Below are positions 1 through 64,000 of a DNA stretch of 64,000 nt, in pieces (the first letter of the stretch is position 1; every line of letters starts with the position of its first letter). The stretch lies in contig NW_025767227.1 in assembly GCF_003918875.1 (NCBI RefSeq), positions 434,001 through 498,000 on the forward strand, written 5' to 3'. The stretch is from Haliotis rubra (lineage: Eukaryota). Under the pieces are notes generated by a model. It worked only from the letters and a program-made list of their open reading frames with translations. It was not told where the DNA came from and did not search any database. The position numbers and the translations under genes are program-made.

Positions 1-208
1 GCGAACAACCCTCCTGCTAGGTTGAATGAACAACCCCCCCCTGATAGGTGTAATGAACAACCCCTCCCTGCTAGGTGGAATGAACAACCCCTCCCTGATA
101 GGTGGAATGAACTACCCCTCCCTGCTGGGTGGAATGAACAACCCCTCCCTGCTAGGTTGAATGAACAACCCCTCCCTGCTAGGTTGGAATGAACTACCCC
201 TCCCTGCT
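1..208. repeat. ~31-bp minisatellite (gaatgaacaacccctccctgctaggtg)
   Basis: About 7 tandem units visible; array runs off the window start. Confidence 0.9.
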
Positions 209-215
209 GTTCTGT

Positions 216-583
216 GGATACACAATGTACTCTAGAAATGGTCAAATGTAACATGGCATATTTGGGATTACACTTTTTCTGTGAAGTACAGATTCTAGTA
301 CTTGTTTGGGTTGAGTTCCATCCAGAAGTTTAACCCACGGTCTCAGAGTGAGAACCTTTAGCCATGTAACCCACTCATCCACTCGCTCAATGAGGCTTCC
401 ACAAAACGGACGTCTGACAACTGGTAGTCTAGAACACATACTTTTGTGTATCCATGTGACCTGTAAGTGTACATCAGCTCACAAGCCAATCTCTCAAGAC
501 ACAATTCCTTGCAGAATGTGGCCAAATGTTACATGTCATAGTAGGGGATTCTCACTTCCTCAGTGAAGTACAGATTCTAGTAA
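216..583 (-). mobile_element. Degenerate tRNA-containing mini-LTR (TRIM/Helenus-like) element, tandem arrangement
   Basis: Direct repeat 216-300 vs 498-583 (period ~280). On the - strand the unit 473->247 starts TGTACA, ends TGTTACA and is followed by TTTG(G/A)CCA. Homologous to 49603-49895, which keeps tRNA A/B-box-like motifs. Confidence 0.5.
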
Positions 584-2179
584 TAGTTATTTTGCCTACC
601 CAACTGTTGAAGAAACGATGACAAAACTAAGAATGCCAATACATAATAAAGACGTTATCACACTTCTCTTATGATGGTCAGTATTCTTTATTAACAATAA
701 ATATTGACATTAGCAAGACTTAAGCTGGGACTGGCTAAAATGATTGATAATCCGAAATATCCCAAATATTGTTGATGGAAAGATTAATTATGATTATGCA
801 CACACACACACCCTCCCCCACCCCACCCCACCCCTCAAAAACTGTATCAGCCCCAGTTATCAACACATTTTTTTACATCGTACACTATGGAACACTCACT
901 ATTTCATAAATTTACAGGACCCTCGTATATTGTAACAACTCTGTAAATTAATAATTGTTCGCCCCTGGCATCCCTCGTTCTGTAATGGAAATTACTACAT
1001 TTATGCACTTGACTTGAACTGACAGAAAAGTTTATTATATGAAAACAACATAAACATATACCTGTGCATAATGGATCATTGAAATGAAATGAAAATATTA
1101 CACGAGACCTTGAGAAGCACGTAACACGTTACACCCTCACTGGCCACAGACATTTCCCAAGGGTAGACTTGTGATGCACCTCTGCAAAAGTGTAGTTGCA
1201 GACAGGGTTCAAAAGACAACCTATTGCATTTAAGCACTGATTTTAACCAGATAATCTTTAGGGTCACGCCAATGTTATTTTTGAAGCGGTTTCATTCTTA
1301 GAACATAGTGATACGTACCACGGTTCTACGTCAGACGATGGATCACGCCTGCACACATGACTGGGAAGACTGAAGCGACGTGCTTTGTTTTTCTTAAAAC
1401 TCCTTACAGCGACAGCCCAATGGAAATGTCTTGCGCTGTCGTAGAGCTATGTCCGAAGGGAAGTAACTCTAAATATGGCATCGTCTCAATTGCTTTTGGA
1501 TAAGGCATACTTGAGACAGTTCGAATCCCACAAAGAAACAGCATGTTCATGTAGGCTATGACTTTATTGAGATATATCAGTGACCTATATCAAATATTGG
1601 ATGAAGGACTATCAGTAAATGCCAGTGATTAAGTACTTTGGTTTAATCCGTGACTAAGTACATTAAAATAATTTCACAAAGACGCTTAAATCTCGTATGT
1701 ACTTCCTCTTGACATGCATTTGACATAACACTGTGTCGCCAAAGCTCTTGAAGCACAGTTTAGTTCACGTTCGTCAAGTGGGGTCAATAGAAACGTCGTG
1801 AGTAATAGAAAGTATGTGACTGATATAGCGTAAACTGGGCAAAACTTAATTGAGATTACGGTCACATCAAATTGATTTGAAACTGAATACCCCACCCCAC
1901 AGTATACCTGAATGTACAACTAATTCAATAAAAGGTAGACATTTATTTTGGTATTTAAAAATCATTGCGGACACGTACGGAACCCCAACATACTGGTAGT
2001 TGGATGCGTGATACATGAATTATATGATACCATTGTAACTCGATTCCTTGATTCCCTAACGGAATTTATCATGAGACGTGGTACAAAAATGGTAACAAAT
2101 AAGGGAAGCTGATACATGACTTCGTGGGGACATTACAAGGAGTGTTTGTTTTGTTTTCTATTTTTTCTATCAGTATTGA

Positions 2180-2310
2180 GTGAGTTCGGTTTTATGCCGC
2201 TTTTTGGATTATCACAGCTAAATCACCAGCAATGGGCTTCACAGATTGAACCGATCCCTGCTTCGGTGTGACGAGCAACGCGTCCACCACTGGACTTACT
2301 CCACCGCCCC
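2180..2310 (-). mobile_element. tRNA-derived SINE (family A), degenerate
   Basis: Similar to 2493-2646; flanked by direct repeat atcagtattga. Confidence 0.7.
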
Positions 2311-2492
2311 TTTAATCAGTATTGAAGCCACCAGGTATCTGTACCCTTTTACTAACATGGACTTACGTAAAGGCCCACAACGTCAAGTTTTACTTTCAAG
2401 CGCCAGTGTCAAGACAACTCATTCAGTGACCAACATGTGAGGTCAAGGTCATAGTGAAGATATTTGTGAAGCACATTCATCAACGCCCTTTC

Positions 2493-2646
2493 GGGGCGGT
2501 GGGTAGCCTAGTGGTTAAAGCGTTCGCTCGTCACGCAGTAGACCCGGGTTCGATTCCCATATGGGTACATTTCTGGTGTCCCCCACTGTGATATTGCTGG
2601 AATATTGCTAAAAGCGACGTAAAACTAAACTCACTCACATACTCAC
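2493..2646 (+). mobile_element. tRNA-derived SINE (family A)
   Basis: A box tagcctagtgg, B box ggttcgattccc, tail gctggaatattgctaaaagcgacgtaaa+(actc)n; 13-bp TSD tcaacgccctttc (2480-2492, 2647-2659). Confidence 0.92.
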
Positions 2647-2801
2647 TCAACGCCCTTTCCGTCAGACAAGACTATTCCTGTGTACGTAATTGGATGCACC
2701 GTGGAAGGGTATACTGGAAAGGTAACCACTAACTTGTAAACTAATCTACTATTTCACAACACTCAAGACCAACACACTTTCACACTTTTAGAATGACCAA
2801 A

Positions 2802-2965
2802 TGAGTGAGTGAGTATGGTTTTACGCCGCTTTTAGCAATATTCCAGCAATATCACGGCGGGGGACACCGGAAATAGCTTCACACATTTTGCCCATGTGGG
2901 GAATCGAACCCGGGTCTTCGTCGTGACGAGCGAACACTTTAACCACTAGGTTACCCCACAGCCCA
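2802..2965 (-). mobile_element. tRNA-derived SINE (family A)
   Basis: Full-length reverse copy; TSD agaatgaccaaa (2790-2801, 2966-2977). Confidence 0.92.
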
Positions 2966-3015
2966 AGAATGACCAAAAAAACGAGAGGTCGCATCAAGAT
3001 CAAGGTGCCACTTAC

Positions 3016-3121
3016 CTGGTGACCTGGTGCTGTCCTTGCCCTGTTCGGACTCATGGATCGCCTCCGTGGTCAAGTGGATGGAGCGTCTGTCGGGAGAGGG
3101 GGCGTTGTTGGTTTCAGCCAT
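3016..3121 (-). CDS. Probable first coding exon of an unidentified neighbouring gene (MAETNNAPSPDRRSIHLTTEAIHESEQGKDSTRSP)
   Basis: ATG at 3121, open frame to a strong donor G|gtaagt at 3016/3015; CpG-rich upstream region with CCGGAAGT (ETS-like). Downstream exons not identified. Confidence 0.45.
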
Positions 3122-4699
3122 ACAAAAAGACGTGAAAAAATGGCACTTCCGGGTACCGACGAAAACGTTCAACGTTCAGGTGTTAGAGAGCTGGTCGGCG
3201 CGGTGTCATGAGACTGTGCCTGGATGAGTTATACAAGCCAAACGAGGTCAGGTACCTCAATAGGCTGGCGCCATAAAACATTCGTCCGTGCTTGTATATA
3301 CAGCGACACACGGACATCTCGGTCACGTTACACACTCATCTCTTACATTTGCGCGTTTATACGACCGAGAATACATTATTGCATTATCTCTTGAATATGA
3401 AAACTGATATCAAACTGGTACAGTTACAGATTGGACAATTCCTGAGGCAAAACTGTTCGCGACGGTTTGAGGAGCACTGTAGGTTACCACGACATCCAGT
3501 GACCTTGCTTCACGTCACCGCCAGGCGCGCCTCGAACAGTATATTATTGTGTTGCAATAGGCTTTGTGACGCACTATAACATTGTTGTGCTGTCATGTGC
3601 TCCGGAGCAACCTTCTATAGAACATTTCCGGGATGAGATGAATAGACCCCAACGACAGGATCAGAACTAGTCGACTAAGGCAAGCGGCCAATCTTTATTT
3701 GACATTATCAACAACATCCTTTCGACTGTTTCCATCATCTGGTGTCTTCGACGCAATACAACAGGCTCGCCTACATCAAGGGGACTGTTTCGTCTCGCCT
3801 GGCGAGGCCTGCTCCCATTAGTTGTGTGAAGGTGTCAGAGAATGGGGTTTAATTTGCCACAGCATCAAAAGAGAAAATGAACAGTCTTTCTAATCAAAAG
3901 TTTTGATTTATGTTCATGAATTGTTAGAATTGAACTATCGACTCAGTTTTAATTGCCCATCAGTTTACATTAATGCACATTGGAGCTTACCGCCTGGGTG
4001 TCTTCAAAACGGAGAGTGTGTACCAGTAAATCTCGATTCTCTGTAAACGCCTGTTGATATTGCCTCACATAGTTGAACCACCCACCATAACCTGCTGCAA
4101 CAGCAAGAAAAACGCATTTCATGAACTTTATAGCCACCTGCCAATAGCAACCAAATAACAAATCTTATGAACGTCACGGTGAAACCACCCGTCACAACCA
4201 AAGCAAGAAACAACTAAGTTCATGAACGTCACGGTTACACCATCCGTCACAACCAGCTGCACTGACTTGGGGTATTACACAAGACTCTTGTTCTCACAGG
4301 ATATCCTTCGAATGACACATAAATCTGCCATTGGAAACAATTCGTCTATTCCATTTTTACCTGTACACTGAAAGTTCCGAGAATAAAAACATATCGCGTC
4401 ATCCGAGCTAACCTGTATATTTAGTTCACAATTAAAAATATCAGCATCTTAGAAAGTGTTGATGCCATCATTCGTATTCAGATTTGTTCTGATGACAAAA
4501 CTATTAACGAATAAAGCAAGTAAATTTTCAACGTTTCGCTGTCAGTAAGAATTAATGTCCTATTGTACAACATTGGTGAAACATTCCAAAACTAAATTTA
4601 CACAAAGCCGTAAGTCAAAGGAGAACCTCATATATATTGTATTGTTTCAAATTATTCCAAGATCAATACAATACAATCCTCATGATTCAAGCACAATCT

Positions 4700-5661
4700 C
4701 ATATCTGTACAGGACGAAACAGTTTGAGAGGGGAATATCATTACAGATTCAAATATCTATTCATGACCTTAAGAGCTTCTTTGAGTGGCATTTTTAGAAG
4801 TTTGAGATTTAGATAAGGACAGACTTTCCATAGAACACGTGAGCAGATGGAAGTAAATGTCCCTCGAGAATATCTGTGTACCGCTCACTGTTCATATTCC
4901 CTTGAAATACACAGATATGCCACCCCACACGTTAAATTTCGGACTTTACTTTGGGCGCTGATACAAAGGTTTTTCAGTTTGTTTCGTCCAGAATTTCAGT
5001 GTATTAGGAAACAGCCACACAGAACCTTTATCTGAGAAAATCACATTGTCCCAGTTACAATTTCTATGCTGTAAGCACCAGTTCAACCTTCGCTCCTTTT
5101 GTTCAGGTTTCATGATCGTTGATGGAATTCCTCGACTTTTCTGCCAACCCATTGCTGGAGCTCAGTTCTAATTGTCTCCTTACAGACATCCACAGTTCCT
5201 CTATCAATCATATCCAGCCTTAAGTTTTCTAAACTCCTTCGTTTGGTTTTAGAAACAAGAATACCAAGCCGCCTCCTGTCACCGACAGTCAATTTTCTGG
5301 GCCTACCTGCGCCTCCCTGGTGCTCAGTGCCATACCCATTTGCAATATTTTTCAAAACACGATAAACAGAGGACAAAGGGTTGCCTGTTCTACTTGAAAT
5401 CATTTTAGTTGATCTGATGTCCTTGTTATAATACTCTAAAATCAACTACCTCTTCTCTAAATCATCCTTACTGAGGATCATTGAAAATGTCGTCTGCTAG
5501 CAAGTAAACAAAGGGGGATAACTCTTCACAAACTAATGAAAAAGGATTAAGGGAGTTGTCTGTCTTGAATGAACCAAGTACTTGATAGCTGGTCAAGGTT
5601 GTTTATACTAGAAATCCAATTAAACATATTCCTAAAATTCTTAATAATTTCTGGTCATACT
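4700..5661 (-). mobile_element. Tc1/mariner transposon relic (frameshifted transposase)
   Basis: ORFs 5110-5445 (HTH, GAGRPRKLT) and 4946-5152 (RLNWC..W.NVIFSD). One terminus near 5661; left boundary approximate. Confidence 0.8.
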
Positions 5662-5695
5662 ATATATCCTGATATAATAATTAGTCACTTGCTGT

Positions 5696-5893
5696 CACAG
5701 GCCCTCGTGTCTTTGCGAGGATTAAAGATTTAGAAAAAAATATTTTGAGATGACCCCCGATTCAAAATACTTCATAGTACAATACATCATGACATTATGT
5801 ATTGTACTGTGAAGCATTTCGAGTCGGGCTCATCTCAAATTTTTATATATTTAAAAAAAAAAAAAACTCCTCGCAATGACACCAGGGCTTGTG
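5696..5893. mobile_element. Palindromic MITE-like element
   Basis: Imperfect inverted repeat over its whole length (cacaggccctcgtgtctttgcgagga ... tcctcgcaatgacaccagggcttgtg). Confidence 0.75.
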
Positions 5894-6813
5894 CTTGCTG
5901 TCCACACAGTTGACCGTCGCAAACCATTAAGTCTGGATTATGTAACTCTTTGCATAAGTCAGTTTTGAACAGAGGACACTGGAAAAGAATCTGCAGCTTT
6001 TCACTTGACATGACTAATCTAAAATGTCTTCAATGTGCAAAATATTTAATTGCAATATATTACTTGTACTTATGTTATTAAACCAACACTCACTGGAATG
6101 ATTGAGAAATGCATCTAGGAAATCCTGAAAGGTCCTGTCGCCCCGTCCCCTCCTCCTCTCTGTGTGGAGATGTTGGGACACACAAACATCCTTCGGGTTC
6201 CGCAGGAGGTAGAGAATCTTTGGCTGGTGGGTGAGTATCTGTGATGGGAGGTAACGGAGAGGGTAGTGGGAATTTAGGACCCGGGGGCTGGGAAGGTCCG
6301 CCAGCTGGTCAGCTGAGGTACAGTCCAGCATGTGGAACTGACCAGTCCGGCCATGGTGGTCGTCTGTGCTGAGAGTCCAGAGCCTGCTCAATATCTTCCA
6401 CAGCGAACGACATCCTGAGGAAGAAACGTTTGAGTTTTGAGTGAATTGCTTTTATGCCAGTTTCTTAATTGTTCCAATCATTACACAGCAAGTATTGACA
6501 TCTTTAACGGACTATATCGACCACCGCAGCGAGTGAGTGAGTGAGTTTACATTGCTATACCAAGACGGACAGGCCGTGGGCAATTGCAACGTCGGAATCG
6601 AACCAGGCTTTTTTTTTTTGTGGCGAGCCAGTGCTATACCCACTGGGCTATCTCATCGTCCCTGGTTGAATGGGGTGTCAATGAGTGACCGAGTAATGGG
6701 GTTTACTTTCCGATACTGGAATCGAACCCGCCTATTTGCGTGACCAGCGACCGCTTTAACGTATCAATCTCCAAGACTGTCAACCATACTGTCAAGACGG
6801 ACAGAACCGCTTA

Positions 6814-7013
6814 GGGACCGTTCGTAATTTATGGTTAATTTTGTACACATGTACTATGGGGGATGGTGGTGGTCATCAATTTTGTACATAAAATATGTTT
6901 AAAATTATGCTTAGAAATTATGGGAAGGTAGGGGTGGGGGGTCATTCACAATGTACATGCTTCTCCATCAAAATCATCATCAGCCCTTCTAACCATCAAT
7001 TATGAACGGTCCC
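6814..7013. mobile_element. MITE, PIF/Harbinger-like
   Basis: TIRs gggaccgttc..aatt / aatt..gaacggtccc with a TTA target duplication on both sides. Confidence 0.75.
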
Positions 7014-7278
7014 TTACATGTTTTATAAATGAATATTGTGTCATATATGCGTCACATGTTTCTTATGAGCGTACGAATACTGTTTTGTGATTATTTGTTA
7101 ACGCAACGCTATATGAAGGAGGACCGTAAATAATGAAACTGGATCAGATAAACCACTTATTGACAGTTTGAACTAAAAAAAACACATTTCTGTTCCAGAC
7201 CATCCGATGCATTGTCAACGAATGGCCAATGATTAATGAGCTCATTTTGAGCGCTTTACGTTTTTGTATTGGTATTAT

Positions 7279-7450
7279 GGGGCAGCGGGGTAGCCTGGTG
7301 GCTAAACAGTTCGCTCGTCACGCAGAAGATCCAGGTTCGATTCCCACATGGGTACAATGTTTGAAGCCCATTTCTTCTGTCACCCGGCCTTGATATTGCT
7401 GGAATATTGCTATAAAACGGCGTAAATCTAAACTCATTCACTCACTCACT
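7279..7450 (+). mobile_element. tRNA-derived SINE (family A)
   Basis: A/B boxes, family tail and (actc)n; lies ~25 bp into the intron of the - strand SULT-like gene. Confidence 0.9.
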
Positions 7451-9033
7451 GTTTGGTATTGTTTCCCCCTCACCTGAATACGGATATCCAACGATGAAGA
7501 CATCCTCCTGCCTCACTGCTAGATCCCTAATCTGTGTGATGTGTGAGTGCAGGTCCTTGTCTGCGGGATATACCGGAAACTCACACCCATTGTAGCCCAA
7601 CAAGGGGAGGTAATTTCCAGGTCGCAACGTCTCACTCATGGACGGGCATAGATGGGCTCCTGAAGAATTCAAAATGGTGACATGGTACTTGTCCACGAAA
7701 CAAAGAGAAATATAAATATTAACCTTTCTTAACTAGTAATATAAAACGCTTGTCCAGATCATTATTTCACAAAGCAATGATTGCTCTAAGGCGACCCCTA
7801 TACTATAACATGGACTTACGACGGTCGTAGCGCTACGATCTCTCTGTGGAAGAAATCTCTGAAATTTTCTACTGAGAATTATCGCAAAACATATGTCGAC
7901 CTAATTGTCTTCAAAATGCTTCAGACTGTTGAGGAAATACATTACACAGTTTAGGTTGTGGCTATAGGCTTGATAAAGCATATCACGGCATGAGATTAAC
8001 GCTCAGATGGCGGAGAATATCCGTAAACACACAAGGTAACCATGCAAACACAATCACAGCGTCCATAGTAACCAGGGTAATGGGCGTTTGCCGATATGCC
8101 GAAGAAATTCTGATATTTCAACACAACGTTAAAAAACCAATATACCTTCCTTGCTGTACAGTGAGGTAGTACAACGCTGTGTTTATGACACCTTCGTTAT
8201 ACAGCTCACGGCTGTTATTTCGATAACCTACCTTCTCCTCAGACCTGCGGATCTGCATGAACAGCTTAGCCTTGGTGTAAACATGCCCGGCCGACAGAAA
8301 TAGCCGACCGATATTCTCCCGGGCACTGGGTTAAACACCCTTGCGTTGTGTTCTCCTGACCAAGCTACCCAGTCTACACCGAGAGAGTGTGTACAGAGAC
8401 TGAAGCAGTCCTCAAAGCAAACAGGGCTGTCCCCAAAAAGCATGTCAAGGACTGTGACTTCATTGTTGAATAGTTGCCATGGTTCATGGTTCATGGTAAT
8501 CAACATATGATCAACACTGTAGGATATTAAGGGTTAACATACACGGAAGTCACTTTGAAGAGGTTTGTAAGGAGTATTGATTCCCTTATAGACGTGTGGT
8601 GTACGTACAAACGAGCCTCTACGTCTTATTGACAATGTGGGAGAGGTGCTTCACGCCGATGTGAATATTTCAGTTAAATCACTGCATCAGTTTAATTCAT
8701 TCGGAAAACTCGGGGTAACGAGTGTTTCGTAAACTTGGTTCACTATTGGGGCTAATCTGGGATTCAAACTCATGCGTATTTATATCGCTATTTAGCCCAA
8801 AGGGACTCCCAACGAGTGTGCAGTAAACTAGGTGACTGTCTTACGCAACTGTCAACCTGTACCAGTTTAAACAACAATCGTTCAAAGGACTGGCAGTACT
8901 CCGTTTTGCTGAATCATCCAATCCTACAAATGTATAGTCACGTGACTAGATCAAACGGAGTCACGCGCTGTGTGAAGCTAGTGTCAACACAAGAGTCGGT
9001 GTCAAGCGTAGATAATCACAAGTACCCATTGAC

Positions 9034-12000
9034 ATGGAAGGCCAGCAGTGAGTATGCACACCTCAGTAGCTTCAGTTAATGCCTTGTTTTTAACCACCTA
9101 ACACCATTCGCGACAATAACTGGGTTGTGCAGATGTTATCGGAGTACGCCCCCATAGAAGTGCACTCGGCTTCTCGCGGACAAGCATATGGTAGAGCTAG
9201 TCAAAGGGAGGTAATTATTGCGTTTACTTTGGGCAGATTAGTCGTACATAATAGGCTTTGGACGGCATTAAGAAATGATTTACATAAAAGCTGAGAAAAG
9301 GATGTCAAGTTTTTTATTGTGAGTAACGCGACGTTTCATGAAGGACTAAAGATATTCTCCGAAACGTCCAGTTCCTCTAAATAAAGAACATGGCATCCTT
9401 AATTCCCACCTTTTAACATTTAGTATAAGCGTATATTAAAAAAAACAAACCCAAAAACAACAACAACAACAACAACAAACAACAAAAAACAACCACAGTA
9501 ACGCATCAGTTATGAAATATAATAAACAGGACTACGAAATATTCTGAAACTGATGCAATCGAAACTGGCCATACTTCTCACGTAACAGTGATCGATAGAG
9601 GGACGTATCCTTGCTTGCTTTGGAAGTGGACGAGGCTGTCCATCCGATCCCCTTTCTGTTTTTGCGAATAGAGTCGGATATTTAACCAAATATTGACCGG
9701 TAGAATATGACTCGTGCCAGTCTCGGTGTCCGACAGATATTTCCATTGAAAATGCAAATCATATCCTGTGAAAGGCTTGAGATAGTAAAGATAGCGTGTC
9801 AGTTTTCTGTAACCCGAAGTAAAATCACGGTTTTAAAAATAGCGCACAGTTACAGCTAGTATAAATTGTATGACAGTCGCATACAAAAGTGACAGTCAAG
9901 GTTTCATTGAATTTCGTTTTTTAAACGATATTTATTATCTCGGCATAGATCACGAGCTTCATGCACGCTATCGTAAAGTAGCGATCTTTTCCGATTGCAT
10001 ACTTGACATACATATTAAAATCACGGGTAAGAAGTAGACAACGTTACCTTTATTATGTCGGTAAAAGTACAGCATACTTAACTTTTCTCACACACGAAAT
10101 AACTGAAAGTGGCGTTAAACCCTACTCATTCTTCTTAGAGGGGCCGTGGGTAATCCAGTTATTAAAGCGTTCGGTCGTCACGCCGAAGGCCCGAGTTCGA
10201 TTCTCTACAGGATACAATGTGCGAAGCCCATTTCTGGTGTGCCCCGCCGTGATATTGCTGGGATATTGCTAAAAAAAGCGTCGTAAATGCATAGTCACTT
10301 ACTCACTCATTCTTTTCAGAACTCCTGAGATTCTGGACTACCGGAATGAGAATGGTAATGGATGGTCCTTCTACAAAAATGACGGCGTCCTCCGGAGAAT
10401 TGGTTCAACCCCTGAGGATGACATTGAAATGATCCGAAAAGTTCAGAAACTCGAACTTAGGGACGATGACGTCTTGATTGCGGCATATCCCAAATGTGGT
10501 AAGAACCAAAGTTTCACAATTTTCTGTATAAAGCAGCAATAGATTGTGTGAATAAATGTGGTGGGGAATTCTGCAATAAGCACATAAGAACAAAATGATT
10601 TACAAAAAATATTTTTAAAAATCAATTTGTAAAGTTCATATTTACAAACATTTGCAACTTTTGTAAAGATCCCCTGTTATAATATGTCTCCGATGTCTGT
10701 GTGAGGAGGAGTGTTATAGACTTCACTATTTCAAACATTTTTTGTTCTATTGAGGGAGTTCATCATGTATTGTAGAAATAGATAATGGTTCTTGGGCGGT
10801 GGGGTAGCCTAGTGGTTAAAGCGTTGGCTCGTCACGCCGAAGACCCGGGTTCGATTCCCCACATGGGTACAATGTGTGAAGGCCATTTCTGGGGTCCCCT
10901 GTCGTGATCTTGCTGGAGTATTGCTAAAAGGCCTATAACCATACTCACTCACTCATAATGGTTCTTGCATGTGGCATACATGTCTTTATGCATGAAAACT
11001 ACCGTATATTAATATTATTATCCATTTATGCTTTATGTGACGCGTGAAGAAACAACATACATATTGTCTTTGAATACATTTTTAAAAGTAGGGATAATGT
11101 ATAATGTTTCTGTTCGCTTACCTCTGTGATTAGGTAGGAACTACTTCTATAAATTCGTATAATTTCATTCAGTCTGCATGTATGACCCTTGTTATATGTG
11201 GCAAACCTTGATATTGACTACATGGGAACGAAGGGAGGCAATTCCGTACATTGTAGTCTGACCTTAGGTAAGTGTGTTTGTTCAAAATTGCCACTGTTCA
11301 ACAAGCAGAAAATGGGTACCCGGTGGGATGTCATATCCTTTTTACCTTCTGGCGCCTCACAGGCAGCTTGGGTTATCCAGCTAATACTGTCTATGATCCC
11401 TGTTAGCGCTTTGAGAACACTTTGTGCACTGTGCAGATCATGCTGACCAAAACACAAATACCATTCAAACAGGTGTAATTCACTCACAAACTCACACGAT
11501 GCTGTCTGTTCCGATCCCTACAGGTACCCACTGGTTGTGGGAAATAGTCACCATGCTCAGGGCCGGTAACTCTGAGTACCAGAAGGAGGCCAAGGAGGTG
11601 GCCATGTTGGGGATGCCAAAATATGAGCGGGCTGATGAACTCCCCTCCCCGAGAGTTCTGAACTCACATCTACATTTCCGTCATCTGCCGGAGAAGCTGG
11701 CGGAGAAGAATATAAAAACAATCTTCATCATGAGAAATCCCAAAGATGTCAGCGTATCCTATTATAGCCATGTCAACGGAATGAAAGCGAGTTTTAGGTT
11801 TGACGGGACGTATTCAGAATATCTGGAACTATTTCTGGAAGGGAAAGGTGAATGATATTTAGATGCTGTTAAGTCATACCAAGCCCCATGGTAAAACAGA
11901 CCTGTGTGGTATAAAATGCTTATCAACGAGCATTTATAAACTAGTGCTCAAAAGAAAGTATACAGTGTGCTTGACGAAACTTGAAAAGAAAGCAAAAGCA

Positions 12001-15000
12001 TAATATATAAATGAACAATTTCAACGGAGTATTCAAATCTACCGCAAATGTACACAATTTCATTTCATGCTTAGTCGAAAGTTCCGTTTGACTGACATTG
12101 AAAGACACGTAGTATCATAGTGGGGAGTCAACAAGGCGTGTCCCCCGCGGGTAATATTGCTGGAATATTACTAACGGCGTAACACTAAACTCACTTACTC
12201 ACTAAATTTCACCAAATATAGTGCTGTTGTGTAAATGCTGTTCAGTTGCCCTGAATTGCAGTATGAATGTAGGTTCAGATGCCCTGAAATGCTACAATGT
12301 GAATGTAGGTTGACAAGCCCTGATGTGCTACTGTATGAATGTAGGTTGAGATGCCCTGAAGTGTTACTGTATGAATCTGGGTTCAGATGCTCTGAAGTGC
12401 TGCTGTGTGAATGTAGGTCGAGATGCCCTGAAGTACTACTTTGTGAATGTAGGCAGAGATGCTCTGAAGTACTTCTGTGTGAATGTAGGTTCAGATGCCC
12501 CTAAGTACTACTGTGTGATTATATGTTCAGATGCCCTGAAGTACTGCTGTGTAAATATAGGTTCAGATGTTCTACAGGTTTAGATGCCACTGTGTGAATG
12601 TAGGTTTAGATGCCCTCAAGTGCTCTTGTGTGAATGTAGGTTCAGATGCCCCGAAGTGCTCTTTGTGTGAATGTAGGTTCAGATGCCCTCAAGTGCTCTT
12701 GTGTGAATGTAGGTTCAGATGCCCCGAAGTGCTCTTTGTGTGGATGTAGGTTCAGATGCCCCGAAGTGCTCTTTGTGTGGATGTAGGTTCAGATGCCCCG
12801 AAGTGCTCTTTGTGTGAATGTAGGTTTAGATGCCCTGAAGTGCTGTTGTGTGAATGTAGGTTTAGATGCCCCAAGTGCTCTTTGCCATGATCTGGTGCTG
12901 TGTCTGAACGGGTATAAACACGCTTTCACTTGTTGCTGTCATGAAGCTCCAGAATGTAGATTTGAAATGTTGCGCTGTTATATCGTTGCTTCAGCTGTCC
13001 CATTCTTTTCATAGACACATCCGTATATATACATACATGCCATATAAAAACCCTTCCATGTTTCAGTGAGCAGTGGTGATTATGTCGACTACGTGAAGGA
13101 TTGGCTGCAAGTGAAACAGGACAACCCGGACTTGCCAATGTTGACATTGTTTTATGAAAACTTGAAAATGGTTTGTAGTTCCTTTACCTATCATCAGAGC
13201 TCGATGCGTAATGTTGACAAGAAGGTCATAATGGTTTGCTGGGTACACGGTTTGAAGATGTAAGATGTTTGTGATTGTAAACACGTCAAAATAAACTTGC
13301 AAACTCGCACAAATCGAAATTCGGCAAGTGCATGTCATCTGTTGAGATGCTCGTGCATGTGATATTGCCCACAATACTGTATCAAGTGCATCCCCATCGA
13401 CCATCAACTTCTTGTTCATCCTAAATACCATGAAACACAAGTACATATTTTCGGTATATTTGTGCTGTTACAGGGTTGGGGAAAAGGGCTATCGTTTTGG
13501 TGATTTTCATTTCTCGTTTAACAGTCTGATAATATTTTGAAGGTATACTCCTCACAAAAAAATAAGCAACAAGTATTTTCAGTGTAATATCTTTATCAAT
13601 TTCGATAGCAATTTTGCCGACATGTTACTGAAAGGTAAATATTCAAAGAATACATAACCTTTAGTGACTGTCAAATTAATTTATCTGATAACATTGACAA
13701 CATAACCCGAACACAACCACACTCAGAAACAACATGCAAAATGTGTGGGATGAATGTGCACCACTCTTCACACATGCACCCTGATCATTGTAAACCTACC
13801 TGTAATCATTCCTCTGGCACAACAAGCGGGTCCTAACTTCATTTTAATGGGTGATAATGCCCGTCCATGGATGATAATGGCCGAGAATGAGTTGTTAACG
13901 ATGTTGTTTAGATCAACAACATCACACATATGGACTGGCCTGCAAGGTCACTTGATCTTAATCCCATTGAACATGCTTGGGACATTATTGGAAGTCGTGT
14001 TTACGGTCTCCATGTGCACCCCCAGACTCTGGATGACCTTGAGCAGGCGTTACAGAGAATGGCAGAACATTCCACAACAGCAACTTTAAAGGCTCATTTG
14101 GTCAATGCAAAGACGTGTAGAAGCTTGCATTTGTGCTCATGGTGGTCATACGCGTTACTGAACACTGCTTCACTGTCCAAAACTGACTTGAACCTTAATG
14201 TTAACATTTTGCTCCATCAATGCAGCACATTTTGCACGACTGTTTCACGAGTACATGCTTTTGATGATTTGTAAGTCTATTATTGCTCAATACCATTTCA
14301 TTTCATTTTGTTAATCGTGTGTATACATATTTAACCTTTCTATTGCATCATTCCATGATTTGAAATTTCAATAAATGAAAATGTAATGAGACTACAAATT
14401 TGTGTTGCTTAACTTTTTGTGAGGAGTATATATCACTAGTTTCTCAGGTATATCACTAGTCCCCAGGTATATCACTATATATCCCAAGTTACTATAGTGT
14501 TGTTGTTTTTTTAAGTATACGTTTACTTCTACTCGACTATCCATTATTTCTGAACTTCAGCAACAATGGTATTGCATATAGCGCAAGGGTAAGTTCTCTC
14601 TAAAAGATTTGTTTGAAGTGACAACCCTTATTTGTTTTATTTTAGGATCCTGTTAAAAACATCAAAACGGTTGCCGACTTCATTGGCGTGTCTGTCAGCG
14701 ATGAACTATGTGAGCAAATAGCAGAAGCGTGCAGCTTTAAAAAGCTGAGGGCCGCTGACACTGAAGTCAAGCAACACACTAGTAACCCGTCCGACATCTG
14801 GAAGGAGGGTCACCAAGGAATGTATAGAAAAGGTGAGATTGGAATTTTGCCTTGATTGTCTCTTTCCCCCCTTTCATTCATACATTATATGAGGACTGGG
14901 CATAGAGTAGGTCCAAGTAGTAATACCGTTTCAGAGTGACAAAAATCTCACCTCAAGGCTGTATGACAAAAGGGATGATTTCAACTTCCCAATTCAACCT

Positions 15001-16132
15001 TCCTTTCATTTCGAGCAATATTCCGACAGCTCCAGCCTTTGGTGTTTACATTTAGAAACATTTGAGATACAACTGAGCATGCTCTTTTCACCAAGATTTC
15101 AAACTCATACCACTCTTGCTCAGGATTTGTTCGATCAAGGTTACCACATTCAAGGCCTCAGTGAAGCTTTCAAAATGTTTTGTGGTAGACATGTGGACGA
15201 CATTTCAAAATTTGATGCATCAGTGACAAAAATATGACCGATACAATTCCCTATTTTGACTTGTACCATACGTTCCCGAATTAATTCAGGTGAACAAATG
15301 ACTAGACTTAGAATATGTTTATGATGGGTGCCACCGGTGAGGCAGGATACCTTTTCGCGAACACCTGGTACCATCACTATATGTAAGTGATGCATAGACA
15401 CAGTCTCTGCCATTCATATCCCATTGTGACAATCACTTGATTGTGTGGCCCTGACTCGAATTTGTTTACAAACAACATTATACAGCTGTCATACTGCTGA
15501 AACACTCATGATATAGTCACAATTGTGCAATCGTCGCTGCTTTTAGCAGAGATTTCTTATGAATTTGGAAATGGTTTTGTAGCTTCTATTGTGAAGAGAC
15601 GCGTACGCCCAATCATTATGCTTTTTGTTGTGAGACATACATAGTTTAGAGTATGTCCAGTTAGGATGTAACTTGTTGGGAGGTCACACGTGGGTCAGAA
15701 TAGTATTATTCATATCTATAGTTATTTAAGGATGCAATGATACATATCTTACTGAAGGGCTTACTCACGAATACATATGGAGGTATTATAGATCAAACTG
15801 ATTTTCAGTATTGTTTGCCACAAAATAAAAATAACTTGCTCTGAGGGTAAACTATGTTCGCAGGAAGGTTTGTGACACTCACAAATTACAGATTACTTCT
15901 GTGTTACTTACTTCAGGAATTTCTCATGAATGACGTACTTAAGGAGATAGTCAGGTGTTACTTACTAGCCTTACATTTATTACTTATTACCATTGAACTT
16001 AAGATATTATGTGCTGTTTCAGGTGAAGTAGGGGATTGGAAGAACTGGATAACAGTTGCTGAGAACGAAATATTTGATAGCCTCATTGAGCGCCGATTTG
16101 AAGGGACGGGCATTGTGTTCACGTATGAATAA
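9034..16132 (+). CDS. Cytosolic sulfotransferase (SULT1-like), paralog 1, 305 aa
   Basis: Exons 9034-9047, 10320-10498, 11524-11847, 13067-13170, 14646-14832, 16023-16132; all GT-AG and in frame. Motifs YPKCGTHW (5'-PSB), NSHL (catalytic His), RNPKDVSVS (3'-PB), RKGEVGDWKN, KNWITVAENE (dimerization). Confidence 0.93.
10140..10304 (+). mobile_element. tRNA-derived SINE (family A) at the intron 1 acceptor of paralog 1
   Basis: A/B boxes and tail; flanking repeat actcattcttcttaga / actcattcttttcaga. Confidence 0.85.
10795..10954 (+). mobile_element. tRNA-derived SINE (family A)
   Basis: Full length; TSD ataatggttcttg. Confidence 0.92.
12220..12885. repeat. 36-bp minisatellite (tgtgtgaatgtaggttcagatgccctgaagtgctac), intron 3 of paralog 1
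   Basis: Tandem units; produces 12-aa periodic spurious ORFs (CECRFRCPEVLL). Confidence 0.9.
13546..14428 (+). mobile_element. Internally deleted Tc1 element
   Basis: TIRs tactcctcacaaaaa / tttttgtgaggagta, TA TSD, transposase C-terminus (GDNARP, WPARSLDLNPIEHAWD). Empty site tttggaaggtatata in paralog 2 intron 4. Confidence 0.9.
14925..15410 (+). mobile_element. Retroelement RT C-terminal relic, probably Penelope-like
   Basis: Degenerate translation LTSRLYDKRDDFNFPI..FPFISSNIPTAPAFGVYI; absent from intron 5 of the paralogs. Boundaries approximate. Confidence 0.6.
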
Positions 16133-16650
16133 CCGTTATATGGTGATCATGGGGTTGTTGACACTGAATGCCAAATATCATCCAGGACATATCTATGAAT
16201 ACTCGTTTCTATGTTGTATGTGCATGTCAAGCCACAGAGTTTAACCTCTGACACTTCCAAATTATGGTGCTGACACTACAATCAAGGTAAATTTAGGAAG
16301 AATCAATCAATGTGGTTACAAGATGGATGAGTGAGTGAGTTGCATTTGTGTTGTGTCATGAACAGGTATCCAACTTATATACCCTTTACATGTCAAAACA
16401 ACAAAGGGAAATATAAGTAACTGTATACTGACAATGTATTTAGCGGTATTTGTGTTTTATACAGCATATATTTTCAAAAGTTATGGCTTTTAAACTAGTA
16501 TTATGTGTTACTGTGTATAACAAGTGAACAAGGAATAAAACATATATTTATGAATGTGTTAAAATATTATTTCTGGGTGAGTTTGTTTTTCCGCCGCTTT
16601 CGAAGCTTTTGTGGCAGCTTTATGTGTGAGGAAATTCTGAACTTAAGGAG

Positions 16651-16760
16651 CTGCCCTGAACGAAAAATCGATGACGTCATAGACCGCCGATTTGAAGGAA
16701 CGGGCATTGTATTCGAGTGTGAATAACGGGTTATGTGGTGAGCATGTGGTTGTGGACTAA
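16651..16760 (+). pseudogene. Orphan partial copy of the SULT last exon and start of 3' UTR
   Basis: Reads KIDDVIDRRFEGTGIVFECE*; lacks the acceptor and the GDWKN part. Confidence 0.85.
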
Positions 16761-17592
16761 GCACGCCTGTACGACAACTTTGGCTACTCATTACAATGAC
16801 ATCTCGGCCACACAGGAGATTTAACTTTTATTGCACATTCGGATCCACGATGAGGACACAAACAAATAGGTTGACATTCATTGTACCATCATAACGACTC
16901 TTTGGTGACGAGGGTTTGGACTTTTGGATCCACGATGACGTACATGTGTACATGTGAGGACACAAACAAGTAGGCTGACATTCATTGTACCGTCATAACA
17001 AGCCTTTGGCGACGAGGGTTGGGACTGTTGGTATGATGAATGAAAGCAAACAAAACTATTTCCATAAGCATGTCTCAAGGGTTCACCGTTTAAATAGTGA
17101 CGGTACCAGGTGTTTGCACAAACACATGCAACGGCAAGGTAATTATCAACAGCAGCAATGGAAGATTAGGACTGCAAGCATCAAAAGCAACAATAAGAAA
17201 TTTATATTCTGCCGAAAAACAGACACAAAAAGAACAAGGATCCAACACCTGATAAGCAGTGGCATGCAAGGTTCCCTTTGGTATGATGAATAAAAGCAAA
17301 CAAAACCATTTCCATAAGCATGTCATAAGAGTTCACCGTTAAAACAGTGACGGTATCAGGTGTTCGCACACACGTGAGCTTGCTATGTATCGTCGGTCGC
17401 ACAAACACATGCAAAGGCAAGTTAATTATTAACAGCAACAATGGAAAACTAACTTCGCCATCATCAAATGCAACAATAAGAAATGACATTCTGCTGAAAA
17501 TCATGCACAAGCAGAACAAGAAGCCCAAAAGGAGAACTTCCAACAGGTCATAAGCAGTGACATGCAAGTTTCCCCTTTTAATGTTCATACGA

Positions 17593-17706
17593 CTGACTGA
17601 CTGAGTTATGGTTTTACGCCGCTTTTAGCAATATTCCAGCAATATCACGTAGGGGGACACCAGAAATGGGCTTCACTCATTGTACCCATGTGGGGAATCG
17701 AACCCT
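17593..17706 (-). mobile_element. 5'-truncated family A SINE
   Basis: Tail through B box only; TSD tgttcatacga. Confidence 0.88.
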
Positions 17707-18410
17707 TGTTCATACGAAATCTCTCCGGAGTAAGGTATCGGTTTTGCTATACTGTTTCATGAGCATGTGTTAACCAACCGTTATCAAAATTTAAATGGTG
17801 GTAACAGGAATTGTCGATCACGTGAACAAATACAAACGAAGATTGATACGAGTAACATACAGAAAATGCACGTGTGATCAAGAGAAATATTCACTTCTAG
17901 TAGACGCGTATGGGAACTTTTAATGCGGGTCGCTGACTCTTTGCTTGCAGCAATTAAAATTTCCTGGCGTAAATAGTGATGAGATGAACAACTCGGCGAA
18001 CCCACCTGCTATGGCGTAGAGAAGCCAGGAAACATAGTCAGTGTGAACTGGCATTCCCAAAACCAAGGGACGCAACTCTGCATAGCAGATATACTGCAGT
18101 TGTTTGCTATGTCAATAACAGACCCTATGTCAGATCTATGACCTGTATAAACAGCCTTGATAACATCGCGTCAGGGTTATAGCTGGGAGACATCCTCCCG
18201 TGGCTCAAGGTTCAGCGTCTGCTTCCCCGTCTCTCCTGCCCCAGAACCAACACCTACACAGTCGACAGGAACAGTGTTGCTTCTGAACAGGGAACTGGTA
18301 CATTTGTCAGGGCTATCCGTCTTAAGGGAAGTAGCAGAGTCACGCAAGGGGGACACAGTTTTGTGTTGAGGAAAGTCAGTTACAAGCGTTGATCACACGC
18401 ACTGATCAAA

Positions 18411-21400
18411 ATGGAAGGTCAGCGGTAAGTACTTGTTCCTCTCGTTATTCGGCGTGCATACAGAGCTGGCAAGGTGTCTATTCCATCAAATTGTAACAGC
18501 AGCTTATCTTTCACTATTGTATTGATGTCATTTATTTAAATGCGTCTATCACTCAATTAAATGCACACAATGACGTCCCTTGCAACGGCAAGAATCTACA
18601 AGTCGAAAGCCAGGTTCAACATAATATTGATCCTCGGTTTGTAGGCACCATAGTCACTTTTGTAAGTAGCAACAAGCAGTTTTCTCACACAAGTGATTCT
18701 AAACCGTCCTTTAAAGCGGCGTTAAATCAAACCAAACAAGTAATTCTTCATAGAACTCCCGAGATTCTGGACTACCGGAATGCGAATGGTCATGGATGGT
18801 CCTTTTATAAAAATGACGGCCTTCTCCGGCCGATTGACACCACCCCTGAAGATGACATGGAAATGATCAGAAAAGTTCAGAAACTGGAACTTAGGGACGA
18901 TGACGTCTTCATTGCGGCATATCCTAAATGTGGTAAGAACCCAATAATGTACTCAGTCTGTATAAATGAATAAGCTATTATGTGTAAAAATGATTTTGAA
19001 ATCTCAAGGGAGCAGATGGTTCCATGAGACGAGAAACTCATGACCACACACCAGGCAACGAAAACATGCAACAGTGCCGAATCTTACCTGATTTGTGATC
19101 GCCGCACTGTGTAATTCATGCTGACAAAAAAACAACAACAAAACAAATACCATTCAAACAGGCGTAAACCCCAGTTAACTCACCTATTCAGATCATGCTG
19201 TCTATTCCGATCCCTCCAGGTACCCACTGGTTGTGGGAAATCGTCTCCATGCTCAAGGCCGGTAACTCTGAGTACAACAAGATGGCTAAGGAAATCGCCA
19301 TGTTGGGGATGCCGAAGACTGAGCGGGCTGATGAACTCCCTTCCCCGAGAGTTCTAAATTCCCATCTATTTTTCCGTCATCTGCCGGAAAAGCTGGTGGA
19401 GAAGAAAATAAAAACAATCTTCATCATGCGAAATCCAAAAGATGTCAGCGTATCCCTTTTTAACCATCTTAACGGAATGAAACTGAGTGTTAGGTTTGAC
19501 GGGACGTATTCAGAACTTCTGGATCTGTTTCTGGAAGGAAAAGGTGAGTGATGCTGTTACGTCATACCAAGCCTCAAGGTCATATGGCATAATGGCATAA
19601 TATGCCTATCACCGTATGTTTACCTGTTTATATTAATCTGAAGACATAATAACTGCTGTATCTAATTAACATGTAACAAATAGCAGATATAATGCTTTAA
19701 ATGTCATTGTCTTCAACAGTTAAGCCTGATATAGTTCACCATGTCTCGTTTAAGGCGCAAGAGTTCGCTGTGAAATTTGTGACCGTGGGTTTAAAACCCG
19801 GCCATGTTTATAGGCTTGCTTGCACCATATCCGTCCTCGTGGGTTTCAACAAGGTTGAAACATCTGGGACCTGCATTACTTCGGGCTTCCCTCCATCCTT
19901 AAGCTAGGACGCCGTGAGACGACTGATGTGCCTTTTCAAAGCAGCATTAAAGTCTCACTCGTCCCAGCATGACTCTGCCAGTCGTTTTGTGGTTCTCAAT
20001 GCAAACATTTACACTTAAATTTCTTAAATGACATCCTTTAGCGTAACTCAAAGTGAGTTTTCTGTTACCTGACAGAAAACATGTTCAAAGAAACAATAGT
20101 AGCCTTTCCTTGTGCATCTGCATTTGCATCTCGATTGAACGCCAAAGTCTAGAGTAACGCCTAGCCTCTGGGAGTGTGTACCTGTCATGCAAACAGGCAA
20201 CTTCATCACACTGAGGCACCCGTGAAGAGCCACCTCGTCGTGGTGGGTGCTGGGTAACGCTAAGCGCTCTTCAGCCCCCCGTTGTGGACCCGGGGGTATA
20301 TTTGGTCCACCAACCCGTTTGCCGTGGGTTGCGCCCCTGTGTCGGTGGAGGACGGGAGTCTGGTGATTGAGGGTACTGGTTCCAGGACGGGTGGTTGAAT
20401 GGGCCCGGTTCAACCAATCGGCTGGTCATGCCATGCCCTGTGCATTGTATCTCATATTGCACAAATGTTATTTCACTAAATGATCCTGTGTTTGGTAATG
20501 GCCAAATTAATTCACGGAGCTTATTATTGATTTCAAAATTCAACAAATGTTAATTTTGCCTAGAGTCGTATGCCCAGAAGGCGGTGGCTCATGGGCAAAT
20601 TCAGTGGAATAATTATTCTGTTAGTTCTTCTGCTGGAGTATATCATCTGAGTATCCTTGGTGCTGCAAGTCTGAAACCCCCTTGTTTTTAGCATTGTCTT
20701 CATGATACTCCGTGGTAGGTGGGGAGCTCAGATGATGAACTATACTACATTAGCTATGGCTTACACAACCCCCCTTAAAAGAAACAAACGTCAGCCTGAC
20801 AGTGCTGATGATGAACCTCGACCGTCCAACTCAATCGAATATTGGCCACGATTTCTCGTTATTGAGACTCTTGACAAATCACATATTAAATTGAACCCTT
20901 TTGCCGTATCAAAAGGTATACATGGTATCGCAGGTGAGGTCAGAAATATCAAACGATTGCGTTCAGGTTCTCTACTTATAGAATGTAGCAGAAAACAACA
21001 ATCCACCAACCTGATGTCTACTGAGTTGCCCGTTGGAGTTCCGGTCTCGGTTTCCCCGCACAGGACTCTGAACACAAGCAAAGGGATTGTCAGAGATTGA
21101 GATCGATTGTTTGCTGATATGACTGAACTTGATATGGTGTCAGAAATGAAAGAGCAAGGAGTGACTTTTGTTAAAAGATTTATAACCCGAATAAACTCTG
21201 AAACAAAACCAACTAATACTTATCTCTTCCATTTTTCTTCTCCAACCATTCCAAAATCAATTAGAGCAGGATATTGCAATATCAGTGTTGATACTTATAT
21301 CCCCAATCCACTAAGATGTTTCAAATGCCAGAAGTACGGACACGGTGCCAATAACTGTACTAACTTGGTAACATGAGCTCATTGCAGTGAGAAAACTCAT

Positions 21401-24400
21401 GTTACTGAGGATTGCAATAATACCATTAAAAAATGCGTCAACTGCTCTGGGACACATCCTTCTTTCTCTAAACACTGTCCAATCTGGAAGGAACAAATGG
21501 AGATCAATAAAATTAAATTTACACAGAATATCAGTTTTGCTGATGCTAAGAAACGTCTTGTTCCCACACCGGAACCAAATACATCTTATGCCTCAATTAC
21601 GAGAGCACCCTCTGTCGTCAGTCACAAAGCAACTGTATCCACTTCATCAACACTGTGCCAAACTGATCTGACATGGGTGGATACAGAAAAACCTTAACAC
21701 TCAGACTGCTGAATCAATTCCAAAAACAGTTCAAGTTCAGTCACGGTCATCTACTTAAGAACAATCATCGTCATTATCATCACAGCCCATACCAAAACAT
21801 CAATCACAAAATAATGGGAATCATCTTACCAAAAATAAAATCAAAGCCAGAAATGATTTGCAAAAATGTCAAAGTAGCAGAGCCTCCAAAGGTTCAAATG
21901 ACACAATCCAACTTTTTAATAAGTTCGGATCCTTAGAGGACATGGATGTGTCCGAAAATATCCAAATTAGGGCACATAGCTTGTCGCCCTCAAGAAAAGC
22001 AAGGGGTAGACCCCCAATAGGCCCTCCAAAGAAGTAGTTTCTTCACATATTATTCAGTGGAATTGCAGAGGCCGAAAGACTAATCTTAATGAACTGCACC
22101 TATTAGTCCAAGACTTTAAACCTTCAGCATTCTGCTTGCAAGAAACGTATCTCAAGCAGACAAATACTTTTAACTTCCGTCACTATAATGCATATCATTA
22201 TTTTTCTCCACCTGGTGATAGGGCCACTGGAGGATCATCAATCCTTGTAAGGCATGATGTTATTCATAGCCCTGTTACACGCAAAACTAATCTTCAAGCA
22301 GTTGCAGTGCGAATTACTTTGAACATTACACTTACTCTGTGTTCATTGTACATTCCACCTTCATCAACTCTTCAGCAGGCTGATCTACAAACTCTCTACG
22401 ATCAACTACCCAAGCCTTGTATATTCATGGGTGATTTGAATGGGCACAACCCTCTCTGGGGTGGTGTGACCACAAACGCAAAAGGACAAGTTTAGGAGGA
22501 TTTAATTTCAAATAATAATTTACGTATATATAATGATGGTACAAAATCATATTTACATCCTGGCACAGGAACATATTCAGCTCTTGATATGTCAATAACT
22601 GACTCCAACTTACTGAATGAATTTGAATGGTCAGTTCACGATGACCTCTGTGGAAGTGACCATTTTCCTACTTTACTAAAACCTGTAACCCCATCTGATA
22701 TTCCTTCATCATCAAGATGGAATTTTAGAAAGGCTAACTGGCCTCTTTATGAAATGCTGTGTGTTACGAAACTTAAACCTGAATTTTTTGTTGATGTTCC
22801 TGATGCTATCAAATGTTTTTCTGATGAACTGAACATCATAGCTGATGAGTGTACACCAAAGTCATCTGCAATTCCACATATTCGAAAACCTTGGTTCAAC
22901 GATGAGTGCAAACAAGCTAGGAAGGCAAGGAAAAAAGCAGAACATTATTTCCGTCGCCACCCTATGGTGCATAATTTAAATAAATTCAAAATTATGAATG
23001 CTTAAGCGCGGCGTACCTTCAAACAGAGGTGTGGAACATGGTCCAGAGAATTAAAGGTAAAGGTACTAAATCTAGCATCCATCATCATAAATATGGACAT
23101 CAATTGCTAACCGATAATCAGATATTGCAAATAAACTGGGTGAAACTCTTGCTAAACATTCTTCCTCTTCTAATTATGTGCCTAAATTCCAACAATATAA
23201 AAAGCAACAAGAAAAGAAATCTATTAATTTCAATTCAGATAATGGGGAAGATTATAATGAACTATTTTCTATTCATGAGCTCCATACTGCTCTTGAACAA
23301 GCTCACCATACTGTTACAGGAGCTGATAACATACATTATCAACTCCTGAAGCACTTACAAGAATCCTGTCTAGAGACTTTTAAAAATATTTTTGATGATA
23401 TTTGGACGTCAGGTAAATTTCCTCCCTCATGGCGTGACGCTATAGTAGTACCAATACCTAAAACTAAATTTGCTTCCTGAACGTAGGATCATATGTGGTA
23501 CACTTGATAATGTACTGTCCTGAAATGGGTTCCAATACTCACATGCTCCTTTCTGAATGTGGGCTGAAAGGACCTGCTATTCTTTTTTTACAATGTGGGT
23601 TTGAACATCTTGACGTAATCTGCCTGAATGTGGGTTTGGATGCTTTGATGTGCTGTGCCTAAATGTACGCTAAAACTCTTTGAAATGCTGCTCCATGCAA
23701 ATGAGTTGAAATGCTCTGACCTACAGTTTCCTGAATACGGGTTTCAATGTTCTGACATGGTAGAAATTCTGTGACGTGATGCTGTCAAATATGGACTTAA
23801 ACGATGTTGCCTGACTGTAGTTTAGATGTTCTGACTTGTTGTTGATGGACTGTAGGTCTAAACGCTCCCAGGGTCTGCTAAGTGAATGTTGACTTAAATG
23901 CTTGAGTTTCTTTATGAATGTGGATTTAACTGCTCTGGAATGTTGCTATCTGAATATGGTGCTCCTACGTGTACAATGTTCTGACGTTCCGCTGGCTGAA
24001 TGTAGATATTAATCCTCTGAAGAGCTGCTCCTGAAAGTCGGTTTAGATGCATGCACATGATGCTGTGTGAATGTGGGTTCAGATGCCCTGGAGTGCTACT
24101 GTGTGTATATCGGTTCAGATGCTTTGATCCGTTACGGTGTGTCTGAATGGGTCTTTCACGATTTAAAAAAATAAATAAATTCTACACGCGTCTTTTAACA
24201 CTCTAACGTATTTCTCTGTCAGTATGTTTTTAAGCAATCTGACGAGCTGGTCCCGGAATTTTGGTTTGAACTGATTCTTAAATACGATGTATGTCGTGCA
24301 CCTATGTGGACGTTTGTGCGAATGAAAGAAGATTTTAATTCTCTGACGAGCTACTGCTTATACAAAATTCCTTCCAATGTTTCAGTGGGCATTGGTGATT

Positions 24401-25891
24401 ATGTCAACTACGTGAAGGATTGGCTGCAAGTGGAACAGGACAACCCGGACTTGCCAATGTTAACATTGTTTTATGAAAACTTGAAAAAGGTTTGTACTTG
24501 ACCTAGATGCCTTATGTCGACAAACTGGTCATAATGGTTTGCTGGGTACATGGTTTGAAGATATGAATGTAAACACTGGGGGTTCATCACAGTAATTGAT
24601 GACGTTCAGCTGGATACGTTTATTTAACTTGAAATTCGCAGATAACTGCGTCATGTGTATGTCATCTGATGAGTTGCTAATTGATATGATGCGTGTGATA
24701 TTGCCTATAACACCCGTATCAAGTGCATTAACATCGATCATCAATTTCTTTCTCATTTTAAATGCTATGAAACATATGTGCATATTTCAGTTAGTCTGTC
24801 AGTCGTTATGTGCTGCTGTCGCAGGGTTTGAAGTAAAGTGGCGAGTGTTTTGTTAGTTTGTCTTTCTCGATTAATAATCTGGTAATATTTGGAAGGTATA
24901 TAATTAATTCCTTGTAGGTATATCATTATATATGTTTAGTTAACTGTACTGGGGCATATTTTGCTATTTAAACATACGTTTACTTTTAGTATACTGGACT
25001 GTCCATAATTCTGTATTTCTTCAACGACAATTGTACTGCATATAGTGCAAAGGTAAGGTGTTTCTACAACCCTTCTTCGGGATGACAATCCTTATTAGGT
25101 TGATTTTAGGATCCTGTTAAGAACATCAGAACGGTTGCCGAGTTCCTTGGAGTGTCTGTCAGCGATGAACTATGTGAGCAAATAGCAGAAGCGTGCAGCT
25201 TTAAGAAGCTGAGGGCTGCAAACACTGAGGTCAAGGAGCACACCAGAAAGCAATCCGACGTCTGGAAGGAAGGTCACCAAGGACTGTATAGGAAAGGTGA
25301 GATTGTCCTTTAAACCTGTTTGCCATTGTTTTCTACGTGCCGTTCATACATTAAATCGTGTTGGGCCAAGTACTATTACTGTTACTTGTTGTGAGAAGTA
25401 CGTGGTTTAGAGTAGGTCCAATTATGATGTTATTTGTTGTAGGACACACGTGCGTCAGAATAGTATAACATCTGTAGCTATTTAAGGATGCAATCATACA
25501 TATCTTACTGAAGGGCTTATTCATGGAAACATGGATGTATAGGTCAAACTAATGTACAGTATAATTTGCCACAAAATACAAATAACTTGATCTGAGGGTA
25601 ACCTAAGAGGCAGTGTTCAGATGAAGCTTTGTGACACTTACAAATTACAGAACTGTTTCTGTGTTACTTATTTCAGGAATTACTCATGAATGACGTACAT
25701 GAAGTAGTTAGTAATGTAATTACTTATTGGCCTGTATTTTATTACTAACCTTTGAACATAAGAATTAATGTGCTATTTCAGGTGAAGTTGGGGATTGGAA
25801 GAACTGGATAACAGTTGCCCAGAACGAAAACTTTGATGATGTCATTGAGCGCCGATTTGAAGGAACGGGCATTGTATTCACGTATGAATAA
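18411..25891 (+). CDS. Cytosolic sulfotransferase (SULT1-like), paralog 2, 305 aa
   Basis: Exons 18411-18424, 18754-18932, 19220-19543, 24386-24489, 25110-25296, 25782-25891; intact frame and SULT motifs. Confidence 0.93.
20215..20273 (+). ncRNA. Predicted HDV-like self-cleaving ribozyme at the LINE 5' end
   Basis: P1 GGCACCC/GGGUGCU, P2 UGAAGAGC/GCUCUUCA, P3 ACC/GGU, L3 UCGUCGU, J4/2 GCUAA (candidate catalytic C20260). Confidence 0.75.
20215..23468 (+). mobile_element. I-group (Nimb/I/Ingi-like) LINE, 5'-intact, 3'-truncated, inactivated
   Basis: ORF1 with IPNPLRCFKCQKYGH and three zinc knuckles (~20756-22037, internal stops). ORF2 APE endonuclease (QWNCRG, QET, GDLNGH, SDHFP) and RT start (GADNI..QLLK, WRDAIVVPIPK), with stops and frameshifts. 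Confidence 0.9.
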
Positions 25892-26156
25892 CCGTTATAT
25901 GGTGATCATGGGGTTGTGGACACGAAACACCAAACCTTATCCAGGATATATCTATAAATGCTAACCTCTATGTTGTAAGTTCATGTCAAACCTCAGTGTT
26001 TAACCTCTGACCCTTTCAAGTTATTTTGCTAACACTGAAATGGAGTTAAAGTTAGGAAGAATCAATCAATGTTGTTACACGAGTGAGTGAGTTGTGTTTG
26101 TGTTGTTCCATGAACCGTTATCCGACTTATATACCATCAAAACAACTGAGGGAAAT

Positions 26157-26288
26157 ACACTCTTTACAAAAAGTAGGGGAACCTGAACTTTTAATTTTGA
26201 TCAAGATGTGATTGAATCCGATATATCTCTCAATTATTTCAATCGTAAATTTAAACTGCAGTTCCTCTACTTTATTTAAGGAGTCTAT
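26157..26288. mobile_element. Tc1-type MITE in the 3' UTR region of paralog 2
   Basis: Imperfect TIRs tacactctttacaaaaagtaggggaac / gttcctctactttatttaaggagtcta; absent from paralog UTRs. Confidence 0.7.
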
Positions 26289-26630
26289 ATAAGAAAATGT
26301 ATATTTACAATGTATTTACCAGTATCTGGGTTTCATACAGCGTGTATTTAGAACTTTAGACTTGAAACTTGTAATTTATCATAATGTTACTGTTTGTTAC
26401 ACATGAACAAAGAATAAAACAAGTCTATGAAAGTTTTATATGTCTGTAAATACGATTTCTGGGTGAGTTTGTCTTTACGCTGCTTGACCCTTTTTCGTGG
26501 CAACTTTAAAGCAGCTGTTGCTTGTTTGGTGGAACCCTGAAACACGTGTAAGATGCTTAATCACAGCCACGGTGACCCGTTAGTTTCGATTCCTCAGTCA
26601 CAGATACTAGCACGCCTTTCCAACACCTTT

Positions 26631-26790
26631 GGGGCGGTTGAGTTAAGGTGTTCGCGCGTCACGCCCAAGGCCCGGGTTCAATTTCCCACATGGGTACAAT
26701 GTGTGAAGCCCATTTCTGATGTCCCCACCGTAATATTGCTGGAATATTGCTAAAAGCGTCTTAAAACAAGACTGACATCAATCACTCACT
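26631..26790 (+). mobile_element. tRNA-derived SINE (family A)
   Basis: B box and tail; TSD caacacctttg. Confidence 0.85.
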
Positions 26791-26939
26791 ACAACACCTT
26801 TGTTCACTCTTTACAACACCTTTGACCACTCGGCCACACGAGAGATTTCACTTTTATTGCACACTCTGATCCACGACGATATACATATTAACACGGAAAG
26901 ATTGGACAAAGTTTTACCAATATTTTATGACATCATATG

Positions 26940-27167
26940 GGTGGGTGAGTGAGTGAATTAAGATTTTCAGTTACATCGGCAATATTTCAGCCATATCGTG
27001 ACTAAAAACAAGGTATAATTTCATAATAAATACGGGAAAATTATTAAACTCTGTCAACGAAGGACAGTAAAGTAACTAGTTTATCACAGATTTCAATTCA
27101 AAACTAATAATGAACTATAAAACATTATAACTATGTATGACAATACAGTATAAAAACAGGCTATGGA
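26940..27167 (-). mobile_element. 5'-truncated retroposon 3' end (probable LINE 3' UTR)
   Basis: Ends cacgatatggctgaaatattgccgatgt..+(actc)n; TSD ttatgacat.atatg; related copies at 40053-40177 and 57244-57450. Confidence 0.7.
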
Positions 27168-27485
27168 TTATGACATGATATGTTATTGAAAATTGGAAAT
27201 ACAATGTATTACAGACTAACTGACCACGTTCCTCAATCTTAAACCTGCCATGGGTCACACTGATAACGAGCATCGGACTTAATCCGGGACCAGTATCTAT
27301 TAAAGCTTATAGAACCAAGGTGCAATACGTTCATCTGTCTTTACGGCTGTTTGTATTCCACGTTGGCCAAATCACGTGCGTGCCACATATACCTTCGTGG
27401 CATCCTCGCGACTGGCCATCGATGGTTAGGTTACTGTTTAGGAATGTTTATTTGATAATAAATAATAATTCTACGTTATTTTGTT

Positions 27486-27837
27486 AGGTAGGTGGAATTG
27501 GGTTTAACGTTGTGCTTGAGAATATTTCGCTCATATGACGACGTGCATTCGTGTGTATGTGTATGTGCGGCTGCTTGTACTAGCCCAGACTGAAGCTGGT
27601 TTTATAGTGCTAGCCCACTGAGATACCATGACGCAGTGAAGCATGAATACCCCACTCAGACACATTATACTGACTCCGAGCCGACCAGTCCTTGTTGTAC
27701 CCATTAATGCCGAGCGCCAGGCAGGGACCAACAAGTACCATATTTTAACGTCTTTTGGTATGACGCGGTCGGGGATTGAACCCGCGACCTTCCAGTCTCC
27801 GGGCGGACGCTCTTACCGCTACACCACGGAGGCGGTC
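27486..27837 (-). mobile_element. tRNA SINE with Meta/MESC-like central domain (family B)
   Basis: tRNA head, central gtcataccaaaagacgttaaaatatggtacttgttggtccctgcctggcgctcggcatt; near-identical to 45459-45809. Confidence 0.85.
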
Positions 27838-27984
27838 ACGTTGGCTTGTGGCTACTGTAGATTGTATAACGTGTGTCGGATATGTGGAACGTGGCGTCGT
27901 TTAATATCTTTCTCAATTACTCTGTATTACTGTTTAGGAATGTTTATTTGATAATGATCAACTCTATGTTGTTTTGTGGCTATT

Positions 27985-28870
27985 ATAGTATGTATAGAGT
28001 GTGTCGTGACCCTAACAATGCATTACGTGCCAACACTATGCTGTTCAGTGACTGTTGTAGAATGTACATTGTATGAATGCCTACTGGGGTGATGTGTAGA
28101 TTGTATAGAGTGTGTCGTGACCCTAACGATGCATTACGTGCCAACACGATGTTGTTTAGTGACTGTTGCAGAATGTACATTGTACGAATGCCCACTGGGT
28201 TGATGTGTAGATTGTATAGAGTGTGTCGTGACCCTAACAATGCATTACGTGCCAACACTATGCTGTTCAGTGACTGTTGTAGAATGTACATTGTATGAAT
28301 GCCTACTGGGGTGATGTGTAGATTGTATAGAGTGTGTCGTGACCCTAACGATGCATTACGTGCCAACACGATGTTGTTTAGTGACTGTTGCAGAATGTAC
28401 ATTGTACGAATGCCCACTGGGTTGATGTGTAGATTGTATAGAGTGTGTCGTGACCCTAACGATGCATTACGTGCCAACACGATGTTGTTTAGTGACTGTT
28501 GTAGAATGTACATTGTATGAATACCCACTAGGTTGATGTGTAGATTGTATAGAGTGTGTCGTGACCCTAACAATGCATTACGTGCCAACACTATGCTGTT
28601 TAGTGAGTGTTGTAGAATGTACATTGTATGAATGCCCGCTGGGGTGATGTGTAGATTGTATAGAGTGTGTCGTGACCCTAACGATGCATTACGTGCCAAC
28701 ACTATGCTGTTTAGTGAGTGTTGTAGAATGTACATTGTATGAATGCCCGCTGGGGTGATGTGTATAGATTGCATTACGTGCCAACACTATGCTGTTTAGT
28801 GACTGTTGTAGAATGTACATTGTATGAATACCCACTAGGGTGATGTGTAGATTGTATAGAGTGTGTCGGG
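27985..28870. repeat. 111-bp tandem repeat (~8 copies, partial 222-bp higher-order pattern)
   Basis: 37-aa periodicity in overlapping ORFs; ORFs 28077 and 28299 are offset by 222. Confidence 0.92.
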
Positions 28871-28924
28871 CACACTGACTATTACATTGTGTTATGAGGC
28901 ACTATGTTGTTTGGTGCTGCATGA

Positions 28925-29094
28925 CTGACTGACTGACTGAGTTTAGTTTTACGCCGCTTTTAGTAATATTCCAGCAATATCACGGCGGGGGACACCAGAA
29001 ATGGGCTTAACACATTGTGCCCATGTGGGGAATCGAACCCGGGTCTTCGGCGTGACGAGCCAACGCTTTAACCACTAGGCTACCCCACCGCACC
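28925..29094 (-). mobile_element. tRNA-derived SINE (family A)
   Basis: Full length; TSD tggtgctgcatga. Confidence 0.92.
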
Positions 29095-29602
29095 TGGTGC
29101 TGCATGAACGCTCACTGGGTTGATATGTATAATATTGAACTATTTACCTTGAAATGTGATTGATTACTATAATTGTAGCACATACTATTATTGAATGATA
29201 ATGTTAAAATGATCATGTGACCGGTGTGTAATAAAATCCTTGTTTATTTATCCAGGTGTTGTGTTGTGTGTGAGTTGGTATTGTCAGACCTCTTGCCAAG
29301 CGAGCTGATTCCCCAACATACGCGTTTTAATATACATATGTTAGCACACAAGTACTTAGGTTGACATTCATTATACCTCCAGAACGAGCCTTTGGTGGCA
29401 AATGTCTGTTGTAGTCTAAGTCACTTTGGTATGAAAAGATATATGGAAAACAAAACCATTTCCATAATCAGAAGAAAGGTCTTCTCATAACTATTGTATT
29501 AACACAGAGGAAACTGACAAAGCTTAACAGATATTTTATGGCGGTACATGTTATTGAAAACTGTAAGTATCACACACTAGTTACCACGTTCCACTATTTT
29601 AT

Positions 29603-29895
29603 ACCTACAAAGGGTCACATTGATAACCAGCATAGGTCAAAATCTGGGACGAGTGTCTGTGAAGCAAGTAGGAGCAAGGTGCATTACGTTTATGTATATT
29701 GTATGTTTATATCACACCTGCCAGGGGTCACATTCATAACGGTAGCATTACGTTTATGTATATTGTATGTTTATATCTCACCTGCCAGGGGTCACATTCA
29801 TAACGTGCATAGGACAAAATCTGGGACGAGTATCTGTGACGCTAATAGAAGCAAGGTGCATTACGTTTATGTGTGTTGTATGTTTATATCTCATG
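29603..29895. repeat. ~112-bp tandem repeat (2-3 copies)
   Basis: Unit contains cataggacaaaatctgggacgagtatctgtga; same family as 54725-55175. Confidence 0.8.
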
Positions 29896-30077
29896 GCCAA
29901 ACCACGGGCGCGTCACATATACCTTGGTGGCATACTCGCAACTGGCGAAAATTGGAAAATTCACTCACTCAGTTCAGGTAAAAATTTGATGTGAAACACA
30001 AACACGCGGAGATATGCCAGGAAGTGCATTGGCTTTAGAGAGAACACAATCTATCTGTGCAATTTTATTTAGATCAG

Positions 30078-30976
30078 AAGCAAGGTTGTACCGTGTTTAC
30101 TTATAGCCCCTTTCTATGACAAGACAGCAGCAAGGTTGTACCGTGATGACTTATAGCCCCTTTCTATGACAAGGCAGCAGCAAGGTTTTACCGTGATGAC
30201 TTATAGCCCCTTTCTATGACAAGACAGCAGCAAGGTTGAACCGTGGTGACTTATGGCCCCTTTCTATGACAATACAGCAGCAAGGTTGAACTGTGATGAC
30301 TTATAGCCCATTTCTATGACAATACGGCAGCAAGGTTGTACCGTGATGACTTTTAGCCCCTTTCTATGACAATACAGCAGCAAGGTTGTACCATGATGAC
30401 TGATAACCCCTTTCTACACCAATACTGTAGCAAGGTTGTACCGTGATGACTTATAGCCCCTTTCCATGACAATACGGCAGCAAAGTTGTACCGTGATGAC
30501 TTATAGCCCCTTTCTATACCAATACCGTAGCAAGGTTGTACCGTGACGACTTATAGCCTCTTTCTATGACAAGACAGCAGCAAGGTTGTACCGTGATGAC
30601 TTATAGCCCCTTTCTATGACAATACAGCAGCAAGGTTGTACCATGATGACTGATAGCCCCTTTCTACACCAATACTGTAGCAAGGTTGTACCGTGATGAC
30701 TTATAGCCCCTTTCTATGACAATACGGCAGCAAAGTTGTACCGTGATGACTTATAGCCCCTTTCTATACCAATACCGTAGCAAGGTTGTACCGTGACGAC
30801 TTATAGCCTCTTTCTATGACAATACGGCAGCAAAGTTGTACCGTGATGACTTATAGCCCCTTTCTATACCAATACCCGAGCAAGGTTGTACCGTGATGAC
30901 TTATAGCCCTGTTCTATGACAATACAGCAGCAAGGTTGTACCGTGATGACTTATAGCCCCTTTCTATGACAATACA
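30078..30976. repeat. 50-bp minisatellite (~18 copies)
   Basis: caaggttgtaccgtgatgacttatagcccctttctatgacaatacagcag recurs at 30081, 30131, 30181 and onward. Confidence 0.95.
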
Positions 30977-32030
30977 CTGGCTTATGTGAACAGTTAACGT
31001 GGGTCGCTGACACATTGGAAATATTACACTGGAGAGTCCTTTTTTTGTCGGATCTTCTTAACTGATGCTTGAAGCAATTAACAAATTCCTGGCGTAACAA
31101 TTGATCACATTCACCATTCATCCAACCCAGCTACTCCTGTGGGAATAGCGTGGGGATGCCTGGAAATTATCCAGTGTGAACTGGCCTTTCACAAAACACA
31201 TTAAATATTTAGATAGGTTTTTTGTGGTGCCCTAAGGGACGCAACTCTGTACAACGAATATATTTCACTTGTACTTTTTATTCTAGATCCATGACTTGCA
31301 TAAACAGTAAGAGAGTGTCAGGTCGACTGGATCTAGCCTCAACATCCTCGTGTAGAGCTGACCTTGCCCTGCTCCCCTAGAATCAACACTTACACAGTCG
31401 ACACGAACAGGGCTCCTTTTTAACATGGAACTCGAACATTGGTTGGGGTGATAACTTCTTCAGTTTCGTAGCCAAGAGTAACGGGTGTGTGTTCAAGAAA
31501 GTCAATCACGAGCGTTGGTCGCAAGTACTGTTCATTATGGAAGGTGAGCGGTAAGTACTTGTTCCTCTCATTATTCTGCGTCAGTGCAGTCCTCTATTCC
31601 CACCTACACCTATGGGTATGGCGTAGAGAAGCCAGGAAATATATTCAACTGGCATTCCACATACCACCGTCATAAGTTTTCGGGGTGCCCTACAGACGCA
31701 AGTCTGCACAGCGAATATACTGCACTTGTTTGAATAACAACTTGAATAACGTACTTTTTTTCTAGATCCATGACTTGCATAATCAGCCTTGATAAGAGCG
31801 TGTCAGGTCGACTGGATCTAGCCTCAACATCCTCGCGTGGAGAAGTCCTCGCCCTGCTCCCCTAGAATCAAAACTTACACAGTCGACACGAACTGTGCTA
31901 CTTATTAACAGGGAACTGTAACATTGGTTGGGACGGTTCTCCCTTCGGAGTAGTAGCAAGTCACGCGATTGTACACAGTTGTGTATTGTAAAAAGTCAGT
32001 TATACGCTTTGATACCACGTACTGATAAAT

Positions 32031-34923
32031 ATGGAGGGTCAGCGGTGAGTACTATACTTGTTCCTCTGATTATTCTGTGTCAGTGCAGTCCTTTTTTCCG
32101 TAGCCATCTTGTTTCCAAATGAGGAGAATTGGTCACGAGTGTACGTGTGCATTATGTTAACCACAGGGGAAGTAATCTTTAAATTTAAAATTGTAACTGC
32201 AACTTGTCTTTCACGTTTCCATTGATATCATTTATCTAAATGCGACTGTCACTCAACTAACTGCACATTCTTGCGTCCCTTACGAGGGCTAGAATCCACG
32301 AAGTCCAAACCCAGGTTCGACATAATATTGATCCTTGGTTTGTGGGAAAATAGTCTTTTCTGTAAGTAGCATTAAGCAGGCTCCTCACACCAATGAATAC
32401 AAACCGTCATAACATTCAAAACAGCGTTAAATCAAACCCAACAAGTGATTCTTCATAGAAACCCCGAGGTTCTGGACTACCGGAATGAGAATGGTCATGG
32501 ATGGTCCTTCTACAGAAATGACGGCCTTCTCCGGGCGATTGTTACAACCCCTGAAGCTGATATGGAAATGATCCAAAAAGTTAAGAAATTCGGACTTAGG
32601 GACGATGACGTCTTGATTGCAGCATATCCCAAATGTGGTAAGAGCCAAAGCTGAACAATGTATTGTATGAGTGAGTAATCTATTGTCTGAATGAATGGGT
32701 TTTTTTTAAAACTGAGCAGGTGGTTGTATGACACAACCTTGAGTGAACCCATCGATCTACCAACATTACTTAACCTAACCTTTGTGAGCTGGGCACCGTG
32801 TAGATCATGCTGACCGGAACACAATCACCATTCAAACACTCACTTACACTATGCTGTCTATTCTGATCCCTCCAGGTACCCACTGGTCGTGGGAAATTGT
32901 CAACATGCTCAGGGCCGGTAACTCTGAGTACAACAAGAAGGGGAAGGAAATCGCCATGTTGGGGATGCCGAAGTTTGAGCGGGCTGATGAACTCCCCTCC
33001 CCAAGAGTTCTAAATTCCCATCTATTTTTCCGTCATCTGCCGGAAATGCTGGTGGAGAAGAAAATAAAAACAATCTTCATCATGCGAAACCCCAAAGATG
33101 TCAGCGTATCCTATTATAACCATCTCAACGGACTAAAAGTGAGCGTTGGGTTTCACGGGCCGTATTCAGAATTTCTGGATCTGTTTCTGGAAGGAAAAAG
33201 TGAGTGATGCTGTTACGTCATACCAAGCCTGATGGCCATAACAGAGTGGGGTGGTATAATGAGTTTATCACCATACATTTACTTGTTTATATTAATCTGA
33301 AGGCATAATTGCTATGTTTAATTAACAGTTACAGAAAAAAGCAGATATTCTACTAATTGTCCGTGTCTTCAACCGTTAAACCTAATATAGTTTACGTTGT
33401 CTCGTTTAAGGCATCACAATTCACTGTGAAATTTGTGGGTTTGAACTGTGGGTTTCAAACCAGGCCATGTTTATAGGCTTGCTAGCACCATAGCCGTGCT
33501 TGTGGGTTTCAAAATGGTGGAAACATTTCGGACGTGCATTACTTCCGGCATTCCTGAAGTGCTACTGTGAGAATGCAGGTTCAAATGCCTTGAAATGCTT
33601 ACGTGTGAATGTAGGTTCAGATGCTCTGATCTGTTACTGTGTCTCTGAATGGGTATTTACACGCTTTCAGATGCTGATGTCATGTGAGCAACATGCTCCG
33701 ACTTGAATCTTGGTTTGAAATGCTGCGGGTGGCATATCGTTGCTTCACCTCTGCCATTTGTTTCATAGACACATCCGTGTTTATACATACATGCCATTTA
33801 AAATTCCTTCCATGTTTCAGTGATGCTTGGTGATTATGTCGACTACGTGAAGGATTGGCTGCAAGTGAAACAGGACAACCCGGACTTGCCAATGTTGACA
33901 TTGTTTTATGAAGACTTGAAAAAGGTTTGAGTTGAACTAGATGCCTTATGTCGACAAGATGGTCATAATGGTTTGCTGGTTACATGGTTTGAATATTTGA
34001 ATGTAAACACTGGGGGTTGATCACAGTGACTGATGACGTTCAGCTGGATACGTTCAGCGTCATGTGCATGTCATCTGTTGAGAGTTGCTAACTGATCAAG
34101 TGCATTAGTATCGATCGTCAATTTCTTGCTCATTTTAAATGCCATGAAATATAAGTGCATGTTTTTGCTTGTTTTTAGCAGTTTTGACGTGCCGCTGTCA
34201 CATGATTTGAGAAAAGGGGCGAGTTTTTTTTCAGTGTGCATTTCTCGTTTAACAATTATATTTGGAAGGTATGGCATCAGTTCCTAGGGCATATCATGGT
34301 GTATCTTTAGTTAACTGTACTGATGCTTATTTGTTATTTAGTTATACGTTTATCTTCAGTGTACTGGACTATCCATAATTCTATATTCTTATAACATTTT
34401 TTTCGGGATGATAACCCTTATTCCTTTGATTTTAGGATCCTGTTAAAAACATCAGAACGGTTGCCGAGTTCCTTGGATTGTCTGCCAGTGATGAACTATG
34501 TGAGCAAATAGCAGAAGCGTGCAGCTTTAAGAAGATGAGGGCCGCTGACACTGAAGTCAAGCAGCATACCGGTAATCCGTCCGACATCTGGAAGGAAGGT
34601 CACCAAAGAATATATAGAAAAGGTGAGATTGGCCTTCGATCCTGTTTGTCATTGTTTTCTACGTTTCCTTCGTTCATTACATAAAGACCGGAGACAGAAA
34701 GGGCATGAAGTGGACCTCACGTATGGCGTACTTAGGGAGGTAATTACCTTAGGGACTTTATCATGTATTGTGTGACTTTGGACTTCAGAACTGATGTGCT
34801 GTTGTTGTTTCAGGTGAGATTGGGGACTGGAAGAACTGGATAACAGTTGCCCAGAGCGAAAAAATTGATAACGTCATTGAGCGCCGATTTGAAGGAACGG
34901 GCATTGTATTCACGTATGAATAA
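32031..34923 (+). CDS. Cytosolic sulfotransferase (SULT1-like), paralog 3, 305 aa
   Basis: Exons 32031-32044 (alternative copy 31537-31550), 32459-32637, 32876-33199, 33821-33924, 34436-34622, 34814-34923; intact. Confidence 0.93.
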
Positions 34924-35407
34924 CCGTTATATGGTGATCACGGGGTTGTGGACACTGATTGCCAAATATCATCCAGGAAATATCTACAAACGTTTAGCTT
35001 TATGTTGTATGTTCATGTCAAACCACAGAGTTTAACTTATGACCCTTTCACATTATATTGTTGACTCTGAAACCGAGGTAAAGTTTGGATGAATCAATCA
35101 ATGTGATTCAAGATGGATGTGGATGAGTGAGTTCTGCCGTCAAGAATTGTTACCCACGTAATAACAGCAAAGGGAAATATAAGTAACTGAACATTTACAA
35201 TGTATTTACCGATATTTGATTTTTATACTGCATGCTTTTAAAAATGTTATGGAGTTGAAGCTTGTATTACTGTTTATGACAAGTGAACGAAGAATAAATC
35301 ATATTCATGAACATAATTTCTGGATGAGTTTGTTTTTAGGCTACTTAGGCCAAATTCCGTGGCAGCGTTATGTATGAGGAAAGCCAGAGCTGAAGAATCC
35401 GTTGCTT

Positions 35408-36127
35408 GTTTGATGGAACCCTCGAGCGTGTTTGATGGAACCCTCGAGCGTGTTTGATGGAACCCTGGAACCCTCGAGCGTGTTTGATGGAACCCTCGAG
35501 CGTGTTTGATGGAACCCTCGAGCGTGTTTGATGGAACCCTCGACTATGTTTGATGGAACCCTCGAGCATGTTTGGTGGAACCCTGGAGCGTGTTTGATGG
35601 AACCTTTGAGCATGTTTGGTGGAACCCTCGAGCATGTTACTTGGAACCCTCGAGCGTGTTTGATGGAACCCTCGAGCATGTTTGATGGAACCCTCGAGCG
35701 TGTTTGATGGAACCCTCGAGCGTGTTTGATGGAACCCTCGAGCGTGCTTGATGGATCCCTCGAGCGTGTTTGATGGAACCCTCGAGCATGTTTGATGGAA
35801 CCCTCGAGCGTGTTTGATGGAACCCTCGAGCGTGCTTGTTTGATGGAACCCTCGAGCGTGTTTGATGGAACCCTTGAGCATGTTTGATGGAACCCTCGAG
35901 GGTGTTTGATGGAACCCTCGAGCGTGTTTGATGGAACCCTCGAGAGTGTTTGATGGAACCCTAGAGCATGTTTGGTGGAACCCTCGAGCGTGCTTGATGG
36001 AACCCTCGAGCGTGTTTGATGGAACCCTCGAGCGTGCTTGATGGAACCCTCGAGCGTGCTTGATGGAACCCTCGAGCGTGTTTGATGGAACCCTCGAGCG
36101 TGCTTGATGGAACCCTCGAGCGTGTTT
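35408..36127. repeat. 22-bp minisatellite (gtttgatggaaccctcgagcgt), ~32 copies
   Basis: Direct tandem repetition. Confidence 0.95.
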
Positions 36128-36623
36128 AACATGCTGAATCACAGCCACGGCGACCCGTTAGTTTCGATCCCTGAATCACAGATATTAGCACGCCTATACA
36201 ACACCTTTGGCAATCCCTTTTATTGCACATTCGGATCCATGATGACGTACATGTGTACACGTGAGGACACAAACAAGTAGGTTGGCATTCATTGCACCAT
36301 CATAACGAGACTTTGGTGACTAGGGTTGGAACTTTTGTTTGTGATCCCTTTGGTATGATGAATAGAAGCAAACAAAACCATTTCAATAAGCACTATCATA
36401 AGGGTTCACCGTTAAAACAGTGACGGTACCAGGTGTTCGCACACACGTGAGCTTATAATGCATCGACGTTCGCACTAACACATGCAAAGGCCAGGTAATT
36501 GTCAACAGCGGCAATGGAAGATTACGACTGCAAGCACCTGATCCCAACTCCCGAAAAGCAGACACAAACAGAACAGGGAGCCAGACTGGAAGCACCTGAT
36601 CCCAACACCTGACAAGCAGTGAC

Positions 36624-36725
36624 TGACTGACTGACTGAGTTTGGTTTTACGCCGCTTTTAGCAATATTCCAGCAATATCACGGCGGGGGACTCTAGAAAT
36701 GGGCTTCACTCATTGTACCCATGTG
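36624..36725 (-). mobile_element. 5'-truncated family A SINE
   Basis: Family tail; TSD aagcagtgac. Confidence 0.85.
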
Positions 36726-36821
36726 ATGATAAGCAGTGACAGGCAAGGTTAACCTTTTAATGTTCGTAGTAAGTCTCTCCCGGAATCAGTTGTACGAAAT
36801 TCTTTTATGAACATAATAATA

Positions 36822-39604
36822 AAATACATTTCCTGGATAGAGTTGTGCCTGAAAATAAGATCATCAGGAAGTCCAATGTCAAATTTGGAAGTCAATTTGG
36901 AGAAAATTAAAATTACAGTACAAGACAACATAAGAAAAGGTATTTCAAAAAGGCAAAAATAAAAGTTTGGGCTGAAAGAAAAAAAAAATGGGAAAAGAAA
37001 AACAAATTCATCGACAAAATAAACTTTTTAGAAATAATGAAAAGCACTTCTACAGGCAACTTAAAACAAGCGGTGATGGTGAGCATGATAACCGGCCTCC
37101 CATGGATGCCAATAAAAGGTTCTGGAAATAGTTGTGGTCTGTACCCGGCGACTTTAACCTTGAGGCACCGTCGGGTCCGTGATTATGACCATGCAATGCA
37201 TGAGAAGTAACTAGGTCGTTTGTCTATTACATCTCACCAGATTGCCTGAAAAGTGTTATCAAAAAGTCCAAATCTAATACAGCTCCAGGGACTGATGGCA
37301 TTCGAAACCGGTATTGGAAACTGTTCCCCTGTGTCCAAACACCATTACTACACTGTTTCAATACTATCGTGGACACAGGTGATGTTCCTCCATGGTTCTG
37401 CAAAGGTCGCACAATACTTCTCCCCAAGAAAGGAGACTTGACTGATCCCAAAACCTTCTGCCCTATCACATGTTTGAATACACAATACAAAATATTCACA
37501 GGGTGTTTGACAGCTTACTGCTCTTCCAATATATAGTTTACAGAGAGCAGACGGGAGCAAGAAAGGGATGTTGGGGGTGCAAGGATCAACTTCTTGTACA
37601 GAAAATGATTTTGGAAGAGGCTAAAACATATCACCGCAATCTCTCCATGTGCTGGATTGACTACAAAAAAGCATACGACTCTGTCCCTCATGAATGGATT
37701 CTGAAGTCTCTGCGTTGTATTGACCTCCCTGAGCGACTACTTGATTTACTCAAGTCTTTAATGAGTTGCTGGTCGACTCAACTTGTACTCGCAAGGGCAG
37801 GTGCAGACTTCGGAATCTATTCCAATCAGAAGGGGACTTTTCAAGGGGGACTCCTTCAGTCCTTGTTTGTCTCTAAATCCTTTGAGCTTTCTGCTCAAAA
37901 AAGAGGAGAGTTACCATCCCGGACCTCCTCAGCACAGATGCCCAACACCGCTTACCCATCTCCTTTACATGGATGACATCGAGCTTCTTGCCAAAGGAAG
38001 TACCAATTTGAAAGAGCAGGTTCTCCTTGTCGAGTCCTTTTCAAATGATATTGGCATGACATTTGGGCTCGACAAATGTAATACTCTTCATTTTGAAACG
38101 TGGCAAGGTAGTTAATGATGATGGATCGGTCAAGTTACAAGGGGGAGGAGTTATTGAGCATCTTGTGGAAGATCAGGTCTACACCTATCTTGGAATGCAA
38201 GTTCGAGATAAGCTCCAAAATGCCCAGATTCAAGAAAAACTTCTGGCCGAGTACAAATCTCGCTTAAAGAAAATCTGCAGCTCAGAGCTAAATGCTCGAA
38301 ACAAGGTCAAAGCCACCAATACTTTTGCTGTGCCAGTCCTTTCCTATTCCTTTGGAGTAGTTGATTGGACAAAACAAGACATCCAGAGTCTTGACCGTCT
38401 GACCAGAAGGATCATGTCTGATAACAGAGCCCACCACCCTCGTTCCTCTCTTAACCGTTTATACATGCCAATCAATTCTGGAGGTCGGGGTTTGATTAAT
38501 GTGGAAGCTCTTCATGATAGAATTTTATTGTGTACTTTTGCACATATTAATTTATCGGATGATCCTCTGGTGATACATGTGAAGACTCATGATGAAAGCA
38601 AGGAATTCCACAGCTATTTTAAGCGTGCCAAGGTTGTTGGACAGAATCTGAGATTTGAGGTTGATGGCGATGTACTGCTGGACGGTGATGGGAGTATACC
38701 AGGTAAAGTCCTTCACCAAGTATGCCCAGATTTGATCTTTTGTGGATAAGCTTTCTGAGAAGCTATTGCATCGTGTGTACATGCAGTGTGTTGAACAGAA
38801 TAGCAATCCCACATACTCTTTCGCCTGAATAAAGTCGGCTGGTCTTAAATGTGAAACTGAGTGCTTCCTTTTTGCTGCTCAGGACGAGTCACTTCCCACT
38901 CGTATTCGCCAAAATGTGATTCTTAAAGAAAATATCAATATGAAATGTCGACTATGTAATGAATTTACAGAGACTGTCCAGCATCTTGTCAGTGGATGCC
39001 CTTCTTTGGCACAAACAGCATATCTTAAACGACATGATGGCATGGCTCGTTGCTTTTACTACCGTCTCCGCCATGTCCGTAGCTTTGACTCCGAGTTCCA
39101 TCCATGGTACGACCCTGAACATGTCCAGGGCCTCATGGAAAATGATGCTTTCAAACTTCTGTGGAATAGGCCCACATGCAGCCTCAGAAGAATTCCTGCC
39201 AACAAACCTGATCTTGTCCTTTTTGATAAAGCCAATGAATTTATTTAAATCATTGAATTTTCTGTCCCTTTTGACAGCAACGTGAATAGCGGGCTCCCAT
39301 TGTTCTTGGTGCCCTTGGTTTGGTACCTCCTGATCTCTTGGCGCAGATAAGGTGAGTGCCCGGGTTCTCCACCGGGAGCACAGCCCTTCTGACACTCTGG
39401 GTAATGCAGAAGGCTGCAGTGTTTGGGAGCCTTCATATTCTCCGGACAGTTCTTGGTGGGTTCGACTAGGCAGTGTTTCCTGGGAGAAGTCCCATTCGCT
39501 GCCTGGGCTGCGTGTAGAGGGGGCGAGGTCCCTGAGCTGATGATGACAGTGCCAGTATCACCCGAACCCTCTCTGCTGCATTTTCATCTTTAATCTGTAA
39601 AACA
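36822..39604 (+). mobile_element. R4/Dong-like RLE-type non-LTR retrotransposon, 5'-truncated and frameshifted
   Basis: RT motifs WIDYKKAYDSVPH, GDSFSP, HLLYMDD; C-terminal CRLC..ETVQHLVSGC, RHD and KPDLV restriction-like endonuclease; flanked by (TAA)n. Confidence 0.88.
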
Positions 39605-39994
39605 TAATAATAATAATAATAGTTCATTTATAAAGCGCATATTTCCATGCACAATGCATGCTCAAAGCGCTGATGTCAGGACGAAAAGGCTGTTTGGAAA
39701 AGGTGGGTCTTTAGCGATGTTCGAAAGGTTGAAAGTTCTGTAATTTCTTAATGTTGTTGGAGATGATTCCACTCTGAGACCGCAGCATAAGAGAAAGTTT
39801 TTGACCAAATTTAACTGTTCTGACTTATGGAATACACAGAAGATTATGTTTCTCGGAGAGGAGGGATCTTGTTGGTTTGTATGGAGAAAGGAGGTCGGAC
39901 AGATATTGAGGTGCACTTCCAGAGAGACATCTGAAGGCGAGAATACAGAGTGTAAAAGTGATGCGCTGTGGAATTGGCAAACAATGGAAGTCCT
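39605..39994 (-). mobile_element. L2-like LINE 3' fragment with (TTA)n tail
   Basis: Minus-strand translation LH.LPIPQRITFTLCILAFRCLSGSAPQYLSDLLSPYKPTRSL...SLKTHLF, 3' stem-loop and tattattat tail; TSD tgaacat (36808-36814, 39995-40001). Confidence 0.8.
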
Positions 39995-40052
39995 TGAACA
40001 TGTGTTTTTAACCGTTTTCAAATGGTGATAACAGGAATTTGCGAAAAGGTGA

Positions 40053-40177
40053 GTGAGTGAGTGAGTGAGTTAATATTTAACGTCACATCGGCAATATTTC
40101 AGCCATATCGTGACAAGAACATTTGATACTGAAATGAAATATATGTATATTATAAAAAACCGGCCGACGAAGGACAG
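40053..40177 (-). mobile_element. 5'-truncated retroposon 3' end (probable LINE 3' UTR)
   Basis: TSD tgcgaaaaggtga; same family as 26940-27167. Confidence 0.8.
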
Positions 40178-40723
40178 TGCGAAAAGGTGAACGAATACAC
40201 GCAGACAAGCTGAAAATAACGATAAAATATTATTATACTGTTTTGAACTAAGTAACTATTTGGAAACGTGTTCAATATCTTTAATACAAAAAGATGACTG
40301 AATGTTCTGCTGAGGCCTTAAATGTTGTCTAAGGGACACAACTCTGCACCGCGAATTCCTGCACAGTCATATCACAACACTGCACTTGTTTGCTATATCA
40401 GTAGTGTTCCTTTTTTTCAGATCAATGACGTGCATTTACAGCCTCTATAAGAGCGCGTCAGGTTAACGCTGTTAGCTGTTCTCTCCGTGGATCTCGGCTC
40501 AGTATCCCGGCCTTTGTGCTGTCCTGGCTTTGTCCCCCAGAACCAACACTTACACAGACGACGCTAGCAGAGCCAACAGCGATCAGTGTTGCTTATTAAC
40601 AGGGAATTTGAACATTCGTTGGCACGATTCGTTCTTCAGGGTAGCAGCAAATTCACGCGAGGCGTACACAGTTGTCTGGTTAAGAAAATCAGTTGCAAAC
40701 GTTGATCAAACATACTGATCAAT

Positions 40724-43700
40724 ATGGAAGGTCAACAGTAAGTATTTGTTACCTTCATTAGGTTTCTGCATCAATTCGGTGTTATTTGCTTTTACAACCA
40801 ACGAAAAATGTTTCATACACGACGATAAACGTGTTTGTTTGTTGGACAACGACTTCATTTCCTCATCACCTGCATAGCTACTGTGTGCTTCAACCATACC
40901 GCATGAGGCGAGACCATCTGGCCATTTTGAATGGCACGAATTGGTCACGAATGTACATGGTTCTGTGGTTGATCATGGTCAGGCAATCGCTACTTTCAAA
41001 CAAATGGAGCTAGCAAGGCAAATGTGTCACTGCCACTCACAGATCTTTCCGTCCTTGCAAGGTTTAAGATCTAGAACCCTAATTAGATGTAATATTGATA
41101 CTTGGTTTGTAGGCACTATAGTCATGTTTATAATTAACACCAAGCAGGCTCCTTACACAAATGACCCAAACCTCATATCATTCAAAGTGGCGTTCATTCA
41201 AACCAAACCAGTGATTCTCCACAGAACTCCCGAGATTCTCGACTACCGGAATGCGAATGGTCATGGATGGTCCTACTACAAACATGACGGCCTTCTCCGG
41301 CCGATTTTCACCACCCCTGAAAATGACATGGAAATGATCAGAAAAGTTCAGAAACTCGAACTACGGGACGATGACATGATGATAGCGGCATATCCCAAAT
41401 GTGGTAAGAAACTGCGAAAGTTTTGCAAGATTTCCTCAATAAATTATCTTTCTTAAAATGAAAAAAAAAGTTTTATGGCGGGAACGAATGTTGTTGAAAC
41501 ACGTGATGCTGTCTTTTCTGATCCCTCCAGGTACCCACTGGTTGTGGGAAATCGTCAATATGCTCAGGGCCGGTAACACCGAGTACAACAAAAAGTCGAA
41601 GGAGATGGCCATGTTGGGGGCGCCGAAGTCAGAGCGGGCTGATGAACTCCCATCACCAAGAATTCTGAACTCACATCTATATTTCCGTCTTCTGCCGGAG
41701 AAGATGGTAGAGAAGAAAATAAAAACCATCTTCATCATGCGAAATCCCAAAGATGTCAGCGTATCATATTATTGCATGATCAACGGAATGAAAACCTCGT
41801 TTAGGTTTGACGGGACATATTCAGAATATCTGAACCTGTTCTTTGAAGGGAAAAGTAAGTGATATGGAGGCGTGTTTGGGCTTAGAGCTGTGACTGCGCT
41901 GTCTGAATGTGAATCCAAACGTTGTGAAATGATGTTAAGTCAATAGGGCTTTCCAAGCTCCAACATGATACTCCCTGGCCACGGAATGGCACTGAAGAGC
42001 CATTGAATGTAGATTTATACTAACCAACATGCTGCTAACTGAATGCAGGTTTATACTGTCTGACATGCTGCTAACTGAATGTAGATTTATACTAACCAAC
42101 ATGCTGCTAACTGAATGTAGGTTTATACTAACCAACACGCTGCTAACTGAATGCAGATTTATACGAACCAACATGCTGCTAACTGAATGCAGGTTTATAC
42201 TGTCTGACATGCTACTCACTGAATGTAGATTTATACTAACCAACATGCTGCTAACTGAATGTAGGTTTATACTAACCAACATGCTGCTAACTGAATGAAG
42301 ATTTATACGAACCAACATGCTGCTAACTGAATGTAGAGTTATACTGTCTGACATGCTGCTAACTGAATGTAGAGTTATACTGTCTGACATGCTGCTAACT
42401 GAATGTAGAGTTATAATGGATGACATGCTGCTAACTGAATGTAGAGTTATACTGTCTGACATGCTGCTAACTGAATGTAGAGTTATACTGTCTGACATGC
42501 TGCTAACTGAATGTAGAGTTATAATGGATGACATGCTGCTAACTGAATGTAGAGCTATAATGGATGACATGCTGCTAACTGAATGTAGAGTTATACTGTC
42601 TGACATGCTGCTAACTGAATGTAGAGTTATAATGGATAACATGCTGCTAACTGAATGTAGAGTTATAATGGATGACATGCTGCTAACTGAATGTAGAGTT
42701 ATAATGGATGACATGCTGCTAACTGAATGTAGAGTTATACTGTCTGACGTACTGCTAACTGAATGTAGAGTCATACTGTCTGACATGCTGCTAACTGAAT
42801 GTAGAGTTATAATGGATGACATGCTGCTAACTGAATGTAGAGTTATACTGTCTGACATGCTGCTAACTGAATGTAGAGTCATACTGTCTGACATGCTGCT
42901 AACTGAATGTAGAGTCATACTGTATGACATGCTGCTAACTGAATGTAGAGCCATACTGTCTGACATGCTGCTAACTGAATGTAGAGTTATACTGTCTGAC
43001 ATGCTGCTAACTGAATGTAGAGTTATACTGTCTGACATGCTGCTAACTGAATGTAGAGTTATACTGTCTGACATGCTGCTGACTGACAATCAAGTTACAA
43101 CCTGAATGTATATTTAAGCTGGCTGACTATGGTTTAAGCTCTGCTTCGTACAACACTGTCTAAATGTGGATATAATCGTTCTTTGATACTATTCTGACTG
43201 AATGTAGGTGTATAATCTCTGAAATGCTGCTCATTGAATGTAGGTTATTGGTTCCTATCAGGGAGTGGGCTAAAACTCTCTGATGGGCTACCACTTGAAT
43301 TGGACTTAAGCCCTAATCATGGCTCCCAGATCTCTGACGCCTTGCTTTTGAGTCTTCAAATGTCCTGACATGTTGGTCTCTATTCGAAGTAATGCACTGT
43401 TAGAATGTAGGTTGACATTTTTAGCCGTGACTTACCCATGACGATTTTGCAGTTAAATTTATCTGCGGCTTCCCATCTTTGTTGTAAGCGGCGACAAAAG
43501 GGATGGCGTGGTCATGCAGGGTGACTTCACTTCAGTGTCAGGTGGAGAATCGCTTATTTCCAGACTGTCGTAGCATAGTTGAACTATTAAACAACAAAGA
43601 AATAACTGTTTGGGTGAATGTGCTTCGATGTGCTGCACTCTCTGAAAGTGGGTTAACGCGTTCTGATGTGATGGTCTCCGAATGTAGGTCTAAACCCTGA

Positions 43701-44769
43701 CGTGAGACAATTGTCTGAAGTTTTGATCTTCAAGTATCTGACGTACTGAGCCTGAGTTGGTTTCGAAGCTCCGACATGCTGCTGGCTGCTCTGCTGCTTC
43801 CCTGCTTCAGTGAGTGCTGTCTGCAGTTCTTTTCAGATAAAAACCTTTGACTGAATATTTGTTTAAGACGTTTTTCTCCATCATTTCTTCCATTGTTTCA
43901 GTTCCCGGTGGAGCTTATGCCGACTACGTGAAGGATTGGCTGCAAGTGAAACAGGACAACCCGGATTTGCCTGTCTTGACACTGTTTTATGAAAACTTGA
44001 AAAAGGTTTGTAAATTTGTACTGTTAATAACCTGCTGGACCAGTGTCCAGGCTAAATAGGCATAACTGATAACCCAAATTGTGATTTTAGGATCCTGTTA
44101 GGAACATCAAAACGGTTGCCGACTTCATTGGGGTGTCTGTCAGCGATGAACTATGTGAGCAAATAGCAGAAGCGTGCAGCTTTAAGAAGCTGAGGACGGC
44201 AGACACAGACCTGAAGGAGCATGTGGTTACTGCACCCGAAAACTGGAAGGAAGGTCACAAAGGAATCTTCAGGAAAGGTGAGTATGAGATAAACACGTGG
44301 GTAAGAGACAGGTAAGTGAAGGTCTAAAGGATTATGTTGGTTGCTGTGTTGGTCAGTGTGGTACCAAGTATGTTCCTGGTTGTTGTGTGGTAGAATAGGC
44401 TCAAGTAATTCATTGAAAAAACTATTCTACCGTAGGTCATAAATTCACCTGTACATGGGGATTAATAAAGCACCACCTGAAACCAAGTGCTTCACAAACT
44501 ATCTCAAATTCATGAATGACTTACTTACTTAAGGATTCATGTATTGCTTACACTAGGCCTGACTCAGTGTATTGGAAGACTCAGTCATATGTGCTGCTTG
44601 AGTATCCCATCTTATATTACTTGTAGTAGTTATGGACGTGTGTAATGTTGTTGTTTCAGGTGAAATTGGGGACTGGAAGAACTGGATAACTGTTGCTGAA
44701 AACGAGAGATTTGATGACGTCATTGACAGAACATTTGAAGGCACTGGCATTGTATTCACGTTTGAATAG
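40724..44769 (+). CDS. Cytosolic sulfotransferase (SULT1-like), paralog 4, 305 aa
   Basis: Exons 40724-40737, 41225-41403, 41531-41854, 43902-44005, 44091-44277, 44660-44769; intact. Confidence 0.93.
42004..43086. repeat. 36-bp minisatellite (ctgaatgtagagttatactgtctgacatgctgctaa), ~30 copies
   Basis: 12-aa periodic ORFs on both strands; intron 3 of paralog 4. Confidence 0.95.
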
Positions 44770-45458
44770 ATAACGGCTTATAAGGTGATCATGATATTGT
44801 CGTAGAACGTACATGCGAAATATCACAATTATTTGAGCATATCTGTGACTATTGATCTTAGAGAGATTTTGACCCGTGACTTCTGTATGAGAGTGAAAGA
44901 CGAGGACTGACCCAATGTTATTTGAAGATGGATGACGATGAGTGGGTGCTTTGTGTTTTACACCGCCGTGAACAGTCCATCAGTTACATCAGGGCATGTA
45001 AAATGTTTGAGGAAAGCCAAATTGACGTTTGTCAAAGGATTTTACCACTTCAGTGAAACTACAAGCTAGGAAAATGTTCCCGTGCTCACCTGATCCACTC
45101 CTAATGCATAAATACATACTTTGATTTGTAAATACATTAAATGTTACAAAGAAAATTCTGCTTATATGTAGATTTACAGTGCATTTAGCACCATTAAGTA
45201 CAACAATGCATGTATTCGGAAAAGGTATAGACTTCAAACGTGTTATTTTTTCTCTCTGTTCATCACGTGTAAAACATAAATAAAAACATACAAAATAATT
45301 GGTTTTACACGTCTGTTAATTTGGTTAGATAAGAGGCAATTAACGGGAACGGGTGGTCAGGCTTGCTGACGTGATTGACACATTTCATTGTATCCCAGTT
45401 CATTCTGTTCATCACTGGATTTTCTGACCCAGATTGGATTATTTACTGCCGTCATATC

Positions 45459-45809
45459 TCCGTGGTGTAGTGGTAAGAGCGTCCCCCAGGAGAGCCGAAG
45501 GTCGCGGTTTCGATCCCCGACCGCGTCATACCAAAAGACGTTAAAATATGGTACTTGTTGGTCCCTGCCTGGCGTTCGGCATTAATGGGTACATCAAGGA
45601 CTGGTCGGCTTGGAGTCAGTATAATGTGTCTGAGTGGGGTATTCATGCTTCACTGCGGCACGGTATCTCAGTGGGCTAGCACTATAAAACCAGCTTCAGT
45701 CTGGGCTAGTACAAGCAGCCGCACATACACATACACTCACATGCACGTCGTCATATGAGCGAAATATTCTCAAGCACGACGTTAAACCCAATTTCACCTC
45801 ACCTCACCT
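45459..45809 (+). mobile_element. Meta/MESC-like SINE (family B), nested in a degenerate family C element
   Basis: tRNA head, Meta-like domain, (acctc)n tail; TSD actgccgtcatat / actgtcgtcacat. Confidence 0.85.
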
Positions 45810-45931
45810 ACTGTCGTCACATAGCTAAAAAAAAAGTAATGTCGGAAATAGAAAAAAAAATGTATTTTCTCATTTATCTCTACAATTTATGTAGTTGATA
45901 TGTGAAAGTGTGAAATATCTGTTAAACTAAG

Positions 45932-46781
45932 TTCGGCCTAACTACAGTCTCAGTGGTAGAGAGATAGGAAACGGAGAAATGGACTTTACTGAAGGGAAAT
46001 TAGTGCAGAAATGAGCAATGCGGTTTTTTTCTAAGTCCAAAAAGACTTATTTGGAACTGACCATGGCTTTATGCAAATTAGTGTGGGACGATATTGTATT
46101 ACAAAGGACACTTTTGAAATGCCCAATTTGAAGTTAGACGTAGATTCATTATAAACGATAGCTGACGTAAAAAATAATAACTTTTATGCCGAAACTATTA
46201 AGGGTGTAGCTACCATGCAGTCTCACTGTCACTATAAAAAGAAACAGATAGGAGGGGTCGCCTCAAAAGCAAAACCTGGGGTCGGGCTTGGGGATAGAGA
46301 TATCAGCTAAGATAAGATAATCCTTTAGGGCAATTATACTGGGGAGGTACACGGCACGTCATAACAATTACAAATAATATCCAGTCCTGCCGATCTTCTG
46401 GTGGTCATGCCACCTATATACTACGATGCGTTTCTGTGGTTTTCGGGGTATCATACTCTCTTACATATCTCAACATAAACTTTATGAAAGATAGACACGT
46501 AAGATGTTAATCAGTAGATGAGACATAGTCAACACACATGAAAAAGCACAAAATATCTTTGAGATGACCCCTCGTGCCTGTAGGCAGCACGTGCATTCCA
46601 TGCCAGGTGAGTCGACAGTCCGTCGTCATACCTGGCTGAGCGACCTATTTGCCATCTATAGTCTGATCTATTGTTTTCAGCAGCTATTCGTATTTTTGCT
46701 AAGTTTTGCCCGATTTTACGAGTAAAAATGCTTTTCTGGATGTCGTATTACGCATCCCACTGAACGCCCAGTTAGGCCGAA
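45932..46781. mobile_element. Putative non-autonomous DNA transposon
   Basis: Perfect 12-bp inverted repeat ttcggcctaact / agttaggccgaa extended by cagtgg / ccactg; exact ends and superfamily unresolved. Confidence 0.5.
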
Positions 46782-47343
46782 TTGGGTTATTTCGACATAT
46801 GCTATTTGCAATTGTGTCAATTTTAGGGATACTTTACTATTATTTTTTTTTTTAATAGTATATGGTTGCGTTAGGCGTTAGACAACAAACAAGTAGTATG
46901 GTTAGAGGGTCATCGGTGTGACGAACGAACGCTTTAACCACTAGACTACCCCACGAGTTTTGATAATACTTTCAGATGAAGTGTATATCTGAACAAGCAT
47001 CAAACACAGACTGATTGAGAGCGTTAATTGATATTCCAGTTAAATCACTGCACCAGACTGAATTTATGTCAGTAGGAAAACATAGAGCGTAAGGCAGGTC
47101 GAAGACGCTATTTTACCCCTGTTGCAGTCTAATGTAAACATATCATAGTTCACTATCGGAGCAACTCTGGGATTCAGACTGTTGACTTTCCACGTCGCTG
47201 TTTAATCTGTGTGCACCCCCAAGCTAGGCCTGCACGTAGACCCAGTCATGCACAAGATAAAACTGAGTTGAGGCACTTCAATGTTGTTAAAGTAACCTTT
47301 TTTTTTATAGTAATCGTCAGTGTCAACTCTGTCTAAGCACGTT

Positions 47344-47649
47344 ACTAGGTCAACTCAACTTTTGGGACACCCCTTTTATGACCTGCGGTCATGCACGTGA
47401 ATTGCGCTCTGAGCTAACCCGTAAGCTGTTACGTTTACTGCGACTACACCCCGTCTCTTGACATCAAAACAAACAGAAATTTTAATGATAGCTACTTAAG
47501 TAACTTTTCCCCAAGTGACCAACAAAGTTAAAACTATTTTCTTATTACGTCAAACGGGATCATAAAGATATACGTTAATGACATGTGGTCAACTGGTGTT
47601 ATTTGGAAGATATTTCACAAAAGGGGTGTCCCAAAAGTTGACAGACTAG
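47344..47649. mobile_element. MITE-like element
   Basis: Perfect 23-bp inverted repeat tcaacttttgggacacccctttt (47355-47377 / 47619-47641). Confidence 0.7.
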
Positions 47650-48136
47650 AGTCTTCTTCATTCAGTCCTTGGTTAGAGACAGTCCCAGTTGCATATTGCA
47701 CATTGTGGTGACACACGTGTCAAGAGAGGTCCCAGTACTTTATTGCTTGTTGTGAGGACACGTGGGTTTGAACTTTACCACGATGCATTTAGATCAGCAG
47801 CAAGGGACGCAACTATGCACAACGAATATGCTGTACGTGTTTGTTATGTCAATAGCAGACACTTTTTCCAATCCATGATTAGCATTTTCAGCCTTGATAA
47901 GAGCGTGTCAGGTGGACTGAAATAGCTGTTGGGTGGATCTCGGCTCAGCACCCTGTACCTTGTACTGTCCTGGTCCCCTGGAACCAACACTTACACAGGC
48001 GATAGGAACAGTGCTACTTATTAACAGGGATCTTGAACATTGGTTTCTTCAGCGTACCAGCAAAGTCACGCGAAACGGACACAGTTGTCTGTTAAAGAAA
48101 GTCAGTTACAAGCGTTGATCGCACGTTCTAATCAAA

Positions 48137-51100
48137 ATGGAGGGTCAGCGGTAAGTTCCTCTCATATTCTGTGTCAGTGCAGTGCTTTTTTCGCAGCCAT
48201 CTTGTTTTTAAATGAGGCGAACTGGTCGTGACTGTACATGTGTTTGCTGCTAATCACAGGGGAAGTCATCGTTAAATTAAACATGGGCGCAAACAGAGCA
48301 AGGTACGCCTTCCATCAAACTGCACCCTCAGCTTGTCTTTCAATATTGTATTGATGTCATTTATTTAAATGCGACTGCCATTCAACTAAATGCACATTAT
48401 TACGATTCTTGCGAGGGCTAGAATCCATGTATTGATTGATTTGAAGGCACCATTGTCTTTTTTGTAAGTAGCACCAAGCAGTTTCAACACACAAGTGATT
48501 CTAAACCATCATCCAAACCCAAATAAATGATTCTTTGTAGAACTCCTGAGATTCTGGACTACCGGAATAAGAATGGTCATGGATGGTCCTTCTTCAAACA
48601 TGACGGCATCCTCCGGTCGATTAACACCACTCCTGAGGATGTCACGGAAATGACCCGAAAAGTTCAGAAACTCGAACTGAGAGATGATGACGTCTTGGTT
48701 GCAGCATATCCTAAATGTGGTAAGAGTGAGTGAGTGAGTGAGTTGAGTTTTACGCCGCACTCAGCAATATTCCAGCTATATGGCGGGGGTCTGTCAATAA
48801 TCGAGTCTGGACCAGACAATCCAGTGACCAACAGCATGAGCATCGATCTGTGCAATTGGAAACCGATGACATGTGTCAACCAAGTAAGCGAGCCTGACCA
48901 CCCGATCCCGTTAGTCGCCTCTTACGACAAGCATGGGTTACTGAAGATCAATATTCTAACCCGGACCTTCACGGGTTAAGATGTGGTAAGAAGCTGGATA
49001 ATGTACTGTATGAAGAAGTAATCTATTCTGTGAATGAATGTTTTTGAAATCTGCAGTAAGCAGATGGTTCCATGAGACTAGAAAATCATGATCATACGTC
49101 AAGCAACGAGCTCAAACATCTACCAACCTTGCCTAGTCGTACCTGACTAGTGAGCTGTGCACTGTGTAGATCATGCTTGCCGAAACACAAATACCATTCA
49201 AACAGGATTTGATCCCAGTTCACTCACGTACTCACAGTGTGCTATTCCAATCCTTCCAGGTACCCACTGGTTGTGGGAAATCGTCACCATGCTCAAGGCC
49301 GGTAACTCTGAGTACAACAAGAAGGCTAAGGAAATCGCCATGTTGGGGATGCCGAAGTTTGAGCGGGCTGATGAACTCCCCTCCCCGAGAGTTCTAAACT
49401 CACATCTAAATTTCCGTCATCTGCCGGAAAAGCTGGTGGAAAAGAAGATACGAACAATCTTCATCATGCGAAATCCCAAAGATGTCAGCGTATCCCTTTT
49501 TAACCATCTTAACGGAATAAAATTGAGTTTTAGGTTTGACGGGACGTATTCAGAATTTCTGGATCTGTTTCTGGAAGGAAAAGGTGAGTAATACGCAGAT
49601 GCTGTAACCCGCCTAACCCGCGCAGCCACCGCGACTTCCACAAAAAATGGAAGTCGGACAGCTGGTAGGCTTGACTGTTTGCTTTGTGTACCCCTCTGAT
49701 AAGTGTACATTGGCACGGCTTCCATGAATTTTATTGCGATCAGGTGCCTGATTGTGTGCCGGCGTGTGTGGGTTCGAATCCCGGATGGGACTCAACCCCC
49801 CAAAAGTACTAGAATCTTTATTTTACTGAGAAAGTGTAATCCCAAATATAACTTATGTTACATTTGACCACTTTCTAAATGGCATGGTGTATCCATAGCT
49901 TTCGGACGTTATGTTATGTAAAATTCCATCGATTTTTCAGTGGCCAGTGGTGATTATGTCGACTACGTAAAGGATTGGCTGCAAGTGAAACAGGACAACC
50001 CGGACTTGCCAATGTTGACGTTGTTTTATGAAAACTTGAAAAAGGTTTGTACTTGACCTAGATGCCTTATGTCGAGAAGATGGTTATAATGGTTTGCTGG
50101 TTTGAAGATCTGAATGTAAACACTGGTGGTCCATCACAGTAATTGGTAACGCTCAGATGGAACATATAAATAACTCGAAATTTACATATATCTGCGTCAT
50201 GTGCATGACATCTGTTGAGTTGCTCATTGATATGATGCGTGTGATATTGCCTATAATACCGTATCAAGTGCAGCAAGATCGATTATCAATTTCCTGATCA
50301 TTTTAAATAACATGAGTACATATTTTCGTCTGTCTGCCAGTTTTCACGTGTATCCTTATATACTTAGCAGCAAAAAAAACGTCAGTACGAATTCAAAATT
50401 AGATAGACACTGTAATCAAATCATTACAGAAATGGACATAATAAGCGGATCAAAAACATGTTTTGTGTACTATATTTTGAGACATCAATGAATAACTCAG
50501 CACATTTTCAAGACATTACGTGAACGTTTGCAGTCCATTCAGACCCTCGACTTCAGTATCTAGTGGGACCACCACGAGCGGCAAAAACTGCAGCACAGCG
50601 TCTATGCATGGAGTGCACCAATCGATTGATGAAGGCCATTGGCACCTGGAACCACACTCTGAGAAAGGCCTGGCGCAATAAATCGGCTGTGTGCGGCCTT
50701 GGTATGACATTATTCTGTCTCCTCTGAATTTCATCCCAAAGATGTTTAGTTGGGTTTAAGGGCTAAGGACTAAGGGCTGGCCACTGCATACTGTTGACAC
50801 ATGTAGGAAGTCCTGTGTAGCTCTGGTAGTAAGGGCCCGGGCGTTATCATGCTGGAAAATGTTGTTCCGGTGACGTGCGTAATGTGGTATGACGTGGGGT
50901 CTGAGAGCTTGGTCGATGTAGCGCACCGCTGTGATGCCGCCTCCTCTCCCTGGACCAAGGTTCTGGAACACCACAGGACCCACTCTCTGATTCAGGCCTA
51001 TTCCATCCCATACCATGATGCTTGCACCTCCCCATGAGTCTCTTTCCATAACACATTGGTCTGAGTAACGCTGGCCACGTCGTCGCAATATTCTTGTTCT

Positions 51101-54000
51101 GCCATCTGCAGTTTATACGCAGTACCGACCTCATCTGTGAACAGAACAGTTCTCCATTGCCTGTATCGCCAGTTTGGGTGTTGTAGAGCAAACTGTAGAC
51201 GTTCACGTCGATGACGAAGGGTGAGGATAGGTCCACGGTAAGGTCTACGGCAATGGAGGTTCCCGCTGTTAAGACGTCGGCGTACTGTATCAGTACTGAT
51301 TGGTCTTCCGTGTGTTCCCACTGTCTGGCGTGCTGTTTCGGATGCCTGCATGAAGGGATTCTGTACACAACATGGCGGTCTTGTCGTCTTGTGGTCACCC
51401 TTGGTCTGTACGGGGGCGATCATTTGTGGTGTTGGTGGCCCGGAAACGTTGTTGCAGCCTGTAGATGGTCCGAAGTGATTGGCAACGGCTTGTGCAGTGT
51501 GGCCAGCTTCAAGTCTTCCTAGCGCCTGGTTCCTCTGAGCTTTCGTGAGTCGCGTTATCCTGCTGACGTTGTAATGTGAATGTTTCAACCAGGTTTGGGG
51601 GTGCAATTTATAGGGTTGGTCCTTGTGAACAGCACGTGCAGCATGAGTTGCATGAAAAACACGGAGAACACCATACCATCTCCGAGATCAGGTTGCGGTT
51701 TCGAGACCATTTCCTCGGTTCCATTCTGAGTTTGGGAAGGAATGTCTTTGCTCAGATAAAGTTGGAGATGTTGTCAAAAATATACAATCAAAACATTAAA
51801 TGAGTTTACAGTTATCCGTTTCTGCAAAGGAACATTCCAAAGTGACGTTCTTTTGCTGCTTAGTATACATCTTTAGTTAACTGTCCTGGGGCTTATTTGT
51901 TATTTAAACTTTCGTTTACCTATAGTATACTGGACTTTCCATAATTCTATGTTTCTTCAGCGGCAATAGTACTGTTAATTACTAAGGGTAAGCGCGCTTT
52001 ACATTTGTTCGGGATGACAACGCTTATTTGGTTGATTTTAGGATCCTGTTAAAAACATCAAAACGGTTGCCGACTTCATTGGAGTCCCTGTCAGTGATGA
52101 ACTATGTGAGCAAATAGCAGAAGCGTGCAGCTTTAAGAAGCTCAAATCGGCAGACACTGAAGTCAAAGAGCACACCACTAATCCGTTGAGCATGTGGAAG
52201 GAAGGTCGCCAAGGAGTTTACAGAAAAGGTGAGATTGTCATAGTTTTCCACGCGTCCTTCATACATTAAATAAGGAGCAAGGATAGTGTAGGTCCAAGTA
52301 CTAATACTGTAACTTGTTAGACACACGTCGGTTAGAGTAGGGCCAATTATAATGTTGCTGTATGTGAGACATACGTGGGTTAGAAGTTTAACAAATATTT
52401 TATGACGGTACATGTTATTGAAAACTGGAAATATCACAGACTAGTTACCACGTTCAACTATGATGTTACTTGATGTGAGACACACGTGGGTTAGAGTAGG
52501 TCCAGTTAGGACGTTTCTGGATGTGAGACACACGTGGGTTTGAGTAGGTCCAGTTATGATGTTACGTGTTGTGAGACACACGTGGGTTAGAGTAGGTCTA
52601 GTTATGATGTTACGTGTTGTGAGACACACGTGTGTTATAGTAGGTCCAGTTATGATGTTACTTGTTGTGAGACACATGGGTTAGAGTAGGTCCAGTTATG
52701 ATGTTACTTGTTGTGAGACACACGCGGGTTAGAGTAGGTCTAGTTATGATGTTACTTGTGAGACACACGTGGGTTATAGTAGGTCTAGTTATGATGTTAC
52801 TTGTTGTGAGACACACGTGGTTATAGTAGGTCTAGTTATGATGTTACTTGTTGTGAGACACACGATGGTTAGAGTAGGTCTAGTTATGATGTTACTTGTT
52901 GTGAGACACACGTGGGTTATAGTAGGTCTAGTTCTGATGTTACTTGATGTGAAACACACGTGGGTTAGAGTAGGTCCAGTTATGATGTTACTTGTTGTGA
53001 GACACACGATGGTTAGAGTAGGTCCAGTTATGATGTTACGTGTTGTGAGACACACGTGGGTTATAGTAGGTCTAGTTATGATGTTACGTGTTGTGAGACA
53101 CACGTGTGTTATAGTAGGTCTAGTTATGATGTTACTTGTTGTGAGACACACATGGGTTATAGTAGGCCTAGTTATGATGTTACTTGATGTGAGACAGACG
53201 TGGGTTAGAGTAGGTCCAGTTATGACGTTACTTGATGTGAGACACACGTGGGTCAAAGTAGGTCCAGTTATGATGTTACGTGTTGTGAGACACACGGGGG
53301 TTAGATTAGGTCCAGTTATGACGTTACTTGATGTGAGACACACGTGGGTTAGATTAGGTCCAGTTATGATGTTACGTGTTGTGAGACACACGATGGTTAG
53401 AGTAGGTCCAATTATGATGTTACTTGATGTGAGACACAAGTGGGTTAGAGTAGGTCCAGTTATGACGTTACTTGATGTGAGACACAAGTGGTTTAGAGTA
53501 GGTCAATTGATGACGTTACTTGATGTGAGACACACGTGGGTTAGATTAGGTCTAGTTATGACGTTACTTCTTGTGAGGACACACGTGGCTTAGAATTGCA
53601 TAAAATCTGTAGATATTTTGAGGTCGCAGTCATACATTTCTTACGGAAGGGCTCATGAATACATATGAATGTATATTACAAACTGATTTTCAGTAGAGTT
53701 TGACACAAAATATAAATAACTTGATCTGAGGAAGTTTTGTGACACTGACAAATTACAGAATTGTTTCTGTGTTACTTACTTCAGGAATTACTCATGAATG
53801 ACGTACTTAAGGAGCTAGTAATGTATTACTTACTGACCTTAAATAGTATCACTCACCTTTGAAATATATGAAATATATGTGCTGTTTCAGGTGAAGTAGG
53901 GGATTGGAAGAACTGGATAACAGTTGCCCAGAACGAAATATTTGACAACGTCATTGAGCGCCGATTTGAAGGAACAGGCATTGTATTCACGTATGAATAA
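48137..54000 (+). CDS. Cytosolic sulfotransferase (SULT1-like), paralog 5, 305 aa
   Basis: Exons 48137-48150, 48541-48719, 49260-49583, 49941-50044, 52042-52228, 53891-54000; intact. Confidence 0.93.
48726..48980 (-). mobile_element. Short non-tRNA retroposon (family C)
   Basis: 11-bp TSD atgtggtaaga, (actc)n tail, 3' end shared with family A, no recognisable A/B boxes; degenerate relatives near 43434-43600 and 45325-45455. Confidence 0.85.
49603..49895. mobile_element. Rearranged copy of the tRNA-containing mini-LTR-like element
   Basis: 49603-49730 matches 365-490 in the same orientation; 49765-49895 matches 216-340 inverted; B box gggttcgaatccc. Confidence 0.65.
50361..51865 (-). mobile_element. 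Near full-length Tc1 transposon with frameshifted transposase
   Basis: TIRs tacttagcagcaaaa / ttttgctgcttagta, TA TSD; motifs WRTVLFTDE, IMVWDGI, FQHDNAR. Confidence 0.92.
52280..53595. repeat. 48-bp minisatellite in intron 5 of paralog 5
   Basis: Unit gtgagacacacgtgggttagagtaggtccagttatgatgttacttgtt; 16-aa periodic ORFs. Confidence 0.93.
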
Positions 54001-54724
54001 CGGTTATATGGTGATCATGGGGTTGTGGACACTGAATGCCAAATATCATCCAGGATATATCCATGAATATTCATCTCTAAGCTGTATGTTCATGTCAAAC
54101 CACAGAGTTTGACCTCTGACCCTTACAGGTTATTTGGCTGACACTGAAATTGAGGTAAAGTTAGGCAGAATCAATCAATGTTGTAACAAGATGGATGACT
54201 GAGTTTTTGTGTTTGTGTTGTGCCATGAACCATTATCCGATTTATATACCGTTACTTGTTGGCTAGAATCAATCAATGTTGTTCCAAGATGGATGGGTGA
54301 TTGAGTGGTATTTGTGTTGTGCCATCAACAGTTATCCATGTTATATACCCGTTACATGTCAAAACAAATCTAAGGGAAATATAAGTAACTGTATTTACAA
54401 TGTATTTACCGGTATTTGAGTTTGAAACTGCATATATTAAAAAAGCTATGTCCTTGAAGCTAGTATTATGTGTAAATGTTCGTAACACGTGAGCAAAGCA
54501 TAAAACAATCTATGAATGTATTATGTCTGTAAATATGGATTAAACTGACAAAGTTTAACAATTATGTTATGAAACCCCTGTCATAAAATATATAATATTG
54601 TCTTTATATCATGTTTTTAACATGGTATAAACTACTGAATAAACAATTGATATTGATTAAACTATTAATATATGTTGTTGAAAACTGGAAATATCACAGA
54701 CTAGTTACTACATTGCACTATCTT

Positions 54725-55175
54725 ACACCTGCCAAGGGTCACGTTGATAACGATCATAGGACACAATCTGGGACGAGTATCTGTGAAGAATAGAAGCAAG
54801 GTGCATTACGTTTATTTATAGTGTATGTTTATATCTTACCTGCCAGGGGTCACATTGATAGTGAGCATAGGACAAAATCTGGGACGAGTTTCTGTGCAGA
54901 TAATAGAAGCAAGGTGCATTACGTTTATCTATATTGTATGTGTATATCTCACCTCCAGGGGTCACACTGATGACGTGCATAGGACAAAATCTGGGACGAG
55001 CATCTGTGAAGCTAATAGAAGCAAGGTGCATTACGTTTATCTATATTGTATGTTTATATCTCACCTCCTGGGGTCACGTTGATAACGAGCATAGGACAAA
55101 ATCTGGGACGAGTATCTGTGAAGCTAATAGAAACAAGGTGCATTGCGTTTATCTATATTGTAGGTTTATATCTCA
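54725..55175. repeat. ~112-bp tandem repeat (4 copies)
   Basis: Same family as 29603-29895. Confidence 0.85.
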
Positions 55176-55922
55176 TGGACAAATCACGCGCGTGCCACAT
55201 ATACGTTCGTGGCATACTCTCAACTGGCCATCGATACTTCGGTCAAAGTAAATGACATAATCTCAAGGTCACAATATGAAGGTTATTGTAAGTTTTGTCA
55301 GTAAATGGAATAGGTATATAATACGGACGACAGTCACAAATCATTCGGTGGTTGTCTGGTAACTTCATTCATGTTTGTAATTTTACTATCTTCTACTTTG
55401 ATAAATCTTTACCATTTGTTTCTGTGTTAACTTTAATCTATTGTACATATCTTTAGACCCTTGGCACTACCTTCACGTGTATGTGGAACGTGGCATCCTT
55501 TCACATATTTCTGTTTAGGATTATTTATTTAATACTGAATAACACTTCGCGGTTTTGTGACTTATAGATTGTATAGAGTGTGTCGGGTACCCTAACTACT
55601 AGTATTACATTACGTTGTGGGCACTCTGCTGTTTTGTGACTGTATGGATACCCACTGTATTGAACTATTGTATTACGTTGTGATAAATGCGTAACGAATC
55701 TACATGTGATGTTTATGTACTTTGAAAGCTGATTGCGTTGTGAACATGTTTTAAGAATTAATTATTGACTGATTATGTAATATAAGATCCTGTGACTGCT
55801 GAGTAATAAACTCCCCGTTTATTTACTCGTGTTGTGTTGTGTGGGGGTTGGTATTGTCAACCTCTTGCCTAGCGAGCTGATTCCCCAACACTCGCGTTTT
55901 AATAAGTGTACAAATCAAACTA

Positions 55923-57240
55923 TACTGAACCACAAAAGAAACGTCTTACCGATAGAGTTTCTTAAAACACAAAATTTACTTCACTCTAACAAACAACAAA
56001 ACAATCAAAACGGAGGATTGAGTTCAAACTTGGCAATTATGGTTAACACATTTTCGGGAATCACATTTAGAGTTCACACAAACAAAATCACCAAAAATGA
56101 TACCATTAAGATACCGTATGTGGCCTCCATGGGCATCGATGAAAGCGTTGCATCGTCTGTACATGGAGTGAATTAGCCGGTTGATGAAGACTACAGGCAT
56201 TTGGGTCCATACTCTGCGAAATGCCAGATCGATTCCAACCGCAGTTGTCAGCATTGGCTGGAGGTCATTCGGTCTTCTTTGAATCTCGTCCCAAAGGTGT
56301 TCTGTTGGACTTAAATCCGGACTGAGTGCAGGCCACTGTAGGGTTTGGATGTGATGTTGTCTTTGGAAGCCCAATGTTGCTCTGGCAGTGTGGTCACGAG
56401 CGTTTTCTTGCTGGAAGATGTGATTTCTGTGACGTCCAAAATGTGTTACAACATGGGGTCTTATGACTTGGTCAGTATAGCGAGCATCTGTCACTTCATT
56501 TCCTCACCCTGGACCGAGATTCTGGAACACCACGGGGCCAACTCTCTAGTTCTCTAGACCGATTGCACCCAACAACATGATGATTGGAGCACCAAACGAG
56601 TCTCCTTCAACAATACACTCATTGGAAAACAGTTCCCCACGTTTTCGCCATACTCTCACTCTGCCATCGGCTGTCGAAACACAATATCGGGTTTCATCAG
56701 AAAAAAAGCACAGTTCTCCATAATCGATAACGCCAATTTTGATGCTGAGTTGCCCATTGCAGTCGGCTTTGGCGGTGACAAGCGGTGAGGACAGGAACAC
56801 GATATGGTCAGGAACACGATATGACAGCAGAGGTTTCTTCCGCGCAAACGTCGACGCGCTGTATCGGCACTAATGGGTCTGTTGTGACTCCCGAATGGTC
56901 TGGCGTGCTGTTTCCGTCGCTCTGGGGAAGCAATCCTGCAGATGGTTGCGCACAGTCTGTCGGTCTTGATGTTGTGATGTTTCTGGAGGTCGCCCACTGC
57001 GTGGACGGTCTTGGATGCTGTTAGAAGCCAGATACCGCTCCTGCAGTCGGTAGATTTTCTTAACATGATGCAACACTGATTGTCAAGTGCTGTGCACGTG
57101 CATTTTCATTTTCACGAATGTCAAACGGAGCCTTTTGTCATGGTGCGATTGTACCGAAGGTCGATATGCTTTTCATCCAGAAAGCACACTGATGTTGGTA
57201 TTTAACTGTCAAATTGGCAATGATTGTTAACAAAACGGCC
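55923..57240 (-). mobile_element. Tc1 transposon relic
   Basis: One TIR tactgaaccacaaaagaaacgtc after TA; motifs RPRSGRP, FFSDETRY, FQQENAR, WPALSPDLSPTEHLWDE; other end lost. Confidence 0.88.
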
Positions 57241-57243
57241 ACA

Positions 57244-57450
57244 ATCGTGACGAGAACATATTTGATTTTGAAGTGGAATATATGTATATTATAAAAACCT
57301 GTCGACGAAGGACAGTAAAACAACTAGAATGTCACAATTAGAATTAAAACTAGCGTGGAAAGTTTAAAACTAATAGCACTATTGGGACAATACAATATAA
57401 AAACAGGCTAGAGATCGCCAACAACAGAAGGTAGATCACCATACTAGGGA
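57244..57450 (-). mobile_element. Retroposon 3' UTR fragment
   Basis: Homologous to 26940-27167 and 40053-40177. Confidence 0.65.
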
Positions 57451-58314
57451 TCAGAGGCTTGAGACCTTGGACTATTGCTCCACATAAAGTAAAAGTTCAC
57501 TATTGAGAATCTACAAAACAAAACAAAGGTTGATAACTCTCCATATTATTGCGAGTGATACACTGCTAATGCACAGGTGATCAAGTAACCACTAAACTAC
57601 AATGTTGAAACATATTCAGTTGGAGTGCAATTTTCATTTCAAACACAAAAACGTGGAATATTCCAGTGCATTATCGGTTTATGAGAACACAATGTTTCTG
57701 TGCCATTTTACCACCAAGAATTTAGATCAGCAGTAATGTTATATGTGAACAGTTAACGTGGGTTGCTGACACATTGGAAATATTTCACTGGAGAGTCCGT
57801 TTTCTGTCGGATCGTCTTAACTGATGCTTGAAGCAATTAAAATTCTTGGCGTAACAATTGATCACATTCTCCACTCGTCCAACCCACCTACTCCTATGGG
57901 TATGGCGTAGAGAAGCGAGAAAACATATTCAACTGGCATTCCACATACCACCGTCATAAGTTTTCCGGGTGCCCAACGGACGCAAGTCTGCACAGCGAAT
58001 ATACTGCACTTGTTTGAATAACAACTTGAATAACGTACTTGTTTCTAGATCCATGACTTGCATAAACAGCCTTGATAAGAGCGTGTCAGGTCGACTGGAT
58101 CTAGCCTCAACATCCTCGCGTGGAGAAGTCCTCGCCCTGCTCCCCTAGAATCAAAACTTACACAGTCGACACGGACTGTGCTACTTATTAACAGGGAACT
58201 GTAACATTGGTTGGGACGGTTCTCTCTTCGGAGTAGTAGAAAGTCACGCGAGGCGTACACAGTTGTGTGTTGTAAAAAGTCAGTTACAAGCTTTGATCAC
58301 ACATACTGATCATT

Positions 58315-61300
58315 ATGGAAGGTGAACGGTAAGTACTTGTTCCTCTCATTATTCTGTGTCAGTGCAGTGCTTTTTCCGCAGCCATCTTGTTTCTAAATGA
58401 GGAGAATTGGTCACGACTGTACATGTGTATGCTGCTAATCACAGGGAAGTAATCGTTAAATTTAAACGTAGGCGGGAACCGAGCACGGTATGCATTCCTT
58501 GAAATTACAGCAGCAACTTGTTTTTCACTATTGTACTGATGTTCATTTATTTAAATGCGACTAACACTCAGCTAAATGCACATATTACGTCTATTGGGAG
58601 GGCTAGAATCCATTAAGTCCAAACCGAAGTTCGACATTATATTGATCCTTGGTTTGTGGGCAAAATAGTCATTTTGTAAGTAGCACCAAGCAGTTTCCTC
58701 ACACAAGTGATTCTAAACCGTCATTCAAACCCAACCAGTGATTCTTTGTAGAACTCCCGAGATTCTGGACTACCGGAATGAGAATGGTCACGGATGGTTC
58801 TTCTTCAAAAATGACGGCCTTCTTCGGACGATTGTTACAACCCCTGAAGCTAATATGGAAATGCTCCGTAAAGTTCAGAGACTGAAACTTAGGGACGATG
58901 ACGTCTTGATTGCAGCTTATCCCAAATGCGGTAAGAACCCAAGCTAAACAATGTACTGTACAAATGAGTAGTCTGTGAATGAATGGAGGTTTTAACTTCC
59001 CAGTAAATAGGTGGTTCTTTGACACAAGAAACTCATGATCTGGTGTGGACCCATCAGTCTACCAACTTGGCTTAATTGTGAGCTTAACTGATTTGTGAGC
59101 TGTGCACTGTGTAGATCATGCTGACCGAAACACAAATACCATTCAAACAGGCGTAAGCCCCAATTCACCCACTTACTCACACAATGCTGTCTATTCCGAT
59201 CCCTCCAGGTACCCACTGGTTGTGGGAAATCGTCTCCATGCTCAGGGCCGGTAACTCTGAGTACAACAAGAAGGCTAAGGACATCGCCATGTTGGGGGCA
59301 CCGGAATCAGTGCGGGTTGATGAACTCCCCTCTCCAAGAGTTCTGAACTCACATCTAAATTTCCGTCATCTGCCCGAGAAGATGGTGGAGAAGAAAATAA
59401 AAACAATCTTGATCCTGCGAAATCCCAAAGATGTCAGCGTATCTTATTATAACCATCTCAACGGAGTAAACATGAGTTTTAGGTTTGACGGCACGTATTC
59501 AGAATTTCTGGATCTGTATCTGGAAGGAAAAGGTGAGTGATACATAGATGCTGTTACGTTATCTTAAGCTTTATGGTAGTAACCATGGCGTCGGGTAGTA
59601 TTTATGCTTATTTATATGTTTATATCAATCTGAAGGCATAATTGCTATATTTAATTAACATTTACAGAAAATAGCAGATATAATACTTGTCCTTGTCTTC
59701 AACAGTAAAACTTAATCTACACAGTGACAGGTTTAAGGTGCCACAATTCGCTGTGAAATTTGTGACCGTGAGCTTGAAACCGGTCATGTTTATAGTCTAG
59801 CTAGCACCATACCCGTCCTCGAGGTTTTCATCAGGGTGGAAACATCTGGGACCTGTATCACTTCGGGCTTTCGTCCCTCGTTTAAGAAGGAAGCCGTGAG
59901 TCGACTGATGTGGCTTTCAAACTCTCCCATGCAGTTAATGACCAGATTCCAAAATCCGTTTGATGCCTCTCAATGCGACCATTTACACGTAACATTTCAT
60001 AAATGACAACATATTTAGCCCAACTCTAAAGGGGGTTACTGTTACCTGAGGGTAAATATGTCAAAAGAAACAATTTATGCCCTTCTGCGGTTATCCTCGA
60101 TTCTACAACGCCTAGCTTCTCGAAGTGTGCAATTTTCATGCAAACAGCAACTTACAGCAACAAGTTAAAACGAGAGCCCAAGTGAGATGGGATATTCAAG
60201 TACTAGTACATAGCATCTCCATTGAGACTACATCGTCCCCTATTTCGGCATCTCGGTAAGAAGCTGACCAGATGTGGGTTTACCGAAATGCTCAGTCTGA
60301 GGTATAGAGGGTGGGGCTGCTGGTGTTGGGACCTTCTGTCACTTTCTAAATCCATCAGATATATGTGCTGTTGTCTTTGTGTGGGATGGAACCTTCTGAT
60401 GAACTGCTGGCTGAATATTGGTTCACATATTTAGACAAGTTGTTCCGTAAATGTGCTTCAAAGTTCAATTGAATAATTGAATGATCTGACTTGATGCTTC
60501 CTGGATGCAGGATCATATGTACCGATTTGTTGTACTGTCCCAAGATGGGTTTCATTACTAACATCCCCTTCCTGAATGTAGGGTTTAAAGGCCCGTGTGT
60601 ACTATAGTGACAATGTGAGTTTAAACGCTCTGAGTTATTCTGCCTGAATGTGAGTTTACATGCCCTCATGCCCTACTTCATGAATATGAGTTTACATCCT
60701 CTGATGTATAGTTTACTGAATGGGGTTTTCAATGTTCTGACATGCTGCATGCATGCTGTTTTAAACTCTGTGACCTGCTGCTGCCAAATATGGCTTAATC
60801 GAGGTTGCTTGACTGAAGGTGGTATGGATATTTATCTGACTTGTTGCTGTCGGACTGTAGGTATAAACACTCCCAGGGTCTGCTCCGTGAATTTGGACTT
60901 AAAGGCTCGTGTTTCTTTCTGAATGTGGTTTTGACTGCTCTGATATGTTGCTGTCTGAACATAGGCTTTTAACTCTCTCTCCCGTAATTCCCTGTCAGAA
61001 TAGGCTTTTAGGAAATCTAGCAAACTTTCATGCTGCTCCCGGAATGTGGACTTGAACTGCTTCTTTAAAACGGTGGGTGCCGCTTTCCTGTGTAAACGCT
61101 GGCTGATTGTAGATATTAGTTCTCCATTAGCACTGCTCATGGAAGTCGGCTTAGATGCATACAAATGCTACTGTGTGAATGTCGGTTCAGATGCCCTGAA
61201 GTGCTGCTGTGTGAATGTAGGTTCAGACACGTTGAAGTGGTACTGTGTGAATGTAGGTTCAGATGCCCTGAAGTGCTACTGTGTGAATGTAGGTTCAGAT

Positions 61301-62679
61301 GCCCTGAAGTGCTACTGTGTGGGTGTAGGTTCAGATGCCCCGAAGTGCTACTGTGTGAATGAAAATTCAGATGCCCTGGGGTGCTGCAAGATGAATGTTG
61401 GCTCATATGCCCTGATCCTGTAAGGTGTTTCTGAATGTATACTTATACTCTTTCAGATGCTGCTGTGATGTGAACTATATGCTCTTGGCTTGAAATGTTG
61501 CGCTGTTACATCGTTCCTCCNNNNNNNNNNNNNNNNNNNNNNNNNNNNNNNNNNNNNNNNNNNNNNNNNNNNNNNNNNNNNNNNNNNNNNNNNNNNNNNN
61601 NNNNNNNNNNNNNNNNNNNNNNNNNNNNNNNNNNNNNNNNNNNNNNNNNNNNNNNNNNTTTCAGTAAATGTGCTGGTCTGTTTGTACACACATGCTTCTT
61701 GAAAAATATAAAGAAAATATAAATATAAAGAATATAAAAAAACAAAAAAAACAAAGAAATATAACCTTATATGTTTATGACGTTACATAAATGATCCCTT
61801 CCTGTTTCAGTTCCCTGTGGTGATTATGTCGACTACGTGAAGGACTGGCTGCAAGTGAAACAGGACAACCCGGACTTGCCAATGTTGACATTGTTTTATG
61901 AAAACTTGAAAAAGGTTTGTAGTTGACCAAGATGCCTTATGTCGATGGTCAAAATGGTTTGCTAGGTATACGGTTTGAACATCTGAATGCAAACACCAGT
62001 GGTCCATTACAGTAATTGATGACGTTCAGCTGGAACATCTAAATACACTCGAAGCTGGTATATAACTGTGTCATGTGCTGTGAGCTGCTCATTGATGTGA
62101 CGCTTGTGATATTGCCTATAATACCCGTATCAAGTTTAGCAACATTGATCATCAATTTCTTGATCATTTTAAATAACATGAAACACGATTGTATATTTTT
62201 GCATTTTCGTTTTGGCGTGCTGCTGCCACAGGGTTTAGTGTCACAGGGCCCAGTGTTTTGTCAGTTTGCATTTCTCGTTTAATACTCTAGTAGTATTTGG
62301 AAGGTATATAATTAGTCCTTTAGGTGCACCATTATATGTCCTCAGTTAACTGGACTGGGGCATATTTATTATTTCAACATAAGTTGACCTTTAATTTATT
62401 GGACTATCCATAATTCTATATTTCTTCAACTGCAATGGTACTGCCGGTATAACATTTGTTCGGTAAGAAAATCCGAATTTGGTTGATTTTAGGATCCTGT
62501 TAAAAACATCAGAACAGTTGCCGAGTTTATTGGAGTCTCTGTCAGCGATGAACTGTGTGAGAAAATAGCAGAAGTGTGCAGTTTTAAGAAGATGAGGACA
62601 GCAGACACAGAGCTGAAGGAACACCAATTTAATGTGCCCGAAAACTGGAAGAAAGGTTACAAAGGAATCTACAGGAAAG
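58315..62679 (+). CDS. Cytosolic sulfotransferase (SULT1-like), paralog 6; last exon outside the window
   Basis: Exons 58315-58328, 58752-58930, 59209-59532, 61811-61914, 62493-62679; frame intact so far. Confidence 0.9.
61150..61420. repeat. 36-bp minisatellite in intron 3 of paralog 6
   Basis: Same unit as 12220-12885. Confidence 0.88.
61521..61658. other. Assembly gap (138 N)
   Basis: Run of n characters. Confidence 1.
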
Positions 62680-62796
62680 GTGAGTTTGAGATTAACATTT
62701 CTCGTTGACAGGACACACAAGAGTAAGAGATGGTCTAAAAAATTATGTTGGTTGGTGTGTTGGCTAGTGTCGTACCAGGTATGTTACTGCTTGTCG

Positions 62797-64000
62797 TAAT
62801 CATCATCATTTTATTCACTCACTAACGCCAGTAACGGTGGTACATGAGCATATATATATATTAACCATGGTAAAAAGACACAAGATGGCTATATGCATTG
62901 ATATTTGTGTACAGAGTATTTTAACCTTATTGATATAGAGTATATAAAAACTGTACATACATACATGATTCTAATATGTTAAACGAAAAGTCTTGATGGA
63001 CATAATTAGCAACTTTTTAAGATGACGTTTATAAAGTTGGATAGGTGTTTCAGTTCGCTAAGGTTTTGTGTTAACATTAGTCTTTTACATTTTTTCAAAT
63101 ATGGCCAGACATAATTGTAACTATTAATCAGCTGCACCCGCTGTTGGTGAAGAGCCTCGCACTTCAGTAAGTAGTGAAACTCGTCACCAACAGCAGGTGA
63201 GTTACACAACTGACAAACTCGTTCTTCCCTTGGAATTGCTAGATATCGGCCTGTCAATCGGCATCTTATGATTATTAAGTCTGAAGCGTAGAATTGGGAT
63301 ATTAATTGATTTAGGAAGATAGAGGGGTTTTCAAAATTTGGCATTTCCTTTAAAAGTCTGTAGTATACGCCTTTTGAACTTGAATTAATTTCTGAGAGCC
63401 AAGATTGGTGAAATTGATCTGTTAGTGTTGTATTAACCATTGAAGCAAGCCATGATGTTGAGCAGATTGATGGGTTTTCAAAAATATATGAGAGGCCACA
63501 TTTATCGAGAATTGACTTGATAAAAGAAAACTATGTATTATTTTTTACAGTATCTTGAATATTTATGGAAATAAAAGAATAAAGAACCTGGGACAGTTTA
63601 CGCGATTGCATACTGCTTGCAAGTTTATGCCAGAAGGAAATAACTCTTTTATAAATAGCTATGTACAATGGACATCTTCCAAATTCACCACAAAGCATGA
63701 ACGAAGGAGTAGAGGTTTTGAGACCAGCCGCCAATTCTAAAAACTTAAGGTGAACTCTTTCAACAGTAACAAGATTTTCATGACCTCATACCTAACAACG
63801 ATACAGCTGTATCGGGACAACCATAACGTCGAAAGCTGATAACAGACAATCAATTGTAAATTAACATTCCTAGCCTTCTTTAATAGGGAGAACATTGGTT
63901 TCGTTGCACTTTCTGACAAATTCTTAATAACTTTTATAAGTCGCCTGTTTCTATGAAACTTTATACCAAGATACGTGTAATCGTCCACTGTACTAAGACA
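62797..64000 (-). mobile_element. LINE ORF2 3' portion (RTEX/CR1-like group), degenerate
   Basis: Motifs YTYLGIKF, GEFGRCPL, GRY..IPREERVCQLCN..VGDEFHYLLKC; 3' end aataaa+(tga)n; clade assignment tentative. Confidence 0.8.

What the first reader, a model, noticed from the sequence alone, without database searches (positions are those of the whole stretch)
20215..20273. Compact HDV-like ribozyme heading a LINE, in sense orientation inside a SULT intron
Seen: 59 nt fit the nested double pseudoknot. P1 GGCACCC (20215-21)/GGGUGCU (20245-51) with G1.U wobble; P2 UGAAGAGC/GCUCUUCA; P3 ACC/GGU; L3 UCGUCGU; GG after P1; almost no P4; J4/2 GCUAA with C20260. Intron homology with paralog 6 (~60125-60153) stops just upstream, so the predicted cleavage site coincides with the element's 5' end. 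Known: HDV-like ribozymes process 5' ends of R2, RTE and L1Tc/ingi elements; from memory, the GCCACCUCnnCGUGGUG...GCUAAGCGC pattern matches the L1Tc/ingi 77-nt hallmark. Inference: a near-minimal ribozyme in an animal I-group LINE that, if active, would cut paralog 2 pre-mRNA in intron 3, as the intronic CPEB3 ribozyme does.
Basis: partly seen in the sequence, partly recalled or inferred. Interest (0 to 1): 0.85.

Follow-up and report, generated by a model that had tools for sequence, protein, structure and literature searches.

The report
P4-less HDV-like ribozyme heading abalone LINE
The 59 bases are a copy of a very small self-cutting RNA (a P4-less HDV-like ribozyme with the same core as the 'theta' ribozymes of gut phages). 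It forms the exact first bases of a LINE retrotransposon family with about 1000 copies in an abalone genome, but this intronic copy carries a rare change in the catalytic core and is probably weakened.

Summary

It is not a chance fit:
- More than 60 genomic copies examined begin at G20215's equivalent, with unrelated DNA upstream.
- The 32-nt core occurs 1006 times in this 1.38-Gb genome.
- Two Haliotis LINE lineages whose ORF1 proteins are under 50% identical carry heads that differ by compensatory changes: P1 pair 6-32 is C-G versus U-A, and P2 pair 17-50 is C-G versus A-U.
- The same core, with no P4, turned up in over 120 metagenome contigs and 32 phage contigs. There P1 and P2 covary freely, and 8 of 12 loci checked place the cleavage site at a tRNA 3' end. 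That context is the published signature of theta (minimal HDV-like) ribozymes, which cleave in vitro.

The best reading is a theta-type minimal ribozyme that trims the 5' end of an I/Nimb-like LINE (CCHC ORF1, APE-RT-RNase H ORF2). HDV-like ribozymes at LINE 5' ends are known. A P4-less one in an animal retrotransposon is not reported in the papers I could search.

The claimed L1Tc likeness is not supported. The element does lie in sense inside an intron of SULT paralog 2. However, this copy has C-to-G at 20237, which breaks P1.1 and is seen in about 1% of copies, and its LINE is truncated. Cutting of the SULT pre-mRNA is therefore doubtful.

The parts
20215..20273 (+). P4-less HDV-like (theta-type) ribozyme, 59 nt. 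The predicted cleavage site is immediately 5' of G20215.
   Evidence: Sequence read. Rfam RF02682 aligns over its full length, 27.2 bits. The class core matches once in the window against 0.00 expected. Pair counts.
20215..20221 (+). P1 5' strand, GGCACCC. G20215 is both the cleavage-site nucleotide and the first base of the LINE.
   Evidence: All 32 copies and nearly all of 30 more start here with unrelated upstream DNA. Pair 6-32 is C-G in type I and U-A in type II, with a U.G intermediate in L073.
20223..20231 (+). P2 5' strand, UGAAGAGCC. It pairs with 20264 and 20266-20273.
   Evidence: Pair 17-50 is C-G in type I and A-U in type II. Single copies carry compensated changes: L004 at 14-54 and L044 at 11-57, both A-U to G-C.
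20232..20244 (+). P3 (ACC/GGU) enclosing L3 (UCGUCGU). L3 positions 20236-20237 form P1.1 with 20252-20253.
   Evidence: P3 and the L3 letters U21, C22, C25, G26 and U27 are invariant in alignment A1. They were fixed by the search pattern for the 31 non-Haliotis rows.
20237..20237 (+). G in place of the family's C (equivalent to HDV C22). It turns the P1.1 pair C23-G38 into G.G.
   Evidence: C in 98 of the first 100 listed of 1006 core copies, G in 1. C in 103 of 104 metagenome/phage members although left free in the pattern. It is the only unpaired P1.1 cell.
20245..20253 (+). P1 3' strand, GGGUGCU, followed by the two G of P1.1.
20254..20263 (+). GUAAC, then GCUAA (J4/2). There is no P4 between them. 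C20260 is the predicted catalytic cytosine (HDV C75).
   Evidence: Rfam alignment shows 1 nt where the model has 15. The identical string GGGUAACGCUAA occurs in tRNA-adjacent phage ribozymes.
20264..20273 (+). P2 3' strand: G50, bulged C51, then GCUCUUCA.
   Evidence: Position 51 varies freely (C, A, T) among copies. The same GCGC arrangement occurs in metagenome members m130 and m155.
20284..20310 (+). Hairpin directly after the ribozyme (GUGGACC ... GGUCCAC), part of the conserved head.
   Evidence: Present in type I and type II heads. Type II has GUGGAA ... UUCCAC, a C-to-A change matched by G-to-U. This is my reading of the alignment, not a pair the tool predicted.
20314..20366 (+). Block nearly invariant between type I and type II heads. 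Its function is unknown (candidates: promoter, protein binding, translation).
   Evidence: The first 170 nt or so are 95-99% conserved while the element bodies are only 70-80% alike.
20215..23468 (+). The LINE copy: head, broken ORF1 (zf-CCHC at 21107-21376), APE endonuclease (22136-22495) and the start of RT. The 3' part is missing.
   Evidence: Pfam hits. Homology to other copies ends near 23465. Paralog 6 intron homology resumes at 23471.
19195..19551 (+). Exon of SULT paralog 2 (motif GTHWLWEIV) upstream of the insertion.
24367..24496 (+). Next stretch conserved among the SULT paralogs (presumed exon) downstream of the insertion. The last exon, with GDWK, lies near 25750-26072.

Best explanation
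The 59 nt are one copy of a minimal, P4-less HDV-like self-cleaving ribozyme. It is the 5'-terminal module of an abundant non-LTR retrotransposon family in an abalone (Haliotis) genome.

Inferred mechanism, by analogy with R2, RTE and L1Tc:
1. The element is transcribed from upstream DNA, or from its own head.
2. The nascent RNA folds into the nested double pseudoknot (P1/P2, P3/P1.1).
3. C46 (20260) acts as the general acid, and the chain is cut just 5' of G1.
4. The LINE RNA is left with a defined 5'-hydroxyl end that still carries the whole ribozyme.
5. Full-length reverse transcription then copies that end, so every full-length insertion starts at G1.

What is shown: the fold fits, the class membership of the core, the covariation, and the coincidence of nt 1 with the family's 5' boundary.
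What is inferred: the cleavage itself and its role in retrotransposition.

The copy in the window is an old, truncated insertion with a broken P1.1 pair. It probably cleaves poorly or not at all.
For: (1) 5' boundary. Genome homology to window 20100-20500 starts at query position 110-116, that is at 20215, in all 40 scored places out of 3263 candidates. All 32 copies in those loci start at GGCACCC with unrelated upstream DNA, as do nearly all of the 30 further Rfam-model hits. In a second species' DNA run, 57 contigs carry unlike sequence before 20215.

(2) Abundance. There are 1006 exact matches of the 32-nt core, and 0 for the reversed control.

(3) Covariation between lineages. H. rufescens (L046) and H. 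cracherodii (L233) carry a type II head about 685 nt upstream of an ORF1 that is only 42-46% identical to the query ORF1. This head also occurs in the window's genome. It has 6-32 U-A and 17-50 A-U instead of C-G and C-G.

(4) Class membership. The pattern ACCTCNNCGTGGT-N7-GGGNAACGCTAA gives more than 120 metagenome contigs and 32 viral contigs. Of 104 distinct sequences, 93 have a perfect 7-bp P1 partner 7-16 nt upstream, against about 4% expected by chance (my calculation). A P2 partner follows directly after GCUAA. In 8 of 12 loci checked, nt 1 lies within 1 nt of a tRNA 3' end. That is the published context of theta ribozymes, which lack P4 and self-cleave in vitro (PMC10879173).

(5) Pair counts. 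99.4% of cells are paired, and the covariation score is 0.783 against 0.176 in shuffles (0 of 500 reach it). Pair 17-50, which was not used as a filter, is paired in 36 of 38 rows with four pair types.
Against: - No cleavage assay and no RNA 5'-end data exist. The sequencing runs available were contigs only.
- The Rfam score is below the gathering threshold, and the MFE fold is not better than shuffles (z = -0.18). Both are expected for a pseudoknot without P4, but they give no independent support.
- The P1 covariation in the metagenome set is partly circular, because I filtered those rows for P1 pairing and fished them with the abalone core.
- Within the type I family, variation looks like neutral decay. 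There are 59 single mutants at position 31 and no compensated U7-A31 copy.
- The whole first 170 nt or so are conserved, not only the ribozyme. A uniform 5' end could therefore also reflect an internal promoter.
- ORF1 relatives in spiders, two other assemblies, H. asinina L045 and vent metagenome contigs show no such head.
Confidence: 0.85

Rival explanations
1. Dead relic in this locus. The family ribozyme is real, but the window copy is catalytically inactive or very slow and has no effect on SULT paralog 2. This rivals only the first reader's inference about the host gene.
For: - C-to-G at 20237 puts a G.G mismatch in the P1.1 pair next to P1.
- That position is C in 103 of 104 class members and in 98 of 100 sampled copies.
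- The LINE copy has broken ORFs and lacks its 3' half.
- The base before the cleavage site is A, which the HDV literature ranks below U and C (abstract of PMC1874588).
Against: - CPEB3 (one G-C pair plus U-U) and L1TcRz (1 bp) cleave with a weak P1.1.
- One P1.1 pair, C22-G39, remains here, and every other core position is intact.
Confidence: 0.65
2. The conserved head is mainly an internal promoter or protein-binding 5' UTR module, and G1 is a transcription start. The ribozyme-like fold would not be used for 5' processing.
For: - Conservation extends over about 170 nt, including a hairpin and an invariant 53-nt block.
- A roughly 68-70-bp 5' head shared by Nimb and RTE LINEs and by mollusc SINEs, Haliotis included, was read as a LINE promoter by Matetovici et al. 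2016 (PMC4758252).
- The L1Tc Pr77 is both a promoter and a ribozyme.
Against: - The first 59 nt match, base for base in the core, a ribozyme class that cleaves in vitro.
- The compensatory changes between type I and type II fall on predicted pairs.
- A promoter role does not exclude cleavage.
Confidence: 0.08
3. Chance resemblance or an assembly contaminant of phage origin.
For: - A generic HDV descriptor hits shuffled windows 0.28 times each.
- The core is otherwise typical of gut phages.
Against: - There are 1006 copies dispersed over many contigs, always at the start of a LINE with animal-type ORFs.
- The head is present in at least three other Haliotis assemblies or runs.
- This copy is flanked on both sides by SULT intron sequence.
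Confidence: 0.01

Closest known systems
Minimal HDV-like ribozymes (drz-Mtgn) and theta ribozymes of Caudoviricetes gut phages (Riccitelli 2014; Kienbeck et al. 2024, PMC10879173)
   Same: - No P4, and a size of about 55-60 nt.
- Identical core ACCUC-NN-CGUGGU / N7 / GGGUAAC GCUAA.
- A 7-bp P1 starting with G.
- 8-10 nt between P1 and P3, serving as the P2 5' strand.
- The P2 3' strand follows directly after GCUAA, often with one bulged nucleotide.
   Different: - Host and role differ. Theta ribozymes sit at tRNA 3' ends in phage genomes and are proposed to trim tRNA trailers.
- This one is the first 59 nt of an animal LINE present in about 1000 genomic copies.
- The published search reported almost none outside phages, but its eukaryote set did not include molluscs.
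HDV-like ribozymes at the 5' ends of non-LTR retrotransposons: R2 (Eickbush 2010), and RTE, Baggins, SART, R4 and R6 (Ruminski 2011; recalled, paper not held), and L1Tc (PMC3185411)
   Same: - The ribozyme is the extreme 5' end of the element, so cleavage would define the 5' terminus.
- It is shared among otherwise diverged element lineages, as Pr77 is among L1Tc/ingi elements.
   Different: - The ones I could check have a P4 and are longer: L1TcRz is 77 nt, and the R2 ribozyme occupies about 184 nt.
- Here P4 is absent.
- The sequence is not like Pr77, whose first 15 nt differ.
CPEB3 intronic ribozyme
   Same: An HDV-like fold lying in sense inside an intron of a protein-coding gene.
   Different: - CPEB3 is a single-copy element conserved among mammals, and it has a P4.
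- This is a recent transposon insertion in one of six paralogs, absent at the matching site of paralog 6.
- It also carries a core mutation.
'LP' (LINE promoter) 5' head of Nimb-17_LMi, I-3_DR, RTE-9_CPB and mollusc LP-SINEs (Matetovici et al. 2016, PMC4758252)
   Same: - A module of about 68-70 bp at the extreme 5' end.
- It is shared by I/Nimb-type LINEs and reported in Haliotis.
- Homology among carriers is restricted to that head.
   Different: - It was interpreted as a promoter, and no ribozyme was proposed.
- The sequences are not in the held text, so identity with this ribozyme is an untested lead.
- In this genome about 93 of 100 sampled copies continue with the LINE head, not with a SINE body.

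Membership tests
HDV-like (delta-like) self-cleaving ribozymes | Nested double pseudoknot: P1 (7 bp) crossing P2, with P3 (3 bp) nested inside | tested here: met
   Direct reading, same register as Rfam RF02682, 99.4% of cells paired in A1.
HDV-like (delta-like) self-cleaving ribozymes | G at +1 paired to U or C at the base of P1 | tested here: met
   G20215.U20251. In A1 the pair 1-37 is GU in 23 rows, GC in 13 and AU in 2.
HDV-like (delta-like) self-cleaving ribozymes | Catalytic cytosine as first base of J4/2, followed by purine-rich J4/2 (C-U/G-A-A) | tested here: met
   C20260-U-A-A, invariant in all copies and class members seen.
HDV-like (delta-like) self-cleaving ribozymes | L3 with U...CG (the reverse wobble U20.G25 of HDV) and two C pairing with GG after P1 (P1.1) | tested here: inconclusive
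   The family majority, UCCUCGU plus GG, meets it. The window copy, UCGUCGU, keeps U21, C25 and G26 and one P1.1 pair but has G.G at the other.
HDV-like (delta-like) self-cleaving ribozymes | Site-specific self-cleavage giving 2',3'-cyclic phosphate and 5'-OH | not testable with these tools
   Only contigs of sequencing runs were available.
Rfam RF02682 (HDV-F-prausnitzii) and RF00094 (HDV ribozyme) | Score at or above the curated gathering threshold (44 and 50 bits) | tested here: not met
   27.2 and 17.7 bits, and 0 hits at gathering thresholds. The deficit comes from the missing P4.
Minimal / theta HDV-like ribozymes | P4 domain absent, with an otherwise complete core | tested here: met
   One nucleotide stands in place of P4. 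The core is identical to more than 150 metagenome and viral sequences.
Minimal / theta HDV-like ribozymes | Cleavage site adjacent to a tRNA 3' end in a Caudoviricetes genome | tested here: not met
   Here nt 1 is the 5' end of a LINE in an animal genome. The phage relatives do meet it, in 8 of 12 loci.
LINE 5'-terminal processing ribozymes (R2 / RTE / L1Tc type) | First nucleotide of the ribozyme is the first nucleotide of full-length element copies | tested here: met
   Also seen in another species' DNA run.
LINE 5'-terminal processing ribozymes (R2 / RTE / L1Tc type) | Cleavage of a co-transcript in vitro or in vivo | not testable with these tools
   No raw RNA reads were available.
L1Tc/ingi Pr77 hallmark (L1TcRz) | Sequence homology to the 77-nt Pr77, a P4 present, and a 1-bp P1.1 | tested here: not met
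   The Pr77 5' primer sequence CCCTGGCTCAGCCGG differs from GGCACCCGUGAAGAG. L1TcRz has a P4. The full Pr77 sequence is not in the held texts, so only the first 15 nt were compared.
CPEB3-type conserved intronic ribozyme | Orthologous intronic position conserved across species or paralogs | tested here: not met
   The insertion is present in paralog 2 only. Paralog 6 intron homology flanks it at 20203 and 23471.

The most novel reading that the evidence does not exclude
The theta-type, P4-less HDV-like ribozyme is not a phage speciality. It would be a portable 60-nt 5'-end module of animal retrotransposons. It would also be the long-unexplained 'LP' head of about 68-70 bp shared by Nimb and RTE LINEs and by LP-SINEs in molluscs, insects, fish and turtles, which was read in 2016 as a promoter. 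That would make many SINEs and LINEs ribozyme-headed. It would also raise the question of whether phages and animal retroelements share this core by descent, by transfer, or by convergence on the smallest workable HDV fold.
Probability: 0.3. Interest if true: 0.8.

Novelty: new variant of a known kind. Interest (0 to 1): 0.6.

Why it matters
HDV-like ribozymes are known to trim the 5' ends of some LINEs. P4-less 'minimal' versions are known from phages, where their discoverers reported them as almost confined to Caudoviricetes.

This finding joins the two. It is a natural 59-nt ribozyme of the phage type, used about 1000 times as the first bases of an animal LINE and kept through compensatory changes in two LINE lineages of Haliotis. 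Three consequences follow.
- It gives a eukaryotic home and a plausible function to the minimal class.
- It offers a testable reinterpretation of conserved LINE and SINE 5' 'promoter' heads in molluscs.
- It means that sense-oriented intronic copies with an intact core could cut host pre-mRNAs.

For the SULT gene in this window the effect is probably small, because this copy's core is mutated.

Tried and rejected
- Rfam at gathering thresholds gave no hit in the window.
- MFE folding gave no signal (z = -0.18). It cannot see pseudoknots.
- My generic HDV descriptor is too permissive to prove anything alone: 0.28 hits per shuffled window.
- RNA evidence: all runs offered were stored as contigs, so no 5' ends could be mapped. 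The coverage starting at 20215 only confirms the repeat boundary.
- Two other species (coded C and D) show a different P2 3' strand, GCUCGCCG. I could not obtain their P2 5' strand. That variant is absent from the window's genome.
- Within-family compensation: the double mutant U7-A31 has 0 copies, and the position-31 variants are single mutants. Type I variation therefore looks like neutral decay.
- Ribozyme heads upstream of ORF1 relatives: none in H. asinina L045, a spider, two ENA assemblies or hydrothermal-vent metagenome contigs.
- L1Tc likeness: only the first 15 nt of Pr77 could be compared, and they differ. Ruminski 2011 and the 2015 review are not held.
- LP-SINE link: the paper's sequences are not in the text and no supplement is held. 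A sample of 100 copies showed no recurrent non-LINE continuation after the ribozyme. L038, which looked like a ribozyme-headed SINE, is a SINE nested in a LINE head, because the same SINE in the window (about 48720-48985) has no such head.
- I did not build a covariance model from the phage set. Those sequences were fished with the abalone core, so a match would be circular.
- The LINE clade (Nimb, I or other) was not resolved beyond domain architecture.
Full report
**What is there.** Window 20215-20273 (+) reads GGCACCCGUGAAGAGCCACCUCGUCGUGGUGGGUGCUGGGUAACGCUAAGCGCUCUUCA. I number G20215 as nt 1. The pairings are these:
- P1: 1-7 with 31-37, with G1.U37.
- P3: 18-20 with 28-30.
- L3: 21-27.
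- P1.1: 22-23 with 39-38.
- GUAAC at 40-44, then GCUAA at 45-49, with C46 = 20260.
- P2: 9-16 with 59-52, plus an innermost pair 17-50, with nt 51 bulged.

Rfam's HDV-F-prausnitzii model aligns end to end in that register, with 1 nt where the model has a 15-nt P4. It scores 27.2 bits against a threshold of 44. At gathering thresholds nothing in the window is reported.

**Is it more than chance?**
- The generic fit alone is not. A descriptor I wrote (7-bp P1, 3-bp P3, GG, C[U/G]AA, P2 of at least 5 bp, P4 of 0-120 nt) finds only this site in both strands of the window, but it also finds 0.28 sites per dinucleotide-shuffled window. MFE folding shows nothing.
- The specific core is. CGTGGTGNGTGCTGGGTAACGCTAA with up to 3 mismatches occurs once in the window against 0.00 expected.
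- The 32-nt core occurs 1006 times in the genome against 0 for the reversed control.

**It is the first base of a LINE.**
- The window belongs to a 1.38-Gb assembly of 2855 contigs. ORF1 relatives are named Haliotis, so this is an abalone.
- Homology of 20100-20500 to the rest of the genome begins at query 110-116, that is at 20215, in every scored place.
- All 32 copies in those loci begin at GGCACCC with unrelated DNA before it. So do nearly all of 30 further sites found with the Rfam model.
- In a DNA-like run of a second species, 57 contigs carry unlike sequence before 20215.
- Downstream lie a CCHC ORF1 and an ORF2 with APE endonuclease, RT and RNase H. This is an I/Nimb/ingi-type architecture. 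I did not resolve the clade further.
- Every copy I looked at has broken ORFs.
- The window copy runs only to about 23468.

**Covariation.**
- H. rufescens (L046) and H. cracherodii (L233) carry a second head type (type II) about 685 nt upstream of an ORF1 that is 42-46% identical to the query ORF1. Six exact copies of type II also occur in the window's genome.
- Type II differs from type I at 6-32 (U-A for C-G) and at 17-50 (A-U for C-G). L073 has the U.G intermediate at 6-32.
- Two single type I copies carry compensated P2 changes: L004 at 14-54 and L044 at 11-57.
- Otherwise type I variation looks like neutral decay of dead copies.

**The class.**
- The pattern ACCTCNNCGTGGT-N7-GGGNAACGCTAA was taken from the abalone core, with P1 and two L3 positions left free.
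- Of 104 distinct sequences, 93 have a perfectly complementary 7-nt strand 7-16 nt upstream. About 4% would be expected by chance for the best of 39 positions (my calculation). Each also has a P2 partner directly after GCUAA.
- Position 23, left free in the pattern, is C in 103 of 104.
- In 8 of 12 loci checked, nt 1 lies within 1 nt of a tRNA 3' end, mostly tRNA-Met, in tRNA-rich stretches that include amber-suppressor tRNAs.
- That is the published signature of theta ribozymes. These are minimal HDV-like ribozymes that lack P4, self-cleave in vitro, and were reported as about 99% confined to Caudoviricetes. The eukaryote search set in that study was limited to 'complete' RefSeq eukaryotes, human and mouse.
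- On an alignment of 7 Haliotis and 31 metagenome/viral sequences, 99.4% of cells pair, and the covariation score is 0.783 against 0.176 in shuffles (0 of 500 reach it).
- Caveat: the 31 rows were filtered for P1 pairing. Pair 17-50 was not filtered, and it is paired in 36 of 38 rows with four pair types.

**Mechanism.** Shown: the fold fits, the class core matches, the covariation exists, and nt 1 is the element boundary. Inferred: the nascent element RNA cuts itself 5' of G1, as in R2, RTE and L1Tc. This frees it from upstream transcript and fixes the 5' end that reverse transcription then copies. The head is longer than the ribozyme. A hairpin (20284-20310) has a compensated change in type II, by my reading of the alignment. 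An almost invariant block (20314-20366) follows. These may serve transcription, translation of an uncapped RNA, or protein binding. This is unknown.

**This copy and the SULT gene.**
- Six SULT paralogs lie on the + strand.
- The LINE sits in sense between the paralog 2 exon at 19195-19551 and the next conserved stretch at about 24367. Paralog 6 intron homology stops at 20203 and resumes at 23471. The context claim is therefore right. I did not verify the intron number.
- 20237 is G where the family has C: 98 C, 1 G and 1 A among the first 100 listed copies. This turns the P1.1 pair next to P1 into G.G, the only unpaired P1.1 cell.
- CPEB3 and L1TcRz work with a weak P1.1, so residual activity is possible. 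I put it at roughly one in three.

**Known or new.**
- HDV-like ribozymes at LINE 5' ends are established: R2, L1Tc, and by recollection RTE, Baggins, SART, R4 and R6.
- P4-less ones are established in phages.
- I found no paper in the held library that links minimal or theta ribozymes to animal retrotransposons, to Haliotis or to Nimb elements.
- Matetovici et al. 2016 described a 68-70-bp 5' head shared by Nimb and RTE LINEs and by mollusc LP-SINEs, Haliotis included, and read it as a promoter. Whether that head is this ribozyme could not be tested here.
- The recalled similarity to L1Tc Pr77 is not supported.

**Verdict.** The ribozyme family is real and is a new variant of a known kind. 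This particular copy is a probably crippled relic.

Noticed in passing
window 20284-20310: Hairpin GUGGACC...GGUCCAC directly after the ribozyme. Type II heads have GUGGAA...UUCCAC, a compensated C-to-A / G-to-U change. This is my reading of the alignment.
   Followed up: partly
window 20314-20366: A 53-nt block almost invariant between type I and type II heads, although the element bodies are only 70-80% alike. No function is assigned.
   Followed up: partly
window 48720-48985; L038:1523-1800: A SINE that starts with (GAGT)n, the subject of another first-stage note. In L038 the same SINE lies nested right after a ribozyme head. In the window it has no such head and starts at an exon/intron border.
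   Followed up: partly
L046:552-608, 2214-2270, 4315-4371: Three type II ribozyme heads in the same orientation within 4 kb of H. rufescens DNA. Only the last lies at the usual distance from an ORF1.
   Followed up: no
L128:5440-8741: A contig filed as metagenome (WLWD01001407.1) has the same P4-less core, with P1 CCCGGGC/GCCUGGG, after a (GT)n run. It is followed on the same strand by a 285-aa ORF and an RVT_1 fragment. It looks like another eukaryotic LINE with a minimal ribozyme head. Related copies are L099, L108, L131 and L137.
   Followed up: partly
L079, L102, L104, L117, L129: Five contigs share one ribozyme (GUUCGGC ... GGGAAACGCUAA, 14 nt between P1 and P3) with near-identical flanks on both sides. 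No ORF of 100 aa or more occurs in L079. The nature of this repeat is unknown.
   Followed up: no
window 52450-53500 and 25380-25463: An 84-nt stretch of the paralog 2 intron matches about 20 overlapping places, spaced about 48 nt apart, in the paralog 5 intron. This is a minisatellite-like array.
   Followed up: no
window 11500-62700: Six sulfotransferase paralogs in tandem, all on the + strand. GTHWLWEIV exons lie at 11523, 19219, 32875, 41530, 49259 and 59208.
   Followed up: partly
L017:1120-1500 (minus strand) and L050: Copies in which the ribozyme head is joined after about nt 61 directly to RT-coding or other sequence. These are internal deletions or template switches that keep just the ribozyme.
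   Followed up: no
window 20215-20460, run X5: A peat metatranscriptome run holds a small share of the head's words.
   Followed up: no
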